From contig CAZVJU010000001.1 in assembly GCA_964627195.1 (NCBI GenBank), positions 9,066 to 73,065 of the forward strand: a stretch of 64,000 nt of DNA, read 5' to 3'. The DNA is from an uncultured Gammaproteobacteria bacterium (GTDB taxonomy: Bacteria; Patescibacteriota; Microgenomatia; UBA8517). A program made the position numbers and the translations under genes. Of the stretch, positions 1 through 64,000 are shown piece after piece. Position 1 is the first letter of the stretch; each line of letters opens with the position of its first letter. The notes under the pieces were generated by a model. The model saw only the letters and a program-made list of their open reading frames with translations. It was not told where the DNA came from and did not search any database.

Positions 1-1508
1 TCTTCTGGCTGAGCCGATAATCGAGTACTATTTACCACTAGGTATGTTTTGTTTCCAGATCTTCTTGATTCAATAAGAGAAATTGGGACCTCTCTTATCG
101 GTAAACCCACACCAATTATAGTTATTGCCGGTAAGTCATGAAGATAGATTTGAAGCCCGTCCGGTAAGGTACCAAAATAACCTTCTGTTCCGACAATTAC
201 CTGCCTGCCGGCAGGCAGGTTTTTTGCTTGCTCTCTCATATACTCCGATACTTCCTTAATTCCATAACCCGAGGTCCATTCTTCCAAATAACCGGATCTC
301 TCACTTCTTGGTAAATTTGCAGCTTGTGGATTTACAAGAAGCTGAGAGTCGATAAACAAAGCATGAATAAAGAAAAAAATAATCATAATTTTAATTACTA
401 ACCCGAAATGTGAACCTATACCTATAACATCTGGAAAGTGTTTTAACTTCACACTTTGAAGTTCTTGCTTAAAGCAAAAAGTCGAGAGTCCAGCTAGAAT
501 AAAAAGGTAAGGAACTGAAAAATAAACATAACGGGCAGTCATGGTCTTTGAAAATTCTGAGAAAGCAACAATAGGTATAATACTCCAGGCAAGTAGAATT
601 AGAGTTTCTTTTGGCTTCGTTTTCAATCCGAAATAAATTCCAATTATGATTAAGAAAAGTAAAATGCTGGGAGCTAAAATCCAATAATATTCCACTATCC
701 TATCCAAATATGGTAAAAGGGGATCAAGAGGGCTGGTGAAAATATGAGAAAACGGATATACATAATCCTTATTTCTTATAGCAATCATTTGGAAGTTCGG
801 TCCTAAACGAAGGATATTGTACAGTGCAAAACCAATTCCATAAGTAAACGTAAACAAAAATACAAGGACACTTAACTTAAAGAAAATCTTTTTTAAACTT
901 CTACCCCAGTCAGATAAAAGTAAGGTTGACGGCAAAAGAAAGGTAAAAATGCTAGCAGGAGATTTAGTTAAATAAGCTCCTCCGAGCATAAAACCGGCAA
1001 GCATTGCAGAATCAAGACGTATCTTCCGAACAGTAATTACCGCAAAAACCAAAGCCCATACACCAAACATGGATAGCATTGAATCAGATAGCGCAAGTCT
1101 GTCAAAAAATACACTAAAGGGAGAAACCGCATATATGAGACTTGCAAACAATGCAGTTTTTTTATGTCTAAACAATAGATATGCTAAGACAAATATTCCG
1201 ACTGAAGTACCGACTCCCGATATTACCGAAACGGATCTTCCCGCGAAAAGCGGATCAGAAAATATTTTTAAAAAAGGAATTACACTCCACATAAAAAGTG
1301 GTTGTTTACCATCAGAAAGTGGTAAAAATCTCAAAGTTGGTTCTGCCCGCATTACCTGAGCCCAACGGATATAGATTGCTTCATCTCCAAAAACCGGGAG
1401 AATTGTCAGATTATATAATCTTAGAAACAAAGCAATAACAAGAACTCCAAAGCCAATTAAAACTCCCCACTTTTTACTTTTCCATATCTTTTTCATATGA
1501 GCTGTCAT
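1..1508 (-). CDS. GT-C fold membrane glycosyltransferase (ArnT/PMT-like); C-terminal end runs off the window
   Basis: I translated the minus strand by hand from ATG 1508 (MTAHMKKIWKSKKWGVLIGFGVLVIALFLRLYNLTILPVFGDEAIYIRWAQ...). It stays open to position 1, so it is absent from the ORF track (no stop in the window). It is multi-TM with a soluble C-terminal part, like its neighbours. Track ORF 469..684 is an off-frame shadow of it. Confidence 0.7.
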   Translation of the reverse strand, partial: MTAHMKKIWKSKKWGVLIGFGVLVIALFLRLYNLTILPVFGDEAIYIRWAQVMRAEPTLRFLPLSDGKQPLFMWSVIPFLKIFSDPLFAGRSVSVISGVGTSVGIFVLAYLLFRHKKTALFASLIYAVSPFSVFFDRLALSDSMLSMFGVWALVFAVITVRKIRLDSAMLAGFMLGGAYLTKSPASIFTFLLPSTLLLSDWGRSLKKIFFKLSVLVFLFTFTYGIGFALYNILRLGPNFQMIAIRNKDYVYPFSHIFTSPLDPLLPYLDRIVEYYWILAPSILLFLIIIGIYFGLKTKPKETLILLAWSIIPIVAFSEFSKTMTARYVYFSVPYLFILAGLSTFCFKQELQSVKLKHFPDVIGIGSHFGLVIKIMIIFFFIHALFIDSQLLVNPQAANLPRSERSGYLEEWTSGYGIKEVSEYMREQAKNLPAGRQVIVGTEGYFGTLPDGLQIYLHDLPAITIIGVGLPIREVPISLIESRRSGNKTYLVVNSTRLSAQPE

Positions 1509-1527
1509 ACTATCCAAAGTATCCGAA

Positions 1528-2985
1528 TTATAGATTAATTCTCCTGACTAAAATTTTATCCCTATCACTTTTTATTATCTCATATTTATCAGTCGAAATT
1601 CCTGATCCGTCAAGCCTCCACTGGTGGGTAATTAATACAAAAGGTTCATCCGCACCAAACAAATAGTTAAGCTCTTCGTTTCGAATTTGTTGAACATTTT
1701 TTTCCGAATAATAAATTGCAGCCGGACCAAAATCCTCATCGATATAAAACTTTTCTTTAAACTTTCCGGCCTCTTTTGAAAGAATCGCCTCGTCAGAAAT
1801 ATAGGCCGGGATATCAATAAACTCATACCAATCCCGCTTTATTTGAAGGTATGAATAGTAAAACCCAATCACTAAAATACCAAAAAAAATGACCGGAAAC
1901 TTTACTGTACTTAGAAGACCGTTTATGCTTCGGAACCTTTTACCAAGTTTTCCAGAACAATAAAGAAAAAAATCTGCGACTTTATCAAATAAAAGCACGG
2001 TAAAACCAAAAAATGCAATTATCATAAAAGGATGAAGTGGGACAAGCTGCCAGATATGACCTTTTTGCGAAAAAAGAAATGGCGTGAAGAAGGAAAAAAA
2101 GAAGATAGATAGTATCCAATATTTTTTCTGAAAAGTAAAAGGCCCTAAGACTAGAGAAATAATTCCTGGCCAAAACCACTTACCGATTCCATTATGAAGG
2201 TAGTCTTTCATTAACTTCAAATTTTCAGAAAAAGAAGTCTCAACCCCAACCCCGGGAAGTCCAATTTTAAAATAATGCTTCAAAAAACCAGGCTGATGTA
2301 CTCCCTGATACAAAAACCATCCTCCTACCAGAAAGAAAAAAAGTAAAAACGGTCTTTTTAATTCTGATAGCTTTACTTTTTTTGCTGTAATGAAAATAAA
2401 GACTATAGTTGGGAGTAAAGTAAAAGGCACTGCGGTTTTTATCAAAAATAAAAACGCAAGACTCAGTGAAAAGAGGACTAGATACTTTCTGTTCTCTGAT
2501 GCAAGCAGTGCAAGATATACGGTTAAAACAAAAAAGAAAGTGAGTGGAACATCAAGATTGCCGGAACGTGCCCTGAATAAAAACCATGGCGAACCGGCTA
2601 AGGCTATCGCAGAAATAATTCCTACGATGGGTTTGAAAAGATACTTACCTAAAAGATATGTGCATATGAGAGTAAAAAAACCTAAAGTCGCTGAAGAAAA
2701 TCGTGTCGAAAATTCAGTGATTCCAAAAACAAGATAACTTGCTGCCGTCAACAAAAATCCTCCCGGAGGGTGGTCGATAAAGACACGGCCGTTCCAGATT
2801 AAGTTGATCGGGTCTTTGGTCTTCAAAATATTCCGAGCTATATCTGCATACCATGCCTCATCGAAACTAACTAAGGAAGATTGCCCGAGTTTATATAAAA
2901 AAAGCGGTAAAGTTAAAAGAACTAAAAAAAATGCAAAAACATCAATGCCATAAACTTTCAAAGAATCGGTAAACTTTTCTCTCAT
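1528..2985 (-). CDS. GT-C fold membrane glycosyltransferase (ArnT/PMT family, GT39/GT83-like)
   Basis: 485-aa polytopic ORF. The loop after TM1 reads SFDEAWYADIARNIL, the D/E-rich first-loop signature of ArnT/PMT enzymes. It has a soluble C-terminal domain. Confidence 0.75.
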   Translation of the reverse strand: MREKFTDSLKVYGIDVFAFFLVLLTLPLFLYKLGQSSLVSFDEAWYADIARNILKTKDPINLIWNGRVFIDHPPGGFLLTAASYLVFGITEFSTRFSSATLGFFTLICTYLLGKYLFKPIVGIISAIALAGSPWFLFRARSGNLDVPLTFFFVLTVYLALLASENRKYLVLFSLSLAFLFLIKTAVPFTLLPTIVFIFITAKKVKLSELKRPFLLFFFLVGGWFLYQGVHQPGFLKHYFKIGLPGVGVETSFSENLKLMKDYLHNGIGKWFWPGIISLVLGPFTFQKKYWILSIFFFSFFTPFLFSQKGHIWQLVPLHPFMIIAFFGFTVLLFDKVADFFLYCSGKLGKRFRSINGLLSTVKFPVIFFGILVIGFYYSYLQIKRDWYEFIDIPAYISDEAILSKEAGKFKEKFYIDEDFGPAAIYYSEKNVQQIRNEELNYLFGADEPFVLITHQWRLDGSGISTDKYEIIKSDRDKILVRRINL

Positions 2986-3043
2986 TCAACACATCTGCAA
3001 GATAAATACTATATACACCCTGAGGGGTTCAACCTTTAAAGGT

Positions 3044-3808
3044 CTAATAAAGACCTCTCATGTCGTTTAATTTTACTCTCAAAATTTGTGTAAGCATTTC
3101 CTTTGATTCACGGGCATATCTAGTGAAAATCCCGCCTTTATTTTTACTGATATCGATATCCTCCCAAAGAACAGGTACTTCTTCTATTTGAAAACCCATT
3201 TTTTTAACGATGTATAAAAACTCAACATCCCAAGATGTTACTTTCCAACCTTTGACAACTGTTTCTTTTCTAAAAAACTCCAACTTTGGAAAGCCTCTTT
3301 CTACAACTTCCTTTTTAAAAAGCTTGAAACCGCACTGAGTATCATCAATTTCGGGCAAAATAAAAAGTTTCCTCACAGCCATAAAAACAATTGATCCAAG
3401 TCTTCTGTAGACAGGAAAGTTCTTGCGCAACAACCCACGGGATCCTATAACCGCCCCAACCTTATCTCCCAAAAAAGGCAACAACTTATCCAGTTGATTA
3501 ATAGGGGTAGACTGGTCCATATCAGTGAAAAGCACATATTTTCCCTTCGCAGACTTAATACCATATAATAAAGCTGAGGGTTTTCCACCGTGGGGGTTTT
3601 CTAGAAGTCTGAAATTCTTCCATTCTCTTATTTGATCTTTAATGATATTTTTGCTTAAGTCAGTACTTCCGTCGTCTGAAACAATCACTTCCCAAGAGAA
3701 ATTTTTTTCTTTCAGAAAATCACACACATCAGACAGTACATTTCTTGTCAAATTCTCTTCCTCGTTATAACAGGGGATAATTACCGAAATGAAAATATTT
3801 TTAGTCAT
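3044..3808 (-). CDS. GT2 (GT-A) glycosyltransferase, polyprenol-phosphate sugar synthase-like
   Basis: N-terminal IIPCYNEEENL, then SDDGSTD and TDMDQS (DxD) motifs. It is soluble and 254 aa, sitting between two GT-C genes. Confidence 0.8.
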   Translation of the reverse strand: MTKNIFISVIIPCYNEEENLTRNVLSDVCDFLKEKNFSWEVIVSDDGSTDLSKNIIKDQIREWKNFRLLENPHGGKPSALLYGIKSAKGKYVLFTDMDQSTPINQLDKLLPFLGDKVGAVIGSRGLLRKNFPVYRRLGSIVFMAVRKLFILPEIDDTQCGFKLFKKEVVERGFPKLEFFRKETVVKGWKVTSWDVEFLYIVKKMGFQIEEVPVLWEDIDISKNKGGIFTRYARESKEMLTQILRVKLNDMRGLY

Positions 3809-3811
3809 ACA

Positions 3812-5365
3812 TTATTTCATTCTAATTCTTCGCTGAACTATTATTCCACCAAACTTCTGCTCTACTTCGATTCTGGTTGAATTTTCATATTTCGAGAGCC
3901 AAGCTGAAAGCCTCTCGGGGTGAGGCGGATCAACCTCGTATAAAATATACAAAGTCGGAAGCGGCCTATCTGTAACTAAGCCACACTTATCCTTCGGACA
4001 CCTGCTCGTAGTTTGCCACAAAAAAAGATAATCATAAGCATAAGGAATGACAGGCGGGACATAAACATCGACATTAAACTCACTCCCATTAGCATCCAGT
4101 ATTATCCAGTCGACAGCTTGAAGTTGGTTACCCATTGTAATGTGGGTTGGCCCGTCTACTCCTGCCATAATAAGATTTTTATCCAGCGTTAGGCTCAAAC
4201 GTAGAAAGGAAATAAAAAATAGAATGATAATTACCTTACCGATAAGACTTTTCCATATGTATCCAAAGCCTATTGAGAAAAGAAGTATCATAGGAAGGTA
4301 GTAACCTGTGAGATAATAATCGTAAATATTTCCGTAATTTCCTTGAAAGAAAATATAGCCAACCATTGGCACTCCGATAAAAACTACCAAAAGAGAAGCT
4401 GCTTTGGAAATTTTCTTTAAAGCCAACAAAAGGCCGATAATTGAAGCGTAATAGTAAAGGTTCGCATACTTTACCGGACCCGGGAAAATTTTTGAGCTAA
4501 AAACATCCCAGAAAAAATCTCTTTTTTTGATCAAATTATAAGAGCTGAAAGGAGACCGAAAGCTCCTCTCTTCAATTAAGACTTTCGCAAAGTTATTGAA
4601 AAGTAAGTTCTCATGGCGGAAGTTAAAAACTATCTGAGGCAATAAAGTCAGTCCGAAGAATGCTAGTGCCAGAACTAAAGTTTTCCTGTCAAGCAATGAA
4701 CTTTTGTCAGTAAAAAACATGTAAACATAAAAAACTAAAACCATCGGAATATAAAATACCGCGCTCGCTGCTTCAAAATGGAGCGATACTCCGATAAGTG
4801 CTGCAATAACCAACCACCACACCTTGGTATATTTAGTTTTCTCCTCGACTAATTTCCACATCGCAAAGAGAAGCAAAACGCTTGTTAAAAAAATCGGTGT
4901 GGGATTGGCTAACCACCGTCCCGCCAAAACCATGTAGTATGAAAATCCTGCGATTGCCGCTGCAATTAAACCTGTCATACGACTCTGCATTTGCCAGCCT
5001 AAATAATAGGTAACCGCGATTGCACAAGTAACCAAAAAAGCTAAAAATGCTGCCGGATAAATTGGATTTCCTCCTCCAAGCAGATAAAATGGGGCAATTA
5101 AATAATAGTAAAAAGGACCCAAAAAAATTCCGGCAAGGCCCGTAACCGGTCCGATCAGAAAAGGTTTTCCCTCGTGCCAAAGTTTCCAGATTACAAGTGC
5201 ATCCCGACCCTGATCAAAATAAAATCTCAATAAAGCTTCGGTTCTATAAACTCTTACAAAAAATGCTCCGACCAAAATAACAGCAAGCAGTAAGTAGACC
5301 AAAGTATGTGATTTTATTTCTTTAATCCAAAATTTCATTGTAGAAGCCAATAAGTATGTAAACAT
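3812..5365 (-). CDS. GT-C-like polytopic membrane glycosyltransferase
   Basis: 517-aa ORF with many TM helices and a C-terminal soluble domain. Its architecture parallels 7548..9158 (FDQGRDALV / GDEGRDVIV after TM1). Confidence 0.65.
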   Translation of the reverse strand: MFTYLLASTMKFWIKEIKSHTLVYLLLAVILVGAFFVRVYRTEALLRFYFDQGRDALVIWKLWHEGKPFLIGPVTGLAGIFLGPFYYYLIAPFYLLGGGNPIYPAAFLAFLVTCAIAVTYYLGWQMQSRMTGLIAAAIAGFSYYMVLAGRWLANPTPIFLTSVLLLFAMWKLVEEKTKYTKVWWLVIAALIGVSLHFEAASAVFYIPMVLVFYVYMFFTDKSSLLDRKTLVLALAFFGLTLLPQIVFNFRHENLLFNNFAKVLIEERSFRSPFSSYNLIKKRDFFWDVFSSKIFPGPVKYANLYYYASIIGLLLALKKISKAASLLVVFIGVPMVGYIFFQGNYGNIYDYYLTGYYLPMILLFSIGFGYIWKSLIGKVIIILFFISFLRLSLTLDKNLIMAGVDGPTHITMGNQLQAVDWIILDANGSEFNVDVYVPPVIPYAYDYLFLWQTTSRCPKDKCGLVTDRPLPTLYILYEVDPPHPERLSAWLSKYENSTRIEVEQKFGGIIVQRRIRMK

Positions 5366-5400
5366 TATTATTACTAATTCTACCTCAAAATCTGAAGAAG

Positions 5401-5525
5401 TTTATAACAGCATTCAAGAAAGCTCCAGGCTTTCAGCCTGGAGATGAATTGAACGCTGTTCGTCATCCTCTTTAGAAGAAACCCCCGAGTCATACTCGGG
5501 AGAGGATGTTATTAACTCTCGGTTT
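5401..5525 (+). repeat. Two-hairpin repeat element, copy 1 (family also at 37161-37276 and 55536-55651)
   Basis: Shares TTTATAACAGCATTCAAGAAA, ATGAATTGAACGCTG and CATCCTC...GAGGATG blocks with the other copies. Its apical stems are CTCCAGGCT/AGCCTGGAG and CCCGAGT/ACTCGGG. It overlaps the last codons and the stop of the NUDIX gene. Confidence 0.85.
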
Positions 5526-5930
5526 AAAGTAGTCAGGAAGTTCTGAAAAGTTTTTTAATTCCTCTTTGGTAAACCACCTTACCTCCTCCTGATCTTCAAG
5601 TGGTTTAGCTTTTCCGGATTTCCACTTACACAAAAATGTTAAACCAACAACATGATGTCCACTAACTCTGGTAAAACCATCGTTCTCAATTAATATTACT
5701 TCATCTTCTATCTCAATTCCTACCTCTTCCATCACCTCTCTTTTTAAAGTACTTTCCAATATTCCCCTTCCTTCTTCCAAATCTACCTTTCCTCCAGGAA
5801 CCGACCAAACTCCTGGTGCTTGCGGATCGTTTACACTTCTTTTCGCCAACAAAATCTTTCCGTCTTTTTCAACAAAAGCGAATACTGCAACGACATGAGT
5901 AGCAATATCTGTTTCTTTGGGTTTATTCAT
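5490..5930 (-). CDS. NUDIX hydrolase
   Basis: Nudix box GGKVDLEEGRGILESTLKREVMEEVGI (GX5EX7REUXEEXGU). Confidence 0.85.
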   Translation of the reverse strand: MNKPKETDIATHVVAVFAFVEKDGKILLAKRSVNDPQAPGVWSVPGGKVDLEEGRGILESTLKREVMEEVGIEIEDEVILIENDGFTRVSGHHVVGLTFLCKWKSGKAKPLEDQEEVRWFTKEELKNFSELPDYFKPRVNNILSRV

Positions 5931-6540
5931 AAATCTTTACAATATAGGCCAACCACGGACTTCCATTTTCAGGGACAATTCGTCTTTTCCTGTATACACT
6001 AAAACCGGCTTTTGAAAGTTCGCTTTCAAATTCCTCTTGACCCCATAGGCTATAATACCGTCCTGGCCTACTCTCCTCCATATTCAAATTTCCTTCCATA
6101 ATAGAGATAAACCCAAAAGAGCCCTTTTTAACGCAACTCTTAATTTTATTAAATGCCTTTTGCAATTTATTCTTCGGAATGTGTATCAACACTGCACAAG
6201 CCCAAAAAACATCAAATGAATTAGAGGGAAATTCCATGTCAAAAATATTTGTTTTAAGAATTTTGATACCCGGAATTTTTTCCTTGACTATTCTTATAAG
6301 ACCTTCTGCAGGCTCAACTCCAATGTAGTTTTCCAGTCCAAAGTGTCTGATAAGTTCAGGTGCATCCGGCCCGATGCCTACTCCAATTTCTATAATCTTG
6401 CCTGAAGGAGCTAGATCAATAATTTTCTTCCGATCCTCTTTAAATCTTTCATCACTACCATGTTTCTTAACCCTCTCGAAAGCATGGGTATCGTAGTAAT
6501 TTATCGTTTTAAGCTCTTTTGCCGTTAGTTTGATATTCAT
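5923..6540 (-). CDS. Class I SAM-dependent methyltransferase
   Basis: Motif I IIEIGVGIGPDA, with downstream acidic and hydrophobic motifs typical of Methyltransf_11/25 proteins. Confidence 0.75.
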   Translation of the reverse strand: MNIKLTAKELKTINYYDTHAFERVKKHGSDERFKEDRKKIIDLAPSGKIIEIGVGIGPDAPELIRHFGLENYIGVEPAEGLIRIVKEKIPGIKILKTNIFDMEFPSNSFDVFWACAVLIHIPKNKLQKAFNKIKSCVKKGSFGFISIMEGNLNMEESRPGRYYSLWGQEEFESELSKAGFSVYRKRRIVPENGSPWLAYIVKIYE

Positions 6541-6546
6541 ATAAAT

Positions 6547-7551
6547 CTAGTGATACTTTTTTTCATTTTTGACAATTTCTCGGGCAGTAGTCAGTACTTT
6601 TTCTACTGCCTGATCAAACTGCAATCCTTCAATTACTGCAGCAGAACTGTCTCTGTGTCCACCCCCACCGAGTTCTCTTGCAATTTTTTCAGTGTTAAAA
6701 CGCCCGGCAGAACGGAAACTAACCATCAGTTTATTCTTCTCCTCTTCAACCATTAAGATACCAAAATCTCCTTCGCGCGTGCTCCCAAAAAACATATTTG
6801 CGGTTTGATTTTTCGCGGCTTCAGGTCTTCCACAATTGTCAAAAACATCGACTGGTATTGCACTCCAGAGAAAACTAAGGTCTTTTTCAAATTTTAATCT
6901 ATACAAAACCTCGCCGATAAATCTCACTAAACTAATAGGCATTCTTGCGAAAAGCTGATCGGTTATAAATTGCCGATCTGCTCCTGCTTTTATCAAAGTG
7001 GCAGCAGTTTCTAACGTCCGATCAGTAGTAAGAGGAATCTTAAAGCAAAGTGTATCTCCTATTATGCCGGATAAAAGTGCTGTAGCCGTACTCTTATCTA
7101 TCTCAAACTCCCAATCCCGGAAAATCTGATACAAAACCTCGGAGCACGAAGAAACTTGAGGATCAATAAGTGAAATATCGGTAAATTTTTCCCGCGGTTC
7201 ATGGTGATCGATTTGAATCTTATAAATACCTTTAGGTGGAATAGAAGTTTTGTCCCCGGTTACAAAATCCCAGCTTGGGGAATCCAAAATCAAAAAAAGA
7301 TCATAATCCAGAAAGTTAAATTCTTTATAATGTATCACCTTAATTTCTTCACTAAAAGGCAAAAAACCAACTACCTCGGGAATCGGATAGGGACTTATCA
7401 TTTGTACTTCCTTGCCAAGTTTTTTTAATACTGAGTATAAAGCAATTGCACTGGAAACCGAATCCGGATCTGGCCGTCGGTGGCAATTGATAAGAATTTT
7501 TTTAGCCTTTATTATCGTCTCTAAAATATCCTTTGATTCTTTGTAAGTCAT
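6547..7551 (-). CDS. DHH/DHHA1 phosphoesterase (NrnA-like oligoribonuclease / pAp phosphatase)
   Basis: Motifs HRRPDPDS, DHH (QIDHHEP) and a C-terminal GGGGH. Confidence 0.85.
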   Translation of the reverse strand: MTYKESKDILETIIKAKKILINCHRRPDPDSVSSAIALYSVLKKLGKEVQMISPYPIPEVVGFLPFSEEIKVIHYKEFNFLDYDLFLILDSPSWDFVTGDKTSIPPKGIYKIQIDHHEPREKFTDISLIDPQVSSCSEVLYQIFRDWEFEIDKSTATALLSGIIGDTLCFKIPLTTDRTLETAATLIKAGADRQFITDQLFARMPISLVRFIGEVLYRLKFEKDLSFLWSAIPVDVFDNCGRPEAAKNQTANMFFGSTREGDFGILMVEEEKNKLMVSFRSAGRFNTEKIARELGGGGHRDSSAAVIEGLQFDQAVEKVLTTAREIVKNEKKYH

Positions 7552-9158
7552 TGCGAGTGGGTAAGCTTATATAGAGTTACGCCTGCAACCTCCCATTGGT
7601 TTTCAACTTTAGTCCAGCCGAAATTGGCGATTTCTGCTTTTGGATTGTGCGTTGGATCGCATAAAAAATTCGGGAGCTCGCAAATAACAAAAAGTTGATC
7701 GGTAATTGTATCACCTGCACGCTGCGGGTCAATCTTCACCAAGGGTGCACCCCATACTTCCAAAAAATACTGGTATGCCCCTTCGTAATTTCTTTCAGCA
7801 ATAACCGCTAGGTTGAATTCCCTACTTTGTGATTCATCCACTATTTTTTGCGCAACCTCGGTAGTTCTTTGTAACTGCCTATTCGGCGGATATCGGAGAG
7901 GACTGAAACGAATATTGAGAAGGATGAGAAAAATTACTGCTGTAAAAATAATTAAATATGTCAACCAGTGCAATAACACTATTTTTTCTTTGGCACTCCC
8001 TATTAGTGTAGTAACCAGCCCGCCGAAAAGCATAAATGGTGCCGGGAAGAAAAAGCCATAATAATGATCATATATCTCCTGTTTGTAAAGCCCTAATCCC
8101 ACAAGGGCAACCCCCAACCAAACAAAAAGTAACAAGAAAGCATGAATATCTTTGTTATGAAGCAGTTTCACATTTTTCAATAACCTAACGATTAAAAGCG
8201 TAATTCCCAAGGCAAAAAATAAAGACAAAAACTTGCCGACCAAAAAGTACATGCCACTTAATAACCGTGTATTAATTTTTTCAACAATTGGCCACAGTTT
8301 AGGCACTGCCGTCCAAGGCCTTATTGACACCGTAGTTTGACGCTCGAAAAAAAACCGCTTGACTGCCGAAAAATTCCTCCATCCATGCCGAGCATCGAAA
8401 AGTGCTAGGGGGCTCATTAAAAGTAAAAAAATAAGCGTAGAGTATATAGTATTTTGTATAAAGTATTTAGTATTTTTTGTTTTTCTAAGGTGTAAAAATG
8501 CCAGGAACCAAAATACCCCTATTACCGGTGCCAAGAGTAAACCAAGATAATGCGACTGAAGAACAAAAGAGTAAGATACTCCAAGAATTATTAACCACTT
8601 CAATTCATTAAATCGCCATATTCTCCAAACCGAATAAATACAAAGTAATGCAAAAAAAGGCATAATATTCGGATTCCAGGAAGAATGGGAATAGACAATA
8701 ACAATCGGAGCAGTTGCATATAAAAGGCTGGCCAAAAATGCAGCTAATTTACCAAACCATTCTCGGGTAACATACCAAACAAAAAATACTGTCGCCAAGC
8801 CCAAAAGTGCAACCATTACTGCAGGCCCAACAGGAGAAAAGTTTGCCAATAAAAGTGCCGGAGCCATCATGTAGTAATACAAAGGGCCCAGGTACATATC
8901 ACCGATTGAGGTTCCGGGCCCGACTAAAATCGGATCAAAATCTACCAGAAGTTTTCTAACGACTATAACGTCTCTACCTTCATCTCCAAGAAAAGTCATG
9001 TATTCGTTGATGCGATAAAGCCGGAGAAATGCTCCTGCAAAAAGTATCATGGCAATAAGAAGTGCTTCGAACCGATTCGTTTTAACCCACTTCATCACAT
9101 TAGTAGTTAGTAGTCTGTAGCTAGTAAATAGGTTTTTTATCATCGAAGCTGATACCAA
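7548..9158 (-). CDS. GT-C-like polytopic membrane glycosyltransferase
   Basis: 536-aa ORF with about 12 TM helices, GDEGRDVIV after TM1 and a soluble C-terminal domain. It overlaps the upstream GT2 gene by 19 nt, so the two are probably translationally coupled. Confidence 0.7.
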   Translation of the reverse strand: MVSASMIKNLFTSYRLLTTNVMKWVKTNRFEALLIAMILFAGAFLRLYRINEYMTFLGDEGRDVIVVRKLLVDFDPILVGPGTSIGDMYLGPLYYYMMAPALLLANFSPVGPAVMVALLGLATVFFVWYVTREWFGKLAAFLASLLYATAPIVIVYSHSSWNPNIMPFFALLCIYSVWRIWRFNELKWLIILGVSYSFVLQSHYLGLLLAPVIGVFWFLAFLHLRKTKNTKYFIQNTIYSTLIFLLLMSPLALFDARHGWRNFSAVKRFFFERQTTVSIRPWTAVPKLWPIVEKINTRLLSGMYFLVGKFLSLFFALGITLLIVRLLKNVKLLHNKDIHAFLLLFVWLGVALVGLGLYKQEIYDHYYGFFFPAPFMLFGGLVTTLIGSAKEKIVLLHWLTYLIIFTAVIFLILLNIRFSPLRYPPNRQLQRTTEVAQKIVDESQSREFNLAVIAERNYEGAYQYFLEVWGAPLVKIDPQRAGDTITDQLFVICELPNFLCDPTHNPKAEIANFGWTKVENQWEVAGVTLYKLTHSQ

Positions 9159-9850
9159 AGTTTTAAAAGATCTCGCACACTTCTTAAAATTACTTTCAAA
9201 TCAGCTCCGGTTTGGTGACCAAATTTTCGGGGATAGTGGTGAACTCCAACTTCGGCAAATCTAAAACCTAACCTTTGAGCTTTCGTTAACATTTCAATTT
9301 GGGTTACTTTCTCTTCTCCAACAAGAGGTTGAACCTTTTCATAGACTTTCTTTCTGATCATCTTAAAACCGCAGGAATAATCTGTTACCTTTAGTCCAAG
9401 TAAAATCCGAGGAAGTATCTTTGCCCAAACTAAGGTAAAAAGTTTGCGTATAAAGGAGTCAGCACGTTTCATTCGAATTCCCAAGATTAAATCTGCTTTT
9501 GTATCCTTTTGCTTCTCGATAAACTTTACAATTTCTGAAAAATCAAACTGTCGATCAATGTCTGCAAAAGCTATCCACGGATACTTCGCTGCTTCATATC
9601 CGGCCTTGAGTGCACCTCCGTAACCTCTATTTGGTTGATTATGAACAACTCGAATATCTCTATACTTCTTGGACAGATTGTCTGCAATTTTTCCTGTAGC
9701 ATCCTTTGAACCATCATCAACAATAATTATTTCCCATTTATCTGCAATTCTTTGCAAAACTTTTTTTGCCTCGAGAATAGTTTTCTTAACGTTTTTCTCT
9801 TCGTTGTAGGCTGGAAAAAAGACTGAAAGCTCTTTAATCAGTTTTGCCAT
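9140..9850 (-). CDS. GT2 glycosyltransferase, polyprenol-phosphate sugar synthase-like
   Basis: Motifs FFPAYNEEKNV, VDDGSKD and ADIDRQ (DxD-like). It is soluble and 236 aa. Confidence 0.8.
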   Translation of the reverse strand: MAKLIKELSVFFPAYNEEKNVKKTILEAKKVLQRIADKWEIIIVDDGSKDATGKIADNLSKKYRDIRVVHNQPNRGYGGALKAGYEAAKYPWIAFADIDRQFDFSEIVKFIEKQKDTKADLILGIRMKRADSFIRKLFTLVWAKILPRILLGLKVTDYSCGFKMIRKKVYEKVQPLVGEEKVTQIEMLTKAQRLGFRFAEVGVHHYPRKFGHQTGADLKVILRSVRDLLKLWYQLR

Positions 9851-9992
9851 GTTTGCATTTGAAGTCTAACATAAACCAAGCAGCCTATTCCAATATAAAG
9901 TGGACTTGACATTATCCAAATAAAAAACGAAAATCTAGACAATGAAAAAGAAAATTATTAAAGGAAAGGTAATAAGTAGAATTATATTACAG

Positions 9993-10442
9993 CTACTTTT
10001 TAAGCAAACTTTTTAAGAAATTTTTATATATATTATTTGAGGTAACAATTCCGACAAGTTCTCCATCATCTATTACAGGCAAACGGCGGATATCGTGAAT
10101 TAAGAGGAGGGAACATGCTGTCAGAATATTATCATCCGAACGAACCGAGATAATATTTTTAGACATTAGACTTCTTGCTTTCAACTTAACAATTCCGCGA
10201 GTTTCTTTTTCGAAGTTTTTGTGGTTCATATAGTAATCAACATTCTTATAAAAGTCATCTTGGGAAGGAAATAGTTTGTAAAAAAGATCTTTTTCTGAAA
10301 TTACTCCCACAACCTTTCCCCTTTTATTTACAATTGGAAGCCCGGAAATTCTTTTCTTGACAAGTAAACGAACGAGTTTAGAAAACTTTGTAGAGGAAGT
10401 GGCAGTTATAACTTTTTTGGTCATTATTTCTTTGACCAACAT
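9993..10442 (-). CDS. CBS domain pair protein
   Basis: Two CBS-like repeats (IMTKKVITA...GLPIVNKRGKVVGVISEKDL and LMSKNIISV...RLPVIDDGELVGIVTSNNI). Confidence 0.8.
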   Translation of the reverse strand: MLVKEIMTKKVITATSSTKFSKLVRLLVKKRISGLPIVNKRGKVVGVISEKDLFYKLFPSQDDFYKNVDYYMNHKNFEKETRGIVKLKARSLMSKNIISVRSDDNILTACSLLLIHDIRRLPVIDDGELVGIVTSNNIYKNFLKSLLKK

Positions 10443-10479
10443 AGGCTAAGTTTAAATCATGATGTCACAATTTTCAACC

Positions 10480-10893
10480 TCAAAATATTTTCTTTTTTCT
10501 TCGTCGGACAAGTGTTAAGTCAAACAAACTTTTTCTAAGGGAATACATTGCTCTTACCTTTTCTTCACCTTTAATTCCTTTTGCGATCAACTCCTCAGCC
10601 ATCCTTTTGGCAACGAGAACCTTTTCTTCAGAAATTTCGTCAGCAAATGCCACATCTTCGATGAGGAGACGGCCGCGACCGTGAGAGAAGGAAAAGACAC
10701 CTTTGCCAATTGATAAATTTAATATTTTGTCCGGGGTATCAATAACTACTTCGCCAACCGTAAGAGGAGCCACAATCGGCATGTGGCGAGCTAGAACTGT
10801 CATTTCCCCTTCAGTTGAGGGAAGAGTGACACTCGCAACCTCACCGGAGTAAATACTTCCTGTAAGGCTTACTATATCAATATGGTAATTCAT
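10480..10893 (-). CDS. atpC: F1 ATP synthase epsilon subunit
   Basis: Its position directly after atpD and a typical N-terminal beta-sandwich sequence (VSLTGSIYSGEVASVTLPSTEGEMTVLARHMP). It ends in TGA. Confidence 0.85.
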   Translation of the reverse strand: MNYHIDIVSLTGSIYSGEVASVTLPSTEGEMTVLARHMPIVAPLTVGEVVIDTPDKILNLSIGKGVFSFSHGRGRLLIEDVAFADEISEEKVLVAKRMAEELIAKGIKGEEKVRAMYSLRKSLFDLTLVRRRKKKIF

Positions 10894-10902
10894 GGGGGAA
10901 TG

Positions 10903-13190
<2,288 letters not shown>

Positions 13191-13198
<8 letters not shown>

Positions 13199-14678
13199 TT
13201 TCCCTCCCTTCAACCAGATGCGTTTTACTAAAATCTGCTTTAAATTCAGAAATTGCTTGTACTAATTTCTTTTCCAGATTGTCATCAATTTCCTTGTATT
13301 TCTCTATCTCCTCAGGCAGATCCTTATACTTTTTATACAAAAATGCCAGAAAATTTTTTTCAAACTCCCTGATCAATTCGGGAGAGAAGTCATCAAGTGC
13401 GCCGCTTGTGGCAAGATAAATTACCAGAACTTCGTCTTGGACCGGGTAAGGAGAATACTGTTCCTGTTTTAAAATTTCAACAATTCGCTTGCCTCTTTCA
13501 ATCTTGTCGCGCGTTACCGCATCCAAATCGGTTGCAAATTGGGCGAACGTTGCAAGTTCGTTGTATTGAGAAAGATCCAAGCGGAGCCTTCCTGCTGTTT
13601 TTTTCATTGCCTTAATTTGTGCGGCACCACCGATTCTGGAAACAGAAAGGCCGACATTAAGAGCAGGCCTTATGCCTGCAAAAAAAAGATCGCTCTCTAA
13701 ATAAATCTGCCCGTCGGTAATTGAAATAACATTGGTTGGAATATAGGCTGAAACATCTTGTGCCTGGGTTTCAATAATGGGAAGGGCCGTCAAACTTCCA
13801 CCACCGTTTTCATCCGACAATTGGCATGCCCGCTCCAGTAGTCTCGAGTGAAGATAAAAGACATCCCCGGGATAGGCCTCACGGCCAGTTGGTCTTTTGA
13901 GAAGAAGCGACATTTCCCTATATGCCCAAGCATGCTTTGTCAAATCATCAAATATGAGAAGTGCGTGTTTCCCCTTTTCCATAAAGTACTCCCCTATGGC
14001 ACAGCCAGCATAAGGAGCCAAGTATCTCATTGCATAACTGTCTGATGAAGAAGCGGCAACAATTATCACTTTGTCAAATACGCCGTATTCCTTAAGTTTT
14101 TTGATAACCTCCGCGTCTTTTGCCCGTTTTTGGCCAATTGAGACATAGATTGAAATTACATCTGAGTTTTTTTGATTAATAATCGTATCAATTGCAACTG
14201 CAGTTTTACCGGTTTGCCTATCACCGATAATTAACTCCCGCTGCCCACGACCTATCGGAATCATTGAGTCGATTGCTTTAATACCCGTCTGAAGCGGAGT
14301 GTCAACCGGCTTTCTTTCAACGATACCTGGAGCAATTTTCTCAATGGGCATGGGAGTTGTCCTTTTGAATTCTCCCCCTTCATCAATAGACGCACCCAGT
14401 GGATTAATCACCCTCCCCAGCATTTCTTCACTCACACCTATTTCCATTAACCTCCCGGTTGTTTCTACATTATCCCCCAACATTAGTGACTCATAATCTC
14501 CCAAAACTATTGAGGCCACCTTTTCTTCCTCCAGATTAAGAGCAAAACCAAAAATACCCTTGCCAAAATCGATAAGCTCCCCGTACATCACGTCTTTGAT
14601 ACCGGATATCCAAACCACGCCATCAGCAAGCGCTATAATTTTACCGGTTTTACCGGCATCGTTATTGTTATTAGTCAT
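13191..14678 (-). CDS. atpA: F1 ATP synthase alpha subunit
   Basis: P-loop GDRQTGKTA and alpha-type conserved blocks ([25 protein letters not shown]). Confidence 0.97.
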
Positions 14679-14746
14679 TTTTAATTTCCATACACCAAAA
14701 GTGAACTCCTTTCTTCAACCCCGAGGATCATTCCTATTCGAACTTT

Positions 14747-15115
14747 CTATAGATTATCTTTTTTCTGATCCCGTTCGATCTGGCGTCTTGTCCCCTGAAG
14801 GATTTCCTTGCTTTCCCTATTTGCCTTATCAATAATTTTTCTTTTTCCAGCTTCGGCTTCTCTTTTTGCGTTTTTGAGAATTTCTTCTTTTTCCTTAAGT
14901 GTATCGGCCAGTATTTTCTTTTCCTTAAGTACTAATTCCAATTTAGCTTTCTCAATCACACCTTTCTCCTTTTCATTTGCCTCTAACTCTTCTCTCCTTT
15001 TTTTTATAGATTCGAGAACGGGTTTATACAAAACTTTTTTGAGAATAAAAAGCAGAAGCCCAAAATTGACAATCTGGACTAGTATCAACTTTAAGTCGAT
15101 TCCTAATTTTTCCAT
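14747..15115 (-). CDS. atpF: Fo ATP synthase b subunit (short, 122 aa)
   Basis: A single N-terminal TM (ILVQIVNFGLLLFILKKVLYKP) followed by a charged coiled-coil. It lies between atpE and atpA. Confidence 0.8.
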   Translation of the reverse strand: MEKLGIDLKLILVQIVNFGLLLFILKKVLYKPVLESIKKRREELEANEKEKGVIEKAKLELVLKEKKILADTLKEKEEILKNAKREAEAGKRKIIDKANRESKEILQGTRRQIERDQKKDNL

Positions 15116-15121
15116 AAAGAC

Positions 15122-15382
<261 letters not shown>

Positions 15383-15429
15383 TCATGGGGTCCCGTGAGA
15401 TGACAAAGTCTATCTCACTAGGACCTTTC

Positions 15430-16182
15430 TTATTCATGGTGTCCTTCGGTTGCCACCACTATGAAAATTGTCGTTAACATGGTAAATACAAGAGCCTGAA
15501 TAAATCCGACAAAAACTTCCAGAGCCAAAAAAGGAACAGGAACTAAAACCGGAATCAAGAAAACCATTACTGCCAAAAGCACTTCACCTGCAAAGATATT
15601 ACCGAAAAGCCTGAATGAAAATGATAATATTTTTGCAAACTCTGAGATAATCTCCAAAATTCCCACAAAAAACTTTATCGGATTTTTCAGGTTTATAAAT
15701 CTGGCAATATAATTTTTGATCCCGAGAGTTTTAATACTTAAGTATTGTGTAATGCTCACGGAAATTAAGGCCAAAGCTAATGTTGTATTAAGGTCAGCAT
15801 TGGGACCGCGAAAAAATGGCACGAATACTTTACCATGCTCTCCCTGGTCGTAAAATCCAATGGAACCAACGCCTGGTAAAAGTCCTATCCAATTCCCAAC
15901 AATTATGAAAAGAAAAAAGGTAAAAAGAAGAGGAAATAATTCATCCACCCGCTCTCCCGCGATATTTTTAAAAAAGGAGTAAAAGCCTTCGACTATCATC
16001 TCGGTAACTACAAAAAGTGATCCTTTTTTCTTCCCCGGTTTAGCTTTCTGATTCCTGACTTTAAGAGCGAAGATCAGTAAAATCGCCATTACTATGAGGC
16101 TTGTCAATAAAGAATTTGTTACAGCAAACCCGCCGATATGAGCTATTTTTTCAGGGGCAACAGAAATATGTAATTCACCCAT
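15430..16182 (-). CDS. atpB: Fo ATP synthase a subunit
   Basis: The conserved stator Arg region FSFRLFGNIFAGE. I prefer the internal Met (MGELHISV) at 16182, which abuts the upstream stop. Confidence 0.9.
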   Translation of the reverse strand: MGELHISVAPEKIAHIGGFAVTNSLLTSLIVMAILLIFALKVRNQKAKPGKKKGSLFVVTEMIVEGFYSFFKNIAGERVDELFPLLFTFFLFIIVGNWIGLLPGVGSIGFYDQGEHGKVFVPFFRGPNADLNTTLALALISVSITQYLSIKTLGIKNYIARFINLKNPIKFFVGILEIISEFAKILSFSFRLFGNIFAGEVLLAVMVFLIPVLVPVPFLALEVFVGFIQALVFTMLTTIFIVVATEGHHE

Positions 16183-16183
16183 T

Positions 16184-16438
16184 TTATTTGGTCTCCTTTT
16201 TAATTCTTGTAGCTTGATAAATTCCACCTAGAACTCCGGAGATAATACCTGCAATTATAAAAAGAGGGGTCGTTCCAAATTTTTTGTCTGCCCAAACACC
16301 AAGTAACAAAAGGACTATTGGAAAAAATACCAATGAAAAACTAATTCTACTGGCCTCGTAAAATGCTTCAGATAAAGTTCTGAAACCCTTATTGCTTTTG
16401 TTCTTTTGACCAACTTGAACTACTTCCTTTTTAACCAT
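16184..16438 (-). CDS. AtpZ/AtpI-like small membrane protein
   Basis: Two TM helices with the GVWADKKFGTTPLFIIAGIISGVLGG pattern. It is the first gene of the atp operon. The start is uncertain: 16438 is preferred over 16501. Confidence 0.65.
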   Translation of the reverse strand: MVKKEVVQVGQKNKSNKGFRTLSEAFYEASRISFSLVFFPIVLLLLGVWADKKFGTTPLFIIAGIISGVLGGIYQATRIKKETK

Positions 16439-16613
16439 AACAATAAATGTTTGCTTCGGTGAAAAACGAAAAGAAGCACCTATTAAAAATAAAGATCCCA
16501 CTATACCGAAGTGAGAATTCTTAGCTACTTTTCAACTGATTTTAACTTGGAGATTTAAAATAGTCAACAAAACGCTACAGGCTCAGTCTGTCTTGCGCTT
16601 TATCTTGAAGTAA

Positions 16614-18080
16614 TTAACCAGACAAATTTCTCCAACCAAAGGGTGAAATCGGTTTGATATCTTCGTGAGTACTATCGTAACTGTGCACAATTTGCTTGTC
16701 TGGCCCTGCGCTCGGATCTACACACATGACTGTGCTATAAAGAAAGTTATCATTTCTTATTGTTTGTAATGTTTCTTTCCACCCCCCAAGTGCCTCCACT
16801 GCGGACTGTGAAAACATCACAGCAGGTCCTCTCGGAATATTCCTAAACTTCGAATCTTTAATTCTAACTAGGGCCGTATCACGAAGTTTAGTACCACGCC
16901 CAACGGCTACACCTCTTAATGTAGGGTATCTCTGATGATAGAGCGGATTAGCCTCAATATTTACTCCTGATTCCCTTTTCATTCGCGTGCTTTGATGTCC
17001 TGGCCCAACCAATTCGTAAATACCAGATAAGTTGGCAGCTATCTTTCTCAATATGTGTGGTTCCATAAGATAAATAAGCGAAGCTGATGCATTTGCTAAT
17101 TGTTCCTGCCTACCCCAACAAGGTGTCATATTTCGAAGGACTTGGGTACAATTTTGTAAAAAGGCAGCAAATTGTGCATCTTTAGGTGTTCCCACAAATA
17201 GTATTCCTACGTTATGGACATACGAATTTTCCCGAGTACGTTCCGCATCCGCCAATGAATGATTTGTTGTCCTATTTAAACTCCACGCTTTTTCTGCTAA
17301 TCCTTCTTCTAGGGCGCTAGCATAAGGAAAATTATCATCAACACACTGGGTCTCATAACCAATTTCTAATCCTTGTTTTGTTAGACAATCAGTTAATTCT
17401 TCCCTAGTAAAGCTTGTGAGAACTAATTTCTTATGCTCGTCTTTTTCCACACCTATTAATAATCCTCCGCGTAGATCAATAAAATGTTTTAACTTCCCTG
17501 CTTCCGGTCTGTCGTCATACAGCGCTCTGTTTGAATTCAAGATGAGAGTTGTTAAAGCACTTTCAAAATTTAACCCCTCTCCGCCGCATTGGCAATGTCC
17601 CATGGAAAAGTTCATTCGAACCATTTTATCCTGACTAATTGAAACTGCAGAGTCTCTTTCTTCTCGGACAATTCTTTCTGATATCCTCCTAGCTAATACT
17701 TCAGAGGCAACCTCTGGACTCAGACCCCACTCACTTCTAGGAAGTGTAATATTAGGTTCTTTGAGAAGAAATTCAAGAGCAGAATCCCATAAATTGCCGT
17801 GTCCGTGAACTAAAACAACCCCATTGTCGCTAACCTGTCGGGCAAGCGCTATTTGGTCTTCATAGGACGGAACTCCGGATGGTATTTTCAGCAAACGGCC
17901 TTCAGCCATCAAACGAGCTTGATCACCGGTATAAGGCATTTCCCTACTTTCTTGAAAAGACCTAATACACTCATTTGCAACCTGTAAGTGAAAATCCAGA
18001 CGATCGCTAGCATATATAATTCTCCCGAATTGATCACTTGGTTCAGAGTCTTTACTTTCTGTTTCGAATAATCTTTCCAT
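16614..18080 (-). CDS. Hypothetical protein (488 aa), with a possible alpha/beta-hydrolase-like N-terminal half
   Basis: Long ORF with non-membrane, non-repetitive composition. VVLVHGHGNLW (HG oxyanion-like) lies about 65 aa before NFSMGHCQCGG (nucleophile-elbow-like). I recognise no other family signature. Confidence 0.55.
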   Translation of the reverse strand: MERLFETESKDSEPSDQFGRIIYASDRLDFHLQVANECIRSFQESREMPYTGDQARLMAEGRLLKIPSGVPSYEDQIALARQVSDNGVVLVHGHGNLWDSALEFLLKEPNITLPRSEWGLSPEVASEVLARRISERIVREERDSAVSISQDKMVRMNFSMGHCQCGGEGLNFESALTTLILNSNRALYDDRPEAGKLKHFIDLRGGLLIGVEKDEHKKLVLTSFTREELTDCLTKQGLEIGYETQCVDDNFPYASALEEGLAEKAWSLNRTTNHSLADAERTRENSYVHNVGILFVGTPKDAQFAAFLQNCTQVLRNMTPCWGRQEQLANASASLIYLMEPHILRKIAANLSGIYELVGPGHQSTRMKRESGVNIEANPLYHQRYPTLRGVAVGRGTKLRDTALVRIKDSKFRNIPRGPAVMFSQSAVEALGGWKETLQTIRNDNFLYSTVMCVDPSAGPDKQIVHSYDSTHEDIKPISPFGWRNLSG

Positions 18081-18121
18081 ATTTATGATCTATCAAACAA
18101 AAACGATATGATATCACACCT

Positions 18122-18823
18122 TTATTCAGTAGAGCTAGGATCTATTCGTTGGGCAACATCAATATGCCATACATCCCCATTCCACATTCCTGTTGTTCCA
18201 TCTTTAACCAGGCTGAGAGGATACAACTGTGAATTATTTTCATATAACCCGTTCACTCTAAGCAAATATGTTTCTCCGAGAGAAAGGCCTTTCTTCTCTT
18301 GTTCATCACTGCTAAAGCGTAAAGCAAGCGGAGTTAACTCCGATTCTTCACCAATAATAAATGGAGTGACCTGCCCCCACGCAGGTTCTTCGGCAACCCT
18401 TCTAATCAATTCAGTGTAGATTCTATAAAACCCATAGTCAGGATATACTCCGTCCGCGCTTTTAACATTTAACCTTACCTGCAATTCAAAAGCTTGTCCT
18501 ATCGAAGCTAGAATAGCTTCAATTTCGTCGTTAGTTTGTGTTTCTGCAATCAGGTAATTTCCCCATATCTGTCGTCTTTTAGTTTCAGGATAATAACTAC
18601 CTACAGAAAGATGCTCGATAGTAAACTTACTTCCAGTAATTTCGCTTAACTCTTTAGCTGCTAACTTTTGGTTTTCAGTTATTGGTTCGGGACTGGCTTC
18701 AACTTCAGGAATTTTTTCTTTAGGTACACATGCGGCTAAAACTGCACCGGCTGCGGTTAAACCTGCTAATCTTAAAAAGTCCCGCCGTGATAATTTTCTT
18801 TTATCTGAAATTCTTTCGACCAT
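18122..18823 (-). CDS. Hypothetical secreted lipoprotein with a twin-arginine signal
   Basis: N-terminus KLSRRDFLRLAGLTAAGAVLAAC combines the Tat motif SRRxFL with a lipobox LAAC. Confidence 0.7.
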   Translation of the reverse strand: MVERISDKRKLSRRDFLRLAGLTAAGAVLAACVPKEKIPEVEASPEPITENQKLAAKELSEITGSKFTIEHLSVGSYYPETKRRQIWGNYLIAETQTNDEIEAILASIGQAFELQVRLNVKSADGVYPDYGFYRIYTELIRRVAEEPAWGQVTPFIIGEESELTPLALRFSSDEQEKKGLSLGETYLLRVNGLYENNSQLYPLSLVKDGTTGMWNGDVWHIDVAQRIDPSSTE

Positions 18824-18901
18824 AGTAATTCTAAAAGATGAAGTATTATCCTATAGGAGTATCATTTGTGCTTGATAAAATTCTGACAAATTCCTGACAG
18901 A

Positions 18902-19885
18902 CTACTTTTCTTGAAGAATAAATCCTTGTCCCTTTTTGGTAAGGATTTTGTGGGGGGACTTTGCTTTCCTTATTTTTTCTCTGATTCGGTGAATTACCTG
19001 ATCAATTGCCCAATCAGAGTACTTCTCTTCCGTATTGTTTTTCCAAATAATCTCTGCAACAATATCCCGGGTAACAATTTCGCCCTTTCTTGACTGCAAA
19101 AGATTCCAAATCTCCAGTTCCTGCGAAGTAAAAAGAAGAAGAATACCCTTGGACCCCTTCTTATATCTCTCCAGAAGAGAAGACTTCAGAGTAAACAAAC
19201 TAACATCAATATCTTTTGAATCTTTCACTAGTGCATCTAACCTAGCGATTATGGAAGGGTTACTGATAAGAACTGATTCAGTCAAAGAAAGGCGATGATC
19301 TGTGCGTAAAAGTAAATAAAGTGACTTTATCAAGCCAACATGTCCACCGCTTAAGCCATGGATTTTTATAATTTGATTTTTTGAAGGCAGGTACTGAAAC
19401 CTTCTTTCAAAATCGGTCATTAATACGTTCGTATCATTTAAATCAGCGGGAGGCAGAACCTTCAGGGATCTATAAAGGCCTTTCTTTTTAGAATGTAATG
19501 CTTCTGATATCGATTTAAAATAAGAGAAGGTAATAAAGTTAAAAGAAACTCCATATTTCATTCTTAGCTTTTCGAGTTCATCATAAACCCAAGATACGTC
19601 GTTTTCGGTCGAAATATTTAAAACACAAAGTAGTGGTTTTACTTGGGATTTTATTTTTTTAACAAACTTTTTTGCTTCATCTTCCGTTACAACTTGATCG
19701 GCAAGTAATGGCGTATCTGGCAGTAACTTTTTAACTCTTTCAATTAAAGTTTTGTAGATTATATCTTTTCCGTTACCGCTCAAGGTAACAACACTTGCTG
19801 GTTCAGAAATAGATAGTCTATCGAGACAAAATTCTAGTGCCTTTTTATCTCTTGGCATACAAAGAACAGGCTCGTTTTTTTTCAT
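18902..19885 (-). CDS. Transcriptional regulator with a C-terminal OmpR/PhoB-type winged helix and an N-terminal degenerate NTPase-like domain
   Basis: The C-terminus LFTSQELEIWNLLQSRKGEIVTRDIVAEIIW...DQVIHRIREKIRK...ILTKKGQGFIL matches the Trans_reg_C pattern. The N-terminus has no receiver Asp pocket. TLSGNGKD is a degraded P-loop. Confidence 0.7.
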   Translation of the reverse strand: MKKNEPVLCMPRDKKALEFCLDRLSISEPASVVTLSGNGKDIIYKTLIERVKKLLPDTPLLADQVVTEDEAKKFVKKIKSQVKPLLCVLNISTENDVSWVYDELEKLRMKYGVSFNFITFSYFKSISEALHSKKKGLYRSLKVLPPADLNDTNVLMTDFERRFQYLPSKNQIIKIHGLSGGHVGLIKSLYLLLRTDHRLSLTESVLISNPSIIARLDALVKDSKDIDVSLFTLKSSLLERYKKGSKGILLLFTSQELEIWNLLQSRKGEIVTRDIVAEIIWKNNTEEKYSDWAIDQVIHRIREKIRKAKSPHKILTKKGQGFILQEK

Positions 19886-19938
19886 ATTTAAATCCTATAA
19901 TTGTTTATTTCGAACACAATATATTATACACTATAGGT

Positions 19939-21363
19939 ATGAAAGATCGACTATCTCGCGTTCCGTCAAATATACACCAAAGATCGCCTGTAATAGCCAG
20001 AGAACCGGAAGGTGTTGACGTTTTGTACTATCAATCCTTGGAAACTTTTAAGAAAAATTTACATATCCATATTCAGGATTGCGAACTTAGCAGTCAAGTG
20101 ATGCTCACTGAAAATGAAAAAGCGTGGCTGACAAGATTTGCTGAAACAGCATTTTTACTAGAGCATACTATCGGAGATGATAAACATGACAACGAACTTG
20201 CTTCCTGGGCGTGTTTGTATGCAATAAATGAAGCATTCGAAGCGAAAAATCTTAATACATCAATAGAGGTGCCCTCAAGCGAACCATTAAAAGCTGCGAA
20301 CGGCCCATATCCGCATCAAGTGATTAGTAATATTGATTATGCAAGAGAGGTTCTGATGGATTCGGAACGTGATTTCTCTGAAATAACACGATTAGATTCT
20401 TATCTTCCCAACGTTATTCCTTTATATATAGTAGCTCGATATCTTACATACAAACAAAGGTATCCAAAAATTGAAGGTGACTTATCTCATTCTGCCTTTA
20501 TGCAGGAATTTGGCAGGGTTGCAGAAGCGATGATGATTTCAGAAAATCCTGACGTTTTTTTTGATACAGACAGTATTAAGGCGAGAGCCTACTGGAGTAA
20601 AATGTCGGTTCTTACAATGGATTATTGGTTGAGAGAACGGATGTTTCCTGCATTCGTTTTTGGAAACTGGGCGTTAAATGAAGTTACAAATTCCTCAGAT
20701 TATCCTACTCGCTGGCAAAAGTCAGCAAGTTTAAAACTATCCGATTTCTCAACAACAATTTCGGAAGAACGTGTTATCGATTTCACCGTTGTACCCAAAG
20801 GAGTGATGGGAGTTCTGCAAAGAGCGCTAAATGAAGAGGTTGCGTTCAAACAAGTTAAAAAAGTTTCCGGAAGTCCTGAAACAGATAGTAGATATAGAGT
20901 CCAAATGTTGGCAGAAATAGTAGACAGATATCTCGGAAGTAATGAGAATGATACCGATGAAGAAATTTTATTACAGGTACTTCAAAAAATAGCTAATCTT
21001 CATGATCTTTATAGAGCGAGGGTCATTATCCCGAATGAAAGCTTAAAAGAAGTTGTCTCCGGGTTAGTTGGGGAGGGAAAAGAAGTACTAATTTATTTGG
21101 AAAGAAATGTGAAAGGAAACTCAGAAAAAAGGATTGTAAACATAACCAGTCAAAATTGTGAAGTAGTAGACCCTGAGGATATAGTCAGAAAGTGGCAAGA
21201 AGAGTCGCGTACTCGTGGAGCAATAAGCACGTATGCTGTTGCAAAAATAGTCAGTCAGATAGATGGGGTTAATTCTGAACTTCAAATAATGCGGTTGTCA
21301 GACACCTATGATAACTGGGCGTCAAGAAGGGTTTACAAATCTTTACCCAAAAACACAAATTGA
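19939..21363 (+). CDS. Hypothetical protein (about 475 aa)
   Basis: Long soluble ORF. I prefer the Met at 19939 (MKDRLSRV), because the track start at 19837 overlaps the divergent regulator gene. I recognise no family motif. Confidence 0.6.
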   Translation: MKDRLSRVPSNIHQRSPVIAREPEGVDVLYYQSLETFKKNLHIHIQDCELSSQVMLTENEKAWLTRFAETAFLLEHTIGDDKHDNELASWACLYAINEAFEAKNLNTSIEVPSSEPLKAANGPYPHQVISNIDYAREVLMDSERDFSEITRLDSYLPNVIPLYIVARYLTYKQRYPKIEGDLSHSAFMQEFGRVAEAMMISENPDVFFDTDSIKARAYWSKMSVLTMDYWLRERMFPAFVFGNWALNEVTNSSDYPTRWQKSASLKLSDFSTTISEERVIDFTVVPKGVMGVLQRALNEEVAFKQVKKVSGSPETDSRYRVQMLAEIVDRYLGSNENDTDEEILLQVLQKIANLHDLYRARVIIPNESLKEVVSGLVGEGKEVLIYLERNVKGNSEKRIVNITSQNCEVVDPEDIVRKWQEESRTRGAISTYAVAKIVSQIDGVNSELQIMRLSDTYDNWASRRVYKSLPKNTN

Positions 21364-21402
21364 TTAACCATACTTCTGGTTGTATTATAAGTTTTATCTA
21401 AC

Positions 21403-21765
21403 ATGGCACATATATGTGACGCAATTGTTGTAACCTGCATAGATTTCCGATTCCAGAAGTACATCCGTGAATGGACTGACCAAAATTTGAAAGATAAAAC
21501 ATTTGACCTTATGGGATTTGCGGGAAGCACAAAAGATTTGGAAACTGTTTTGAAACAAATTGATATTTCTGTAAGGCTTCACCATATTAAGGAAGTTTAT
21601 TTAATACATCACGAAGAATGCGGGGCATATGGAGAGGAAAGTACTCCTGAAAGACACGAGCAAGATCTCAAAAAAGCAGAAAAAGAAGTTTTATCAAAAT
21701 ATCCTCATTTGAATGTAACCCTCTACTATCTTCATCTTGACGGAAGGTTTGAGTCTATTCAATAA
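21403..21765 (+). CDS. Minimal beta-carbonic-anhydrase-like protein (120 aa)
   Basis: C12-I-D-F-R16 (CxDxR) and H70-E-E-C73-G (HxxCG) are spaced about 58 aa apart. This mirrors the beta-CA zinc-ligand pattern, but the chain is much shorter than canonical beta-CAs. Confidence 0.5.
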   Translation: MAHICDAIVVTCIDFRFQKYIREWTDQNLKDKTFDLMGFAGSTKDLETVLKQIDISVRLHHIKEVYLIHHEECGAYGEESTPERHEQDLKKAEKEVLSKYPHLNVTLYYLHLDGRFESIQ

Positions 21766-21767
21766 CA

Positions 21768-21828
21768 TTCACACCAGGTGTGTGATCCAAATTTATATAT
21801 TTGAAAAAGAATCACACACCCGGTGTGG
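21768..21828 (+). repeat. CACACCSGGTGTG nested-palindrome element, copy A
   Basis: TTCACACCAGGTGTGTGATCCAAATTTATAT...GAATCACACACCCGGTGTGG. It is nearly identical to the reverse complement of 30120-30182. Confidence 0.85.
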
Positions 21829-21870
21829 AAAAGTTGTTTAAAAGCTTCAAACGTTATATCATTTTGACAA

Positions 21871-23031
21871 ATGGTCTCTAAATTTAAAGAGGTTGCAGCA
21901 ATTTTAGTCATTTCCATCCTCCCTACATTATTTCTTTGGATTCCTTTTTTCTTCCGATTGCAAAGCGTCTGGGGTATTCCTATCCCCCAAAACGGCATGG
22001 GGACGATTGTCGCTAATTACGATGGTCCTTTATATTTGGTTGTCGCAAAAACTCTCTATAACCCCGATTTATTAGGAAATTTCGAATTCGGACTACCCTC
22101 CTCTTACTATGCAGCTCATTTCCCTTTGTTTCCTAGTTTAATTAGGGTTTTTTCGAGTATTTTCGGCTTTCCCTACTCTATGCTATTTGTAACAGCCGTC
22201 TCTTCAATACTAGCCGTTTATTTTTTCAGTCAATTTATCAAAGACTTTGTTGATAAAAAGCATGTACTCTGGATAACTTTAGTATTTGCAGTATTTCCCG
22301 CCCGGTGGCTAATCGTCCGGTCAGTCGGATCGGCAGAACCTTTATTTTCGGCAGCTATTATTGCTTCCCTGTACTACTTCAGAAAGGAAAAATATTTTTG
22401 GGCTGGAATTTGGGGGGCAATAGCGCAGCTAACAAAATCGCCTGCAATTCTTCTCTTCTTAGCCTATTTTCTTTCTCTTACACTTCCCAGAATAAAAGCT
22501 GCCGCCACAATAAACTCACCAAGGTTGGCTATTTCGTTCGGATTAATCAAAAAATACTTGTTAATAAGTTTAATTCCTCTGGCCTTGGCTGGAGTCTTTT
22601 TTCTCTATAAAGTACGTATGAGTGATTTCTTTGCATATTTTCACTCCGGAGACAACATTCATCTATTTTTCCCGCCTTTCCAAATATTTAATTACTCACA
22701 ACCCTGGGTCGGAACATTTTGGTTGGAAGAAGTAATTTTTGTTTATCTTTTTGGACTACTTGGTCTGATAAAACTGATACGGATGAAGGAAAATTACCTT
22801 GCATGGTTTGTGGGGCTATTTTTTGTTTCAACACTTTTCGTTTCCCACAGAGACATCATCCGTTACTCCTTGCCGATGGTACCATTTTTATTTGCAGCTT
22901 TTTCAGAAACAATTACGAAGAAAGAGTTTAAACTCGCTATGTGTATTCTTATTATTCCCGTATATCTTTTTTCACTAGCCTATATTTCCCAAAACGTTAT
23001 GCCCATCTCCGATTGGGGACCACTTTTGTAA
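21871..23031 (+). CDS. Polytopic membrane protein, probable GT-C-type glycosyltransferase
   Basis: 386 aa with about 10 TM helices. The first loop, NYDGPLYLVVAKTLYNP, resembles PMT_2-like proteins. This is a weak assignment. Confidence 0.5.
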   Translation: MVSKFKEVAAILVISILPTLFLWIPFFFRLQSVWGIPIPQNGMGTIVANYDGPLYLVVAKTLYNPDLLGNFEFGLPSSYYAAHFPLFPSLIRVFSSIFGFPYSMLFVTAVSSILAVYFFSQFIKDFVDKKHVLWITLVFAVFPARWLIVRSVGSAEPLFSAAIIASLYYFRKEKYFWAGIWGAIAQLTKSPAILLFLAYFLSLTLPRIKAAATINSPRLAISFGLIKKYLLISLIPLALAGVFFLYKVRMSDFFAYFHSGDNIHLFFPPFQIFNYSQPWVGTFWLEEVIFVYLFGLLGLIKLIRMKENYLAWFVGLFFVSTLFVSHRDIIRYSLPMVPFLFAAFSETITKKEFKLAMCILIIPVYLFSLAYISQNVMPISDWGPLL

Positions 23032-23097
23032 AGGCTATTTCTTTTTGAAGAATCTTGCTAAGTTCCAGCTTTTCCAAATAAGCGAAGCTTGTTTGTC

Positions 23098-24240
23098 TCA
23101 CTTGGAAATTTTAGGAAATTTCCAAGCTCGCCAAATAACAACGTTGTACATAAAGTAGTTATAGGGAAGAACAAGAAAAACTATTATAAAAGGTAGTGCG
23201 AGTTGACGGTATTGAGCTCCAAAGAATATATCTGACAATGTTCCAAACACTACTTGAATACCGAGAGCTCCGGCTGAAGTTAAGTTAAACTGTAAGAATT
23301 TTTTGATTAAATTTCCAGATCCGGTAATTTTCTCAGATTTGAATGTCCAGATATTATTGAAGATAAAGTTATTGACAATTGCCAGCTCGGTTGAGGCTCC
23401 CCAGGCCAATGGTCCGGGAAACATCCACTTCGTAAAAAGCCAGAGGGTAGAGGCATTAACAACATACCCTGTAAATCCGACAGTCCCGAATTTTATAAAT
23501 TTGGCTTTATCTTTTATCCCCAAAATAACGGCAACTTTAAACGTTGCAATCATTTCTTTCGTATTAAATTTTGATTTGTCAGTTACTCTCGGTCGAAATT
23601 CCAAAGGCACTTCTTTTACTTTCTTGGCATTTTTTATCGATTGATACAAAAGATCAACTTTGTAGGCGAACCTCTCTTTTTCCATTAAATTGTCTAAGTC
23701 AATCCTATCTAATACTCCCTTTACTTTAGTTAATCTGAAACCGGTTGTTAAATCATGAAGAGAGGGTTTCAGAAGAACCAATCTGATAAACAAGTTTCCT
23801 GCAAAGCTCACAAATTTTCTAAAAAATGCCCATTCTTTGGGTACTGAACCTCCCGGGATATAGCGAGAACCAATAACATATTCAGCACCTTCCAAATATG
23901 CCTCTACCATTGGTTTTACGAATTGAGGCGGGTGCTGACCATCAGCATCCATTTCCATCACAGCATCGGCTCCCAGCTTTTCAATCGCATATTTAAATCC
24001 GACGACATAAGCATTTCCCAGACCTTTTTTGTCTCCCTGCTGAACAATATGAAGATTTTTCCTTTTCTTCATTTCTTCTTCAACTATCTCTGTCATCCCA
24101 TCCGTGGAATAGTTATCGGCAACAAGAAGATGCATATCTGCATTGATTTTGGGAAATACCTCATCAAACAAGGTGTCAATCATTCTTTTGATATTCTCTA
24201 CTTCATTCCAAGCAGCCATAACAATTACAACTTTTTCCAT
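23098..24240 (-). CDS. Polyprenol-monophosphate sugar synthase (DPM1/Ppm1-like GT2) fused to a GtrA-like C-terminal membrane domain
   Basis: Motifs VIVMAAWNEVENI, VADNYSTDG and MEMDADGQHPP in the N-terminal half. The C-terminal half has 4 TM helices starting FIKFGTVGFTGYVVN (GtrA pattern). Confidence 0.85.
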   Translation of the reverse strand: MEKVVIVMAAWNEVENIKRMIDTLFDEVFPKINADMHLLVADNYSTDGMTEIVEEEMKKRKNLHIVQQGDKKGLGNAYVVGFKYAIEKLGADAVMEMDADGQHPPQFVKPMVEAYLEGAEYVIGSRYIPGGSVPKEWAFFRKFVSFAGNLFIRLVLLKPSLHDLTTGFRLTKVKGVLDRIDLDNLMEKERFAYKVDLLYQSIKNAKKVKEVPLEFRPRVTDKSKFNTKEMIATFKVAVILGIKDKAKFIKFGTVGFTGYVVNASTLWLFTKWMFPGPLAWGASTELAIVNNFIFNNIWTFKSEKITGSGNLIKKFLQFNLTSAGALGIQVVFGTLSDIFFGAQYRQLALPFIIVFLVLPYNYFMYNVVIWRAWKFPKISK

Positions 24241-24338
24241 CAGATCAATCGTAACAGAATCTCATTAATTAAAACAAGAGGAAGTACTTTGCACCTTAGA
24301 GGTGAAATAGATTCACACCTTGGAGAAATATTCACTTC

Positions 24339-25550
24339 TTATTCATACCGTATCGCTTCGATTGGCGGGAGTTTGGCGGCACGCCGAGCTGGAAAAACTC
24401 CGAAAAATATTCCAATTGCGGAAGAAACGATGAGTGAAATTAAAACTGCGAATATATTAATTGAAGCAGGAAAGAAAATACGTACAATCATAATTATACC
24501 AATCGCTAAAAGTAGTCCTAATATTCCGCCAAACAAAGAAAGTAGTACAGATTCTGTCAGAAACTGTTTTAAAATATCATTTTGTGTCGCGCCTACTGCA
24601 CGTCTAATTCCTATTTCCTTTGTTCGCTCGGTAACTGTTGCAAACATTATATTCATAATTCCTATTCCGCCAACCACAAGCGATATCGACCCAATTGCAA
24701 TTAGCACCGAGTTTATTATGGAAAAAATCTGATTTATGGTATTTAGTAGTTCCGCTTGTTCTGTTACTGCAAAATCTTCTTCGTCGTAGCGCTTTAAAAG
24801 TGCACCTTCAGCTTTTGTTTTGGCTACAGTTACCATATCGTCAGACTTAACACCCAAATAAATTGCCCAAAAAGTCTTATCCGGATTTAGGCTTCCATAT
24901 GTTGTCTTGTATGGAACAAAAATTCCATTATCTGCCTCGCGATCACCTTTCTTCTTCGCAACGCCAATAATTTTGAATCTAGCATCTTCAAAACGAATGG
25001 TCTTACCAACAGACTTCTCAGCACTTCCGAACAAATCCGTTGCAATAGTATTACCCAAAACCGCAATTTTAACTCCTGATTGGACGTCTGATTTATTGAA
25101 AAGCTCCCCATTTGCGGCCTCAATATTCATTAGCTTAAATCCGTCTTCGTTCATTCCCATAACGCTTGCTACCTTTTTCTCGCCACCAGCTTCAACGGCC
25201 ACACCTTTCATAAAAACCGGTACAACATAATCAATCTCAGAAACTCTTTGTAATAAACTCACATCTCTCTCGTCAAAACTAACTCCTCCCACAGTACCCT
25301 GACCTCCAAAACTTGCACCACCCTCACCGGTAAACCCGCTTCCGGGCAAGATCATAATCAGGTTCGCCCCCATATTTTCAAACTGTCCTTCTATGTAGTT
25401 TTTTAAGCCTAATCCAAGTGCAATCAGAAGCACAACAGATAAAACTCCGATCATTATTCCTAAAGATGTTAAAGCCGTACGAACTTTATTCCGCTTAAAG
25501 TCTTCCAGCGCTACTTTAGCCAAATGTATATAACCGTTTTGGATTTTCAT
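24339..25550 (-). CDS. ABC transporter permease, MacB/FtsX family
   Basis: N-terminal TM, a large extracytoplasmic domain, and a C-terminal 3-TM FtsX module with TERTKEIGIRRAVGAT. Confidence 0.85.
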   Translation of the reverse strand: MKIQNGYIHLAKVALEDFKRNKVRTALTSLGIMIGVLSVVLLIALGLGLKNYIEGQFENMGANLIMILPGSGFTGEGGASFGGQGTVGGVSFDERDVSLLQRVSEIDYVVPVFMKGVAVEAGGEKKVASVMGMNEDGFKLMNIEAANGELFNKSDVQSGVKIAVLGNTIATDLFGSAEKSVGKTIRFEDARFKIIGVAKKKGDREADNGIFVPYKTTYGSLNPDKTFWAIYLGVKSDDMVTVAKTKAEGALLKRYDEEDFAVTEQAELLNTINQIFSIINSVLIAIGSISLVVGGIGIMNIMFATVTERTKEIGIRRAVGATQNDILKQFLTESVLLSLFGGILGLLLAIGIIMIVRIFFPASINIFAVLISLIVSSAIGIFFGVFPARRAAKLPPIEAIRYE

Positions 25551-25557
25551 GGTTTTT

Positions 25558-25595
25558 CACACCGGGTGTGTCAACCCAGCACACACCCGGTGTGG
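25558..25595 (+). repeat. CACACCSGGTGTG nested-palindrome element, copy B (short form)
   Basis: CACACCGGGTGTGTCAACCCAGCACACACCCGGTGTGG, located between the ABC ATPase stop and the permease start. Confidence 0.8.
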
Positions 25596-25599
25596 ATGT

Positions 25600-26277
25600 T
25601 TACAGATATTTCTCAACCACTTCCCCGTCTTTGATATAAATTTGCCTTTTGGTTTTTGCCGCAATGTTATGTTCATGAGTGACTAAAATAACCGTTACAC
25701 CAAAGTCCTTATTTAAATTCTTCAAGATAGCTATGATTTCATCCCCTGTTTTACTGTCCAAATTGCCTGTCGGCTCATCGGCCAGTATTATTTTCGGCTG
25801 CATGATAAGTGCTCTGGCTATTGCTACTCTTTGTTGCTGACCACCTGATATTTTATTCGGGAAAAAATTCTTTCGCTCTAGTATCCCGAATTTCCCAAGA
25901 AGATCTTCTGCCCTCTGCCCTGCATTAAACGAAATTGGATCTTTAGAATATTTTGTCGGCAGAAGCACATTTTCCATTACCGTAAAGCGATTTATTAGGT
26001 TAAAGCTCTGAAAAACAAATCCAACGGTTTTATTTCTTATCTTGGATAATTCGGCATCTGTCAATTTGGCAACATCATACCCTTCCAAAATGACTTTCCC
26101 TGAAGTCGGTTGCTCAAGAAGACCGATGATATGCATGAGCGTCGATTTCCCACTTCCTGAAGAACCTAAAATTCCAATAAATTCCTTTTCCTCGATAGTC
26201 AAACTTATGTCCCGAACTGCTTTTACCTCTTCGTCTCCCAGAAAGTAAGATTTATTGACATGTTCAAGCTTAATCAT
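25600..26277 (-). CDS. ABC transporter ATP-binding protein (MacB/LolD-type)
   Basis: Walker A GSSGSGKST, signature ISGGQQQRVAIARAL and Walker B ILADEPTGNLD. I prefer the start MIKLEHV at 26277. Confidence 0.92.
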   Translation of the reverse strand: MIKLEHVNKSYFLGDEEVKAVRDISLTIEEKEFIGILGSSGSGKSTLMHIIGLLEQPTSGKVILEGYDVAKLTDAELSKIRNKTVGFVFQSFNLINRFTVMENVLLPTKYSKDPISFNAGQRAEDLLGKFGILERKNFFPNKISGGQQQRVAIARALIMQPKIILADEPTGNLDSKTGDEIIAILKNLNKDFGVTVILVTHEHNIAAKTKRQIYIKDGEVVEKYL

Positions 26278-27304
26278 ACACAACGTCGCCTTCTTTAACA
26301 TTACTTTTTATTTCTGTTCTTTCCTCACCCTCCAGCCCTACTTCCACATAGACCTTAGTGTTAACTTTTCCTAAATTCAAGTAATTTCCCTTGGTATCAG
26401 AATTAACGAATGTTGACGGAACAAAAAGCACGTCCTCTTTTTGCGATAAAACAAATTTTGCATCGCCTGTCATCCCAATTCGAAGCTTGTCCAAATCAAG
26501 GTCCGTATCAGAAAACCTAACTTTTACTTCATAGACAGCCCCGGCTTCTCCCACCTTTGGAGTCAAACTAATAAACTCAACACGACCTTCATAGTCATTT
26601 TCAGGAAAGGAATCCAACACAATAATCACCTTTTGCCCCTTTGCAATTTGGTTGACTTCACTCTGATCTGCACTTACTTCAAAAAGTACGGTTTTCGGAT
26701 TAACTATTTCTATCTGACTCTCGGTCAAAGAGGTGTTAATACCGGTATAGGGGTGGGTTACGCTTGAAATTATGCCGTCAAATGGAGCCCGGAGAGTGGC
26801 ATTATTTAAGCTCTGTTGGGCGGAAATGTATGCCCTATAAGCTTTATCCCTATTCGTTTCGGCAATGGTTCTTGCCTCTATCTGCGCGAAAGTTTCATCT
26901 TTGACGTGACCCTGAACATCATCATAAGTCCTGGTCCTGGAAGCATCGTAACGCCGTAAATCGGCTTCAGCTGCAAGATATGTTTGATAAAGGACGGTTG
27001 CGTCAAGTTTCGCCAACACATCATCCTTTTTAACCTCTTGCCCCTCGGTAACTCCCACATAATCCAACTCCCCTGAACTGAGAAAAGATAGCCGCGCATG
27101 CTCATCTGCTTGCACTTCCCCGGAAAGTATCAATTCCTCACGAACCATTCCCTTTTCAATTTTGGCTTCTTCAAAACCATCTTTTGACGGGAAGATGTAT
27201 TTTCTTGCCATAAAAAAACCAATTCCAATAACGAGCACTAACACTAGAATTAATTTCTTCCGCTTTAAAACTCTTTGGAAAAATGATGTTAATCTTGTTC
27301 CCAT
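26270..27304 (-). CDS. HlyD/MacA-type periplasmic adaptor (membrane fusion protein)
   Basis: N-terminal TM, a coiled-coil middle (LYQTYLAAEADLRRY...) and a beta-barrel C-terminus. It lies upstream of the ABC pair. I prefer the start MGTRLTS at 27304. Confidence 0.7.
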   Translation of the reverse strand: MGTRLTSFFQRVLKRKKLILVLVLVIGIGFFMARKYIFPSKDGFEEAKIEKGMVREELILSGEVQADEHARLSFLSSGELDYVGVTEGQEVKKDDVLAKLDATVLYQTYLAAEADLRRYDASRTRTYDDVQGHVKDETFAQIEARTIAETNRDKAYRAYISAQQSLNNATLRAPFDGIISSVTHPYTGINTSLTESQIEIVNPKTVLFEVSADQSEVNQIAKGQKVIIVLDSFPENDYEGRVEFISLTPKVGEAGAVYEVKVRFSDTDLDLDKLRIGMTGDAKFVLSQKEDVLFVPSTFVNSDTKGNYLNLGKVNTKVYVEVGLEGEERTEIKSNVKEGDVVYD

Positions 27305-27336
27305 ATTTCTTATGGTACGATATACGTGCAAGACAC

Positions 27337-27359
27337 AAAAAAACACCCTACGTGGGGTA
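27337..27359 (-). terminator. Possible intrinsic terminator after the major pilin gene
   Basis: The minus strand reads a short GC hairpin (ACCC..GGGT) followed by T7. The stem is weak. Confidence 0.3.
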
Positions 27360-27469
27360 AACGAATTTTATCACAGAAAGAACACCTGATAGAAGAACTA
27401 TTTTCCCAGCATAACTACACCAAAATTTTCTTCCGACATCGCTAAGTTTGAAAAACAAAGGGTCAAACT

Positions 27470-27994
27470 TTACCTCGACACTTGAATAACTTCACTAAGT
27501 TCGTCTGAACACGCGGCTATAGTTACTATTCCATTATTAACGTGAACAGTATATTCCGTATGATCGGTTGTAACTCCGCCTGGATCGGTAGGCAAACTTC
27601 CCAAATATGGGGAATCTGGCGAGGTTGCATTAACAAGTCTTGTTTCTAAATCAGCGCAGTCACCGGTTGCAGCGACTCCACAACCCGCAACAGCATTGCA
27701 TCCTGTAGTGATTCCTGTATTTACTATTTCTTTTACAGTATCATCGTCTACTAGGTCGCAAGATGCCAAAAGGCCATCCTCGTCAACAAGACATTCATGA
27801 ACTGCGGTTAATATTTGATTAACATCATTCCACCGCCTTGCGTTTCTGGTCTCAGCCAATCTTTGTGCAGGATTTAGCGCAGCAAAAACTACAACCAGAA
27901 GTACAGATAAAATTGCAACAACAAGTAAGATTTCAATTAGGGTAAATCCTCGCTTTAGGGTAAGTGTGGATTTATTTAATTTGAGCAGGTTCAA
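27470..27994 (-). CDS. Type IV pilin (candidate major pilin)
   Basis: Prepilin motif KRG|FTLIEILLVVAILSVLLVV. It uses a TTG start with GGAGGTGA 8 nt upstream. The C-terminal region is rich in paired Cys. Confidence 0.85.
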   Translation of the reverse strand: MNLLKLNKSTLTLKRGFTLIEILLVVAILSVLLVVVFAALNPAQRLAETRNARRWNDVNQILTAVHECLVDEDGLLASCDLVDDDTVKEIVNTGITTGCNAVAGCGVAATGDCADLETRLVNATSPDSPYLGSLPTDPGGVTTDHTEYTVHVNNGIVTIAACSDELSEVIQVSR

Positions 27995-28089
27995 AATTTC
28001 TCACCTCCGATCACTATAACAGTATTTAAGTATAGGCACACTTCACCTCCTCTTGTCAATTATGTTTACAAAAAGGAAGGATCTCTACT

Positions 28090-29196
28090 CTAAAGCCTTC
28101 CCAAAATTATGATTACCTCGTAGTCATCATTCTCTAGAAGTTTTCCGCTTTCTGTAGCTACTTTATACTCCTCTCCAAGTATGTCAACTAAACTTTGGTA
28201 ATTCACTTCCGGAAATGCATCTTTTTTTAGTATCTGAGTTTCACCAAGGTTAGATGCGGAAGCATTGCCTATATCAACATTAACGTAGCCTTCCTCTTTC
28301 AGTTTTTCTGCAAGATTAGTAGCTGCGCCGGCCACACCTGAGCCGTTTTGTACCTGAATTTTAAAAGCTGCTAAATCTGCTTCGGAAGCTGCAATCCCAA
28401 CTTCTTCAGAGATAGTTGGTGTTGGCATACTTGTCGGAGTTAAAGTGAGAGACACTTGATCCTCAACTTTGTTGCTAGAAACACTTCGTAAATAGAAAAA
28501 TACACCGGCTCCTACAACAGAAAGGAGTGTAACTATCATTAAAAAGTAGGTGGTAAAGGTTAATTTAGATTTTTCCTGCGATTCAACTTTAGCATCATCC
28601 CTCAAATCCATCTTTTCATCTTTACCCGTTTCTGGGGATTGACTCAAAGGTCTTAAATTCAAAACTTCCTCATCTTTGCCCGAGATATCTTCTTTCAAAG
28701 TTATACCGATAATCGGATTTAAATTCCTTGTTTTGGCAACAACTTCTGCTTCGACTGCTTCAACTTCAATCTCAATCCGGTTAAGAGCTTCGCTTAATTT
28801 TGAAAATACATCCTTTACTGGAGAAAAAACTATAACTTGCCTCTCACTTCCCTTCTGGTCTTCGCCTCCAGCTTTAAAATCCAGCTCTTTAAAATCCCAG
28901 TCGCCTTCTTCGAGAGCCTCGGGAATTTTGTCTTGAATTTGGTTTTTTATATACTCGCGAGCACCTTCTTTATCAATTTCATCAGGTAGAGTAAGTCGTA
29001 CAACATAGCTAAGATCATCGCCTAAAAGAATTCTTACTTTTGTAAACTTAAAATGGTCTTTTAATTTGGATAAGACAATATCCAGTGTAGTCTTATCCCA
29101 ACCATACTCCACTGCATCCGCTATCTTTGATTTATCTTTTACTTTTGCGCCGACGATTCTTTCTTTTGTCAGAGCTATAACAAATGTGTCGCTCAT
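28090..29196 (-). CDS. Pilus-operon membrane protein with a C-terminal LytR_C-like domain
   Basis: About 210 aa of cytoplasmic N-terminus, one TM (FTTYFLMIVTLLSVVGAGVFFYL) and the C-terminus FKIQVQNGSGVAGAATNLAEKLKEEGY (LytR_C pattern). Confidence 0.5.
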   Translation of the reverse strand: MSDTFVIALTKERIVGAKVKDKSKIADAVEYGWDKTTLDIVLSKLKDHFKFTKVRILLGDDLSYVVRLTLPDEIDKEGAREYIKNQIQDKIPEALEEGDWDFKELDFKAGGEDQKGSERQVIVFSPVKDVFSKLSEALNRIEIEVEAVEAEVVAKTRNLNPIIGITLKEDISGKDEEVLNLRPLSQSPETGKDEKMDLRDDAKVESQEKSKLTFTTYFLMIVTLLSVVGAGVFFYLRSVSSNKVEDQVSLTLTPTSMPTPTISEEVGIAASEADLAAFKIQVQNGSGVAGAATNLAEKLKEEGYVNVDIGNASASNLGETQILKKDAFPEVNYQSLVDILGEEYKVATESGKLLENDDYEVIIILGRL

Positions 29197-29197
29197 C

Positions 29198-29605
29198 TTA
29201 ATTTACCTCCTCCCAACTTGTAATCGAGACACTTGTATCCCGAACCGCTTGAATCTGGACTTTTTTGGCATAATTATCTACGGCTCCCGATACTGTAAAA
29301 TCCCAGTTGTTGCCTACGTGTGAATTCATAATAACCGAACATACTACTTGTGGTAAAATTCCGCTCGGAGGTATTGTTACGCTAGAAGGCAGAGTATTAG
29401 TCTCATTGAGAGTCAAGAGTACATCTTCAACACATGCTTCGAGTATATTTACTATCTCCTCGCTTCTCTTGCCGGCAAACGCGGATTGCAAATCATTAAT
29501 AGAAAGAAGTGAGGTAGAAACACCAATCAGTATTACTAAAGCGACAATTACCAAAAGCGTTATTAAAGCTACGAATCCATTTTGGCTTACATTTTTTTTA
29601 TCCAT
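29198..29605 (-). CDS. PilX-like minor pilin / pseudopilin
   Basis: N-terminus QNGFVALITLLVIVALVILIGV is a hydrophobic pilin-like helix without Glu5. The gene lies inside the pilin cluster. Confidence 0.5.
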   Translation of the reverse strand: MDKKNVSQNGFVALITLLVIVALVILIGVSTSLLSINDLQSAFAGKRSEEIVNILEACVEDVLLTLNETNTLPSSVTIPPSGILPQVVCSVIMNSHVGNNWDFTVSGAVDNYAKKVQIQAVRDTSVSITSWEEVN

Positions 29606-29614
29606 ATAGTGATT

Positions 29615-30124
29615 TCAATTTGACCTTAACTCCGCAGTAGCTTGAAACGTCTCGTTTTTTTGGAATTCTTTTCTTTGGGCAACACTCTCTATTGTTATAG
29701 CAAAACCGATGTTTAAAGACGCAGTTCCGCTTGATAGATTAGTAAAGTTTAAACTAGTAACAGACACTTGATTGCTGGTTATCGGACAGGGAGAAGTTGA
29801 CGGACAAGATCCTCCAGAACCGTAGCCAATTCTTAATCTGCCACCAGATAGATCAATTACAGTCGGATTCCTACTTGAATCAGTCATTTGAAGTGAAATC
29901 GAAGTCGGATTGACCGGTAGATTCAAGTCCTGTGCATTTCTTATCTCATACATAATTCTTTTACCAGCTAAACGGACATTCTGATTCACTTCCTGATGAG
30001 TGTAGGATTTTACCCGGCCGTAAGTAACATCCCACATAAAAAGAATTGCACCGGTCAAAAAGATTGCCAAAATAGCAACATAAAGTATCATTTCAACCAA
30101 AGTAAAGCCTGAACATACAGACAC
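29615..30124 (-). CDS. Type IV pseudopilin
   Basis: SG|FTLVEMILYVAILAIF. I prefer the GTG at 30124, which gives the leader MSVCSG. The track ATG at 30226 would translate through repeat copy C. Confidence 0.7.
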   Translation of the reverse strand: MSVCSGFTLVEMILYVAILAIFLTGAILFMWDVTYGRVKSYTHQEVNQNVRLAGKRIMYEIRNAQDLNLPVNPTSISLQMTDSSRNPTVIDLSGGRLRIGYGSGGSCPSTSPCPITSNQVSVTSLNFTNLSSGTASLNIGFAITIESVAQRKEFQKNETFQATAELRSN

Positions 30125-30182
30125 ACCGGGTGTGTGATTCCTCTTTGTACCATATAAATTTGGATCACACACCCGGTGTGAA
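30120..30182 (-). repeat. CACACCSGGTGTG nested-palindrome element, copy C
   Basis: The reverse complement, TTCACACCGGGTGTGTGATCCAAATTTATAT..GAATCACACACCCGGTGTG, matches copy A arm for arm. Confidence 0.85.
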
Positions 30183-30295
30183 GTACTTTTCCGCGCTTTA
30201 CTTTTTTCTTTCATGGATTTCTCCATTGGCCAAGTCCCAGTTTCTCCATGTTAGCATATGTGTTTAACTCCTGAGTAGATGTATCGAAGCTGAGA

Positions 30296-31948
30296 TTAAG
30301 GCAAAGCTATATTAGTGGACGTACCCGTAAAACCTTCGTATTGCTCAAATCCGACTTTGAATTCGCAATTTACATTTTTCTTATCACACTTTGGATAAGG
30401 AAGAGTAACGGTTTCTCCATTCGGATCTGGTGGAAATAATAATCCATCAAGATTATATTTTCCATCAAATGGAACTGGCAGATAACACTTCTCTTGTCCT
30501 GGACAAAGATTTCCGGTTGTATGCCTATTATCCAAACTAAGGTGTACATGAGAGGTGCTTCTTGTACCCAATATCTTACCTCGCAACACTCTGTCTCCTA
30601 CTTCAACATTCCAAGTGGCAAAATGGCAAACATTCAAGTTTAATCCGTTATCCAAAGTAATACGCAGTCCTACACATCCCCCTTCTAGTTTTCCTCTAAA
30701 GCTTACATTTCCATCACCAGGCGCCAAAATCTGCGTGTCACTCTGCAGGTTCGGCACCATATCCAAACCAAACAGCTGATTCCTGCAATGATCAGGTCCT
30801 ATACCAACATGGCAACCTGTACTAGTTTGATCTCGATTATTAAAATAGCCACTTGTAACAGTCCATGCAACTCCGTTATTAAATGGCGACAATAAAGAAA
30901 AATCGCTCTCAGGCGGACCATGCTGGTTAGAAAGATTGACCTGGCCAATTTTATGTACATTGTTCTCTGTGAACCAAAGATTGCCATCTGATCCCAATAC
31001 TATGAAAGTAGGATTACTCTCAGCTGTAGGGACTGCAAATTCGGTAACTTTTCCTTTAGTATCAATTTTACTGACTTTATTCGCATTAGGATCTTGCTCG
31101 GTAAACCAAAGGTTTCCATCAGCGTCTTTGGTAATGCCATATGGGTAACTGTTGCTAGTTGGTATTGGAAACTCTGTAATATCACCATTCAAAGTAATCT
31201 GTCCTATTTTATTAACACCTGGATCTGTAAACCAAAGACTGCTACCGTATCCTGTTGTAATAATAAGAGGTGTACTATTTTCTATAGTGACTGGAAATTC
31301 TGTAATATCCCCACTAATTGTGATCCGACCGATCTTATTATTATTCAATTCCGTGAACCACAAATTAGTATCCGAACCTAACGTTATGCTGAACGGATAA
31401 CTAATGCTACTTGGGAGTGAAAACTCAGTGATGCTACCGCTTGGGGTAATACGTCCTATCTTGCCTGAACCGGATTCTGTAAACCAAAGATTACTGTCTG
31501 AACCAGCCGTAATTGTCATCGGTTCACTATTAGGAGTAGGGATTGAGAACTCAGAAATCACACCATTTGGAGTGATTTTTCCTATCTTATTTGCATACGT
31601 CTCTGTAAACCAAAGATTATCGTCTGGTCCTAATGTAATACCAAAAGGGCCACTATCATTAGTAGGTATTGGAAACTCTGTAACATCACCATTTGGAGTT
31701 ATACGTCCTATCTTATTTGAATTATGACCCTGCTCTGTAAACCATAAATTACCATCTGGTCCTGATGTAATACCCACCGGACTAGCCTCAAAAGTAGGAA
31801 TAGAAAACTCTATAACTGTTATTTTTTCTTTTGCACTTATACGAACAAAGAAGATTGCCAATGATGCAATGATCGTCGCAGCAATACCAAATACAACCGA
31901 TATAAGTATATATTTTGATTTAAAAACATCTTTCTTAATTTTTTTCAT
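30296..31948 (-). CDS. Membrane-anchored 7-blade Vgb (streptogramin lyase)-like beta-propeller fused to an M23/LytM-like peptidase domain
   Basis: N-terminal TM, then seven ~42-aa repeats (GITxGxDGNLWFTExxxNKIGRITxxGxITEFPIP). The C-terminus reads ILAPGDGNVSF...VCHFATWNVEVGDRVLRGKILGTRSTSHVHLSLD (M23 HxH half). The first M23 motif (HxxxD) is divergent. Confidence 0.65.
   Translation of the reverse strand: MKKIKKDVFKSKYILISVVFGIAATIIASLAIFFVRISAKEKITVIEFSIPTFEASPVGITSGPDGNLWFTEQGHNSNKIGRITPNGDVTEFPIPTNDSGPFGITLGPDDNLWFTETYANKIGKITPNGVISEFSIPTPNSEPMTITAGSDSNLWFTESGSGKIGRITPSGSITEFSLPSSISYPFSITLGSDTNLWFTELNNNKIGRITISGDITEFPVTIENSTPLIITTGYGSSLWFTDPGVNKIGQITLNGDITEFPIPTSNSYPYGITKDADGNLWFTEQDPNANKVSKIDTKGKVTEFAVPTAESNPTFIVLGSDGNLWFTENNVHKIGQVNLSNQHGPPESDFSLLSPFNNGVAWTVTSGYFNNRDQTSTGCHVGIGPDHCRNQLFGLDMVPNLQSDTQILAPGDGNVSFRGKLEGGCVGLRITLDNGLNLNVCHFATWNVEVGDRVLRGKILGTRSTSHVHLSLDNRHTTGNLCPGQEKCYLPVPFDGKYNLDGLLFPPDPNGETVTLPYPKCDKKNVNCEFKVGFEQYEGFTGTSTNIALP
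30913..31783 (-). repeat. Coding tandem repeats (7 x ~126 nt) encoding the propeller blades
   Basis: The periodicity is visible in both the protein and the DNA. It also generates the antisense shadow ORFs in the track. Confidence 0.8.
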
Positions 31949-32029
31949 CTAAACAAAATTGTACTCTTTATTTATTTTTATTAGATTATATTAATTTTTA
32001 GATTACAAAACAGTTTGTGTCAGGAAAGC

Positions 32030-33829
32030 TTAAAACCTATCCCACTCAAAGTCATACCACAGATCCGCGGTATTTGATCCATTGAGACCATGAGCACTAA
32101 AGGCTTTGCCAGAGGGTAAAGAGTATACCGAATTATTGGTCCCGTCCCATACTATAGAATAAAAATCAAGATTAGCATCTCCCATCAACACCATAATATC
32201 ATCATCATCTCCTTGCGGAGTCATTCTTACTGTTTTAAGAGCACCGCCTAACGTATTCAAACTCACTTGACTTGAATCAGGATCCCAAGTGTTTGTCGAA
32301 GGGTTATACTGCTTTAGTTTTGGGACGGCTGTTCTGTCGGAATAAACAACGATAGCTCGTTCACCTGACGTTGCTTCATAGGATACCTGGAAACTCCGCT
32401 GATTGCCGGTATCTGTTGTCGTTTCAATAATATAATTTGTTGGTGTTGTCCAGGCTGGCGTAAAGTTGCTTTCATAGCAACGGATATCTTCTCCCGTATC
32501 TGTTGCACAAGCAATAAATTCATCTCCTCCTATTCGCCCTTCCACAGATACTGCAACCAATCTTGATTGAGCTGGTGCATCTACTGTCCCTGTCCATGAA
32601 CCTCCACCGGTACCATTGGCTGTCCATATTTTGATATTCATCCGTGTATCAGTTCCGGCATTGGAGTACACAAGTGCACCCTTTGTAGACGCATTAGGAC
32701 TCCAAGCAAAATCAACGAGTTCTCTATTATTTGCCGGTGCCGCTCCTGAATGTTGAGCGTGCAATATCCAATCGGCTAATTCATAGGTATTATTCGTTCC
32801 TAAATTAAAATATTCCGTATTAGTATCACTTGTTTGGTCAAATACAGCTACCATAGCCTCAGTAGTACCGGGTCTTCTTCGAGCAACAATATATGTCGGA
32901 ATTCCTCCTACTACTCTTGTGTCGAGCTGTCCTGACCAAGAAGTACCGTTCCATACTCTATACCGAGGTGTCGTAGAATTATTCGAATAAACAGCCATAA
33001 AATCACCATTCGCAAGGTAAGTACCATCAAAATTGCGTACATCAAGAAAACTGGTAGAGTTCCAAAATGCTAATAAATTGACATTACCCCAACCTGTTCC
33101 ATTATGTACTTGAGCATAAATATATTGCGTAGCCCCATTATAGTGTCTTGAAATCATGATTTTTTCATTTCTCGTAGGAGAAGCATACAATCTGACTGCG
33201 CGTAGGACTCTGTTAGTAGTACCGTCGATGTCAGCAGCTAACTGTACAGCTCCCCAGGTACCCGATGCGTCGAGTATTTTGTAACTAATAGTATCCAGAG
33301 TAGTTCCTCCATCCCCATAGACCAACACGCCACCCTTTTCGGTTGCAATTGCTTTCCGAAAATTTGTCACATAGTTGGAAAGTGTAATACTCCTTGCCCT
33401 GACATCTGAAAAATTCCAATTTACTTCTGCTGTCACTTTTTTGGTGTCAGGATCAGTCGTCCCACCAGAGCTAACTATATTTCCGTTTACATCCCGATTA
33501 ACTGTCGAAACTAGCATACTTCTCGTAAAGCGGCCAGAGGGATCGGTATCGCTTCCCGGGCCGTTAAATTCCCAAAACCCATTGCTTCTTCGTAATTTAA
33601 GCGTTCCGGCCGACAAGTTCGACCATCCCTGATTCTTTATAGATCGAACAGCTTCCATCCCTTCCCCCGCATAAAGAGTCGCAAAAGTTTCCTCCTCGCC
33701 TAATCTATTAACTGAATAACTATGCAGGATTGTAGTTATGCCTGTTACCGCAATTATCGCAAACATAAAAACAGCCAGCATAACTTCTACAATCGAAAAC
33801 CCTTGATTTGTAGTTTCTTTTTTCCCCAT
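32030..33829 (-). CDS. Giant pseudopilin (599 aa), candidate tip/adhesin pilin
   Basis: Prepilin motif NQG|FSIVEVMLAVFMFAIIAV, followed by a ~560-aa beta-rich, W/Y/N/T-rich domain. Confidence 0.75.
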   Translation of the reverse strand: MGKKETTNQGFSIVEVMLAVFMFAIIAVTGITTILHSYSVNRLGEEETFATLYAGEGMEAVRSIKNQGWSNLSAGTLKLRRSNGFWEFNGPGSDTDPSGRFTRSMLVSTVNRDVNGNIVSSGGTTDPDTKKVTAEVNWNFSDVRARSITLSNYVTNFRKAIATEKGGVLVYGDGGTTLDTISYKILDASGTWGAVQLAADIDGTTNRVLRAVRLYASPTRNEKIMISRHYNGATQYIYAQVHNGTGWGNVNLLAFWNSTSFLDVRNFDGTYLANGDFMAVYSNNSTTPRYRVWNGTSWSGQLDTRVVGGIPTYIVARRRPGTTEAMVAVFDQTSDTNTEYFNLGTNNTYELADWILHAQHSGAAPANNRELVDFAWSPNASTKGALVYSNAGTDTRMNIKIWTANGTGGGSWTGTVDAPAQSRLVAVSVEGRIGGDEFIACATDTGEDIRCYESNFTPAWTTPTNYIIETTTDTGNQRSFQVSYEATSGERAIVVYSDRTAVPKLKQYNPSTNTWDPDSSQVSLNTLGGALKTVRMTPQGDDDDIMVLMGDANLDFYSIVWDGTNNSVYSLPSGKAFSAHGLNGSNTADLWYDFEWDRF

Positions 33830-33831
33830 CT

Positions 33832-34299
33832 TTAATTAATCTCGATTCCACCTACTTCATTTAATCGAACTAATGTTGTTCCCGAATCGTTAGTTAGTGT
33901 GACAGTTAACGGAAGCGCGCCTGACGGCTCTCCTCTTTTCCCTGTAATTCCGGAAAATGTTACTTCAGAAAGTCCTGATACATTTACTCCCGGCAAATTA
34001 TAAATTTCGCTAAAAGTCGGAGAAGAACAGCTTCCGCTAAATAACAAAAGGTTATTCCCACTCATGCAAACTCCCCAGGTAGTATTATTTTTCCCGTCCA
34101 TCGCATAACTTTGGGCTTTGCGAATTGCCCCAACTATTTTGTCGCCTGCAACTTCTAAATTATTACTTGCAAGAAAAGAAACCAGCGAAGTCCCCGAAAG
34201 AAGCGCCAAGATGGAGATAATGGCAACAACTAGTATCAGCTCAATGAGGGTAAATCCCGAGCTCTGAAATATGGAATTTGTTTTTTTCTCATTGGTCAT
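33832..34299 (-). CDS. Type IV pseudopilin (GspH/FimT-like size)
   Basis: SSG|FTLIELILVVAIISILALL. Confidence 0.8.
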   Translation of the reverse strand: MTNEKKTNSIFQSSGFTLIELILVVAIISILALLSGTSLVSFLASNNLEVAGDKIVGAIRKAQSYAMDGKNNTTWGVCMSGNNLLLFSGSCSSPTFSEIYNLPGVNVSGLSEVTFSGITGKRGEPSGALPLTVTLTNDSGTTLVRLNEVGGIEIN

Positions 34300-34300
34300 A

Positions 34301-35380
34301 TCACCTGCGAATTGATCCTGTCAGTTCATAAATTGGCGAGATAATTGACAGAGCTAAAAAGCCTACAAATAACCCAATAGCAATAAGGAGAACTGGTTCG
34401 ATGACACTGCCCAGATTTTTGCTTATGTCATCCACTTCGTCTTCATAAAAGACGGCCAAGTAAAGCAAAGTCTCATCCAATTTACCGGTTTTTTCTCCAA
34501 CCGCAACCATTCTTGATACAAGCGGAGGGTATTTACTAAACTTAATATTCTCCATAGTACGCCCCACATCTTTCCCTTTAGCCAAAGACGATGAGATGCT
34601 CAAAAGCTGTCTTCTAAATTGGATATTTGATAAAGTGTCAGCAGTAACTTCCAAGGCTTTTATAATTGGCGTACCGCTTTGCAAAAGTGTTCCCAAATTT
34701 CTCGAAAACTGGGCCAGTTGGGAATAACTGACCAGCTCTCCGATAACAGGTATTTTTAATATGACTGCGTGCCAATAAGGTTTTACTCTTGGGAGCTGAA
34801 TAGCAAATCGGGTAAGGATGAGAACTCCGGCAAGTCCCAAAAAAATAACTATGCCGTAATCTCTCATTGTCGTGCCCATAAATAAGAGCACTTTTGTACT
34901 AAAGGGAAGATCAATCTCAAAAGATTCAAAAAAATCAACTAACCTGGGAAGAATAAAAAATGAAATGAAGCTACCGACTACCAGTGCCAAAGATAAAACT
35001 AGGCCGGGATAAATGAGAGCACTTCTTACCTTTTTCTTGAGAGAGTGACTTTTGACAAGTTGGTCAACCAAAAATTCCAAATTGTCTACCAAAGTACCGG
35101 AGGTTTCACCTATTTCAATGAGGCTGATATAAAAATCGTCAAACCAGCGCGGATGCTTTCTGAAAGAATCGGCCAAAGACTTCCCGTTTTTAACATCAGA
35201 AAGAACTGCAGTAAGAACTTCTTTGAAGTAACTTGATCGGGTTTGCGAAGCCAACGTCTCTAACACTTCTGTTACAGGCAAACCAGCCTTCAACATCACA
35301 GAAATATGTTTAGTGAAAACAAGTTTTTCCTGCTGATTAACTTTTTTGAATATAGTAAATGACTGGGCAGAATTAGACAT
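34301..35380 (-). CDS. pilC: Type IV pilus platform protein PilC (T2SS F family)
   Basis: Two T2SSF-type repeats (LKAGLPVTEVLETLA... and LLQSGTPIIKALEVTA...) and 3 TM helices. Confidence 0.9.
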   Translation of the reverse strand: MSNSAQSFTIFKKVNQQEKLVFTKHISVMLKAGLPVTEVLETLASQTRSSYFKEVLTAVLSDVKNGKSLADSFRKHPRWFDDFYISLIEIGETSGTLVDNLEFLVDQLVKSHSLKKKVRSALIYPGLVLSLALVVGSFISFFILPRLVDFFESFEIDLPFSTKVLLFMGTTMRDYGIVIFLGLAGVLILTRFAIQLPRVKPYWHAVILKIPVIGELVSYSQLAQFSRNLGTLLQSGTPIIKALEVTADTLSNIQFRRQLLSISSSLAKGKDVGRTMENIKFSKYPPLVSRMVAVGEKTGKLDETLLYLAVFYEDEVDDISKNLGSVIEPVLLIAIGLFVGFLALSIISPIYELTGSIRR

Positions 35381-35430
35381 ATTACAGATGTCACCTTTAA
35401 TTCAGAACTATAAATGGCGTGACATATGCC

Positions 35431-35473
35431 AAAGAAATCACATTTTTAAACTTAAATAAAATGTGATTTCTTT
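35431..35473 (-). promoter_or_regulatory. Perfect 16-bp hairpin between pilB and pilC
   Basis: AAAGAAATCACATTTT (35431-35446) pairs with AAAATGTGATTTCTTT (35458-35473). The right arm overlaps the pilB stop codon. Confidence 0.45.
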
Positions 35474-37283
35474 ATTCTTTGGTAACTCGAATTATTTCCT
35501 CTATTGTGGTTACTCCACTTTTCACCTTATCAACTCCGTCATCAAGCATTGTTTTCATACCTGCCTTTTTAGCAATTTCCAAAAGGATTCCAGCATCCTT
35601 TTTGTCTACTATTGCTTCACGTATCTTACGATCAACACTCAGAACTTCGAAAATACCGACCCGCCCCAAATAGCCAGTATAGTGGCAGGGATCACATCCC
35701 TTACCTTTATATATATGACCTTTTAGCGTATCTTTAAATTTATCAAGAATAGAGTCATTTATTCCTGAAATTAGCCCATTTTCACCTAACTCCCCACCTT
35801 GGATAATTTCTTCAACACCCACCGAAATCCTGCACTTCTGACAAATTTTCCTGACCAATCTTTGGCCTATCACTATATTTACGCAAGATGAGATCAAAAA
35901 CGGCTCAACCCCAAGATCAAGCAACCTAGGAAAGGCGGTTACCGCATCATTTGTGTGAAGAGTTGACAAAAGCAGATGGCCCGTCATGGCAGCATTGACT
36001 GAAATATCAGCAGTTTCCTGGTCCCGAATTTCCCCTACCAATATAATATCAGGATCCTGTCTGACTATTGCCCTTAAACCTTTAGCAAAAGTAAGATCGG
36101 TTTTAGGATTAGCCTGAATTTGATTGACGCCTTCGATTCCATATTCAACCGGATCTTCAATAGTCATTATATTAACCTTTCTTTCATTCAGGATTTTTAA
36201 AATTGCGTAAAGCGTCGTTGTCTTCCCACTTCCGGTCGGACCAGTTACCAGGATCATTCCGTGCGGTTTTTTATAGGCATCTTCCAACACTCTGAGATTG
36301 TCCTCAACCAAACCCAAGTCTTGAAGTGAAAATTGGCGGGATTTTTCCGACAGAAGACGCATGACTACTTTTTCTCCATTTGTAATTGGGACAATTGAAA
36401 CTCGAATATCCAAGTCTTCATCTTGGGTAGAGTAGCTTATTTTTCCATCTTGGGAAGACTGATGTTCATCCGTTCTTAGTTTAGCTAGCACCTTCACTCT
36501 AGTAATTATTTGAGAATGAAGTGTCTCAGGAAGTTTAACAATATCGTGCAAAATTCCATCAATACGGAAACGCACAAGCGACATCTGTTTTAAAGGTTCT
36601 ATATGGACATCTGAAGCTGAATTTTGATATGCATATTGGATGATCAAATCAACAATTTTAACTATCGATGGCTCCGGAATCACGGATCCCTTTACTCTCC
36701 GAAGGCTTTCCTTAATTATCGTGTCAAAAACCTCTTCTACATCTTTAGCATACAAACTCAATCCATTTGTGATATCTCTTTTTGATGAATAATAAGGGAT
36801 AACCTTTACCCCAACCTTTTTCTCTACAAACTGAATAGTCTCTTTGTCTAAAGGATGCTCCATTGCTACATGCAATCCCGCTTTGTCCATTTTGAAGGCA
36901 ATCAGTCTTTGTTTTTTGGCATAGATTTCAGGTAACATTTTGGCAACTTTTTCGTCTATGCCGACTGTCGATAAATTTATGTAAGGGACGGATATAATGT
37001 CAGAAATTACTTTACCTACATTCTCATCGGAAATTAATTCTCTATCAACTAAAATTTGTCCCAGAGGAATTTTTTGGTCTTCTGAGTCCTCGGAAGCCTG
37101 GTCTAATTGTGAAGACGGAATTACTCCAAGCTCCTTAAGTTCGTTATATAGATCTTCATTTTTATAACAGCATTCAAGAAAACCACGGGCTTCAGCCCGT
37201 GGATGAATTGAACGCTGTTCGTCATCCTCTTTTTTAGAGGAAACCCCGCCTTTCAAGGTGGGGAGGATGTCATAAAGGCTCAT
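35472..37283 (-). CDS. pilB: Type IV pilus assembly ATPase PilB (GspE family)
   Basis: Walker A GPTGSGKTT, Asp/His boxes, Walker B ILVGEIRD, a C-terminal CxxC...CxxC cluster and a T2SSE_N domain (LGQILVDRELISDENV). The first 41 codons are encoded by repeat copy 2. Confidence 0.93.
   Translation of the reverse strand: MSLYDILPTLKGGVSSKKEDDEQRSIHPRAEARGFLECCYKNEDLYNELKELGVIPSSQLDQASEDSEDQKIPLGQILVDRELISDENVGKVISDIISVPYINLSTVGIDEKVAKMLPEIYAKKQRLIAFKMDKAGLHVAMEHPLDKETIQFVEKKVGVKVIPYYSSKRDITNGLSLYAKDVEEVFDTIIKESLRRVKGSVIPEPSIVKIVDLIIQYAYQNSASDVHIEPLKQMSLVRFRIDGILHDIVKLPETLHSQIITRVKVLAKLRTDEHQSSQDGKISYSTQDEDLDIRVSIVPITNGEKVVMRLLSEKSRQFSLQDLGLVEDNLRVLEDAYKKPHGMILVTGPTGSGKTTTLYAILKILNERKVNIMTIEDPVEYGIEGVNQIQANPKTDLTFAKGLRAIVRQDPDIILVGEIRDQETADISVNAAMTGHLLLSTLHTNDAVTAFPRLLDLGVEPFLISSCVNIVIGQRLVRKICQKCRISVGVEEIIQGGELGENGLISGINDSILDKFKDTLKGHIYKGKGCDPCHYTGYLGRVGIFEVLSVDRKIREAIVDKKDAGILLEIAKKAGMKTMLDDGVDKVKSGVTTIEEIIRVTKE
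37161..37276 (+). repeat. Two-hairpin repeat element, copy 2 (inside the pilB 5' end)
   Basis: The same conserved blocks as copy 1. Its apical stems are CCACGGGC/GCCCGTGG and CCCCGCCTT/AAGGTGGGG. Confidence 0.85.
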
Positions 37284-37318
37284 TGTTCTTACTATCTTCT
37301 TGGCATTTAGGCTGGTTT

Positions 37319-37693
37319 TTAAACCCCATCTTCGAGAATTTTTTTTATCTTTGCCAAAACCTCCTTCATCGTAAGATCGGTTTTAACTATATAATCATTA
37401 GCACCCATTTGTACTGCTTTAACGACATCATCAGGCTGACTTAAGTTTGAAGCCACAATAATCGGAGTATTTTTCCATTTAGCATTTTTTTTTATTTCTT
37501 CCAAAAATGAAAATCCATCCCTCACAGGCATCATTAAATCGAGGATTATTAAGTCTGGCAAGAAAGAATCCAGAGCTTGGAGGGCCTCATCACCATTACT
37601 TACCGTTTTTACTTCATATTGAGCCTTAGATAATTTTACACGGTAAGCACTTGCCAAAAATTTATCATCCTCGGCAATTAGTATTTTCTTCAT
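37319..37693 (-). CDS. Single-domain response regulator (receiver only)
   Basis: Motifs ILIAEDD, IILDLMMPVRDG and a conserved Lys region (IVASNL...). I prefer the start MKKILIAEDD. Confidence 0.9.
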   Translation of the reverse strand: MKKILIAEDDKFLASAYRVKLSKAQYEVKTVSNGDEALQALDSFLPDLIILDLMMPVRDGFSFLEEIKKNAKWKNTPIIVASNLSQPDDVVKAVQMGANDYIVKTDLTMKEVLAKIKKILEDGV

Positions 37694-37801
37694 AAAACCT
37701 CTTTCAAAACTCACCTTTCAGGTTCGTTTTGAGAGCTCACGCTAGCTTACACTGAGTAGCAGTGCCAAGCTTTGCTTATATGAACTAGTTTTAAAACCAG
37801 T

Positions 37802-38185
37802 TCATAATATTCCAAGTTCATATTTAACTTTTGCAATCACTTCATCTAACTTCCAATCAGTTTTCACTAAATAAGTGTTTACGCCTCTTTCCCGGCTTTC
37901 TCTGATACTGTCTGCTTTGGAAAGATTACTAAGAATAATAACGGGGACCTTCTTACCCCAATCATCTTCACGTAACTTATCAAGCATCGTAATTCCATCC
38001 ATCTCAGGCAAAATTAAATCCAATAAAATAAGATCAGGATGTTCCTGGAGTGCAACTTCTAAACCACTCACGCCGTTAAATGCTACGAGAACCTGAAAGT
38101 CTGAATCTTCCAGCTTCTTTTTTAAGGCTTTAACCGAAAACATCTCGTCTTCAACGATCAAAATTTTATATTTTTTGTCTGACAT
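37802..38185 (-). CDS. Single-domain response regulator (receiver only)
   Basis: Motifs ILIVEDE and ILLDLILPEMDG. It is 127 aa with no output domain. Confidence 0.9.
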   Translation of the reverse strand: MSDKKYKILIVEDEMFSVKALKKKLEDSDFQVLVAFNGVSGLEVALQEHPDLILLDLILPEMDGITMLDKLREDDWGKKVPVIILSNLSKADSIRESRERGVNTYLVKTDWKLDEVIAKVKYELGIL

Positions 38186-38208
38186 ACCAAATTGTATTAT
38201 CTTACTTC

Positions 38209-38610
38209 TCAGACAGATTTTTGATTCTCTGTTATGACCTCGTCAATAATTTTTACAATGTCATCCAGACGATACTGAGCTTTTAGGAGATATTTTTTAG
38301 CTCCAAGTGCAAACATTGCTTTTTTCTTTTCTTCGCCTGCAGAATTACTTACGACAATAACTGGGATACTGCGCCATTTGGCATTATTACTAATCTCGAC
38401 CATAAAATCCATTCCACTCATCTCAGGTAGATAGTAATCTAGCCAAATAGCAGTTGGGTTCTCATCCAAATTTTTCAAATAGTCTATTGCCTGCTTTGCC
38501 GATATACAAGTAATGGTGGAGTAGCCGCTTACTTTTAACTTTTTCGCAATAACCTGAAGTAAGGTTACTTCATCCTCCACAACCATTATTGTTTTTGCCT
38601 CTGATACCAT
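38209..38610 (-). CDS. Single-domain response regulator (receiver only)
   Basis: Motifs MVVEDE and IWLDYYLPEMSG. It is 133 aa with no output domain. Confidence 0.88.
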   Translation of the reverse strand: MVSEAKTIMVVEDEVTLLQVIAKKLKVSGYSTITCISAKQAIDYLKNLDENPTAIWLDYYLPEMSGMDFMVEISNNAKWRSIPVIVVSNSAGEEKKKAMFALGAKKYLLKAQYRLDDIVKIIDEVITENQKSV

Positions 38611-38639
38611 ATCTATACTTTACCACAAAATCCGCATTT

Positions 38640-40310
38640 TTAAGAGTCTAGACTCACCTCACCATCTTTAGAAGAAATTCCGAGCGAAGGTAGTATAAAC
38701 CAAAAAGTCGTTCCTTTCCCTTCCTCGCTTTCAAACCATATCTTGCCACCCGAGGAATCAACAATTGCTTTGGTCAAGTATAGCCCTAAACCAGTTCCGT
38801 CTGTCTCTATCCCAATAATATTTTTGGAGCGGAAAAACTTAGTAAATACTTTTTCCTGATCACGCTTAGGAATTCCGAAACCGTTATCTGAAATTTGAGA
38901 AATTATTTCATTTCCTGATTTCGAAATAAGCACAACTATCTCACCACCCTCAGGAGTGTATTTAATTGCATTCGTCAATAAATTCATATAAACGTGTCTG
39001 GTTAACTTAGGATCAATTTTGATTTTTGGAAGTTCCCCATGGACACTAACAATAAGTTTGTGATTTTTTTTCTGTATTTTGGGTTGAAGTTCCAAAACAA
39101 CTTGATCCACTAAAGTTTTTATGTCGGTAGGCTCGGGATCAATAATTATTCTCCCGGATTCAATTCTTGAGATATTAAGAAGAGTGTTAACAAGCCCTAT
39201 CATCCGCTCGTTTGACTGATAAATGTTCTCTACTAACTCTTTCTGCTCGGCATTTAGAGATCCCATCTCTCCGTCAACTAGCATTTCAGTAAACCATTTT
39301 ATTGCAGATAGTGGAGTTCTCAGCTGGTGGGATGCTAGAGAAATAAACTCCGTTTTCATCCTGTCAACCTCTCTTTCTTTAGTCACATCTCTGAAAACAT
39401 CGATTCCCCCGATTACCAATCCGTAAACTACCACCGGAGTTGCGGTTATCGAAACTGCAAATTGCGAACCATCCTTTCTTTGATAATAATAACTGTTACT
39501 TATGACTTTTTTATTTGAATAAAGAGCATTCCTTATAGGTCTTTCCGAAACAGGAACTTCATTTCCTTGCCCATCGATTAGTTTTATTGAATGAATCAGG
39601 GATTTACCCATAAGTTCTTCCTCTCTCCAACCAGTCAAAATTTCTACCTGTTTATTTATAAAAATTATTTCCCCTTTGTTATTTATACCAATCACACCGT
39701 CACCGATATTTTCCAACATCACTTCGATCTTCGCCTTAGACGCTTCAACCTCACGATTTTTTACAATCAAATCCTGCCGTATCTTATCTATATCTTCCCC
39801 TCTAGTATAAAAAAGGTTAGAACACCCTATCTCGAGCTGAACCCATTCCGCCAAATCTCTTAAAGTCTCTCTTTCAATTTCAGAGAGACGTCTTGATATT
39901 CTGTCAGCAATAAATAAAACACCAATAATATTTCTATCCTCTATTTTTATGGGCGCTCCGGCATAGAACTTAAGATTTGGTCCCGAAGTGACTAATGGAT
40001 TTTTAGTATACAACCCGTCAACCCCAGTATCTTCTACCAAATAAAGATCTTGGGAGCGTAAAACTTCATTCTCAAACGAATTCTCACGAGGAAGCTCTAT
40101 GTTTAAGAGGCCTTGAACAGATTTATACCAAATCCTATTCCTGTCAACTAAAGATATTCCAGAAACCGGGACGCTGAATAAGCGGGTGAGTAGCCTTGTA
40201 ATTCTGTCAAACCTTTCTTCCTTCGGGGTATCAAGAATCCGCATGGATGAAAGTGTCTGCAAGCGTCTCTTCTCCAAAACCTGAGGATCAATCTGGGCAG
40301 TTTGAATCAT
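38640..40310 (-). CDS. Soluble sensor histidine kinase (GAF-PAS-HisKA-HATPase_c)
   Basis: H-box SHQLRTPLSAI, N-box NLLTNAIKYTP, G-boxes DNGFGIP and GTGLGLYL. The N-terminus has a GAF-like region and then a PAS-like region. I see no TM helix. Confidence 0.9.
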   Translation of the reverse strand: MIQTAQIDPQVLEKRRLQTLSSMRILDTPKEERFDRITRLLTRLFSVPVSGISLVDRNRIWYKSVQGLLNIELPRENSFENEVLRSQDLYLVEDTGVDGLYTKNPLVTSGPNLKFYAGAPIKIEDRNIIGVLFIADRISRRLSEIERETLRDLAEWVQLEIGCSNLFYTRGEDIDKIRQDLIVKNREVEASKAKIEVMLENIGDGVIGINNKGEIIFINKQVEILTGWREEELMGKSLIHSIKLIDGQGNEVPVSERPIRNALYSNKKVISNSYYYQRKDGSQFAVSITATPVVVYGLVIGGIDVFRDVTKEREVDRMKTEFISLASHQLRTPLSAIKWFTEMLVDGEMGSLNAEQKELVENIYQSNERMIGLVNTLLNISRIESGRIIIDPEPTDIKTLVDQVVLELQPKIQKKNHKLIVSVHGELPKIKIDPKLTRHVYMNLLTNAIKYTPEGGEIVVLISKSGNEIISQISDNGFGIPKRDQEKVFTKFFRSKNIIGIETDGTGLGLYLTKAIVDSSGGKIWFESEEGKGTTFWFILPSLGISSKDGEVSLDS

Positions 40311-40370
40311 ATCGGTAACCTATTTTATTCTTAAGTATATATCCGCCAAAGAAAGAATTAAACACTCCGG

Positions 40371-41153
40371 TTAATCTTGATTGCGTATCCCTACAACACA
40401 GGCAAATCTGCCTTGGTGATTTAGAGGCAACTCCCTTTCACGAACATGCGAGAAAAATCTGTTATCGTGAACTGTATCAATATAACAATCGATAATATTT
40501 TTCTCTAAAACTCCGGAGTCAATTATTTGTTTTTTGCATAGTCCTACAAAGTCTACCTTATAGTGATTAGCATCAAGCTGATCAATAAATGGCTGCCATT
40601 CAGAGTCATCAACTTGTGAAGGGTTTTCCTTGATAAAAGAATCCTTGCGAGCAGCAGGACCAAGACCAACAATTACATCCTTGGGATTTGTGTTATAGTC
40701 ATTCTCCAACCTTCTAGTGGCTTTGGCGGCTATTTCCAAGTCCACACCCTTCCATCCCACATGAACCAGTCCCACAACTTCTTTTACTGGATCAAAAAAA
40801 ATAACCGGTAAACAATCTGCGATAAGAAGAAATAAATAGAGATTTTTCTTATCTGTAAGTATTGCATCAACTTTAATTGCATAATTGGAATCCAAAATGC
40901 TTCTTCCGGACCATTTCTTATCGGCAATTACAACCTCATCCTTATGAACAACCCACATACAAACAGTTTCGTCAACCGAAACATCAAGTTTTGTTAAAAA
41001 CCTCTTACGATTAGGAACTACCACTGAAAAATCCTGTACTTTTCCAAGAATCGAGTTAGCCATATTTCCATCTGCCTTTGTTGAAAAAGCATGGAAAAGT
41101 TTCGGAAATTTCAGGAGTTCGGGAATTTGATACATTGAATCAAAAAAATACAC
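40371..41153 (-). CDS. pgeF: YfiH/PgeF (DUF152, laccase-domain) protein
   Basis: Conserved blocks LLIADCLPV, LVHVGWKG and a C-terminal FFSH.R. Confidence 0.8.
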   Translation of the reverse strand: MYFFDSMYQIPELLKFPKLFHAFSTKADGNMANSILGKVQDFSVVVPNRKRFLTKLDVSVDETVCMWVVHKDEVVIADKKWSGRSILDSNYAIKVDAILTDKKNLYLFLLIADCLPVIFFDPVKEVVGLVHVGWKGVDLEIAAKATRRLENDYNTNPKDVIVGLGPAARKDSFIKENPSQVDDSEWQPFIDQLDANHYKVDFVGLCKKQIIDSGVLEKNIIDCYIDTVHDNRFFSHVRERELPLNHQGRFACVVGIRNQD

Positions 41154-41556
41154 CTATTAAAAACCCTGCGGGAAGTAGCCAGATAAAAATATTCAAAATG
41201 AAAAGTAAAGTATTAAAACTGTAAAGAGTTGAGTCCAAAAGGAAAAATGTTATCAAAATCCCGTCTGCTAACAATCCTTGTGCAATTGATCTATCATTCT
41301 TTATAGGTGAAAATTTGTATTTATAGTATAGAGTCGGATTTACTATAAAACTTTTACCTCGCAATTGAAGTGGTTCCTGGTTAAACCTGGCATAAGGAAC
41401 CGGGAAACCCGCATAGTATCCACATTCTAAAAGTTTTATATTCCCACAACCAACATTCATAACAATAAATGAAGAAAGAAGAGAAAGAGCTATTCCTATA
41501 AAAAAGAAAGCGGACAAGGTTAAAGTTTTCTTATTAAAACCGAACTTTTTGTTCAT
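41140..41556 (-). CDS. Hypothetical membrane protein
   Basis: 138 aa with an N-terminal TM, a Cys-containing loop and C-terminal TM helices. I recognise no family. Confidence 0.5.
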   Translation of the reverse strand: MNKKFGFNKKTLTLSAFFFIGIALSLLSSFIVMNVGCGNIKLLECGYYAGFPVPYARFNQEPLQLRGKSFIVNPTLYYKYKFSPIKNDRSIAQGLLADGILITFFLLDSTLYSFNTLLFILNIFIWLLPAGFLIGVFF

Positions 41557-41617
41557 ACGTTAATATTGCTTTATTATACATTCATAATGATAAGTCAGGA
41601 AACGGAATGTGCGATTT

Positions 41618-41716
41618 TGCCTAATGTGCGGCGATATATCCGAAGTACCGCCACGGTATGCGTCTGGTTTGGATTATATCAAAAACTTGAGACATTTAGG
41701 ATATACCGCAGTTAGG
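41618..41716 (-). other. attC-like site with canonical core / inverse-core heptamers
   Basis: The minus strand reads GCCTAAC-T-GCGGTATATCC ... GGATATATCGCCGC-AC-ATTAGGC, with an inner hairpin TACCG/CGGTA. A further GTTAGGC lies at 41744-41750. Confidence 0.6.
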
Positions 41717-41798
41717 CGATGTCGCGAACGTAAGTGAGTGACGAGCCTAACAAGGCTTTGGCACCGTGCTGTGCGATGTAAATTTTTTATGTTGTCAG

Positions 41799-42323
41799 TT
41801 AATATAATAAATATTTTCTCGCGAATGAAAGTGCGGCAATCGTCTGACAATCTGCAATTTTACCATCGTCAAACATCTGGTATGCTTTAAAAATTGGAAT
41901 TCCTTTTATTTTTAAACCATGCTCGGTATCTTCCAATTTTTGTTTAGTTTTCTCCAAATTATCTGCCAAAAATACTGTGCATTGTTCTGCGCATAGTCCG
42001 CTCCATGGAGTGTATACTCCAAGTTTTTTCCATGACTTTGCAGTGTAACCAAGCTCTTCCTCAAATACTCTTTTTGCTGCTGCTAATGCGGTATAACCTT
42101 TTTCCTGTCCTCCGCCAGGCAGTTCTAGCGTCCATTGTTTTAATGTATAGCGATACTGGTATGTAAAAATTATTTTAGCCTTTTTGATCGGCACAATAAA
42201 TACTGATCGATCGGTCTCTTTGATATGAATAATGAAGTAATTACCTTCTACATGAGTAGGAGTAATGAATTTTTCATGAGACACATGGAACCATTGATTT
42301 TTATATACAACATTTTCAGACAA
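41799..42323 (-). CDS. NUDIX hydrolase (ADP-ribose pyrophosphatase-like), cassette ORF
   Basis: Nudix box GGGQEKGYTALAAAKRVFEEELGY. It uses a TTG start, and an in-frame TGA lies 3 codons upstream. Confidence 0.8.
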   Translation of the reverse strand: MSENVVYKNQWFHVSHEKFITPTHVEGNYFIIHIKETDRSVFIVPIKKAKIIFTYQYRYTLKQWTLELPGGGQEKGYTALAAAKRVFEEELGYTAKSWKKLGVYTPWSGLCAEQCTVFLADNLEKTKQKLEDTEHGLKIKGIPIFKAYQMFDDGKIADCQTIAALSFARKYLLY

Positions 42324-42523
42324 TTTAGTTCATGGTTTCATTTTAATATTATTCTTTTCCATAAAATAAATTAGAGTTATTCCTTATTACCCCTCCTTAA
42401 TAATTAAAATCAAATTTTCATCTCTAATCAATGCGCAAAAGCTTGAAATCTCCAACAAGATAAAAATTTATTTCGTATAATGTTTCGGTGTATGGGAAGT
42501 TTGCCTTATTTTTCCCATTAGGA

Positions 42524-42856
42524 TTAGTAAATTTGCAAACAGCCCAAGGTTTTGTCTTTTTCAAACGAATGAATGTCTTGACTATTTTTTGTCAAAAGTC
42601 GTTTGATGTTTTGAGTGGAAGTGTTACCTGTTCTGAGCCAAATTACCTTGGGAGGATAACCATAAATAAGGCTTCTTTCGTTGAAATCCGAGTCTTGAGT
42701 TACGAGAGTAAAACCATTGTCGCGAGCGTAGTTCCATACTTTCTCATCAGTGGCTGTTTGTAAATCCAGCAGGTAAACGTGGCTTGAACCTGAAAATAAA
42801 ACCTTAAGCTGCTTAACCAGCTTGCGGGAGATGTTTTGATCTAAGAGTAATTTCAT
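42524..42856 (-). CDS. PIN-like putative toxin (DUF5615 / Mut7-C-like)
   Basis: MKLLLDQNISRKLVKQL...VTQDSDF pattern, paired with an upstream DUF433-like gene. Confidence 0.6.
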   Translation of the reverse strand: MKLLLDQNISRKLVKQLKVLFSGSSHVYLLDLQTATDEKVWNYARDNGFTLVTQDSDFNERSLIYGYPPKVIWLRTGNTSTQNIKRLLTKNSQDIHSFEKDKTLGCLQIY

Positions 42857-43076
42857 GACCAGCCGTAGTTAGGGAATGCTCTCTTTCTGACGCATAGGTT
42901 AAAACTGCCTTAATATCCTCTTTGGTTAATTCGGGAAAGTCGCTTAATATTTTCTTTTTACTCATACCTGAAGAGAGCATTTTCAAAACATCATATACGG
43001 TGATGCGCATATCCCGAATAGTGGGTTGACCACCACGTTTACCTGGTTCGATACTGATAATTCCTTTATAATTCAT
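42813..43076 (-). CDS. DUF433-like putative antitoxin
   Basis: The GKRGGQPTIRDMRITVYDVLKML pattern typical of DUF433. It overlaps the toxin gene by 44 nt. Confidence 0.6.
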   Translation of the reverse strand: MNYKGIISIEPGKRGGQPTIRDMRITVYDVLKMLSSGMSKKKILSDFPELTKEDIKAVLTYASEREHSLTTAGHEITLRSKHLPQAG

Positions 43077-43264
43077 AGTTCTTATAATACTATAAACAAA
43101 AAATTAAGGCAAATTTGGACGGAAGAAAATAGCACAAGCTTAGTTTTATTCGAACCGTGCCATTTTTCTGTAACCCCATGTACCGTGTTATACGCCCCGA
43201 GCGAAACGAAGTGTAGCGAGAGCGCAGCGTGGTCGAGCGATAACGAGAAGAAATGGAGGCAAAA

Positions 43265-43516
43265 TTACAAATCTAGATCACCAATCCAAGTATCCACAAC
43301 CAGCTTTTTTGTTTGTTCCAGATAATCGTGAATACCCGTGAATATTTTCTCTCTACCATCTGGCAGAACAACCCTGATACTATCTTCATGTTTAGTATCG
43401 AATACAGACAGAACAAGCTTGTCACCACTCAATACTAATCTCCTAGTGCCGTCATCTCCTTCGACCACTTCAAGTCCATCAACATGAAATGGTATCTCTT
43501 TTGGTTGTTCTGCCAT
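43265..43516 (-). CDS. Hypothetical protein (83 aa), cassette ORF
   Basis: An ORF with GGAGG 7 nt upstream of its ATG. It is flanked by the 14-nt inverted repeat AATGGAGGCAAAAT / ATTTTGCCTCCATT. Confidence 0.5.
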   Translation of the reverse strand: MAEQPKEIPFHVDGLEVVEGDDGTRRLVLSGDKLVLSVFDTKHEDSIRVVLPDGREKIFTGIHDYLEQTKKLVVDTWIGDLDL

Positions 43517-43535
43517 ATTTTGCCTCCATTATTGT

Positions 43536-43698
43536 ATCTAACGTTTCCGAATATGAGAAGTTTTTGGCCGCTTCCTTACTATATTTTAAGAAAAGAAAAG
43601 GGCAAAAATTTGGGTTGAGAAAAATTTGCATACTTATTAATTTAATTGCGCAAATTTTTTGAACCTCATATTCGGTGTTGTGCGAAATAAGGCTCGGC
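43536..43698 (-). other. attC-like site 2
   Basis: The minus strand reads GCCGAGCCTTATTTCGCACAAC-A-CCGAATATGAG ... CTCATATTCGG-AAAC-G|TTAGAT, with an inner 10-bp hairpin AAAAATTTGC/GCAAATTTTT. Confidence 0.65.
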
Positions 43699-43728
43699 GT
43701 TTTTTCAAATATAGATGGAAAGAATTTT

Positions 43729-44013
43729 TTATTTTTTAATAATATAAGATACTAAGGAATAAACGAGATAAACAACCAAGAATGGAATTACTAATAAAGA
43801 AAAAAATTGAAGAATATAATCACTAAAGTAAAAACAACATTTTGGCAAACCTACGTGCTGTGGCCAATGTTCACATTCTATCTTGGGGCAGACTGCCAGT
43901 TTATACCTAATTTGGGAATATTCCCAGACTCTTAAATAATAGTAAATAACAGTTATTACTGTAGATGCAATAATTTTTTTCTTTGTGGGCTTAAAAAATT
44001 CTTTCCAGTCCAT
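43729..44013 (-). CDS. Hypothetical Cys-rich two-TM protein (94 aa), cassette ORF
   Basis: N-terminal and C-terminal TM helices flank CPKIECEHWPQHVGLPKCC. The gene is flanked by a perfect 22-bp inverted repeat. Confidence 0.5.
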   Translation of the reverse strand: MDWKEFFKPTKKKIIASTVITVIYYYLRVWEYSQIRYKLAVCPKIECEHWPQHVGLPKCCFYFSDYILQFFSLLVIPFLVVYLVYSLVSYIIKK

Positions 44014-44076
44014 ATTATTATCTTGGTTAATTGATTAATATAAAGTTTTCTATTTACTCTAGCCGAGCCTTATTTC

Positions 44077-44195
44077 GCACAACGTTCCAGTATATGCGAT
44101 GTTCCGCTACATCCATATTTTATCAAATTAAAAGTTGTAGTGGAATATGGGAGAGCGAAGTGCAACGAGCGAACCGCATACACTGTGTTAAGAGA
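44077..44195 (-). other. attC-like site 1
   Basis: The minus strand reads TCTCTTAAC-A-CAGTGTATGCGGTTCGC ... GCGGAACATCGCATATACTG-GAAC-G|TTGTGC, an imperfect palindrome with bulges. Confidence 0.65.
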
Positions 44196-44275
44196 CCTGA
44201 AGCAAATCAGTTACATTTTTTAAAACTGATTTGCTGAAAGTGCAACGAGGCAAGCAACTGAAAGGAGCGCAGAGT

Positions 44276-44644
44276 TTATTTTTTGTCAGAAGGTTTAATT
44301 TTTGAAAACAAGTGCTGGATAACTAACAACACTAAATAAATTATTGGTATGTAATAAAGAGCCAAAATAATTTTCGAGTAAGGATATTTTCCATAAATAC
44401 TGCAGCAACAAATCTCTGAAGCTTTGAAAACCTCTCCAGTTTTACCTTTGCTGTCATCTATCTTTGTATCAACTCCATCCTCGCAATATTTTTTACATTC
44501 AGGGTTAGCATCCGTCATGCACTGTATAACTCCCACTTGATCTACTCGAAAATTATGAATTGCAATAATTGAGCTATTCACCCCAACAAAAATTACAAGG
44601 GTTGCTAAAACAATTTTTAAATTAAATAAACTTTTCCAATTCAT
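44276..44644 (-). CDS. Hypothetical Cys-rich two-TM protein (122 aa), first cassette ORF
   Basis: N-terminal TM, a Cys-rich middle (CMTDANPECKKYCEDG...CCCS) and a C-terminal TM. Confidence 0.5.
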   Translation of the reverse strand: MNWKSLFNLKIVLATLVIFVGVNSSIIAIHNFRVDQVGVIQCMTDANPECKKYCEDGVDTKIDDSKGKTGEVFKASEICCCSIYGKYPYSKIILALYYIPIIYLVLLVIQHLFSKIKPSDKK

Positions 44645-44674
44645 TTTGAAACTTTTTCTGACAAAAAATAAATT

Positions 44675-44715
44675 TCTCTTAACTACTGTTTGTACGAATT
44701 GTTGTTCGTATAAAC
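44675..44715. other. attI-like region: an 11-6-11 recombinase-type palindrome plus the first cassette junction
   Basis: GTTTGTACGAA-TTGTTG-TTCGTATAAAC (44688-44715), and on the minus strand G|TTAAGAGA at 44683-44675. Confidence 0.5.
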
Positions 44716-44740
44716 GGTATTATTATGATAAAATAATACC

Positions 44741-45549
44741 ATGTTAATCGAAAAATTATAAGAATACTTGCGAATTGCTGGATACAGTGCAGAAACAATT
44801 AAAACATATACTTTGTGTACCCAAAAAATCTATTCCCGCTTCAAAAAACCGCTTAACCTCATCGCTTCTTCCGAATTCGCTGACTTTTTAGACGAGTTGG
44901 TAAAAAGAGGCAATTCCCCTTATACAATAAACCTATACCATGCTTCTCTCAAACTGGTCATAGAAAAAATTTATGATAAGCCTTTTTATTACAAATTTCC
45001 TTACGCAAAAAGACATAAAAAACTTCCCATTGTACTTTCCAGAAGTGAAATCAACTTGATTTTAAATAAAATTATCAATTCCAAACATAAACTTCTTATA
45101 GCGCTGGCTTATGGAGCCGGATTACGGGTAAGTGAAGCGATAGATCTAAAAGTAAAAGATATCGATCTTCAAGAATTAACCATTCATCTTAAAGATGCAA
45201 AGGGGAAAAAAGACAGGATAACGATCATTCCGGAAAAAATTAGATCTGATCTTCAAAATCTGATTGCGGGAAAGACGGCAAACGGTTACTTTTTGAGAGC
45301 GAACGAGGCGGAAGGCTAACAACAAGAACAGCTCAAAAAGTGTTTACATCTTCGATAAAAAAAGTCGGAATTAAAAAGGATGCAACTTTTCACTCCCTCC
45401 GTCATAGTTTCGCGACACACCTTTTCGAAAATGGAGTCGATATCCGCTATGTGCAAGAACTACTTGGGCATGCTAACATCAGAACAACACAGCTTTATAC
45501 CAAAGTTACAAATCCGAAGCTAAAAAATATAAGAAGTCCACTGCGATGA
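44741..45549 (+). pseudogene. Tyrosine recombinase (Xer/IntI-like) with an in-frame stop and a frameshift
   Basis: - Track ORFs 44768..45319 and 45340..45549 are two halves of one gene.
- After NGYFL the +1 frame continues [17 protein letters not shown]...[11 protein letters not shown]...[16 protein letters not shown], and the shift sits at the T5 run 45290-45294.
- Catalytic residues are present: R (GLRVSE), HxxR, H and Y.
- Upstream in frame, ATG 44741 gives MLIEKL, then TAA at 44759-44761, then EYLRIAGYS. Confidence 0.8.
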
Positions 45550-45668
45550 ACAACTCTGTGCCAGGAGCACAGGGTATCTGAAGGAATTCTGCCTTTAGCA
45601 GAAATGTTCTTTTTAGCTATTCTATTAGAGAACCCTGCTGCAAAACAGCAGGGTATTTAAGGATAAAA

Positions 45669-46370
45669 ATGAAAATCGATATCTTAACTCTTTTCCCGAA
45701 CATGTTTCACGGGCCGTTTGATGAAAGTATTGTTAAGCGGGCTCGAGATAAAGGTCTGGTGGATATTACTGTCCATAATTTACGGGATTGGGCAGGGGAC
45801 AAACATAAAACTGTGGATGACAGACCATATGGAGGTGGAGTTGGGATGATTTTAAAAGTTGAAGTATTAGATAAGGCCGTAAGTCAATTAGAAATGAAAG
45901 ATTCGGACACAAAAGTTATACTCTTGGACGCAGGCGGTAAAAAATTTACTCAGAAAGATGCAAAAAGATTATCAAAAAGCGAACACCTGATTCTGATTGC
46001 AGGCCATTATGAAGGAGTAGATTATCGAGTCCATAAAAAAATTGCTGATGAAGTAATGTCAATCGGAGATTACGTTCTAACGGGTGGTGAACTTCCTGCA
46101 ATGGTTATCACTGATTCAATCGTTCGCCTTATTCCCAAAGTCCTAGAAAAATCCGAAGCAACAGTATTTGAAAGCTTTTCTCCAACATCCAACATCCAAC
46201 ATCCAACATCTATCCTTGAATATCCTCAATATACCCGACCTGAAGTTTATAAAGGCTGGAAAGTTCCTAAAATTCTCCTCTCCGGAAATCACAAAGAAAT
46301 TGAAAAATGGAGAAAGGAGCAATCTATTGAGAGGACGAAGAAAGCGCGCCCAGATCTTCCTGGTAGATAG
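45669..46370 (+). CDS. trmD: tRNA (guanine37-N1)-methyltransferase
   Basis: Motifs MKIDILTLFPNMF, DDRPYGGGVGM, IAGHYEGVD, GDYVLTGGELPA, EYPQYTRP and LLSGNH. Confidence 0.95.
   Translation: MKIDILTLFPNMFHGPFDESIVKRARDKGLVDITVHNLRDWAGDKHKTVDDRPYGGGVGMILKVEVLDKAVSQLEMKDSDTKVILLDAGGKKFTQKDAKRLSKSEHLILIAGHYEGVDYRVHKKIADEVMSIGDYVLTGGELPAMVITDSIVRLIPKVLEKSEATVFESFSPTSNIQHPTSILEYPQYTRPEVYKGWKVPKILLSGNHKEIEKWRKEQSIERTKKARPDLPGR
46182..46209 (+). repeat. Heptanucleotide microsatellite (CCAACAT)x4 inside trmD
   Basis: Read directly from the sequence. It encodes PTSNIQHPT, inserted just before the conserved LEYPQYTRP block. Confidence 0.9.
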
Positions 46371-47502
46371 CAGTAACGACAAGTCTTTTGCTGTCCAGAA
46401 ATCCGGTGCAGGTATATAAGGTCAATCTCGAATCCTTGGTCTGATCTAATATTCCCGTCTGATTGGCATTAACGATCTGAACATACTCGATTCTGAATTT
46501 TTTCCGAATTCCGTCTGAAGATTTTATTTGAATGATCTGACCCGGTTTTGCTTTTTTCAAATTCCCCAAGATATTTTTATAGTTGTGGCCGTAAAAAATA
46601 GTGTTTCCGGTTTCTCCCGAAATAGCCGAAGGGGTTAAATAAGAAACACCTTTTGTGGTTGTCTCCCACTTCCCGTTATTTATTGCTGCGGGGTAGATAT
46701 CAAGCGTTATCCCCAGTTCACCGAGGGTTAATAAAACCGGTTTATCAGCAGCTTTATCATACTGATCCGACGGTAAAACCTCTGCTTTATTAAATTGAAG
46801 TCTTTGCGGAATAATTCTTCTCCAATATAAAAATCCGGCTAAACAAAAACAAAACAACCCGAGTAAAATAAAAAACTTGGAGATACTTCGCATGTTTACT
46901 CTCTGAGTTTTTTTTTTATAAAGATGAATCCCGAGAAGAATCGATGTTAACCCCAAAAGAACTAACCCATACGGTGTCAGCGCGTCTCCAGTCGCAGCCA
47001 AACCCAGGATAGATCCTTGAGTGCTTGCAGCTGCAGCCAGCACCGTACCAGAAGAACCGCTTGAACCCAATGAAGAGGTAGAAGTACTCGTCCCGCCGCA
47101 ACCGTAAGCACTGTTAAATGCCATGTAGGGTTCAGGGTTAAGCCCCCAAGTTGAACCGTCGGGTATAAAATGCCAACCAAGGTTTTTTAACGTATCGATT
47201 TCTTCCTGTGTTAAAGACCCAATTCTCCACCAATTGGTCTGTATTCCATTCCCTACATCTGAACAAAAACACTGTTGAATTCTATCAACGTCCACGATGT
47301 AAACTGCGTCAGACCCGGAATATGCATTGGGGTCGCCGGGAATCCCGTGAACGCCACTGTCATATTTAACTTTTAACGTCCCTTGAGGATTTGAACAGGC
47401 CGGAAAGTCAGGAGGAGTTTGCTGCGCGTTTACTGAACCCACAAAGACGAAGGTTATCAAAAGAAACACGAAACTCACTAACAGTCTTTTAAGTATTTTC
47501 AT
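46324..47502 (-). CDS. Secreted LAATG-motif protein fused in frame to a sortase (fusion or homopolymer artefact)
   Basis: - Signal peptide MKILKRLLVSFVFLLITFVFVGSVNA.
- A ~115-aa Cys-containing domain and a Ser/Thr-rich linker.
- Sorting signal LAATG, then a TM helix, then KKKTQR.
- Then MRSISKFF, a second TM helix and a sortase domain (FYGHN His, TLYTC Cys).
- The junction is an A10 run on the coding strand (46908-46917). Confidence 0.7.
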   Translation of the reverse strand: MKILKRLLVSFVFLLITFVFVGSVNAQQTPPDFPACSNPQGTLKVKYDSGVHGIPGDPNAYSGSDAVYIVDVDRIQQCFCSDVGNGIQTNWWRIGSLTQEEIDTLKNLGWHFIPDGSTWGLNPEPYMAFNSAYGCGGTSTSTSSLGSSGSSGTVLAAAASTQGSILGLAATGDALTPYGLVLLGLTSILLGIHLYKKKTQRVNMRSISKFFILLGLFCFCLAGFLYWRRIIPQRLQFNKAEVLPSDQYDKAADKPVLLTLGELGITLDIYPAAINNGKWETTTKGVSYLTPSAISGETGNTIFYGHNYKNILGNLKKAKPGQIIQIKSSDGIRKKFRIEYVQIVNANQTGILDQTKDSRLTLYTCTGFLDSKRLVVTAIYQEDLGALSSSSQ

Positions 47503-47570
47503 TGCAATGAAGGCAGGTTTGGGCAGAAGATAACTATGATAGTTTAACATTATAGGACAACTCATGCAAG

Positions 47571-48824
47571 TTATTTCTGCATTAGTTTGTACAGAAACTT
47601 TTGAACCATAAAAAGTAAACTTTCGTGACCTTTTATAAGGATTGTTTCCAATTTATCACCGGAAATCTTTGTTTGCTGGGTAATATATCCTTCGGCCTCG
47701 ACGGTTATTACTATCCCTGAAGATAGGTAAGAAAGGCTAAATTCTCCATCGCGGGTGGTAACTACCCGTTTATGAGAGCTTGAAACAAAAGCTTCTTTAA
47801 TAGGTTTCCCTCTTTCATCTTTGATATAACCTGTCAATACTTTTGGCTTGAAAAATTGATCCAGTACTTGGCTTGCTTTCCTGGGGCTGTAATTATCTTC
47901 CCAAAGCCTAGTACTTCCCCCAAAAGACACCCAATAATTAACTCCAATAAGATCAGAAATGTCGGATATTTCCTTCAGCGCATCCTCAATCCATATAGCT
48001 TGCTCTCCCATGCTCAGATTTCCGTGAATATCTGGAATTGGGGCGCCAAATTCGCCTAAAACTACCTTTCCGCCGGACTTCTCGGCAATTTTTTTGATAT
48101 CGGCTGCCAATTCTTCGGGAGTACCTACATAGTGATCAATCACCACCACACCCCCAAGGGCTTGAGTGGTTTTCTTATCCATAACCAGATTGGCCACATC
48201 CCCGTTCATCGGGACGAAATTAGAACGGACATTTTTGCCTATTTTCCTAAAAGCCTCGTTTGTTACCCTGTATTCCTCAATTAAAAATGCCCTGTGTCCG
48301 GCAACATCTCCGGTCCTTCTTGGATCCCCAGGCCCTCCGTTTTCGCACTCAGGACAGGATGAAAAAATATCTCCCTCCTCAAAAAGCGCGCCATTTGCCA
48401 ATATAAATTCCTTAACAAATTCTGTATGCTCCACTCTTCCTATTTTTGGGTATCCAAACCATCTCTCCCAGCCGGGGACATTTCCCCGAAACCAGATTTT
48501 TAGCCCATACTTTCTTGCAGCAAAAACCCACCGTGTCAAAAACGGCACAAACTCCTCAGCATACGGAGTTCCGATTGCAACGTGAGTAGCCCCTGTTTTT
48601 GCTATAAGGCGTATTTGGGTATCGATCACCTCATTGAATTTTGAATCCTTTGCTTTTTCCCTGGCAACGTCGCGTGAGTATTTCACCGTATCAATTGATT
48701 GGACTTCCCACCAAGTAGTTTCAGCGGCCCCAGTTAGCACACTTCCGTTCCACTTTGACGCAAAACTTGGTCCCAAAGTTACAATTATTACGAAAACAAA
48801 AATAATGATTAATGTCTTTTTCAT
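47571..48824 (-). CDS. Secreted TIM-barrel glycoside-hydrolase-like protein with a C-terminal CarboxypepD_reg-like domain
   Basis: Signal peptide, the GLKIWFRGNVPGWERWFG and VVLGEFGAP blocks (clan GH-A style acid/nucleophile strands), and the C-terminus LTGYIKDERGKPIKEAFV. This is a weak assignment. Confidence 0.45.
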   Translation of the reverse strand: MKKTLIIIFVFVIIVTLGPSFASKWNGSVLTGAAETTWWEVQSIDTVKYSRDVAREKAKDSKFNEVIDTQIRLIAKTGATHVAIGTPYAEEFVPFLTRWVFAARKYGLKIWFRGNVPGWERWFGYPKIGRVEHTEFVKEFILANGALFEEGDIFSSCPECENGGPGDPRRTGDVAGHRAFLIEEYRVTNEAFRKIGKNVRSNFVPMNGDVANLVMDKKTTQALGGVVVIDHYVGTPEELAADIKKIAEKSGGKVVLGEFGAPIPDIHGNLSMGEQAIWIEDALKEISDISDLIGVNYWVSFGGSTRLWEDNYSPRKASQVLDQFFKPKVLTGYIKDERGKPIKEAFVSSSHKRVVTTRDGEFSLSYLSSGIVITVEAEGYITQQTKISGDKLETILIKGHESLLFMVQKFLYKLMQK

Positions 48825-48870
48825 ACTTATACCAAAGGTGTAAATACAGTTTCACCTCTAAGGTGTAGTA

Positions 48871-50526
48871 CTATTTCTGTTTACCAAATACAGGTTCCGT
48901 ATTAAGCTCACCCAAATATTCCTCTTCGAGTTCGTAAATATCCGCGAAAGGATAACTTTCAACTAATAAATATTTTTCAAACCCAACGGATCTGCTTACG
49001 TCCTTCCAGACAAGGTCGTTATCATCGTGTGTCCTTGCTACAATCCAACGTGCCCAGCGGTCCGGCGAAGTCGTCGCCGATTCCCAATACGCTCCAGTTC
49101 CTTCGTGGATAAACTTCTTCATGGGTAATCCCGAGGAGAAGATTATAGCATCGTGGGAGGCAACAGAAATAAGAATAAACCCTTCGCGGTTGGAAGCATT
49201 TTCTTTCAACCAACCGGAAACCTCGCTAACATTTTTTTGGCTTGAACCAACCCGAGCATCATCAATTGTCACTGCATCAGCACTCGTAAACGCGAAGAAT
49301 GTGGTAAAGAAAAACAAGCCTATTAGGGTCCAACGTAAATCTCTTAACCTATCAACTAAAAATCCTGAAAACACCGCAATTGCGGGAAGGAGCATTATAC
49401 CGTATCGAACATTAAACCATGTGTTACCCGATATTCCTTGAATAAAAAGTACGGAGTGTCCCAAGAAAAGCGCAAGAATATTAAAGAAAAGCGAGGCGAG
49501 AAGAGCGAGTGTTGCAATTTTAATCTCACCTTTAATCTTTGAAAACCACAAGGCCATAACCCCAAGAAGTCCCAAAAAAACTGTGTAAGCATAAGAGTTA
49601 TAGACAAGCGCATAAAGATAAAGGACTGTGGACAAACCAATATTGAATTTCGTAGGTAACTCTCCCGCAGCCTCAAGTCGGACTTGCTGGGCGCGTGCCG
49701 AAAAAGGACCAAACGCGAAATACAGCGGGTCTTTAAAAATAACTAAGTTCCACAAGAACCACAAAGCTATGCCAAAACCGGCCAGTGTGGCAAAAAGAAT
49801 AATTTTTCCTTCGGTTTCCTGATATACATCCTTTAACTGAGCAATACTATCCCTTAATCCGTGTTTAACGAAGATGTTTATGGAAACTAATAAACCTGCG
49901 AATACAAATAAAAACCAACCATCGTAACGAGTAAGAGTGGATAGCATTATAAAAAAGGCGCTCTTTATGAGATTTAAAACTTCGTCGGTTTTTGCCCAAA
50001 GCATAAAATAATAAGCCCCGGCTGTCATGGTTGAAAGGAGCAGTAGCTCAGTCATTGCGGTTGACTGCAGATACAAAATATTAAGGTTTGCGGCAAAAAC
50101 CACAACTCCGAAAAATCGACCCAAAAGCCCCACACCAAGCTTTTTCAAAAACATATACACGATAACCCCTGTTGCCACAAAAGCAATCATCGAGATGAGC
50201 GCACCGGAGAGTCCCGAGTGCCAGAAAAAATCAATCCAAATCGTCGGGATCATCAGGACATGGGGCAGCGGAAGCCACACAGATCCAAGCTGTGCGAGTC
50301 CCGGTTTTAGCCCTTCGACAACGCGGCGACCTATGTCAAGGTGACTTCGCGCGTCGTTATAGGCAAGACCTAATCCGTTAAGATAGTAATGAGTAAAGGC
50401 GTAAACTGAAATAGTCGTAAGGACAGAGATAACTACAGATAGACCATTCTTTTCAAACCACTTTTGAATCCTGTCTAGCGTCTCGTTTTTTATTGCAAGA
50501 TTTAAAGTTAAATTAGGAATTTTCAC
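48871..50526 (-). CDS. GT-C fold membrane glycosyltransferase (PMT_2/ArnT-like)
   Basis: 551 aa and polytopic. The first loop reads AYNDARSHLDIGRRVVEG, and there is a soluble C-terminal domain. Confidence 0.65.
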   Translation of the reverse strand: MKIPNLTLNLAIKNETLDRIQKWFEKNGLSVVISVLTTISVYAFTHYYLNGLGLAYNDARSHLDIGRRVVEGLKPGLAQLGSVWLPLPHVLMIPTIWIDFFWHSGLSGALISMIAFVATGVIVYMFLKKLGVGLLGRFFGVVVFAANLNILYLQSTAMTELLLLSTMTAGAYYFMLWAKTDEVLNLIKSAFFIMLSTLTRYDGWFLFVFAGLLVSINIFVKHGLRDSIAQLKDVYQETEGKIILFATLAGFGIALWFLWNLVIFKDPLYFAFGPFSARAQQVRLEAAGELPTKFNIGLSTVLYLYALVYNSYAYTVFLGLLGVMALWFSKIKGEIKIATLALLASLFFNILALFLGHSVLFIQGISGNTWFNVRYGIMLLPAIAVFSGFLVDRLRDLRWTLIGLFFFTTFFAFTSADAVTIDDARVGSSQKNVSEVSGWLKENASNREGFILISVASHDAIIFSSGLPMKKFIHEGTGAYWESATTSPDRWARWIVARTHDDNDLVWKDVSRSVGFEKYLLVESYPFADIYELEEEYLGELNTEPVFGKQK

Positions 50527-52061
50527 TGTTTAACATCCTTCCTTTCAAAAATCAAAGCGGTATAAAGAATTAAAATTATTCCAAAAACAAAGCCTGCGTA
50601 TAGTAAAGAATAGTCGCAAGATGTAAGTCTGTCCGATAAATACAAGTTATAGACAAGAGAGCTATTTAGGTTTCTCTCTGTCATTAATTGCCAGTTGTAT
50701 ACATATGTATAAGGGATAGGGTTGGGTAAGTTTAGTGCCTCTACCTTTGGTGGAATCTGAGTAGTCGTCATTACTCCAAGAACATTTACCCCAATACTGT
50801 AGGCAGCTAAAACCACAAAAATAGGTATAAACCACAACTTTTCTTTATATCTGTCGATGGCAATTCCCATACAAACAGACAAAATAGCAATTGTCGGTAT
50901 CATATATCTTGCTCCGAACGCCCAACCTCCCGTCACATCTCCAAACATCGAATATAAGAATGCATTGGTTAAAATAACTGCAAAAAATACGGCAGAGACT
51001 GACCTTGAACTAAACTGTTTAAAAAGGAGATACAAACCGACCAGACCAATTAATATTACCGGACTGAAGTAAAAAATTCCGCGCTCATTACTGGTAACAA
51101 GTATATAAAGCCCGTGAAGTTGGTATCGGGTTTTAAAAGGTAGATTCAGCCCTTTATTATCATCCTTGACTTGTCCTCCAACCTTGTATGTTTCTTCTAC
51201 GGCTGTTTCAAATGACGGCGCTCTACCGATAAATTGCGGAAGAGAGAGATAAGAACCTGTAAGTCCGTGGTTATAGTAACCAAAAGGAATAAAAGTTAAT
51301 ACTACACCTATTAGAAAACTTATAAACTTTAAGCTTAATTTTAAATTTAAATTACTATTTATCGCCTCCCGATTGACGTGTTTTGCCAATACAAAAACGA
51401 TTATCGGAAACATCAAGATTAGATTTGGAACATCGGCAAATAATCCAATACCGCAGAGTATTCCAATAAAAATATCATTTATAATACCTACTGGTTTAAG
51501 AGCAAGAATTAAAGACAGTAAAATAACAAACGTGCTTATATGATGTTGAGTAAGGGTTAATGAATATGAAAGTGCATTTGTTGCAAATAAAAACAAAAAG
51601 CCTGCTAACAAGGAAGCGGCTATTCCAGCACCTAGTTTTCGTGTAAGTTTATATATTAGAAAAACATTCAGGATGGCAAAAAGGGAGGTTGATAGATAGG
51701 CAAAAATTTGCGGTATGCCCCAAACTTTTCCCAACATGTAAAAGGGTACTGCAACAAAAGATACTCCGGGAGTAAAAATACTGAAATACCTCCCATTAGC
51801 TTCAACCACATCCGGCATAGAAAATTTTGCTCTCTTTTCGTTCAAAAAGAATGTGTTATCCTCTACAATTGCCTCTGTAAGAGCAAATCGAGACGTACTT
51901 CCCGAGGACTCAAACGGCCCACCAACCTCGGTACTTTTGCTATTAAGACTCTGATACAAAAGAGGATTCCCCCCTTGTCCTTTAACAACTAAGGCAACCA
52001 GAAAGATCACTATTAAGAAAAACAAAATATATAGAAACGATTTAATTATTTTTTTAAACAT
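50523..52061 (-). CDS. GT-C-like polytopic membrane glycosyltransferase
   Basis: 512 aa with about 12 TM helices and a long first extracytoplasmic loop. It overlaps the downstream GT-C gene by 4 nt. Confidence 0.6.
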   Translation of the reverse strand: MFKKIIKSFLYILFFLIVIFLVALVVKGQGGNPLLYQSLNSKSTEVGGPFESSGSTSRFALTEAIVEDNTFFLNEKRAKFSMPDVVEANGRYFSIFTPGVSFVAVPFYMLGKVWGIPQIFAYLSTSLFAILNVFLIYKLTRKLGAGIAASLLAGFLFLFATNALSYSLTLTQHHISTFVILLSLILALKPVGIINDIFIGILCGIGLFADVPNLILMFPIIVFVLAKHVNREAINSNLNLKLSLKFISFLIGVVLTFIPFGYYNHGLTGSYLSLPQFIGRAPSFETAVEETYKVGGQVKDDNKGLNLPFKTRYQLHGLYILVTSNERGIFYFSPVILIGLVGLYLLFKQFSSRSVSAVFFAVILTNAFLYSMFGDVTGGWAFGARYMIPTIAILSVCMGIAIDRYKEKLWFIPIFVVLAAYSIGVNVLGVMTTTQIPPKVEALNLPNPIPYTYVYNWQLMTERNLNSSLVYNLYLSDRLTSCDYSLLYAGFVFGIILILYTALIFERKDVKQ

Positions 52062-52067
52062 ATTTCT

Positions 52068-52976
52068 CTAATTTTTAGTCGTTCTTATAGATTCCCACAA
52101 AGGATTAAAATTTCTTGCATACCTCCGACTACTAAAAAGAGTATAAATACTAATAAATAAGAGGTAAACACCCGCAAAGGGATTTTTGATAAATTCAATG
52201 AACTTAAACAACCATATTTTAGAAACTGGTTTATATTCTTCAGTAACAATGTCTCCGAATATATTCTTTAAAATAAAACGGTTGGAGTTGTTTCTCGTCA
52301 TCCACTTTAAGTATTCCTTAGTATTTGAAGGATTTCTATAGTAGACTTTAGCTTTTCTTACATGTTTGTAATTGTACTCGGAAGTGATAGCCGAAAAATA
52401 AAGGTAAGAATCCACATTACCCATCTGCTTGTCCTGAGGCAATTGTAAACTTTTAATAAAATTTCTTGTGAATGCCATTACCTTGCCATCGCAGGTAAAT
52501 TTTTTATTTTTATTTTTAAGCGAGTTACTCATTTTATAAAAAGCGTTAAAACTGGAATTAGCTGCTGATTGCACAAAATTGACTGGGGGTAACGGATTCG
52601 GATTACCCGTCACAAACCCTACTTTAGAGTTATTAAAGGGTTCTACTAACTTACTTAGCAACTCATCGTCGTTAATAAAGATATCATCGTTTAAAATTAC
52701 TAGTACGTCTGAATCATTATTCTGGAAAAAAAATCTAACCACGCCGGCGAAACCTTTTCTATTCTTACCCTTAACAACATGGATGGTTGAGTAAACCTTA
52801 GCGTAAGTGTCTGCGATATAATTCGTTCTATCGGAAGAACAATCAGAATAAATTTTTATCTCCTTTAATACATAATTACTCTCTTTCTGAATCACAAGAG
52901 ATTCTAAAAGTAAAGATAGGTTTTTCTCGGCGTTGTAAACCGCTATTGCTACTGTTGTATTTATTTTCTTTTTCAT
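52068..52976 (-). CDS. GT2 glycosyltransferase
   Basis: VAIAVYNAEKNL, with acidic motifs (SDCSSD, LNDDIF). Confidence 0.75.
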   Translation of the reverse strand: MKKKINTTVAIAVYNAEKNLSLLLESLVIQKESNYVLKEIKIYSDCSSDRTNYIADTYAKVYSTIHVVKGKNRKGFAGVVRFFFQNNDSDVLVILNDDIFINDDELLSKLVEPFNNSKVGFVTGNPNPLPPVNFVQSAANSSFNAFYKMSNSLKNKNKKFTCDGKVMAFTRNFIKSLQLPQDKQMGNVDSYLYFSAITSEYNYKHVRKAKVYYRNPSNTKEYLKWMTRNNSNRFILKNIFGDIVTEEYKPVSKIWLFKFIEFIKNPFAGVYLLFISIYTLFSSRRYARNFNPLWESIRTTKN

Positions 52977-52977
52977 T

Positions 52978-53892
52978 CTATTGGGTTGCTGCTAATTTTT
53001 TTGAACTGAGAGACATTTCCCATTTGGCAGTACTCTTGTCTACAAAAAGGTTCATCAAATTAGCATAGAAATATATAAACAAGTAAAGTATAGACTGTAA
53101 AGGGTTTTTCACTACAAGAGGAAATGCTTTCGTGACAAGTAATCTGAATGGGATAGAAAAACTCTTGTCTACAAGATTTTCGTTAAAAATCTCTTTTAGT
53201 CGCCTTCTTGAACCTAAGAATCTGACACTTTGACTAAAATGTCCGCGCAGCCTATGGGGGAATTTAAAATAAACAGCAGCTTTTGGCTCATATTGAAATA
53301 AGTATCCATCAGAAAGGCACCTAAGATAAGAGTATGCATCTTCACCGCTGATTGCCGGCCATTTAATTTTTTTTGCGAAATCTTTTGAGAAAACACGGAA
53401 TGCACCATGACACAAATAAATATTATTCCCGTCGTTCATGTTTTCAAAAAGACTTAATTTCACCTCTCTACTGAAAAATAGTGTCTTCTCGAGAAGATTT
53501 CTGGGTCTTAAAGGAATAATTTTCCCACCAACCAAACCGATTTTAGTATTTCTGCTAAAAGGTTCGATAATTCTTTCAATTACCAAGCTATTTTTCGGAA
53601 GCACATCAGCATCGAGAAGAACAAGATAATCCGAACTAAAGTTTTTTAAAATTATATTCTGAGTCAAAGCCTTTCCTAATCTTTTATTATTTACTAATAG
53701 TATTATTGTTCCGTTTTTTAGTGATTTAACTTCTTCCTCAGTTTTATCCGAGCTACAATCTGAAATTACAATTATTTTTTGAATTTTTAAATTTAATTGT
53801 TTCTGTGCTAACAAAGACTTAAGCAAATTTTTAATATTTGCCTCCTCGTTGTAAGCTGGAATTCCGATTGTCACAGTTGGTTTTTTTCTCAT
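52978..53892 (-). CDS. GT2 glycosyltransferase
   Basis: Motifs IGIPAYNEEANI, SDCSSDKT and LLDADV. Confidence 0.8.
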   Translation of the reverse strand: MRKKPTVTIGIPAYNEEANIKNLLKSLLAQKQLNLKIQKIIVISDCSSDKTEEEVKSLKNGTIILLVNNKRLGKALTQNIILKNFSSDYLVLLDADVLPKNSLVIERIIEPFSRNTKIGLVGGKIIPLRPRNLLEKTLFFSREVKLSLFENMNDGNNIYLCHGAFRVFSKDFAKKIKWPAISGEDAYSYLRCLSDGYLFQYEPKAAVYFKFPHRLRGHFSQSVRFLGSRRRLKEIFNENLVDKSFSIPFRLLVTKAFPLVVKNPLQSILYLFIYFYANLMNLFVDKSTAKWEMSLSSKKLAATQ

Positions 53893-54848
53893 GTTTTTTC
53901 CGTTCCTTTTATTGCTAATAACTCTTTATGAAAACCCTTTGGCAAAAGTTTTATATCTCTATCCGGATTAAGATTAAGAAGCTCCAGGTCCCGAATGCGC
54001 TTCGCATTTTTCCTGCCAACACGTTGGTTAAGTAACGTTAGTGTTTTATAAACCAAAAGAGGGACTATTAACTTTTTTAACCCTTTACCATAAAGCCTTT
54101 GAAGAAGACGGTTTCGAACTATTGAGTCTTGCCAATGAACACACAGAGGAGCAGTGGCACTATAAGCGGTAATTCCCCAACCAGCTTCCTCCCAATCGGT
54201 AAGATAAATTATATTTCTTTGTAACAAAATATTACTTGCGTTGATGTCTGCGTGAATAAGTCCTTTGTCGTATGTCCCGATACGGAAAAGCGGTAAAACT
54301 TTCGGAGTAGTCATGAGAATTTTAAATGACGAAAAGGGTGAAAGAAAAACCGATTTCAAAAGCCTCAACGGCAAGTACAAAAGTAAAGCTTTGACTGAGT
54401 AGTCTTTGAGATAAAGATTTATTGAAAAGCGCTGGGTTTTTCCGCTTAATTTCTCGATAAGCTCAAGCACTACCGTAAGAATTTCTGCTTTTTTATTAGA
54501 TTCCTCATCCAAAAGTTTCTTGCCTTTTATGTAGCGGGAAATTAGACAAATAACTTCTCCCTGATTGATGATTTTATCCACTTCCGGGACTAGTAAACGG
54601 TATCCTTTATATTCAAAAAGCGTTTTTTTGGTCAGTTGGGATAGATATTGACTAACTCTGGATTCGGCAAAAAGAGATTTATATGTATAGCTTTTTTTAC
54701 CAACAACTGCTTTCACAAAAAACTTATTTCCTTTTGTATTTGAAACAATTCCATGAAAGCGCCCAAATTCATCCTTCTCAATCGGAGTAATCTCCCGGTA
54801 ACCGTTTTGTCTTACTATATTAGTAATGTTTAAGCCTTTTTTTGTCAT
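53889..54848 (-). CDS. APH/choline-kinase-like small-molecule kinase
   Basis: Catalytic loop IHADINASNIL (HxDxxxxN) and the metal-binding LTDWE. Confidence 0.6.
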   Translation of the reverse strand: MTKKGLNITNIVRQNGYREITPIEKDEFGRFHGIVSNTKGNKFFVKAVVGKKSYTYKSLFAESRVSQYLSQLTKKTLFEYKGYRLLVPEVDKIINQGEVICLISRYIKGKKLLDEESNKKAEILTVVLELIEKLSGKTQRFSINLYLKDYSVKALLLYLPLRLLKSVFLSPFSSFKILMTTPKVLPLFRIGTYDKGLIHADINASNILLQRNIIYLTDWEEAGWGITAYSATAPLCVHWQDSIVRNRLLQRLYGKGLKKLIVPLLVYKTLTLLNQRVGRKNAKRIRDLELLNLNPDRDIKLLPKGFHKELLAIKGTEKT

Positions 54849-55831
54849 AGCTGTGATACTAATTTTTCAAGTCTTTTTAGATAAAATTTTTCTTGCTCGG
54901 CTTTGGTATATTTTTGACTTAGTCTTTGTAAAAGATTAAAGACAACAAAAGATCTCAATAAATCTTGTTCACGCTTATCAAGACGAAACGTACTAACCGT
55001 TTTTTTCCAAAAAAGATTATGGAATCCTTTCTGAGACCAAGCAGAATTTAATGTTTGCGAAAGATCATAATAACAATGACTTACACAGGTGTGGGCAAAG
55101 TCAATTACAAGAGTTTTTTCGCCTGCAACAAGAACATTCCCAACGTTAATATCTCCATGACAAAGGGAGTTAGTTCGAAGCTTCAGCCATTTGGAAAAGT
55201 AACGCATTAGTGCAAAAAACGTACGAGTGAATAAAGGTGCATGGGCAGGATAAAAAAATACATTTTTCAAAAGGAAATATGGCAATGATACAATCTGATA
55301 AGTAGAAGTTCTTGTTATTACTTGAGCGCTTCTCCCAAAGTCAAAATTTTTATTCATAGTTTCCAGCAATTTCAGTACCTTCAAATAAGATTTAATACGG
55401 ACTAGATTTTTTTTCAAGGTAATTATTTGGGCACCGGAAATGTATTCCATAACCAAAGCCTTGCCGTTTGCGCTATCTATAATTTTTAAAGGTTTTGGTA
55501 TAATTACATCTGTATTCCCAATCTTTTTATACTCTTTATGACGTCCTCCCCCGTTCAATGGACGGGGGTTCCCCCTTAAAGAGGACGACAAATCAGCGTT
55601 CAATTCATCCCCGCCATAAATGGCGGGGTTTTCTTGAATGCTGTTATAAAAAAGTGTATGACCAATGTATTCTTTTTCCAATGAAGACTGCTCATTGCCA
55701 ATTTTTATAAATACTTTCTTTCCGCTTTTTTTATCTTTATACACACCTTTATCTGTGGAACTTAACCCGCTGAAAATCTTTTCTAGTAATATGTAGCGAT
55801 TTTGTAATATAGTCATAAGTGTCTTAGGCAA
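54845..55831 (-). CDS. APH/choline-kinase-like kinase carrying a repeat-element insertion
   Basis: Catalytic loop [12 protein letters not shown] and VIDFAH. The residues [33 protein letters not shown] are encoded by repeat copy 3. Confidence 0.6.
55536..55651 (-). repeat. Two-hairpin repeat element, copy 3 (inside a kinase-like ORF)
   Basis: The reverse complement aligns end to end with copies 1 and 2. Its apical stems are CCCCGCCA/TGGCGGGG and CCCCCGT/ACGGGGG, and its basal stem is CGTCCTC/GAGGACG. Confidence 0.85.
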
Positions 55832-56438
55832 CTTTTTTGCCTACTCCCCATACACGCCAATCAAGTTTTTTCTCTCTAAATTTACTGAAATCAACTTTGA
55901 GAGCTTTTTTGATAAGTCGGGCAGAGATTCTGTTTTTTAGTCTCTTTGCAGGTACTCCGCCCACAATGGAGTAGGCTGGAACATCTTTTGTAACTACGGC
56001 TCCTGCCGCAACAACCGCACCGCGGTAAATAGTAACTCCGGCTAGAATAGTTACATTTGCACCAATCCACACATCATCCTGAACAATTATGTTTCTCTTT
56101 CTGTATTCCTCTCCAAATATCATTGGTTCTTCCCAATTAGAAACCTCGTGATCCTGAGCGACAAATGTTGTATTTGGACCAATCATCACATAATTTCCTA
56201 TGCTAACTTTACTGCCGGTTGTGATAATGTCGCAGTTTTTGTTTATGTAAACGTGGTGTCCGATTGACACGTTGTAGGGTTCAATTATGTGAGCAAAATA
56301 AATCCTTGAGCACTCGCCCAAATGCTTAAGTTTCAATTTCAACTCCCACATATAAAGATTTATCCTTGCGGAAGAAATCAAGTGATAGCAAAATTGATAC
56401 GCCGGAAAAAATATATAAGTAAGTTTTTTCATAAACAC
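55824..56438 (-). CDS. Hexapeptide-repeat (LbH) O-acetyltransferase
   Basis: [42 protein letters not shown]. Confidence 0.85.
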
Positions 56439-56440
56439 GG

Positions 56441-57613
56441 TTACAATAGACTTGAATAAAATTTTTCCATTTTCTCAGCAGTTTTTTCCCAAGTTTTACT
56501 TTGGGTAAATCGAATACTTGCCCGAGAAATTTTTTTAACTTCTCGTGAGTTTTTCTTGTCTAAAATGTAATATGTTTTTTCAGCAACTTTTTTGTAATCT
56601 TTTGTTTCTACCAAATATCCGCTAACGCCGTCTTTAATTAAAAGGGGTAATGCAGTATTGTCCGCCGCAATTACCGGAACACCCTGACTCATGGCTTCGT
56701 GGACAACATTGCAAAAACTCTCCCAAAGCGCCATATGAACCATCATTTTGGCGTGTCTTATAAGGTAATATTTATCAATACCCCGAACTACCCCCCAAAA
56801 AATAACCCTGTCTTTTAAATGCAACTCCGAAATTAGTTTTTCTAATTCCTGCTTATACTTCTCATCCCCAACAGGTCCTACTATTACATATTTAAGATCA
56901 TCAGGCGTAAGGGCTAAAGCCATCAAGGATGTTTCGTAATTTTTAATCGAGTAGATTCTGCCAATTTGAATTATGTAGCGCCCTAATTTTTTAACCTTTG
57001 TCTTTATATCCTTACTTGCCAGTTTGTCCACGTTTTCGAAAGCTTCGTTTTCCAAACCGTTTGAAATAACATTCACTTTATTCGGTAAAAGTCCTTTTTT
57101 AATCATTTCTTTTTTCTCCCAAACTGAAACAGCGCGTACGCCGTCTACTGTAAGGTTTATAAGTAGGGACCCCAAAGTAAAGTGATAAAGAGCTTTTGCA
57201 AGTGCGGTAAGTTTTGTAAATATTGACCAATCGGGATTAAATCCTCCGTGCGGTGTTAAAACTAATTTAGGGTTTTTGTTTCTTAACACTTTTCTAGCTA
57301 GCAAGAAAAGGAAAAACCGGATAAAAAATATATTAAAGTTATGTAAACAGATAAGATCCGTTTTGTCCCAATGAATCGCCGGCCAAAATCCGAAATATTC
57401 GGAGGCAAAAGGATATCTTTTAATCTTTAGTCCTTTAATTTCCTCCCTGTTAGGAAGTATGCTTTTTCCGATTAAAGTATCTTTAGAGGTATGAATAGTT
57501 ATATCCCAGCCATTTTTGGCCAAAATAGAATACGTCTCCAAAATATTTGTTTCTATTCCGGCGGCAACAGGATAAAAGTATTTAACGATGACGTCTATTT
57601 TTCTTTTCATCAT
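56441..57613 (-). CDS. GT4 (GT-B) glycosyltransferase
   Basis: C-terminal block [19 protein letters not shown]...GYLV (EX7E region). Confidence 0.8.
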
Positions 57614-58428
57614 AAGTATCTCCCTAAAAATGTTGATTTAACTAATTTTCTGAAAGCCAAAACCGAAGGCAACGCTAAATATTTAAATTCGGCAAAGGTG
57701 TGAGTACCGTCGACTCCCACCCGGGGAACGGCATATTTATTTGCTTTACTTCCAAACGGAATGTCATCGGTCGAAAATGCAATTTTGTAGCCGGCACTTT
57801 TTACAGCGTCAATAATCACATCTGAATATTTTCCGTGAGGGTAAGAAAAACCGACAACATTTTTTCCCGAGATTCTTTCCAAATCCATTTTAGATTCTTT
57901 TATTTCTTCTGCTAAACAGTCTTTAGTCAATTCCGTCAGTCTTCGGTGAGTTTTTCCATGGCTTTCAATATTCCACCCCAGACTCATTAATTTCTTTAGG
58001 TCGTCGTCAGACAACAAAGGCCTTTTTGTGCCGATACTTTTCCTTACAAGTTTTTCTCTATCGGAAATGACAAACAGAGTTGGTTTAACACCCAACTTCA
58101 TAAGATATGGAGCAACTTCCAAAAGGTTTTTATACCCGTCGTCAAAAGTAACTAAAAAACTAGATTTGGAATTGTGATTGTTTTTAGTAAGATACGTCAC
58201 TACCTCTTCTAAGTCGACATTTGAATAATGTTTCAGCATATATCTCATTTGTTTTTTAAACTCTTTTGGCTTGACACTAAATCGCCAACCATCGTTATTT
58301 ATACTGTGGTAGTAAAGAACTACAAAATCGTTCTTTCTATTTATAAGTTCATCAAACGTTCCGAGAATTATGTATATTGCTCTTCGTAATTCTATGAATT
58401 TATTGAATAAAACTTTTCTTTTTTGCAT
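57610..58428 (-). CDS. Polysaccharide deacetylase (CE4)
   Basis: TFDDGYKN (the DD metal/catalytic motif) and ESHGKTH. I prefer the start MQKRKV at 58428. Confidence 0.8.
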   Translation of the reverse strand: MQKRKVLFNKFIELRRAIYIILGTFDELINRKNDFVVLYYHSINNDGWRFSVKPKEFKKQMRYMLKHYSNVDLEEVVTYLTKNNHNSKSSFLVTFDDGYKNLLEVAPYLMKLGVKPTLFVISDREKLVRKSIGTKRPLLSDDDLKKLMSLGWNIESHGKTHRRLTELTKDCLAEEIKESKMDLERISGKNVVGFSYPHGKYSDVIIDAVKSAGYKIAFSTDDIPFGSKANKYAVPRVGVDGTHTFAEFKYLALPSVLAFRKLVKSTFLGRYL

Positions 58429-58432
58429 AGTC

Positions 58433-59341
58433 TTAAAGTGATTTAGTCGAGGCAATCTGCCAGGTGTCATTATCATTATAATTGTGTCTAACACTTGCTA
58501 ACTTTGTATAAATGAAAACCAATAAATAAATGCTAACATATAGAAAATTCTTCAAAATAGTAGGAAGCGCTTTTAAAATTGCTTCTAAATAAACATTAAA
58601 CGGAATAGTAAATTCCCTCTTGCCAAAGCCACTATTAAAATATTCTTCGTATATTCTTCCTGATGCAAAAAAACGAGTACTCTGCTTTAAATGATCGGCA
58701 ATATTTGAAGGGAGACGATATTTAATTACTGCTTCATCTACATACAAAAATTTCATTCCCGCTCTTACACAGGCCAAATATGAATACATGTCTTCTCCGT
58801 CGCTCTCGATAAAATTCAGTAATTGGTAAGCATACTTACTAAAAGCTCTTGCTGGGCCATGACAGTTATAAATATTATTTCCGTTCTTATATGTCGCAAA
58901 TAAAATTTTTTTGAGCTGCATACTTACTTCGAGTACTTTTTCAAAAAAACCCCTTACCGGGAGCTCAATTAATGCCGAAGAAGTAAAATCAGCCTGTTTG
59001 GTTAATATCGGGTCTATAAGTTTTTCGATAAATAAAACATCTTCAACGGAAGTATCGGCGTCCAGTAGAACTAAAATATCAGAAGTCGTTCTTCGTATAA
59101 TCTGATTTTGCCTATAAGCCTTCCCATGTCTTTTTTTACCTTCAATAAGAGTTATTCTTTTTTCTTTCAAATCTTTTACTAACTCTATGGTTTTGTCGTT
59201 GCTTCCATCAGACGCTACAATAACAGAATTAACATTAACCCCATGAACCTTTTGCCTAAGTACTTGCTTAAGCAGCTTTCTTATATTTTCTTGCTCGTTG
59301 AACGCCGGAATGCCTAGGGTGATTGAATAATTCTTATTCAT
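58433..59341 (-). CDS. GT2 glycosyltransferase
   Basis: Motifs LGIPAFNEQENI, SDGSNDKT and LLDADT. Confidence 0.8.
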   Translation of the reverse strand: MNKNYSITLGIPAFNEQENIRKLLKQVLRQKVHGVNVNSVIVASDGSNDKTIELVKDLKEKRITLIEGKKRHGKAYRQNQIIRRTTSDILVLLDADTSVEDVLFIEKLIDPILTKQADFTSSALIELPVRGFFEKVLEVSMQLKKILFATYKNGNNIYNCHGPARAFSKYAYQLLNFIESDGEDMYSYLACVRAGMKFLYVDEAVIKYRLPSNIADHLKQSTRFFASGRIYEEYFNSGFGKREFTIPFNVYLEAILKALPTILKNFLYVSIYLLVFIYTKLASVRHNYNDNDTWQIASTKSL

Positions 59342-60107
59342 AGTTAATATTTTTTATTGCACGAACGGAAACGATGCAGGGAAAACGCGGGTCATTGTAG
59401 TTAAGCTGACCCCGAGTTAATTCTTCTTGAGACATACCGACCCAAAAACACTGTCCAGCCAGCACGTTGCCATACGAAGAAACCGAAACGTTACCCTTCC
59501 CGAAATACTTACCGAAAAGATATGTCGCTCCTTCGGGAAGAATTCTCCAATAATTCTTTGCATCCCCATACGTCGGACTTATACAAGCTGATGTTACTAA
59601 TACCACACCACTTTCTTTTGTAATTCTTTTCAGTTCAGATACCGCCGAGTCCACGTCATCAATAAGTCCCAAAACATGCGTCAGGATTACACAGTCGTAC
59701 GTTTCATCTTTAATTTCCGATTTTAAATTTTTCAGATCGCCGTAAATATTTGCATGAGAATTTTCTTCATTGATGTCCAAAACATCAATCTTATTTACTT
59801 TTTTCGAGCCAAAATTTTTTGTATAACTATCACTTCCTATTTCAAGACATCTTCCTCTAATAAGTTTTTTATTTTTATTAAGGAATTTTTCTATCCAAAA
59901 GCGATCAATAGGCAATCCTCTATCGATCCCGTACTTTACGCTTAAAGGTTTGGTATTGTTTTTGACAGGTGTCCAATATGCACTCGCAGGTTTTAAAAAC
60001 CTATTAATCCTCCCCCTTACTTTAAGAGCAAGCTGATAAATAGCAGTATTTTTTTCTACAGACTTTATAACAGTTCTAACGAGTTTTTTCATTTTTTCAA
60101 TTTTCAC
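59334..60107 (-). CDS. SAM-dependent methyltransferase
   Basis: CLEIGSDSY (motif I-like), DVLD and YDCVILTHVL. Confidence 0.65.
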   Translation of the reverse strand: MKIEKMKKLVRTVIKSVEKNTAIYQLALKVRGRINRFLKPASAYWTPVKNNTKPLSVKYGIDRGLPIDRFWIEKFLNKNKKLIRGRCLEIGSDSYTKNFGSKKVNKIDVLDINEENSHANIYGDLKNLKSEIKDETYDCVILTHVLGLIDDVDSAVSELKRITKESGVVLVTSACISPTYGDAKNYWRILPEGATYLFGKYFGKGNVSVSSYGNVLAGQCFWVGMSQEELTRGQLNYNDPRFPCIVSVRAIKNINYE

Positions 60108-62067
60108 TTAATGCAGGTTTCCTGGCAAAAACTATTTCCTTTTCCCGATCTTCTCTAACAATTTTGAAAATTATTTTCAAAAATACTTTTGCGCTTTTAT
60201 CCCAGCTGAAATTTTTAGACCATTCATATGCATTCTCAGACAACTCCATCCTGAAGTCTTTATCGTTGATTATTGACTCCAGCGCTTTTATCATTACTTT
60301 TTCGTCTTTTACAGGTACCAGAAGCCCTGTTTTACCGTCGACAACTGAGTCTGTGAGCCCTTTTATCTTTGAGGCAACAACTGGTGTAGCTGCTGCATTT
60401 GCCTCAATTACCGTAATTCCCCATCCTTCAAAAGATGAGGGTTGGATAGCAGCCCAAGCTTGGGCAAAAAGAGTCGCCTTCTCTTCGTTGCTTATAAAAC
60501 CGCGGAATTCAACGTGATCCCTGACTCCCAGCTTTTGGGCGAATGTTCGAAGATACTTTTCAGATTCACCCTTGCCCGCAATAATTAGTTTAATTTGGCT
60601 GTATTTATCCTTAAGGAGTGCTATTGCTTTAATCGCAACGTCAACATTTTTGTACGGTTTCAGCCTTCCGACGTATATAAAGGTAGGACTTTGAGTTTTG
60701 GCTAGCTTTTTATAATCGCCGATATTAATCCCCGGATTTATTACTTCAATATGTTTTTTATTAAATCCAAGGCTAACAATATCATCTTTCGAGGACTCGG
60801 AAATTGTTGCTATTTCACTATCCCTGTAGACATGCGGCATAAGACGAGATTCCAGGAATTTTGCAATATGAGAAATTGGAAACGGGGCTTGCTCCCTCAA
60901 ATAATCCTGATGAACATGGTGGATAAGTAACACCACGGGGACAGAAACATAAAGCGGAGTAAAAAATGGAATTCCATTTTCTGAATCGACAACTACGTCG
61001 AATTTACCTTTAAATTTCAAGAGGTAATAGAAAACTGCCCACATATAAATAGTATAAAAACCTCCGCGTCGTACTATCTGAATTCTCGAGTTTTTTTCAT
61101 TCATTTTATTTTTTCCGTCATTTCCACAAAAAAGTGTTACATTATGGCCTTCTTTCACCCATCTTTTTGCAATTTCTTCAACGTAAACTTCTGCCCCCCC
61201 ACCCCAGGTGTGTTTTAAATCCCTCCAATTAAAAACCAAAATATTAAGCTTTCCTTCGGAAGCTTTAGCTACCGGCAGTGGGGCAAACAAATATACAAAA
61301 TCCTTAAAATTAACAGAGAGAGTATGTAGATGCCTATAGAAAATGTGAGCAAATCCAACCAAAAAGAATTGAATCAGCGAAGAAGTCGCAACGGCTAATG
61401 TAATATCTGAAACACTCTCATGATTCAGAGAAATAAGATATATCTGATAAAACGCAATTAATACTCCTATTACTGGAAAAAGATAATGTCTTTTGATCTG
61501 GTGGTAAGTTATTACACTTGATGCAACAGAAAAACTAAAAATTGCATAGGAGTAAAGAAGAAGATATTCGGTAATACCTAATGATTTTTCTCCAAAAAGA
61601 TACGGAATTGTAAATTTCCCAAATACGCCAATTGCTACAAATCCCACTAGACTTGCCAGGGTTGATATTTCTAAAAGTTTGTAAAAGACGTTTTTCGAAT
61701 CCTTCTCCTCGCCTTCGTTTTTGCTTACAACCGGAACTATGAATTGTGAAAACAATGCTCCTAAAAAGAAAATAATTTTTCCAGATAGAGATAAAAGCGC
61801 ATATTCTCCGGCTGCTTTGGGCTCTAAATAAAGCTTTGCCAGAACAACATCGAATGATAAAAATGCAACACTGGATAAGCGCGTAAGGACAGATGTTAAA
61901 TAAAATCCCTTAGGAAAGGCAAAATTCAAGGAAAGCTTGGCGGGTAACCTAACTTTTTTAATCCGCCCGACTGCAAACCAAGTAACAAAAAATGACAAAA
62001 ACAATGATAACGGTATGGAAGCGTAGACTAATTCAGGAAGGCCTGCCTTTACAAAAACATACGCCAC
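60097..62067 (-). CDS. C-terminal part of a Wzx/MOP-type flippase domain fused to a GT4 glycosyltransferase
   Basis: About 260 aa of TM helices, then a GT-B domain (ILVFNWRDLKHTWGGGAEVY...SSFEGWGITVIEANAAATPVVA). It uses a GTG start. The frame is open upstream to a TAG, and it overlaps the previous ORF by 19 nt. Confidence 0.65.
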   Translation of the reverse strand: MAYVFVKAGLPELVYASIPLSLFLSFFVTWFAVGRIKKVRLPAKLSLNFAFPKGFYLTSVLTRLSSVAFLSFDVVLAKLYLEPKAAGEYALLSLSGKIIFFLGALFSQFIVPVVSKNEGEEKDSKNVFYKLLEISTLASLVGFVAIGVFGKFTIPYLFGEKSLGITEYLLLYSYAIFSFSVASSVITYHQIKRHYLFPVIGVLIAFYQIYLISLNHESVSDITLAVATSSLIQFFLVGFAHIFYRHLHTLSVNFKDFVYLFAPLPVAKASEGKLNILVFNWRDLKHTWGGGAEVYVEEIAKRWVKEGHNVTLFCGNDGKNKMNEKNSRIQIVRRGGFYTIYMWAVFYYLLKFKGKFDVVVDSENGIPFFTPLYVSVPVVLLIHHVHQDYLREQAPFPISHIAKFLESRLMPHVYRDSEIATISESSKDDIVSLGFNKKHIEVINPGINIGDYKKLAKTQSPTFIYVGRLKPYKNVDVAIKAIALLKDKYSQIKLIIAGKGESEKYLRTFAQKLGVRDHVEFRGFISNEEKATLFAQAWAAIQPSSFEGWGITVIEANAAATPVVASKIKGLTDSVVDGKTGLLVPVKDEKVMIKALESIINDKDFRMELSENAYEWSKNFSWDKSAKVFLKIIFKIVREDREKEIVFARKPALSEN

Positions 62068-64000
62068 AAATAGCTTAACCAGAGATTCAAAAACGGTGAC
62101 AAGTGCAATTGTTGTAAAGAAGAGATAAAACTGATAATGAAAGCTGGGGCAAATAACACAAATGGTAAGATGCTACTCTTGAAATAAAAACTCATAAGAG
62201 GTGTTAATGCAAACCATATTAAAGTAAGCAAAATCGAAGCAAAGAATGACTTTTTCTCAATATTCTCCAAAAAGTTTGATGTAGGAACCTTAAACTTGCC
62301 AAGTAAATATGCAGTTTTGTAGGTAACGGTTTTACCAAAAGCACCGGTTAAAACTCCAAGCAGCGTAAATATATTGCTGATTAGAGCAACGGTTCCGAAT
62401 TCCTCAATGGCAATCTCCCGTCCTAAATAAGCGCTGTAGACAAAATTGGAAAAGTTGGCCAAAACATTAGCGGCAATCAAGATACCGCCACCTAAGAAGT
62501 CGGAGCTGAAACTGATCCTTGGCAAAATTTTTGCCGATTCTTCTTGAATCTTTTTACTTTTATCAAGATGGAACCCGTGCTGGGTCTTTTCCCAATAATG
62601 GGGTTTTACAAAAAGCTGATAGACAGCGATAAGCGCGGCATAGCTTGTTGCCAGCCAATAAAACGGAACCAAAAAAACAAATTTAATAAGATTCCACTGG
62701 CCACGTTTGACGCACCCGATCATATAGTTATAAAAGTAAATGAAGTTTCCAAAAACTAAGCTCGTAACGGCTATATAAAAGATCGGGGCCGGGTATAGCG
62801 CTTCAATTGCGGGACCGACAAATTTATAAAGTAAAAAGTAGGAAAGCGTGGCCAGCCAAAGAATTGGATTTACTAAAATAAACACCATTCTGGCTCCGAT
62901 AACGAGCTGAAAAACCAAAGCTCTTAAGCCGAATTCCTTATGGAAAGAAATCGGATTTCTCATATGGACTAAATAGGTTTGAATGTAGCCTTTAATCCAC
63001 CGAGACCTTTGTCTAATCCAGCTTCTCACGCGGCTATTTGCTTCTTCATAAGTCGTTGAATCGATAAGCGCGGTTTTATAGCCTTTTTTAAATAGCCTTG
63101 CTCCAAGATCACAATCCTCGGTGACGTTAAAAGGATCCCAGCCGTGAAGTTCACGCAATTTTTCGGTTCTGAAATGATTACTGGTACCCCCCAAGGGAAT
63201 GACCGATTCTATTGACTGAAGCCCGGGTAGAACAAGATCAAACCAAAGGGAGTATTCCGCTGTAAAAAGACGGGTCAGAAGATTGTGGTTCGGATTATAG
63301 TAGTTGAGTTTGCATTGAAGGCATATTACTTTCTCGCTAAGTGCCTGAAACGCCAAGTAAGACTTTTTAAGCTGATGCGGGTCGGGTCTATCTTCAGCAT
63401 CGTAGATTACCAGGTATTCTCCCTTTGCATAAGCCAAACCGAAGTTGCAAGCCTTAGGTTTAGTTTTAGGTTGGGAATTCGGAACAATAAGAGTCCTTAT
63501 GTGTGAGTAATACCCGAGCCATCCAGCAGCCTTAATTGTGGCCTCGTCACCCTCCTCAAGAAGAAAAATGACGTCAAACTTGTCCTTAGGCCAATCAATT
63601 GCATTTATCGCATCGATAAAATGGGGTAGAATTTCTGCTTCTTTATATAGCGGGCACAAAATACTATAAATGGGCAAATTGTTGTCTTTCAACGCTTCTA
63701 TTTCCTTTTCGCTAATTTTAATTTCCGGCGGAAAGTGAAGAGACTTCAGTAAAACCCTGAGGCTAAAAATTAAGTCGAGAAAGTAGATTAGTGAAAGTAA
63801 GGCTACTAGCGTAATCGCAGTCATCTTTAGGTTCAAAAAAAGGCCTAGTGAAACTAAGGTTAAAATGGACACGATGCCGACTTTTTGCCAACCGGTTAGC
63901 GTATATAAAGCCGAAAGATCGTGAGGAAGATGAGTGTGAGTTATAAACCTTCTACTTTTGTAAGCAACACCTGCTCCAAGAGGCTTATCACTTTCAGCTC
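62049..64000 (-). CDS. Processive-type GT2 synthase (DxD, QxxRW) fused to the N-terminal part of a flippase-like TM domain; the ORF is open to the window edge
   Basis: Motifs VIYDAEDRPD and RQRSRWIKG (QxxRW), with TM helices on both sides. My translation upstream of the track GTG start (63872) stays open to 64000 (AESDKPLGAGVAYKSRRFITHTHLPHDLSALYTLTGWQKVGIV...). Confidence 0.7.
   Translation of the reverse strand, partial: AESDKPLGAGVAYKSRRFITHTHLPHDLSALYTLTGWQKVGIVSILTLVSLGLFLNLKMTAITLVALLSLIYFLDLIFSLRVLLKSLHFPPEIKISEKEIEALKDNNLPIYSILCPLYKEAEILPHFIDAINAIDWPKDKFDVIFLLEEGDEATIKAAGWLGYYSHIRTLIVPNSQPKTKPKACNFGLAYAKGEYLVIYDAEDRPDPHQLKKSYLAFQALSEKVICLQCKLNYYNPNHNLLTRLFTAEYSLWFDLVLPGLQSIESVIPLGGTSNHFRTEKLRELHGWDPFNVTEDCDLGARLFKKGYKTALIDSTTYEEANSRVRSWIRQRSRWIKGYIQTYLVHMRNPISFHKEFGLRALVFQLVIGARMVFILVNPILWLATLSYFLLYKFVGPAIEALYPAPIFYIAVTSLVFGNFIYFYNYMIGCVKRGQWNLIKFVFLVPFYWLATSYAALIAVYQLFVKPHYWEKTQHGFHLDKSKKIQEESAKILPRISFSSDFLGGGILIAANVLANFSNFVYSAYLGREIAIEEFGTVALISNIFTLLGVLTGAFGKTVTYKTAYLLGKFKVPTSNFLENIEKKSFFASILLTLIWFALTPLMSFYFKSSILPFVLFAPAFIISFISSLQQLHLSPFLNLWLSYLWRMFL

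Follow-up and report, generated by a model that had tools for sequence, protein, structure and literature searches.

A probable sedentary integron-like platform with long palindromic cassette sites and a dead XerA/IntI-like recombinase in a Woesebacteria-type Patescibacterium

The analysed stretch of DNA (64,000 nt, hereafter the window) carries what is probably a sedentary, integron-like platform on the chromosome of a Woesebacteria-type Patescibacterium, with cassettes that end in long imperfect palindromes. A 22-bp inverted repeat around an orphan 94-aa ORF is best read as the split outer arm of the long, putatively hairpin-forming recombination site of the second cassette. The array is a fossil, because the recombinase is dead in this lineage. 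The integron-type reading of the initial annotation holds as far as the cassettes, an attI-like junction and a divergent tyrosine recombinase are concerned, but the system is not a classical integron, the recombinase being devoid of the IntI insertion. In the literature searched, we found no published description of such a cassette system in Patescibacteria or the candidate phyla radiation (CPR), or with an Xer-type recombinase.

Array layout and synteny

The array spans 3 kb of small, co-oriented minus-strand genes, from 44682 to about 41625, and points away from a divergent tyrosine-recombinase pseudogene (44741-45549) that adjoins trmD. Across relatives the order [ABC transporter]...[variable minus-strand genes]<-|->[recombinase][trmD] is kept with cassettes unrelated from genome to genome: flanks are 66–73% identical between relatives and the arrays share next to nothing. 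Arrays were present in all six relatives with at least 5 kb of sequence upstream of the recombinase; among the closest loci, 13 of 18 contigs stop less than 600 nt upstream of it. As in classical integrons, an attI-like site lies beside the recombinase gene together with a variable array of co-oriented cassettes. The features that frame the array are as follows.

44741..45549, plus strand: tyrosine recombinase pseudogene, XerA/IntI-like, without the IntI insertion (translations; Pfam Phage_integrase and SAM_4)
44719..44747, minus strand: promoter-like match (candidate Pc), TTAACA-17-AATAAT, 10/12, reading into the array
44672..44719, minus strand: attI-like insertion site, with palindrome GTTTATACGAAC-AACAA-TTCGTACAAAC, spacer AGTA, crossover G(44683)|TT(44682) and right arm TTAAGAGAAAT
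41140-41556: 138-aa ORF at which the conserved chromosomal flank begins, homologous to 7972-8388 of locus L010

The stem of the attI-like site comprises 16 pairs (44684-44719), and its junction, ...TAAACACTA-G|TTA-NNN-GAAAT, is conserved upstream of recombinase orthologues at more than 15 loci. The total of promoter-like matches is no higher than in shuffled sequences, and the Pc candidate is only suggestive. Within the array, the following cassettes and site parts were delimited.

44083..44682, minus strand: cassette 1, with a 122-aa ORF at 44276-44644; matrix scores 35.8 and 43.1 bits
44187-44195 (R'') and 44175-44185 (L''), minus strand: left half-site of cassette 1
44088-44098 (L'), 44084-44087 (GAAC) and 44083 (G), minus strand: right half-site of cassette 1
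44656-44672 and 44275-44291: 17-bp perfect inverted repeat bracketing the cassette 1 ORF
43542..44082, minus strand: cassette 2, with the orphan 94-aa ORF at 43729-44013; matrix scores 31.6 and 34.8 bits
43665-43675 (L''), a loop of ~107 nt, 43547-43557 (L'), 43543-43546 (AAAC) and 43542 (G), minus strand: site parts of cassette 2
43992-44007 and 43716-43731: 16-bp perfect inverted repeat bracketing the cassette 2 ORF
42481..43541, minus strand: cassette 3, with an 83-aa ORF at 43265-43516
43517-43530 and 43252-43265: 14-bp perfect inverted repeat bracketing the cassette 3 ORF
43175-43194 (left) and 42481-42496 (right, A|TT not G|TT), minus strand: half-sites of cassette 3
42524-43076: DUF433/DUF5615 toxin–antitoxin pair, within the loop between the cassette 3 half-sites
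41751..42480, minus strand: NUDIX cassette, with its ORF at 41799-42323
41756-41779, minus strand: decayed left half-site of the NUDIX cassette, ACATCGCACAGC-A-CGGTGCCAAAG
41625..41750, minus strand: ORF-less unit and terminal site, with ACATC-GCC-TAAC at 41711-41722, L'' at 41699-41709 and L' at 41631-41641
41626-41630 (CGCAC), then A(41625)|TTAGGC, minus strand: right end of the terminal site

The toxin–antitoxin loop module of cassette 3 was found in another context in loci L005 and L010. In the NUDIX cassette, only the extension of the decayed half-site is still complementary to the cassette 5' end; the homologous half-site is intact in L007 (ACATCGCACAAC).

Architecture of the recombination sites

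Sites were located with position-weight matrices, a stricter search by regular expression and complementarity having recovered only a minority of them. Matrix matches inside arrays scored 20–43 bits, against null maxima of 12.7/18.6 bits in the remaining 117 kb scanned on both strands, and the half-site motifs of the window recur in the arrays of relatives. The site consensus is [ext']-ACATC-NNN-TAAC-A-[L'']...loop...[L']-RAAC-G|TTA-NNN-GAAAT-[ext], with L'' and L' of 11 nt each. As in attC, the sites are imperfect palindromes with R''/R' boxes (RYYYAAC / GTTRRRY) and L''/L' pairing. Pairing in the L''/L' helix amounts to 90.5%, and 10 of its 11 pairs show compensatory changes; the AAC/GTT pairs are invariant across sites. 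Matrix seeds were picked by L''/L' complementarity and the tested structure was drawn from the same sequences, so absolute pairing values are inflated, with no effect on the contrast between own and neighbouring cassettes given below.

Left half-sites alternate with right ones, the two being inverted relative to each other. The bulge between the R and L stems is conserved and asymmetric (1 nt vs 4 nt), and a conserved 2-nt mismatch lies outside the R box, at ACATC/GAAAT. The outer arms, which extend from 11-nt dif-like arms, pair over 16–27 bp in a cassette-specific manner. Sites measure ~130–180 nt, and more than 700 nt where a gene occupies the loop, vs ~57–141 bp for attC; loops are generally ~80–125 nt, carry the conserved motifs GTTCGCTC and CNCCCAAAT, and can house whole genes. 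At two sites of the window, and likewise at the terminal site in L010 and in L020, A|TT stands in place of G|TT.

The 22-bp repeat around the 94-aa ORF

44062..44083, minus strand: 5' arm, in which G is the final base of cassette 1 and TTGTGCGAAATAAGGCTCGGC forms the first 21 nt of cassette 2
43677..43698, minus strand: 3' arm, the outer left arm (extension and R'') of the cassette 2 site, with the end ...CACAAC

The two 22-nt arms are 100% complementary, exactly as the initial annotation had read them, and TTGTGCGAAATAAGGCTCGGC corresponds to the right arm, together with its extension, of the site belonging to cassette 2 itself. The 22-mer is present exactly twice in the window with three mismatches allowed (0 expected; 100 shuffles). 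It is indeed far longer than 7-bp R boxes, as had been remarked, but this is no oddity of the unit: arms of 16–27 bp are the family norm, usually interrupted by the conserved 2-nt mismatch, which cassette 2 happens to lack. Reconstruction and folding of the circle, which had been proposed as a check, gave −45.5 (top) and −52.3 (bottom) kcal/mol for the reconstituted site (z = −12.5 and −14.5 relative to mononucleotide shuffles), much better than the −21.2 and −26.1 kcal/mol of the linear form.

A small ORF flanked by a perfect 22-bp terminal inverted repeat could also be taken for a conventional element, a MITE or small transposon inserted here, a reading that we consider highly improbable. 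The unit is without a transposase, its flanks (...GGAACG and ACCGAA...) show no target-site duplication, and its arms end directly at the conserved spacer and L'' motifs, in full agreement with the site architecture. The arm pair recurs at the same spacing in ten contigs of the population, with no copy in 98 other loci and 0 matches to the 21-nt arm in a metagenome scan. What the initial annotation had named as evidence for such an element, the same repeats elsewhere with target-site duplications, was not encountered; with two arms only, no duplication and no other context, this candidate was rejected. The check that it proposed, to look for the 94-aa unit at a different position in related genomes, yielded no second context: a search with the orphan protein returns only itself, and all 14 contigs read (ten of them shown) carry the same array. 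There is accordingly no direct evidence that this split-arm cassette has moved; it was always found in the same array and in this population only.

Cassette starts match their own sites

Crossover at G|TT predicts that the outer left arm of a site matches the 5' end of its own cassette and not that of the neighbour. Over 12 arrays with 30 cassettes, the left arm agreed with its own cassette start at 12.4 of 22 positions; agreement with the next cassette was 7.2 and with all other cassettes 7.5 (Mann–Whitney, own vs others p = 1.7e-7; next vs others p = 0.88). In the circle form 65.8% of outer-helix cells were paired, with a covariation score of 0.441 that was reached by 0 of 500 shuffles, vs 46.9% and 0.248 in the linear form. 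At a cassette end common to L018 and L042, homology begins precisely at G|TT. These comparative data favour an R' whose right part is carried along by the cassette, as in integrons, and they back the earlier claim on this point. Where a GC-rich element precedes R'', which applies to approximately half of the cassettes, the match to the own start spans only 7–8 nt. The exact cleavage position at G|TT is likewise deduced from sequence comparison.

The window by itself is less uniform than had been proposed, and two of the three examples first put forward are informative. Beside the 22-bp repeat, the start of cassette 1, G|TTAAGAGA (44683->44675), does face TCTCTTAAC (44195->44187), a weak case in which TTA and GA are family consensus, so that only about three positions carry information. 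The ORF-less unit has the described G|TTAGGC (41751|41750), directly after the decayed NUDIX left half-site (41779-41756), and GCCTAAC (41717-41711), but is ambiguous as evidence: complementarity is just as good to the linear right arm of the same site (A|TTAGGC, 41625|41624), and the unit therefore cannot separate its own start from that of a neighbour. The generalization that each unit starts with the complement of its own site fails at cassette 3, which starts with TTAGATAC; its left half-site predicts TTATACGC, which agrees with the start of the next unit, TTATACG.

By analogy with attC, we infer that the sites fold as single-stranded DNA. A single strand would fold such that the L''/L' and R arms pair into a duplex resembling double-stranded attI, and the recombinase would cut and exchange strands at G|TT. 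Because the crossover lies inside the right arm, the outer right arm of each site becomes the first 11–27 nt of a cassette in the linear array, and would rejoin its partner only in the excised circle. The predicted circle junction is ...CATATTCGGAAACG|TTGTGCGAAATAAGG... and the predicted empty site ...CATATACTGGAACG|TTAGATACAAT.... The neighbouring recombinase presumably acts on the array sites. The earlier proposal of excision and insertion by G|TT crossover is thus sustained as a comparative signature; with a recombinase pseudogene and an array identical in more than ten assemblies, the signature is historical and does not speak for continuing excision.

Repeats bracketing the ORFs

The array contains five perfect inverted repeats that are 14 bp or longer, where 0.13 are expected by chance, and every array ORF is closely bracketed by its own perfect 14–17-bp repeat overlapping the start region and the stop codon. 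Genes nested in loops carry brackets of their own, such as a 19-bp perfect repeat in L007. This arrangement would also suit selection at the RNA level, in which these repeats and the G|TT arm pair the 5' and 3' ends of each cassette transcript, for RNase III-type processing of a polycistronic transcript of the array or for control of translation or stability, a role that might coexist with recombination. We regard it as quite unlikely, judging from sequence features: an Rfam search of the window at gathering thresholds returned zero RNA family matches, the extension is continuous with the recombination arm so that a DNA stem fits as well, and the half-site motifs and the attI junction are left unexplained.

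The recombinase

The pseudogene carries a nonsense mutation, an in-frame TAA at 44759-44761 where orthologues have a Gln codon, and a 1-nt frameshift in a T5 run (45290-45294). Both lesions are common to ten assemblies, and the truncated 183-aa ORF is identical in ten independent contigs. Intact orthologues of 268–270 aa (60–76% identity) occupy the same syntenic position in Woesebacteria and other Patescibacteria, each beside a different array of the same site type.

The top family model was the XerA-type NF040815, matched over its full length with 226, 212 and 235 bits (cut-off 220), followed by the integron-integrase model TIGR02249 with 186–210 bits, which is under its cut-off of 265 and split into two stretches; the XerA-type score is only slightly above the IntI-model score. 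The closest structure match was PDB 4a8e (XerA; 7e-39), and the protein equals XerA in length. Aligned to VchIntIA (2a3v), query residues 10-175 correspond to IntI 13-181 and residues 192-268 to IntI 241-317; between these blocks 59 IntI residues face 16 query residues, leaving ~43 residues absent, and canonical IntI loci in the same scan have 43–45 additional residues. The missing IntI-specific insertion (around patch III and the I2 helix) rules out a canonical integron with IntI.

Comparison with integrons, Xer/dif and pdif systems

The locus was compared with sedentary chromosomal integrons, attC arrays and CALINs, such as the Vibrio superintegron and the archaeal integrons (Ghaly et al. 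2022, PMC9668308). It shares with sedentary integrons a divergent tyrosine recombinase, an attI-like site, arrays hypervariable between relatives, and co-oriented, mostly promoterless small genes including toxin–antitoxin pairs. It further shares imperfect palindromes with R boxes such as GCCTAAC / GTTAGGC and with stems formed by L'' and L', a boundary at G|TT, and the right part of R' at the cassette 5' end. It differs in the recombinase, which has no IntI-specific insertion in the I2 helix region, and in its R arm, conserved over 11–12 nt (TTANNNGAAAT) and extended to 16–27 bp to reach the ORF. The 1-vs-4-nt bulge contrasts with the 5-nt unpaired central spacer of attC, whose canonical unpaired features also include extrahelical bases, and the conserved 2-nt mismatch outside the R box and the motif-bearing loops of ~80–125 nt, able to hold whole genes, also set it apart from sedentary integrons.

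The affinities of the recombinase raise the alternative that the array consists of double-stranded Xer/dif-type modules, either an IMEX-like pile-up at a dif-like site or a pdif-like module chain, in which the arms bind protein and nothing folds. This would accord with the best score being that of the XerA model, with XerA length, and with the placement of candidate-phyla recombinases in an Xer-related 'Cand' subgroup by Smyshlyaev et al. (PMC8138268). The attI-like site and the right half-sites read as an 11-nt arm, 5 nt and TTANNNGAAAT, resembling dif-type simple sites. The dif site of E. coli is GGTGCGCATAA-TGTATA-TTATGTTAAAT. The attI-like site also adjoins the recombinase gene, an arrangement known from XerS/difSL. 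The inverted alternation of left and right half-sites, and the occurrence of loop modules such as the toxin–antitoxin pair with different R'' arms in different arrays, point the same way. On its own, the right half-site could plausibly act as a double-stranded site of the Xer type, so folding stays putative.

Several observations nevertheless make double-stranded modules unlikely. In duplex form, the centre of the left half-site measures only 2 nt, which makes no working double-stranded site; the half-site covaries base for base with its inverted partner beyond a protein-binding consensus (10 of 11 L pairs compensatory), a partner half needless for a double-stranded Xer reaction. The outer arms match over 16–27 nt unique to each cassette, and both the asymmetric bulge and the 2-nt mismatch are conserved. 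The recombinase is dispensable at this locus, where a housekeeping Xer gene would be kept intact, with a second Xer possible elsewhere in the genome. GC skew is negative on both sides of 44.7 kb (approximately −0.15 to the left of the array and −0.11 beyond 46 kb, weakening to −0.02 to −0.05 within the array), with no sign change anywhere, so the locus is not a replication terminus and a classical dif at that position was excluded. The cargo is a multi-cassette array and not the phage or genomic island of an IMEX. Acinetobacter pdif modules likewise carry small genes, including toxin–antitoxin pairs, between alternately inverted, half-related sites, with inverted arms of a single kind around each module. 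Unlike them, the platform is chromosomal and adjoins its recombinase gene, of which there is a single one as opposed to XerC and XerD; it lacks their complete inverted two-arm sites, every second site (the left half-site) having a truncated 2-nt centre, and its arm complementarity is cassette-specific and not a consensus.

Implications

On its own, the window is a modest result, a fossil array beside a dead recombinase. Its wider interest lies in the tentative idea, which we hold to be a real possibility, that short XerA/IntI-like recombinases devoid of the IntI insertion form a widespread family running its own integron class with long rod-like folding sites. The defining feature of integron integrases is an inserted domain, regarded as the innovation that enables the use of folded single-stranded sites (Messier and Roy 2001; MacDonald 2006; Escudero 2016, PMC4792948), and a conserved cassette platform whose recombinase is without that domain would be a direct test of this idea. 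If the proposed class is real, cassettes recombine at hairpin sites without need for the I2 domain, and the short-recombinase system may either represent the ancestral condition of integrons or have been invented independently. A record of how cassettes arise might also lie in the perfect repeats, specific to each cassette, that extend as far as the ORF.

Judged by site architecture, such a system may also occur in Firmicutes (Saccharibacillus kuerlensis DSM 22868, Paenibacillus sp. NFR01 and Lutispora saccharofermentans m25), in Spirochaetia and perhaps in Flavobacteriia; its presence in cultured Firmicutes would make laboratory testing possible. The class would supply a candidate enzyme for arrays that current tools report as integrase-less, and could explain many of these (CALINs, and archaeal arrays with 539 attC sites vs 6 IntIs). 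Array genes comprise toxin–antitoxin pairs, enzymes (NUDIX among them) and a Gabija-like defence pair, and the platform would bring cassette-based gene capture into the biology of the small-genome candidate phyla radiation.

Organization of the array and its repeats

The array spans 3 kb of small minus-strand genes, all in one orientation. It is bounded by conserved chromosomal genes, and the genes flanking it on either side lie nearly all on the minus strand.

Genes of the array and its flanks
41140-41556 and leftwards: 138-aa ORF, then Cu-oxidase_4 and an ABC transporter
Array, minus strand: genes for 122 aa, 94 aa and 83 aa, a DUF433/DUF5615 toxin-antitoxin pair and a NUDIX gene
44741-45549, divergent, directly upstream of the array: tyrosine-recombinase gene, followed by trmD
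From 45669: trmD, sortase and glycosyltransferases

The initial annotation had proposed that each unit starts with the complement of its own downstream site. This was borne out in unit 2, whose 94-aa ORF (44013->43729, minus strand) lies between G|TTGTGCGAAATAAGGCTCGGC (44083->44062) and GCCGAGCCTTATTTCGCACAAC (43698->43677), a 22-nt inverted repeat with 100% complementarity; the 22-mer occurs exactly twice in the window with 3 mismatches tolerated, against 0 expected from 100 dinucleotide shuffles. In unit 1, which carries the 122-aa ORF, G|TTAAGAGA and TCTCTTAAC are present as claimed, but just ~3 positions are informative. The ORF-less unit likewise carries G|TTAGGC and GCCTAAC, but its site pairs just as well with its linear right arm, A|TTAGGC (41625|41624), and the example therefore does not discriminate. 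As a rule for every unit the proposal breaks down at unit 3 (83-aa ORF and toxin-antitoxin pair), whose left half-site predicts TTATACGC, the start of the next unit, its own start being TTAGATAC. The length of 22 nt, singled out as unusual for an integron site, was confirmed and is no anomaly, since long arms are a family trait (16-27 nt in roughly half the cassettes).

Such a perfect repeat might also bound a TIR transposon or MITE. This reading of the 94-aa unit fails, as only 2 copies exist, target-site duplication is absent and no second context was found. The 94-aa protein is an orphan, and we found no evidence of movement of this cassette itself.

Each array ORF is also closely bracketed by an inverted repeat of its own, which overlaps the stop codon at one end and the start region at the other. 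The array contains 5 perfect repeats of 14 bp or longer against 0.13 expected, with 0-1 in each of 18 control windows.

Bracketing repeats in the array
44656-44672/44275-44291: around an ORF, 17 bp perfect
43992-44007/43716-43731: around an ORF, 16 bp perfect
43517-43530/43252-43265: around an ORF, 14 bp perfect
43100-43116/42497-42513: around the toxin-antitoxin pair, 15/17 matched

These repeats may belong to the site stem as its distal part, be a feature of the RNA or record the way cassettes arise. The long repeats could also have a role at the RNA level, which could coexist with one in recombination.

Site architecture

The intergenic sequences of the arrays share a common site, which on the cassette-sense strand reads (extension')-ACATC-NNN-TAAC-A-(L'', 11 nt)-GTTCGC...CNCCCAAAT-hairpin-ACTT in its left part and continues as (L', 11 nt)-RAAC-G|TTA-NNN-GAAAT-(extension). 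Position-weight matrices of the half-sites, with seeds picked by L''/L' complementarity and the tested structure derived from the same sequences, score 20-43 bits in arrays against a maximum of 12.7/18.6 bits in the other 117 kb (both strands) of the window. An isolated left-half-site match of 18.6 bits (27543-27576, minus strand), within an ORF far from the array and with no partner right half-site, is probably due to chance.

The recombinase-proximal junction is conserved as ...GTTTATACGAA-N5-TTCGTATAAAC-ACTA-G|TTA-NNN-GAAAT and reads as a double-stranded simple site, with two imperfectly inverted arms and a 5-nt centre; a cassette site, once folded, would imitate this structure. In E. coli dif, the XerD arm (TTATGTTAAAT) is similar to the right arm, TTAYRNGAAAT.

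GC-rich conserved motifs occur in this AT-rich genome (43200-43250, 44240-44275 and 44140-44170) and in the intergenic regions of three related loci (L005, L007 and L010). In roughly half the cassettes, R'' is preceded by a tract like CTGCGCTYTCGCT, and loops contain GTTCGCTC...CNCCCAAAT-hairpin-ACTT; these motifs could be candidate accessory-protein sites. L''...L' loops can also hold whole genes, each with its own bracket repeat: besides the toxin-antitoxin pair, these include a dCMP deaminase and a 108-aa ORF bracketed by a perfect 19-bp repeat. At some sites, often those that end an array, A|TT replaces G|TT. Where this occurs in the window and in L010, the linear right arm is complementary to the site's own R''; A|TT sites may be dead, never exchanged, or have the crossover one base leftward.

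Loop genes and A|TT sites
Window 42524-43076: toxin-antitoxin pair, between half-sites 43175-43194 and 42481-42496
Related loci: loop genes at L005 8194-8592 and 4184-4736, and L007 9100-9426
Window 42481|42480 and 41625|41624: A|TT
Related loci: A|TT at L010 ~8559|8558 and L020 ~6366|6365

Pairing with the own start and with the neighbour

For 30 cassettes in 12 arrays, the outer left arm was reverse-complemented and compared with the cassette's own 5' end, with that of the next cassette (its partner in linear form) and with every other start. Over positions 3-24, identity was 12.4/22 for own, 7.2/22 for next and 7.5/22 for other starts (Mann-Whitney, own versus others p = 1.7e-7; next versus others p = 0.88). 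This contrast is a fair control for seed selection by L''/L' complementarity. When sites were rebuilt as circles, 65.8% of outer-helix cells were paired, with a covariation score of 0.441 that 0/500 shuffles reached, against 46.9% and 0.248 in the linear form. Pairs were counted on anchor-aligned sites: the three variable R-box positions pair with the own start in 18-23/25 cassettes and with the neighbour in 10-15/25. Two positions (ACATC versus GAAAT) form a conserved internal mismatch, unpaired in 22-23/25 sites. The repeat of unit 2 is perfect because ATTTC stands at this ACATC position. The L''/L' helix reaches 90.5% pairing, and 10/11 of its pairs show compensatory changes.

The cassette end common to L018 and L042, two related loci, provides a second line of evidence: homology begins precisely at G|TT, and the sequences left of it are unrelated. 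The own-start match and this break support the proposal that the outer right arm travels with the cassette. Folding of the reconstituted circle of unit 2, suggested as a check, gave -45.5 (top) and -52.3 (bottom) kcal/mol against -21.2 and -26.1 for the linear form (DNA parameters, mononucleotide shuffles).

The recombinase and its locus in relatives

The window recombinase is a pseudogene: codon 7, Gln in orthologues, is TAA, and a T5 run (45290-45294) carries a 1-nt frameshift. A 183-aa truncated ORF or shorter remnant, together with the same cassette order, was found in 10/10 contigs listed, each belonging to a separate sample assembly, so the defects are real, and within this population the array is frozen. 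Intact homologues of the repaired translation number in the thousands (268-270 aa, 60-76% identity), from Woesebacteria, other Microgenomates, CPR3 and Beckwithbacteria.

Among curated families, NF040815 (XerA type) scores highest, at 212-235 bits over the full length (cut-off 220), followed by TIGR02249 (integron integrase; 186-210 bits against 265) and by the XerC and XerD models at ~170 bits. Of the solved structures, Pyrococcus XerA (7e-39) and Vibrio IntI4 (2e-38) match equally well. The alignment to IntI is split, 59 IntI residues facing 16 query residues, and the IntI-specific insertion, the domain touching extrahelical bases of attC (PMC4792948; PMC9668308), is absent. Xer-related recombinases of candidate phyla form a 'Cand' subgroup of presumed Xer function (Smyshlyaev et al., PMC8138268).

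Contigs with intact orthologues share a locus of an ABC-transporter block, variable minus-strand small genes, recombinase and trmD, with flanks at 66-73% nucleotide identity. The variable part differs wholly among genomes (~17 genes in one, 2-6 in others), and the two half-sites alternate regularly upstream of the recombinase. Arrays were present in 6/6 relatives whose upstream sequence extends over at least 5 kb. Among the 18 closest loci (species-representative genomes, L014-L031), 13 contigs end <600 nt upstream of the recombinase, pointing to assembly breaks at the variable array. In L106, another relative, an OLD-family TOPRIM ATPase and a UvrD-like helicase (Gabija-like defence pair; 7114-9769) occupy the cassette position upstream of an intact recombinase, with trmD on the other side.

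In cultured Firmicutes and one Spirochaete, short homologues lacking the IntI insertion adjoin arrays that carry these half-site motifs.

Loci with short homologues
L035: Saccharibacillus kuerlensis DSM 22868 (cultured), same site architecture at 10831-12910
L039: Paenibacillus sp. NFR01
L093: Lutispora saccharofermentans
L040: Spirochaetia

Arrays of L035, L039 and L040 lie downstream of the recombinase on the same strand, whereas the L093 matches are not on that side. In L035, each cassette opens with 16 nt that are reverse-complementary to its own left half-site.

The XerA-like profile, the dif-like arms and the alternation of inverted half-sites would also suit an array of double-stranded Xer, IMEX or pdif-like modules, as would the toxin-antitoxin loop module, which recurs in 3 arrays behind different upstream cassettes and is joined to different R'' arms. 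However, the left half-site, with its 2-nt centre, cannot function as duplex DNA and covaries with its partners far beyond a binding consensus; moreover, the locus shows no GC-skew sign change and the recombinase gene is dispensable in the window lineage.

Relation to integrons

In the literature covered, no account was found that links cassette arrays to such recombinases in the candidate phyla radiation. IntegronFinder needs the IntI-specific domain (PMC9024848). In 75 archaeal genomes, 539 attC sites were reported against only 6 IntIs (Ghaly et al., PMC9668308), and in a 2026 study 97% of contigs with 'integron-type' recombinases had no recognisable attC sites (PMC13323075).

The integron-type reading first proposed fits the site, the G|TT crossover and the travelling arm; the enzyme, unlike IntI, has no IntI insertion, and the geometry of unpaired features differs from that of integron attC. 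Folding, the strand cleaved and the identity of the enzyme are what we infer from these patterns. The data fit an integron-type mechanism, in which an attC-like site would fold, strands would cross over at G|TT, and the cassette would carry the outer right arm along.

Follow-up and report, generated by a model that had tools for sequence, protein, structure and literature searches.

A 28-bp palindrome lies between an inactivated tyrosine recombinase gene and a row of small genes in the 64,000-nucleotide stretch of DNA analysed here (the window). Is it the landing site of a cassette array, a chromosomal dif site, or a control element of the adjoining gene?

A conserved palindrome upstream of the recombinase gene

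The palindrome (GTTTGTACGAATTGTTGTTCGTATAAAC, 44688-44715) is parsed as GTTTGTACGAA-TTGTTG-TTCGTATAAAC, with two 11-bp arms that differ by a single mismatch (G/A, arm position 5) and a 6-bp spacer. Between its end and the recombinase ATG (44741) lie 25 nt, and it begins 4 nt (TACT) past TCTCTTAAC (44675-44683), which is the complement of GTTAAGAGA. The preliminary description had given this layout, and its coordinates and letters were verified. The region is composed as follows.

44672..44683, minus strand: cassette-borne R arm (arm 0), ATTTCTCTTAAC; consensus ATTTCnnnTAAC in 28 sites; the identity between loci L117 and L130 breaks here
44684..44687, no strand: 4-bp spacer TACT; TAGT in most relatives, nearly invariant
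44688..44698, plus strand: left arm (arm 1), GTTTGTACGAA, L box of the attI-like core, from site alignment and cassette-site comparison
44699..44704, no strand: spacer TTGTTG, unconserved between lineages
44705..44715, plus strand: right arm (arm 2), TTCGTATAAAC, an inverted third arm at about -35 to -25 of the recombinase promoter
44726..44734, plus strand: extended -10 element, TGATAAAAT; spacing kept in 15/19 non-redundant recombinase-linked loci
44741..45549, plus strand: XerA-like ('Cand'-type) tyrosine recombinase gene, inactivated by an in-frame TAA and a -1 frameshift
44719..44747, minus strand: promoter-like TTAACA-17-AATAAT directed toward the cassettes, a possible Pc; one 10/12 match, not clearly conserved in relatives

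The palindrome is present as a single copy in the window, even when three mismatches to a degenerate pattern are allowed. Palindromes of 11-6-11 design with at most one mismatch number three in the window (the other two at 23100 and 37779). Dinucleotide shuffles contain 0.96 of them on average, and 57 of 100 shuffles contain at least one. Thus, taken alone, the palindrome is at chance level, and the case for it comes from its conservation in orthologous loci, not from its own statistics. Rfam and tRNA scans of the window were both empty.

Conservation was followed in two sets of loci. In nine independent protein-anchored lineages, whose recombinases are 60-76% identical, the recombinase gene is immediately preceded in all nine loci by xTAAC, 4 nt and an inverted pair spanning 26-28 bp. 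When metagenomes were scanned for both arms (pattern GTTTRTRCGA-N8-TCRKATAAAC), 48 loci emerged; the recombinase gene directly adjoins the palindrome in 25 of these, and about ten further loci share the TAACTAGT flank. About a dozen loci devoid of this flank appear chance-like; the long palindrome of L096 stands apart. A gap-free alignment of the 28 non-redundant sites gives the consensus ATTTCnnnTAAC-TAGT-GTTTATGCGAA-N6-TTCGTATAAAC, in which the flank columns (ATTTCnnnTAAC and TAGT) are nearly invariant and the N6 spacer is free. Most of the aligned sites were chosen by the arm-fixing pattern, so that the conservation of the arms is partly circular; the flank columns lie outside the search pattern and their conservation is therefore unforced. 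These results confirm the 28-bp palindrome as a real and conserved element.

In most sites the arms are asymmetric, with ATGCGAA on the left and ATACGAA, CCGAA or CTGAA on the right, and changes in one arm are not compensated in the other. Conserved asymmetric arms, a free spacer and the lack of compensation indicate that each arm is probably recognized by a sequence-specific protein, rather than that a hairpin is conserved. A pair-covariation test on the palindrome is largely circular owing to the arm-pattern selection, and only one lineage, L143, is informative in it. There both arms are altered in parallel (GGATATGTGA/TCACATATCC), the only such case, which would also fit a hairpin or another dimeric protein. 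In L109, L124 and L128 the recombinase gene is absent and the palindrome is intact directly before trmD. Autoregulation of the recombinase is thus not its sole role.

More distant loci were obtained by a recombinase-alignment search of genome contigs; among the matches listed, most are distant relatives (at most 56% identity), and L001-L009 come from this search. L001, L004 and L005, which belong to other CPR lineages, have as third arm a direct repeat at a distance of 35-45 bp. A third arm that is inverted in some lineages and direct in others fits an accessory site. The distant, GC-richer CPR locus L009 has the same design with an arm sequence of its own, common to attI and attC: the attC L''/L' boxes are ATATGCGAA/TTCGCATAT and the attI arms CTATACGAA/TTCGTATAG.

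The cassette array and the probable point of exchange

Left of the palindrome, the minus strand encodes two unknown membrane proteins, an 83-aa ORF, a DUF433/DUF5615 toxin-antitoxin pair and a NUDIX protein. Between these ORFs lie sites that have RYYYAAC...GTTRRRY ends and imperfect stems.

44072..44197, minus strand: attC-like site of cassette 1; R'' TCTTAAC (44189-44195), L'' GTATGCGG, L' CGCATATAC (44090-44100)
43541..43698, minus strand: attC-like site of cassette 2; R'' GCACAAC, L''/L' stem CCGAATATGAG/CTCATATTCGG, R' GTTAGAT
42470..42509, minus strand: attC-like 3' end of the DUF433/DUF5615 toxin-antitoxin cassette, ...CCCATACACCGAAAC|ATTATACGAAAT
41614..41715, minus strand: most distal attC-like site, ending AC|ATTAGGCAAAAT (41614-41625)

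In the cassette 1 site, L' is followed by AC|GTTGTGCGAAAT at 44072-44083, and the site is 83% identical to an attC-like site in L113. The cassette 2 site folds with z-scores of -3.5 and -4.8. AC|ATTAGGCAAAAT (41614-41625) probably closes the array and represents the R half that attI originally had; beyond this distal site lie backbone genes (DUF7670-like, Cu-oxidase_4) that are syntenic in L084 and L087.

The attC-like sites were recognized by reading the intergenic regions of five arrays by eye and then by a junction regular expression; an AAC...GTT hairpin scanner recovered one attC-like site plus several false ones and was dropped. Aligned across eight lineages, the 3' ends read aaCTTCGCATAyrCCGAAAC|GTTAnnnGAAAT. 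Reverse-complemented, the left arm gives the L' box TTCGCATA (in the window it reads TTCGTACAAAC, which resembles this box), and the box variants TTCAGATA, TTCGGATA and TTCGTATA recur as variants of the right arm. The cassette starts GTTAnnnGAAAT and the arm GTTTATGCGAAT are the same motif, one base apart, and arm 0 read on the minus strand, G|TTAAGAGAAAT, is the start of cassette 1. This recurring motif is best explained as the binding motif of the recombinase, as had been proposed earlier: L' boxes TTCGCATA and cassette starts GTTAnnnGAAAT share it with the palindrome arms.

The four arm recurrences on which that proposal relied all exist, one of them (GTTTTATTCGAA) at 43143-43154 and not, as given, at 43152-43163 (9 nt off). 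Two of the four are R-type boxes, that is cassette starts, and do not stand as L-type arms. The literal arm with up to two mismatches occurs 43 times in the window against 29.4 expected, a weak enrichment, and short motifs searched in the window (GTTANNNGAAAT, the literal arm) give near-chance counts. Only the longer junction motif, AC[GA]TT[AG]NNN[GA]AA[AG]T, is array-specific. The cassette strand of the array in the window has three copies, and the other 111 kb (both strands) have none when the 26-nt 5' context is included. In 32 related loci it has 33 matches on the cassette side and strand, two on the opposite strand and two on the gene side (0.40 per kb as against 0.024 and 0.014 per kb elsewhere). 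The attC-like sites are thus enriched on the cassette side only, and they fold as single strands.

The composition of the array varies between genomes. Woesebacteria-type contigs share the order MacB/ABC/YknX, Cu-oxidase_4, DUF7670, a variable small-ORF block, recombinase, trmD and sortase, and the ORF content of the variable block differs between the syntenic genomes. The toxin-antitoxin cassette has other neighbours in L083 and L087 than in the window and occupies different array positions, and homology stops at AC|RTTA. Between genomes this cassette is 84% and 81% identical, as against 73% and 69% for the platform (recombinase) gene. In a pattern-level test the array consists of mostly promoter-less single-gene cassettes, with the ends, stems and orientation of attC-bearing cassettes, as in integrons.

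A natural junction locates the exchange. From TTAACTAGT on to the right, loci L117 and L130 of one metagenome match at 100% across palindrome, promoter and gene; to the left of it they are unrelated. This break places the crossover in or beside TTAAC, 4-9 bp left of the palindrome; platform identity begins at TTAAC, and the junction locates the exchange to this short interval rather than to one phosphodiester bond. The GTT ends of the palindrome arms point outwards, whereas in cassette sites the GTT ends abut the crossover. Cassette starts are complementary to their own R'' regions. As in integrons, the attI-like site lies beside the integrase gene and insertion would take place at G|TT of the R box. 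From these junctions, cassette exchange is predicted just outside the palindrome, not in its spacer, and the earlier view of the palindrome itself as a dif-like crossover core had to be given up. The dif-like core is composed of the cassette-borne arm (44672-44683), TACT and the left arm (44688-44698), whose 6-bp centre, C-TACT-G, consists of TACT plus the C and the G on either side of it.

The recombinase and its promoter

The gene at 44741-45549 encodes a tyrosine recombinase of about 269 aa and is broken twice: codon 7 (44759-44761), almost always Gln in homologues, is an in-frame TAA, and a T-run near 45287-45291 carries a -1 frameshift. Both lesions recur in the independent JGI contigs L081 and L082 and the gene is therefore a real pseudogene; the site in the window is at best served in trans, or is a relic. 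In L127 the recombinase gene is internally deleted.

The repaired protein has XerA_Arch (NF040815) as its best NCBIfam match, at 209.2 bits, below the family cutoff of 220. Against the integron-integrase model TIGR02249 it scores 192 bits (cutoff 265), in two stretches. Among PDB structures it aligns end to end with archaeal XerA 4A8E (E 7e-40); the alignment with IntI4 (2A3V) falls into two pieces, with query residues 177-194 (18 residues) opposite IntI4 183-243 (61 residues). The IntI-specific domain (I2 helix region, patch III) is thus absent. The ...RSPL tail at the C-terminus, on the other hand, aligns with IntI4. Woesebacteria, Beckwithbacteria, CPR3 and other Patescibacteria have homologues of 268-270 aa and 60-76% identity. 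The orthologues behind the fixed upstream layout come from Microgenomates/CPR bacteria, and the protein fits the 'Cand' subgroup of simple Xer-related recombinases (10.1101/542381).

Of 19 non-redundant loci linked to a recombinase gene, 15 have TGnTAnnAT starting exactly 10 nt past the palindrome, and in 13 this element stops 6 nt short of the ATG. At this distance an extended -10 points to a leaderless transcript, with the right arm at about -35 to -25. L090, L098 and L123 have instead a TTGAYN-17-TAnnnT promoter starting 9 nt past the palindrome. In L098 and L123 an additional arm-like xxGCGAAT or xxACGAAT lies within the promoter spacer, and likewise in a similar promoter of L141. Judged by its sequence context, the right arm is probably an accessory and autoregulatory binding site; autoregulation is suggested by the promoter geometry and by the extra arm-like motifs in the displaced promoters. 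A similar speculation about autoregulation was made by the authors of the xerS-difSL study for their module (PMC1914069).

Alternative readings, the proposed model and its relatives

Could the site (the palindrome and/or the arm 0-arm 1 core) be the chromosomal dif, served by the single housekeeping Xer enzyme of CPR bacteria, with the cassettes as IMEX-like hitch-hikers that insert at dif in the manner of CTX-type elements? The 28-bp 11-6-11 architecture would suit such a site and the core arm0-TACT-arm1 fits 11-6-11 too; the site persists where the adjacent recombinase gene has been lost. The enzyme aligns over its full length with XerA 4A8E, has XerA_Arch as its best family match and is very conserved across CPR, and the related 'Cand' subgroup was proposed to be Xer-like (10.1101/542381). 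There is also a precedent for the position: xerS is directly preceded by difSL, which was suggested to belong to the xerS promoter (PMC1914069). However, GC skew is negative from 1 to 64000 and long ORFs lie on the minus strand on both sides of 44.7 kb, which places the site inside one replichore. The gene is dispensable (a pseudogene here, deleted internally in L127, absent in L109, L124 and L128), the crossovers map outside the palindrome and the XerA model score stays below its cutoff (209 against 220). We regard this reading as unlikely. A classical dif was rejected, there being no switch of skew or orientation and the gene having been lost in several lineages; nor, without a switch of skew or gene orientation, is the site a dif served by separate xerC/xerD genes at the terminus, which would have counted against the earlier proposal. 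The recombinase or its site may have a housekeeping role.

The position in front of a gene also raises regulatory readings. A pure operator, bound by a non-recombinase dimeric regulator of the recombinase-trmD promoter, with only the left arm resembling cassette boxes, would account for the fixed distance to the -10, the dyad symmetry with a free spacer, the parallel change of the arms in L143 and the retention of the palindrome upstream of trmD where the recombinase gene is missing. It is nevertheless quite improbable: both arms, including the variants TTCAGATA, TTCGGATA and TTCGTATA, match variants of the attC L' box, distant lineages swap the inverted arm for direct repeats of the same motif, and no regulator gene is conserved in the compared neighbourhoods. 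In many classical integrons a LexA SOS box controls the integrase promoter, and a Cheo-type box (CGAAC-N4-GTTCG) is approached by CGAATTGTTGTTCG at 44695-44708, which has one mismatch to the consensus and overlaps the promoter region. About one such match per window is expected by chance (shuffle mean 0.88, 53 of 100 shuffles with at least one). The half-sites are lost in orthologues (CGATGTATGTGTCG in L084, CGATTTAGAGGTCG in L087), where the outer bases of the arms are conserved instead, and a similar box looked for upstream of recA in L083 was not seen. Since orthologous sites fail to keep the half-sites, the LexA/Cheo box was rejected as exceedingly improbable. That the palindrome acts as a hairpin, whether as cruciform, terminator or folded L''/L' stem of a single-stranded attI, is very unlikely. 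The palindrome does fold well (-8.9 kcal/mol, z -5.7), is flagged as terminator-like, occupies the position equivalent to L''-loop-L' of attC-like sites and has compensatory changes in L143; but arm position 7 is G.T in 14 of 28 sites and non-paired in 6 of 28, uncompensated, L090 and L093 bear two central mismatches, the arm sequence is conserved beyond mere pairing, and no plus-strand transcript arrives from the left to be terminated.

We read the palindrome, with confidence somewhat on the positive side, as the probable platform-side half of an attI-type site in an integron-like array of a candidate-phyla (CPR) bacterium, whose Xer/XerA-like recombinase has no extra domain. Conservation, geometry, junction position and the sharing of the motif were observed directly; the arm-binding protein would be the recombinase itself, and exchange may involve single or double strands. 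The proposal that the palindrome belongs to the primary attI-like site is supported by the fixed layout beside the recombinase, the identity on the platform side and the one-sided arrays.

The attI region comprises three copies of one arm motif of about 11-12 bp, GTTTATRCGAAT, close to GTTAnnnGAAAT, as indicated by the match of the arms to L' boxes and cassette starts. Arm 0 (44672-44683) would arrive with the first cassette. Arm 1, the left arm, stands head-to-head with arm 0 across C-TACT-G and so forms the dif-like 11-6-11 core; strand exchange would take place at TTAA|C (G|TT on the cassette strand), where cassettes would enter and leave. Arm 2, the right arm, lies tail-to-tail with arm 1, would have no crossover partner, and overlies -35 to -25 of the promoter (extended -10, leaderless) that serves the recombinase(-trmD) operon. 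A further recombinase monomer probably binds here for synapse assembly, like DR1/DR2 in attI1, and a monomer in this place would allow the recombinase to repress its own promoter. In cassette orientation the region runs L''-like arm, N6, L' arm, ACTA, R', the order of an attC-like site that has a loop of 6 nt and lacks R''.

The closest counterpart of this arrangement is attI1 of class 1 integrons (core L/R = S1/S2). It likewise lies between the recombinase gene and the first cassette, with the crossover at G|TT of the R box, an L box a few bp off as inverted partner, further arms of recombinase type towards the gene, and the gene and cassettes divergent. The arms here differ in being 11-12 bp, an Xer-like length, as against 7 bp in attI1; the extra arm, in inverted orientation, stands only 6 bp off the L box and so completes the 28-bp palindrome, and it lies on the -35 of the recombinase promoter; and the recombinase is devoid of the IntI-specific domain. 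DR1 and DR2 are described as the extra IntI1-binding repeats of attI1 (10.1101/2022.02.06.479319). The cassette sites of the window resemble integron attC sites in their RYYYAAC...GTTRRRY ends, imperfect L''/L' stems, single-strand folding and unequal spacer lengths on the two sides, and the palindrome with R' reproduces L''-loop-L'-R'. In contrast to attC, the attI version has a 6-nt loop and no R'', and the complementarity of cassette starts to their own R'' extends over 12-28 bp here against about 7 in integrons.

Other Xer systems share parts of the design. The CTX-type IMEX at Vibrio dif1 employ an Xer-type enzyme that acts on single-stranded DNA folded into a site from two inverted dif-like halves, and they integrate next to a constant arm into tandem arrays in which only one target arm is replaced. 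Those elements are phages that use XerC/XerD at a true terminus dif, whereas here promoter-less one-gene cassettes carry conserved hairpin sites of their own. In archaeal XerA/dif the likeness lies in the enzyme, XerA being the best full-length sequence match; the protein here falls below the family cutoff, its ...RSPL tail aligns with IntI4, and it heads cassette arrays, not a lone dif. The 'Cand' subgroup (10.1101/542381) has the same taxonomic range. In xerS-difSL of streptococci and lactococci (PMC1914069), too, a single tyrosine recombinase has a target of about 30 bp immediately upstream, possibly in its promoter, but difSL is a terminus site for dimer resolution; the present site bears no terminus signature, cassettes accumulate at it and the gene is often lost. 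The system is thus Xer/dif-like in arm length and enzyme but lacks the terminus position, and integron-like in having an attI beside the recombinase gene, G|TT-type junctions, attC-like hairpins and variable arrays but lacks the IntI domain.

That last point counts against an integron-like model, as the enzyme has no I2-carrying domain though the attC-like sites fold. What defines an integron is an integrase into which a special domain, bearing the I2 helix, has been inserted. One report links acquisition of the I2 helix to the shift from double-stranded to single-stranded recombination (PMC7790495), and a study of archaeal integrons required the IntI domain (10.1101/2022.02.06.479319). Tools of the IntegronFinder type would not report these loci as complete integrons, since they require that domain. 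No description of integron-like arrays in CPR/Patescibacteria was found in the searchable literature, whose coverage is incomplete. With its integron-like layout and missing IntI domain, the system is read as an integron variant, undescribed in that literature.

A wider proposal follows the same lines, and we put it forward tentatively, as a serious possibility that falls a little short of probable. The conserved 'Cand'/XerA-like CPR recombinases, assumed to be dimer resolvases, may instead or also be the integrases of an undescribed integron-like capture system without the I2 domain of IntI, with 11-12-bp arms of Xer length and an attI like a truncated attC (L''-loop-L'-R'). In the window itself, the palindrome stands at the constant border of the array and at the promoter of a recombinase gene that is now inactive; it is not a dif, an SOS box or noise. 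A plain Xer-type enzyme, widespread in tiny CPR genomes, heads variable arrays with a conserved three-arm landing site, which would give CPR bacteria a dedicated route for swapping genes, with toxin-antitoxin, NUDIX and other small genes in the arrays. If the enzyme runs these arrays, the finding bears on the origin of integrons from Xer/dif, and the system, if the proposal is true, would be a living intermediate between Xer/dif and integrons.

Decay of the recombinase gene

The XerA-like tyrosine recombinase gene of the window (44741-45549, plus strand) is a pseudogene. The conserved Gln7 codon is changed to TAA at 44759-44761, and a -1 frameshift is located in the T-run near 45287-45291. Both lesions are also present in two independent JGI metagenome contigs (L081 and L082), and are therefore not assembly errors. 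Intact three-arm sites, comprising a cassette-borne arm and both arms of the palindrome upstream of the recombinase gene, were found without any recombinase gene in three related contigs.

Three-arm sites without a recombinase gene (coordinates of each contig)
L109, 455-555
L124, 1059-1135
L128, 1179-1233

At these three loci, trmD, the next gene in the conserved order, directly follows the site; in L128 its start is at the position usually held by the recombinase ATG. In a fourth contig, L127 (oriented 1264-1500), the three-arm site is intact and the recombinase is reduced to about the first 17 and the last 17 codons. Across these four loci the integrase appears to have decayed repeatedly while the site was kept, a retention of the site without integrase that resembles CALIN elements.

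The trmD coding sequence of the window contains, at 46181-46210, a perfect tandem repeat with a 7-nt unit (TCCAACA x 4.3). As the unit length is not divisible by three, a change in copy number would shift the frame of this essential gene.

Other palindromes

A second palindrome adjoins the first (44688-44715) and covers the -10 and start codon of the recombinase gene; it shows no obvious conservation among relatives. Two intergenic palindromes elsewhere in the window are probably bidirectional terminators, and they are not related to the recombinase arms.

Further palindromes in the window
44714-44742, 11-7-11, 1 mismatch, ACGGTATTATT-ATGATAA-AATAATACCAT
23100-23127, 11-6-11, intergenic, ACTTGGAAATT...
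37779-37806, 11-6-11, intergenic, TATGAACTAGT...

In contig L096, a nearly perfect long palindrome of about 88 bp (1044-1131) contains the same arms as the recombinase-site palindromes, GTTTATACGA...TCGTATAAAC; this locus has neither the TAACTAGT flank nor a recombinase.

Cassette ends, orientation and contents of the array

In each window cassette, a stretch of 14-28 bp at the 5′ end is complementary to the region beside the R″ box of that cassette; the R box of classical integrons is far shorter, at about 7 bp.

Complementary pairs in the window
44275-44291 / 44656-44672
43677-43698 / 44062-44083
43252-43265 / 43517-43530
42497-42513 / 43100-43116

A 77-bp insert (44197-44273) with its own hairpin, GCAAATCAGTT...AACTGATTTGC, splits the 28-bp repeat of cassette 1. 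The extended complementarity would greatly lengthen the attC stem in the circular form of a cassette.

GC skew at 41100-44700 is negative and is confounded with gene orientation. If the recombinogenic 'bottom' strand is taken to be the one complementary to the cassette ORFs, this skew would place it on the leading-strand template. With that assignment, the array orientation would match the majority of sedentary chromosomal integrons, 25 of 30 being reported with the bottom strand on this template (PMC5371416).

In many carrier contigs (L001-L009, L081, L133, L117), the assembly stops upstream of the recombinase gene, either no more than a few hundred bp away from it or right at the palindrome. 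Such breaks would be the expected effect of population-level heterogeneity in the first cassettes. In the related contig L143, a two-gene block (1114-3769) directly adjoins the attI-like site on the cassette side and encodes an AAA_15/AAA_21 and OLD-like TOPRIM ATPase followed by a UvrD-like helicase. This block looks like a Gabija-type defence system; the platform of recombinase gene and attI-like site may therefore capture defence genes.

Follow-up and report, generated by a model that had tools for sequence, protein, structure and literature searches.

Palindromic selfish DNA that colonizes genes in frame has been described mainly in Rickettsia, where its mechanism has stayed obscure. The Rickettsia palindromic elements (RPEs) are short (∼100–150 bp), hairpin-forming, dispersed repeats of a reduced genome that lie in frame in unrelated genes, add a peptide of 30–50 residues at fold-compatible positions, and have insert-free orthologues; nearly half of them were reported in ORFs (Ogata et al. 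2000, summarized in PMC10969869). In IS608, the left end is cleaved at a tetranucleotide on the flank, 19 nt from the left hairpin on its 5' side, and the right end 10 nt from the right hairpin on its 3' side; guides are provided by the 4 nt that directly precede each hairpin foot, and the element always enters 3' of the tetranucleotide (PMC3201880, PMC5027513). Non-autonomous derivatives of the IS200/IS605 group, the palindrome-associated transposable elements, insert 3' of a tetranucleotide found on the left flank only and make no duplication. REP/BIME sequences are high-copy, mostly intergenic palindromic DNA, putatively mobilized by HUH Y1 enzymes on single-stranded hairpins; the REPs are single palindromes of 20–40 nt with a 5' GTAG-type tetranucleotide, typically extragenic and in inverted pairs (PMC8266576). 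ERIC, BOX and Coxiella QMITE1 are small non-autonomous repeats that occasionally lie in genes and carry an open frame, with terminal inverted repeats and/or target duplications and sporadic in-gene copies (PMC10969869, PMC5896051).

We analyzed a repeat of ∼108 nt, composed of two imperfect hairpin domains (A and B), one copy of which lies within a kinase gene of the window, the whole stretch of 64,000 nucleotides under study. The repeat has the properties of an RPE-like element: it is dispersed and multi-copy, forms hairpins, occurs in frame and stop-free in unrelated ORFs, and has insert-free orthologues with the host fold and active site preserved. It differs from the RPEs in its host phylum (Patescibacteria/Microgenomates as compared to Alphaproteobacteria), in its two-domain architecture with the invariant flanking TTAT and the GTCAT end defined here, and in its share of copies in genes, with ∼10% of the copies deep in ORFs and ∼25% touching ORFs as compared to nearly half of the RPEs. 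We do not file it as an RPE because taxon and consensus differ. With the IS200/IS605 elements it shares the left-flank tetranucleotide, the absence of a target duplication, and asymmetric end hairpins. It falls outside REP/BIME, being a 108-nt composite of two different hairpins, a fixed pair that occurs singly and is found inside ORFs, apparently translated. Compared to ERIC, BOX and QMITE1, the element has no detectable duplication, and its in-frame copies follow a rule of orientation and length. An integron attC site was rejected, as the termini do not conform to RYYYAAC/GTTRRRY and copies lie outside cassette arrays; CRISPR/tracrRNA-like and ribozyme motifs were also rejected, since arrays were lacking and Rfam gave no support. 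A prior description of the element or of its peptide was not found in the literature. The family is a second, independent example of the phenomenon seen in Rickettsia, in another phylum and within the candidate phyla radiation.

An in-frame repeat insertion in a small-molecule kinase gene

The host protein reads HTLFY and then enters a 36-residue insert (Table 1). A covariance model of the repeat, built from 40 copies, matched the window three times, at 55535–55652 (−), 37159–37276 (+), and 5399–5515 (+), and scored the kinase copy at 121.8 bits (E ∼1e-27). All 15 orthologues (35–42% identical, 276–309 aa) align with a clean 36-residue gap and are otherwise collinear, the boundaries of the gap being the ends of the element, and the kinase copy shares invariant blocks of 21 and 16 nt with copies in unrelated contexts. 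On these sequence comparisons, the kinase segment is a repeat insertion and not an ancestral loop. The original prediction of an in-frame insertion of ∼35 aa in the N-lobe of a kinase-like protein was borne out, with 36 residues and a site after the αC-like helix of an APH family protein. Its coordinates, 55536–55651, agree with the net insertion to within a few bases, but the peptide it delimited ran ∼3 residues too far at the C-terminal end, where K and E belong to the host. The frame does stay open through both GC-rich hairpins, as it had said. It was also correct that the neighboring paralogue is without the segment; because the two proteins are only 18% identical this paralogue is a weak comparator, and the decisive comparison is the alignment with the orthologues, which the prediction had itself proposed as a check.

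Table 1. Coordinates of the repeat copies, their parts, and the kinase genes in the window.
Feature	Position	Strand	Description
Host kinase ORF	54845..55831	−	328 aa, TTG start; PF01636, invariant catalytic residues, kinase fold
Tandem distant paralogue of host kinase	53889..54848	−	18% identity, without insert
Net insertion, repeat copy 3	55538..55645	−	108 nt = 36 codons, N63–H98; element "sense" orientation
TTAT directly 5' of element	55646..55649	−	Within host codons F61–Y62 (TTT TAT)
Domain A, long imperfect hairpin	55591..55645	−	Conserved arms AACAGCATTCAA / TTGAACGCTGAT
HP1, variable GC-rich hairpin in domain A	55609–55628	−	Compensatory changes in 7/8 pairs
Domain B	55538..55589	−	Outer stem GTCGTCCTC / GAGGACGTC encloses HP2; terminus GTCAT
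HP2, variable GC-rich hairpin in domain B	55548–55568	−	Inside outer stem
Repeat copy 1	5406..5512	+	107 nt; 3' end of NUDIX gene (5490..5930, −)
Repeat copy 2	37166..37273	+	108 nt; inside pilB (35472..37283, −), after codon 3–4

The same insert-bearing protein is recorded from GenBank (EKD95499.1), ENA, JGI, and SRA sources, and a 99.5%-identical locus from a different sample also has the insert. With records from several sources and a second sample, the insert is not an assembly artefact. It is fixed, being present in all sampled near-identical population variants, and three of the five amino-acid differences among these variants are within the insert, not the kinase body. The closest variants show 2 nt differences to the kinase CDS, after which identity drops to 42% in the next relatives; in a metagenome scan for a nucleotide-level empty site (an insert-less kinase in close relatives), 0 of 199 pattern matches were confirmed.

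The host belongs to the APH family of aminoglycoside/choline-kinase-like small-molecule kinases (Pfam PF01636, 39.1 bits against a cut-off of 23.2, E 9e-10). The gene shares 8 nt with the hexapeptide acyltransferase gene upstream and 4 nt with the paralogue downstream, so that by these overlaps the kinase and both neighbors appear operon-like. The pair of kinase and paralogue is conserved, and is fused in P0008. Alignment with the orthologues shows that the protein retains K43, E54, H225-G-D227-I-N229, N232, and D244, and the Brenner motif HGDxxxxN is present together with the downstream Asp. The AlphaFold2 model has a confident kinase fold (pLDDT 83.5, pTM 0.80), and the best Foldseek matches to this model are aminoglycoside, amicoumacin, and fructosamine kinases. 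In the model the insert site is in the N-lobe, between the αC-like helix (residues 48–67) and strand β4 (114–120), and the insert has a pLDDT of 35–56, with residues 84–104 below 50. The structure prediction with the insert that had been suggested as a check thus gave a confident core with a low-confidence loop. The host kinase is a divergent family member, with a mean identity of 44% as compared to ∼60% among the other members.

A conserved pair of unlike hairpins

The arms of domain A (AACAGCATTCAA / TTGAACGCTGAT) have an invariant A.C mismatch, and an internal loop, GAAAAC / GATGA, flanks the variable hairpin HP1. In the outer stem of domain B, compensatory A-T to G-C changes were found in 6 of 40 copies, among them the kinase copy. 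Over the repeat alignment, 94.6% of cells were paired as compared to 35–43% in slid controls, and 19 of the 34 pairs of the structure had compensatory changes; the observed values were reached by none of 500 shuffles. Judged from this covariation, the structure of the repeat is under selection.

Ends, target, and mobility of the element

The sequence TTAT occupies positions −4 to −1 of the element almost without exception (T71/T73/A74/T74 of 74 copies), with background composition beyond −5. In two cases, the kinase and a D-Tyr-tRNA deacylase, conserved host codons provide it, and in the kinase both F61 and Y62 are nearly invariant in the orthologues. The TTAT at the kinase site is probably a pre-existing, unduplicated target tetranucleotide. 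In a test of 74 copies, flank matches were the same as with shuffled pairing, so that no target-site duplication was found beyond the shuffled control; the flank test thus did not show the duplication expected of a DDE-mobilized miniature element. The 3' terminus of the element is GTCAT, and the element proper (AACAGC...GTCAT) has no terminal inverted repeats. An 8/10 inverted repeat (TTATAACAGC / TTATGACATC) does appear at the termini once TTAT and the AA often found on the 3' side are included, and because of this a classical inverted-repeat element formally stays among the candidates.

The layout of the ends resembles that of IS608. Both have subterminal imperfect hairpins, with HP1 17 nt from the left end of the element (19 in IS608) and the foot of HP2 ∼10 nt from the right end (10 in IS608). 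An AAnA that directly precedes the left hairpin foot could pair with TTAT, as AAAG pairs with TTAC in the guide pairing of IS608, whereas no equivalent right-end guide could be assigned convincingly. The element also differs from IS608 in its total length of only 108 nt and in the arms around HP1, which form an extra long stem absent from IS608 ends. Within the 640 kb of sampled DNA, tblastn with two approximate query sequences (IS200 and IS608 TnpA) gave no match to a Y1 transposase, and a search for left and right ends set apart by an intervening gene revealed no long element, a difference from IS200/IS605, where a cognate transposase or full-length parent would be expected. A bias in orientation relative to genes is shared with IS608 and IS200/IS605: intergenic copies tend to lie upstream of the next gene and in its orientation (downstream gene sense in 37 cases and antisense in 14), and relative to surrounding genes 37 contexts are sense and 15 antisense. 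By analogy, this is the direction expected for lagging-strand-template insertion. The window copies, two on the + strand and one on the −, lie within what looks like one replichore, which a strictly strand-specific mechanism would not predict, though at n = 3. The readable ends, with an invariant TTAT, no duplication, and two distinct hairpins, make the transposition chemistry testable.

Distribution of the family and copies inside genes

A search for the repeat returned 82 loci, nearly all in Woesebacteria/Microgenomates/Patescibacteria assemblies, and the family comprises 83 true copies from 79 sources (607 kb of sequence, many Microgenomates assemblies). A scan of viral contigs gave no matches. 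Five copies in one genome elsewhere are 96–99% identical, which on sequence identity is a recent amplification there. The kinase copy is ∼20% diverged from the other copies in its genome and is therefore not very recent. Repeat copy 1 provides the final ∼7 codons and the stop codon of the NUDIX gene. Repeat copy 2 is read antisense in pilB and adds a 36-aa peptide unlike that of the kinase, in line with the earlier claim that the opposite reading direction gives a different peptide there.

While 62 of the 83 copies are outside long ORFs, eight lie deep in long ORFs (at least 50 open codons on each side), in hosts that include MurC-like proteins, a P-type ATPase, and membrane glycosyltransferases. 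All eight share one (sense) orientation and are stop-free, with a net length of 105, 108, or 138 nt. Overall, 46 of 81 copies have a length divisible by three, as compared to 8 of 8 deep-ORF copies. The two orientations are about equally often stop-free (0.69 and 0.53 open frames per copy). Elsewhere, the in-frame element is also found in the essential-type genes for MurC, ArgRS, and PilB. In the D-Tyr-tRNA deacylase, comparison with solved structures showed that the host sequence (YEYF, then I...) picks up exactly past the insert. For MurC the alignment with solved structures crosses the insert without a clean gap, and MurC was not used as empty-site evidence. Together the kinase, MurC, D-Tyr-tRNA deacylase, and P-type ATPase copies are among dozens of natural "loop insertion experiments" in known folds.

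Origin and fate of the kinase insertion

We think it likely that a selfish, non-autonomous element, mobilized in an IS200/IS605-like manner, inserted into the kinase gene and that its translation product is tolerated as a flexible loop in a functional kinase. The insertion lies where the αC-like helix ends, directly 3' of a TTAT that the conserved codons for Phe and Tyr make up. The kinase frame stayed open, with 36 added residues, because the copy is a multiple of three with one stop-free frame. The segment would then be translated and accommodated as a surface loop between αC and β4, leaving the kinase functional and the peptide itself probably without a function of its own. The hairpins may be maintained by selection on the DNA needed for mobilization, and copies in coding DNA may survive only where frame, length, and structural position are harmless. 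Mobilization in trans by a Y1 HUH transposase appears most likely by analogy, because the element is built like the ends of the single-strand, "peel-and-paste" transposons of the IS200/IS605 group.

A more far-reaching version seems doubtful. It supposes an active single-strand hairpin element of IS200/IS605 type in Microgenomates whose sequence has been shaped for translatability (one constitutively open frame, a multiple-of-three length, a hydrophilic peptide), so that the ∼90% coding fraction of these tiny genomes would be open to colonization and the element would be a recurrent source of loops in core proteins, the recipients being MurC, ArgRS, PilB, P-type ATPases, glycosyltransferases, and the kinase of the window. 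If true, it would stand beside the Rickettsia palindromic elements as an independent case with a defined mechanism.

The original prediction had left the choice between a tolerated loop and a dead gene. The intact ORF, the catalytic residues, the model, and the fixation of the insert favor an intact kinase with a tolerated loop, and we regard it as improbable that the insertion inactivated the gene and that the open frame belongs to a recent pseudogene before decay. Inactivation would suit a kinase that is the most divergent of its clade apart from P0017 and an insertion in the αC–β4 region, which is important in the regulation of eukaryotic protein kinases. Against this, the 328-codon frame is intact with all catalytic residues, copy 3 has diverged by ∼20% and yet is free of frameshifts and stops, the operon-style overlaps with both neighbors are kept, substitutions among the variants in which the insert is fixed concentrate in the insert and not in the kinase body, and the same element is in frame in MurC, ArgRS, and PilB. 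Even less is to be said for co-option of the peptide to a new function, such as a binding or localization tag, in the kinase and other hosts. The core DELNADMSSS is conserved across copies and the in-ORF copies are 8/8 sense despite the similar openness of both orientations, as co-option would have it, but the peptide is conserved because the DNA arms are conserved, and the frame in which each of its two halves is read varies from host to host (YNSIQE... or ITAFKK...). The low model confidence over the insert, the preference of population variants for altering insert residues, and the majority of copies outside long ORFs also count against a selected peptide. That the segment is an ancestral loop of the family, lost elsewhere and resembling the repeat by chance, has next to no probability: only the absence of very close relatives speaks for it, and it is refuted by the covariance-model E value, the 15 orthologues without the segment, and the match between gap boundaries and element ends.

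The nature of the element also admits other readings. A classical miniature inverted-repeat element, moved by DDE cut-and-paste with short terminal inverted repeats and duplication of TA or TTA, is unlikely though to be taken seriously. The 8/10 inverted repeat formed by the termini with their flanks (TTATAACAGC ... GATGTCATAA), the preference for A at +1 (41/74) and +2 (37/74) after GTCAT, and the Y1 search without a match are consistent with it. However, the 5' TTAT is almost invariant, whereas about half of the copies lack the 3' AA, an asymmetry unexpected for inverted repeats or a duplication, and the duplication test did not differ from its shuffled control. Furthermore, in both the kinase and the deacylase TTAT belongs to conserved codons of the host, with a net insertion of exactly 108 nt that starts after it, and the end hairpins are unlike each other and at asymmetric distances from the ends. 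A functional structured RNA (regulatory, stabilizing, or processing), or an intron-like segment that is excised, would make copies in ORFs harmless at the RNA level; we consider this very unlikely. An RNA would fit the very strong compensatory covariation of the four helices, the folding z-scores, which range from −5 to −8 for both strands, and the co-oriented placement upstream of genes. Mismatches in the pairs, however, are G.U-type in 18 cases and A.C-type in 15, and because these are approximately equal neither strand is favored as RNA. Rfam 15 gave no match in the whole window at gathering thresholds, and with permissive thresholds the element scored 21.7 bits at best, where 45–55 would be required. 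Stop-free frames and multiple-of-three lengths in 8/8 deep-ORF copies would be unnecessary if the segment were excised, copies are found in both orientations relative to genes, and the pattern of presence and absence, the invariant TTAT, and the genome-specific, near-identical subfamilies are properties of mobile DNA.

The insert peptide in annotated proteins

As a word-indexed profile search for the insert peptide returned short ORFs only and missed long hosts, the census was made with a full HMMER scan, which identified 115 cluster representatives with the peptide. Long carriers include Wzy_C, PMT_2, a methyltransferase, and a KH-domain protein. The 36-residue segment that recurs in annotated proteins of these organisms represents neither a domain nor an error. 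On intergenic copies, gene callers yield phantom ORFs of 40–70 residues.

In-frame insertion in a kinase gene

The gene for an APH-family kinase-like protein (Pfam APH, PF01636, match above threshold) encodes 328 residues, the central part of which is specified by DNA of a two-hairpin repeat element. A covariance model of the element, built from 40 family copies, identifies exactly three places in the 64 kb window (121.8, 120.6 and 98.8 bits; E 1e-27 to 4e-22), the remainder being reverse-strand echo or noise. The third copy adds residues N63-H98 to the kinase, and the reading frame stays open across both GC-rich hairpins, HP1 and HP2, as the original prediction had reported. The insert is not an assembly artefact, since the locus with the insert is present at 100% identity in an independent ENA assembly and the protein is also recorded in GenBank (EKD95499.1, ACD_24C00469G0001), JGI, ENA and SRA sources.

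Searched against 5.8 billion proteins, the kinase retrieved itself and 16 relatives (34-42% identity). In an alignment with fifteen of these (276-309 aa; a fused relative, P0008, was left out), 15/15 orthologues are without exactly the 36 insert residues and the alignment is collinear elsewhere, bearing out the claim that a repeat copy sits in frame in this protein. At the junction the orthologues read FFY-EQSKKLKTTD, as compared to LFY(36 aa) in the window kinase. The original prediction left two outcomes, a tolerated surface loop or a dead gene. The catalytic residues K43, E54, H225-G-D227-I-N229, N232 and D244 all fall in invariant columns of the alignment and are thus present in the window kinase. 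An AlphaFold2 model of the insert-bearing protein, based on the orthologue alignment, scores pLDDT 83.5 and pTM 0.80 overall, with a confident kinase core, and the insert has pLDDT 35-56, with residues 84-104 below 50. In the model the insert has the alphaC-like helix (48-67) on one side and the following strand (114-120) on the other, and Foldseek neighbours of the model are aminoglycoside, amicoumacin, fructosamine and N-acetylhexosamine kinases. Overlaps of 8 nt and 4 nt join the gene to its neighbours. All population variants of the kinase carry the insert, which holds 3 of their 5 amino-acid differences; a 99.5%-identical locus has only two CDS differences, one synonymous and one in the insert. 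Taken together, the orthologue gap, catalytic residues, model, overlaps and population variants favor a live gene in which the insert would be a tolerated surface loop.

In P0008 (568 aa, from another organism), the equivalents of the kinase and its tandem paralogue are fused into one polypeptide, which suggests that the two APH-like proteins may work together.

Features of the window, in order of position
Feature	Position	Strand	Description
Copy 1	5406-5512	+	107 nt, not a multiple of three; covariance-model extent about 5399-5515
NUDIX hydrolase gene	5490..5930	-	copy 1 at its 3' end
42-nt inverted repeat	21768-21809 / 30141-30182		86% complementary, 8.3 kb apart
44-nt direct repeats	27906-27949, 30066-30109, 34214-34257		one family
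Repeat-protein ORF	30296..31948	-	pilus gene neighborhood
126-nt tandem units	30965-31816		seven copies within the repeat-protein ORF
pilB	35472..37283	-	PilB/GspE-type ATPase
Copy 2	37166-37273	+	inside pilB; covariance-model extent about 37159-37276
Tandem paralogue	53889..54848		downstream neighbor of the kinase; very distant, 18% identical
Kinase gene	54845..55831	-	carries copy 3
Copy 3, net insertion	55538..55645	-	108 nt, 36 codons
HP2 of copy 3	55548-55568		GC-rich hairpin
HP1 of copy 3	55609-55628		GC-rich hairpin

Other copies in the window

Copy 1 supplies the last ~7 codons and the stop codon of the NUDIX gene, whose product ends ...VNNILSRV*; without copy 1 it would end ...VNKLLQILR*. 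In copy 2 it is the element's antisense strand that is read, as the opposite-direction reading in pilB had implied, and the ATPase gains 36 residues following its residue 3-4. Because no alternative in-frame ATG is found nearby in pilB, PilB presumably carries the copy-2 peptide.

The reverse complement of the 44-nt repeats reads GFTLIEILLVVAIL, the N-terminal helix conserved among type IV pilins, so that three pilin-like genes are clustered with pilB. The 126-nt units in the same neighborhood are 62-77% identical to the reference copy and encode a protein with 42-residue repeats.

Structure and distribution of the repeat family

Beyond the single insertion, which was correctly identified and whose interpretation is supported here, the analysis gives a family-level picture of the element. 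Scanning one genome per species for the element's pattern yielded 82 loci, four of them chance matches, with several copies per genome; the covariance model found 83 true copies in 607 kb. Nearly all loci are from Woesebacteria, Microgenomates, Blackburnbacteria or 'Patescibacteria group' assemblies. Many element-bearing assemblies are titled 'uncultured Gammaproteobacteria bacterium' (loci L002, L005, L008, L013, L016 and others), and these are third-party binchicken/SRP co-assemblies. Since all named carriers are Woesebacteria, Microgenomates or Patescibacteria, the title may be a placeholder or error.

The consensus reads TTAT / AACAGCATTCAAGAAAAC - HP1 - GATGAATTGAACGCTGATATGTCATCCTCC TTTAGAGGGAAA - HP2 - GGAGGATGTCAT, the slash marking the left boundary. 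The long stem of domain A is interrupted by a conserved A.C mismatch and by an internal loop, and carries at its tip a GC-rich hairpin that varies in sequence between copies; in domain B an outer stem, (ATG)TCATCCTCC/GGAGGATG(TCAT), encloses a second variable hairpin. Among 40 distinct copies, standard pairs occupy 94.6% of pair cells, as compared to 35-43% once the partner positions are shifted by 1-3 columns. Two-sided changes occur in 19/34 pairs (153 cells), and 0/500 shuffles reached the observed values. G.U-type and A.C-type mismatches are about equally frequent (18 vs 15), and therefore neither strand is favored as RNA. No Rfam family matches the element or the window.

The element is built of modules, with domain B bounded by the direct repeat ATGTCAT. 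Domain A stands alone in some copies, which end at the internal ATGTCAT (L002, L024, L043), some copies have a minimal domain B, and others have extra hairpin modules between or within the two domains, either GACAATGC..GCAGTGCCAAGC.. (L044, L047, L075) or further additions (L076, L062, L054 4705-4865). No earlier description of the element, its sequence blocks or its peptide was found in the searchable literature.

Copies within genes

Scored by a stop-to-stop ORF criterion, 62 of the 83 copies lie outside long ORFs, about twelve run across the beginning or the end of one, and eight are flanked on both sides by at least 50 open codons; a ninth that looks internal (L051) probably precedes the true start. 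All eight internal copies have the orientation seen in the kinase, with net lengths of 105, 108 or 138 nt. Only 46/81 copies overall are a multiple of three in length, from which the chance of 8/8 is ~0.01. This requirement for an open frame and a multiple-of-three length argues against removal of the element at the RNA level. Hosts include MurC ligase, a P-type ATPase, D-Tyr-tRNA deacylase, arginyl-tRNA synthetase, a ComM-like ATPase and several polytopic glycosyltransferases.

When 1.84 billion cluster representatives were scanned in full with HMMER for the insert peptide, 115 proteins matched, many of them short ORFs (40-100 residues) that had been called where the element is intergenic. 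In about 25, with lengths of 200-1166 residues, the match is internal, and ten of these, when scanned, included Wzy_C, PMT_2, methyltransferase and KH-domain proteins. The second half of the element is read in a single frame (DELNADMSSS...). Because the first half is read in either of two (YNSIQE... or ITAFKK...), depending on HP1 length, conservation resides in the element DNA and not in the peptide. In public gene calls, many 33-100-residue 'proteins' (P0019-P0042 and many census entries) are translated intergenic copies, making the element a source of phantom ORFs in Patescibacteria annotations.

Element ends and proposed mobilization

We consider it quite probable that the element is a selfish mobile hairpin repeat translated in frame, the same phenomenon as in the Rickettsia palindromic elements (PMC10969869). 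Five copies in one genome are 96-99% identical, which indicates recent amplification there. Across 74 copies, the bases at -4 to -1, directly ahead of AACAGC, are T (71), T (73), A (74) and T (74); A or T occupies -5, with background composition further upstream, and only a mild A preference follows the terminal GTCAT. Left and right flanks match no more than shuffled pairings do, and thus there is no target duplication in these copies. In the kinase, TTAT belongs to the codons of conserved F61-Y62 and host sequence resumes directly after GTCAT; in D-Tyr-tRNA deacylase, the host YEYF/I... aligns to solved structures on either side of the insert. Since host sequence accounts for TTAT in both, TTAT is best read as a pre-existing target retained at the left side of the element alone.

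A target kept on one flank with no duplication is the signature of IS200/IS605 single-strand transposition, and the ends of the element are built like those of non-autonomous IS200/IS605 derivatives; REP/BIME and classical inverted-repeat miniature elements are poorer fits. The IS200/IS605 left end always lies 3' of an element-specific tetra- or pentanucleotide; in IS608 this is TTAC, separated by 19 nt from the left hairpin foot on its 5' side, cleavage at the right end falls 10 nt 3' of the right hairpin, and 4-nt guides 5' of the hairpin feet read both sites (AAAG for TTAC) (PMC5027513, PMC3201880). The corresponding distances in the element are 17 nt from TTAT to HP1 and ~10 nt from HP2 to the end, and A-A-n-A directly precedes HP1 on its 5' side. 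Relative to the surrounding genes, sense orientation outnumbers antisense by 37 to 15, the bias that insertion into the lagging-strand template would give if genes are oriented along replication. Against this stand an 8/10 terminal inverted repeat when TTAT and the 3' AA are included, the presence of window copies on both strands of what appears to be one replichore, and the failure to find a Y1 transposase or a full-length parent within the sampled 640 kb. For these reasons we give about even odds that the element was inserted 3' of TTAT by IS200/IS605-type single-strand transposition.

Of the 49 window ORFs that reach 150 aa, 45 are on the minus strand, and among four-kb bins 15/16 have negative GC skew and the remaining one has zero skew. 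The entire window appears to belong to a single replichore in which genes are strongly biased to one strand.
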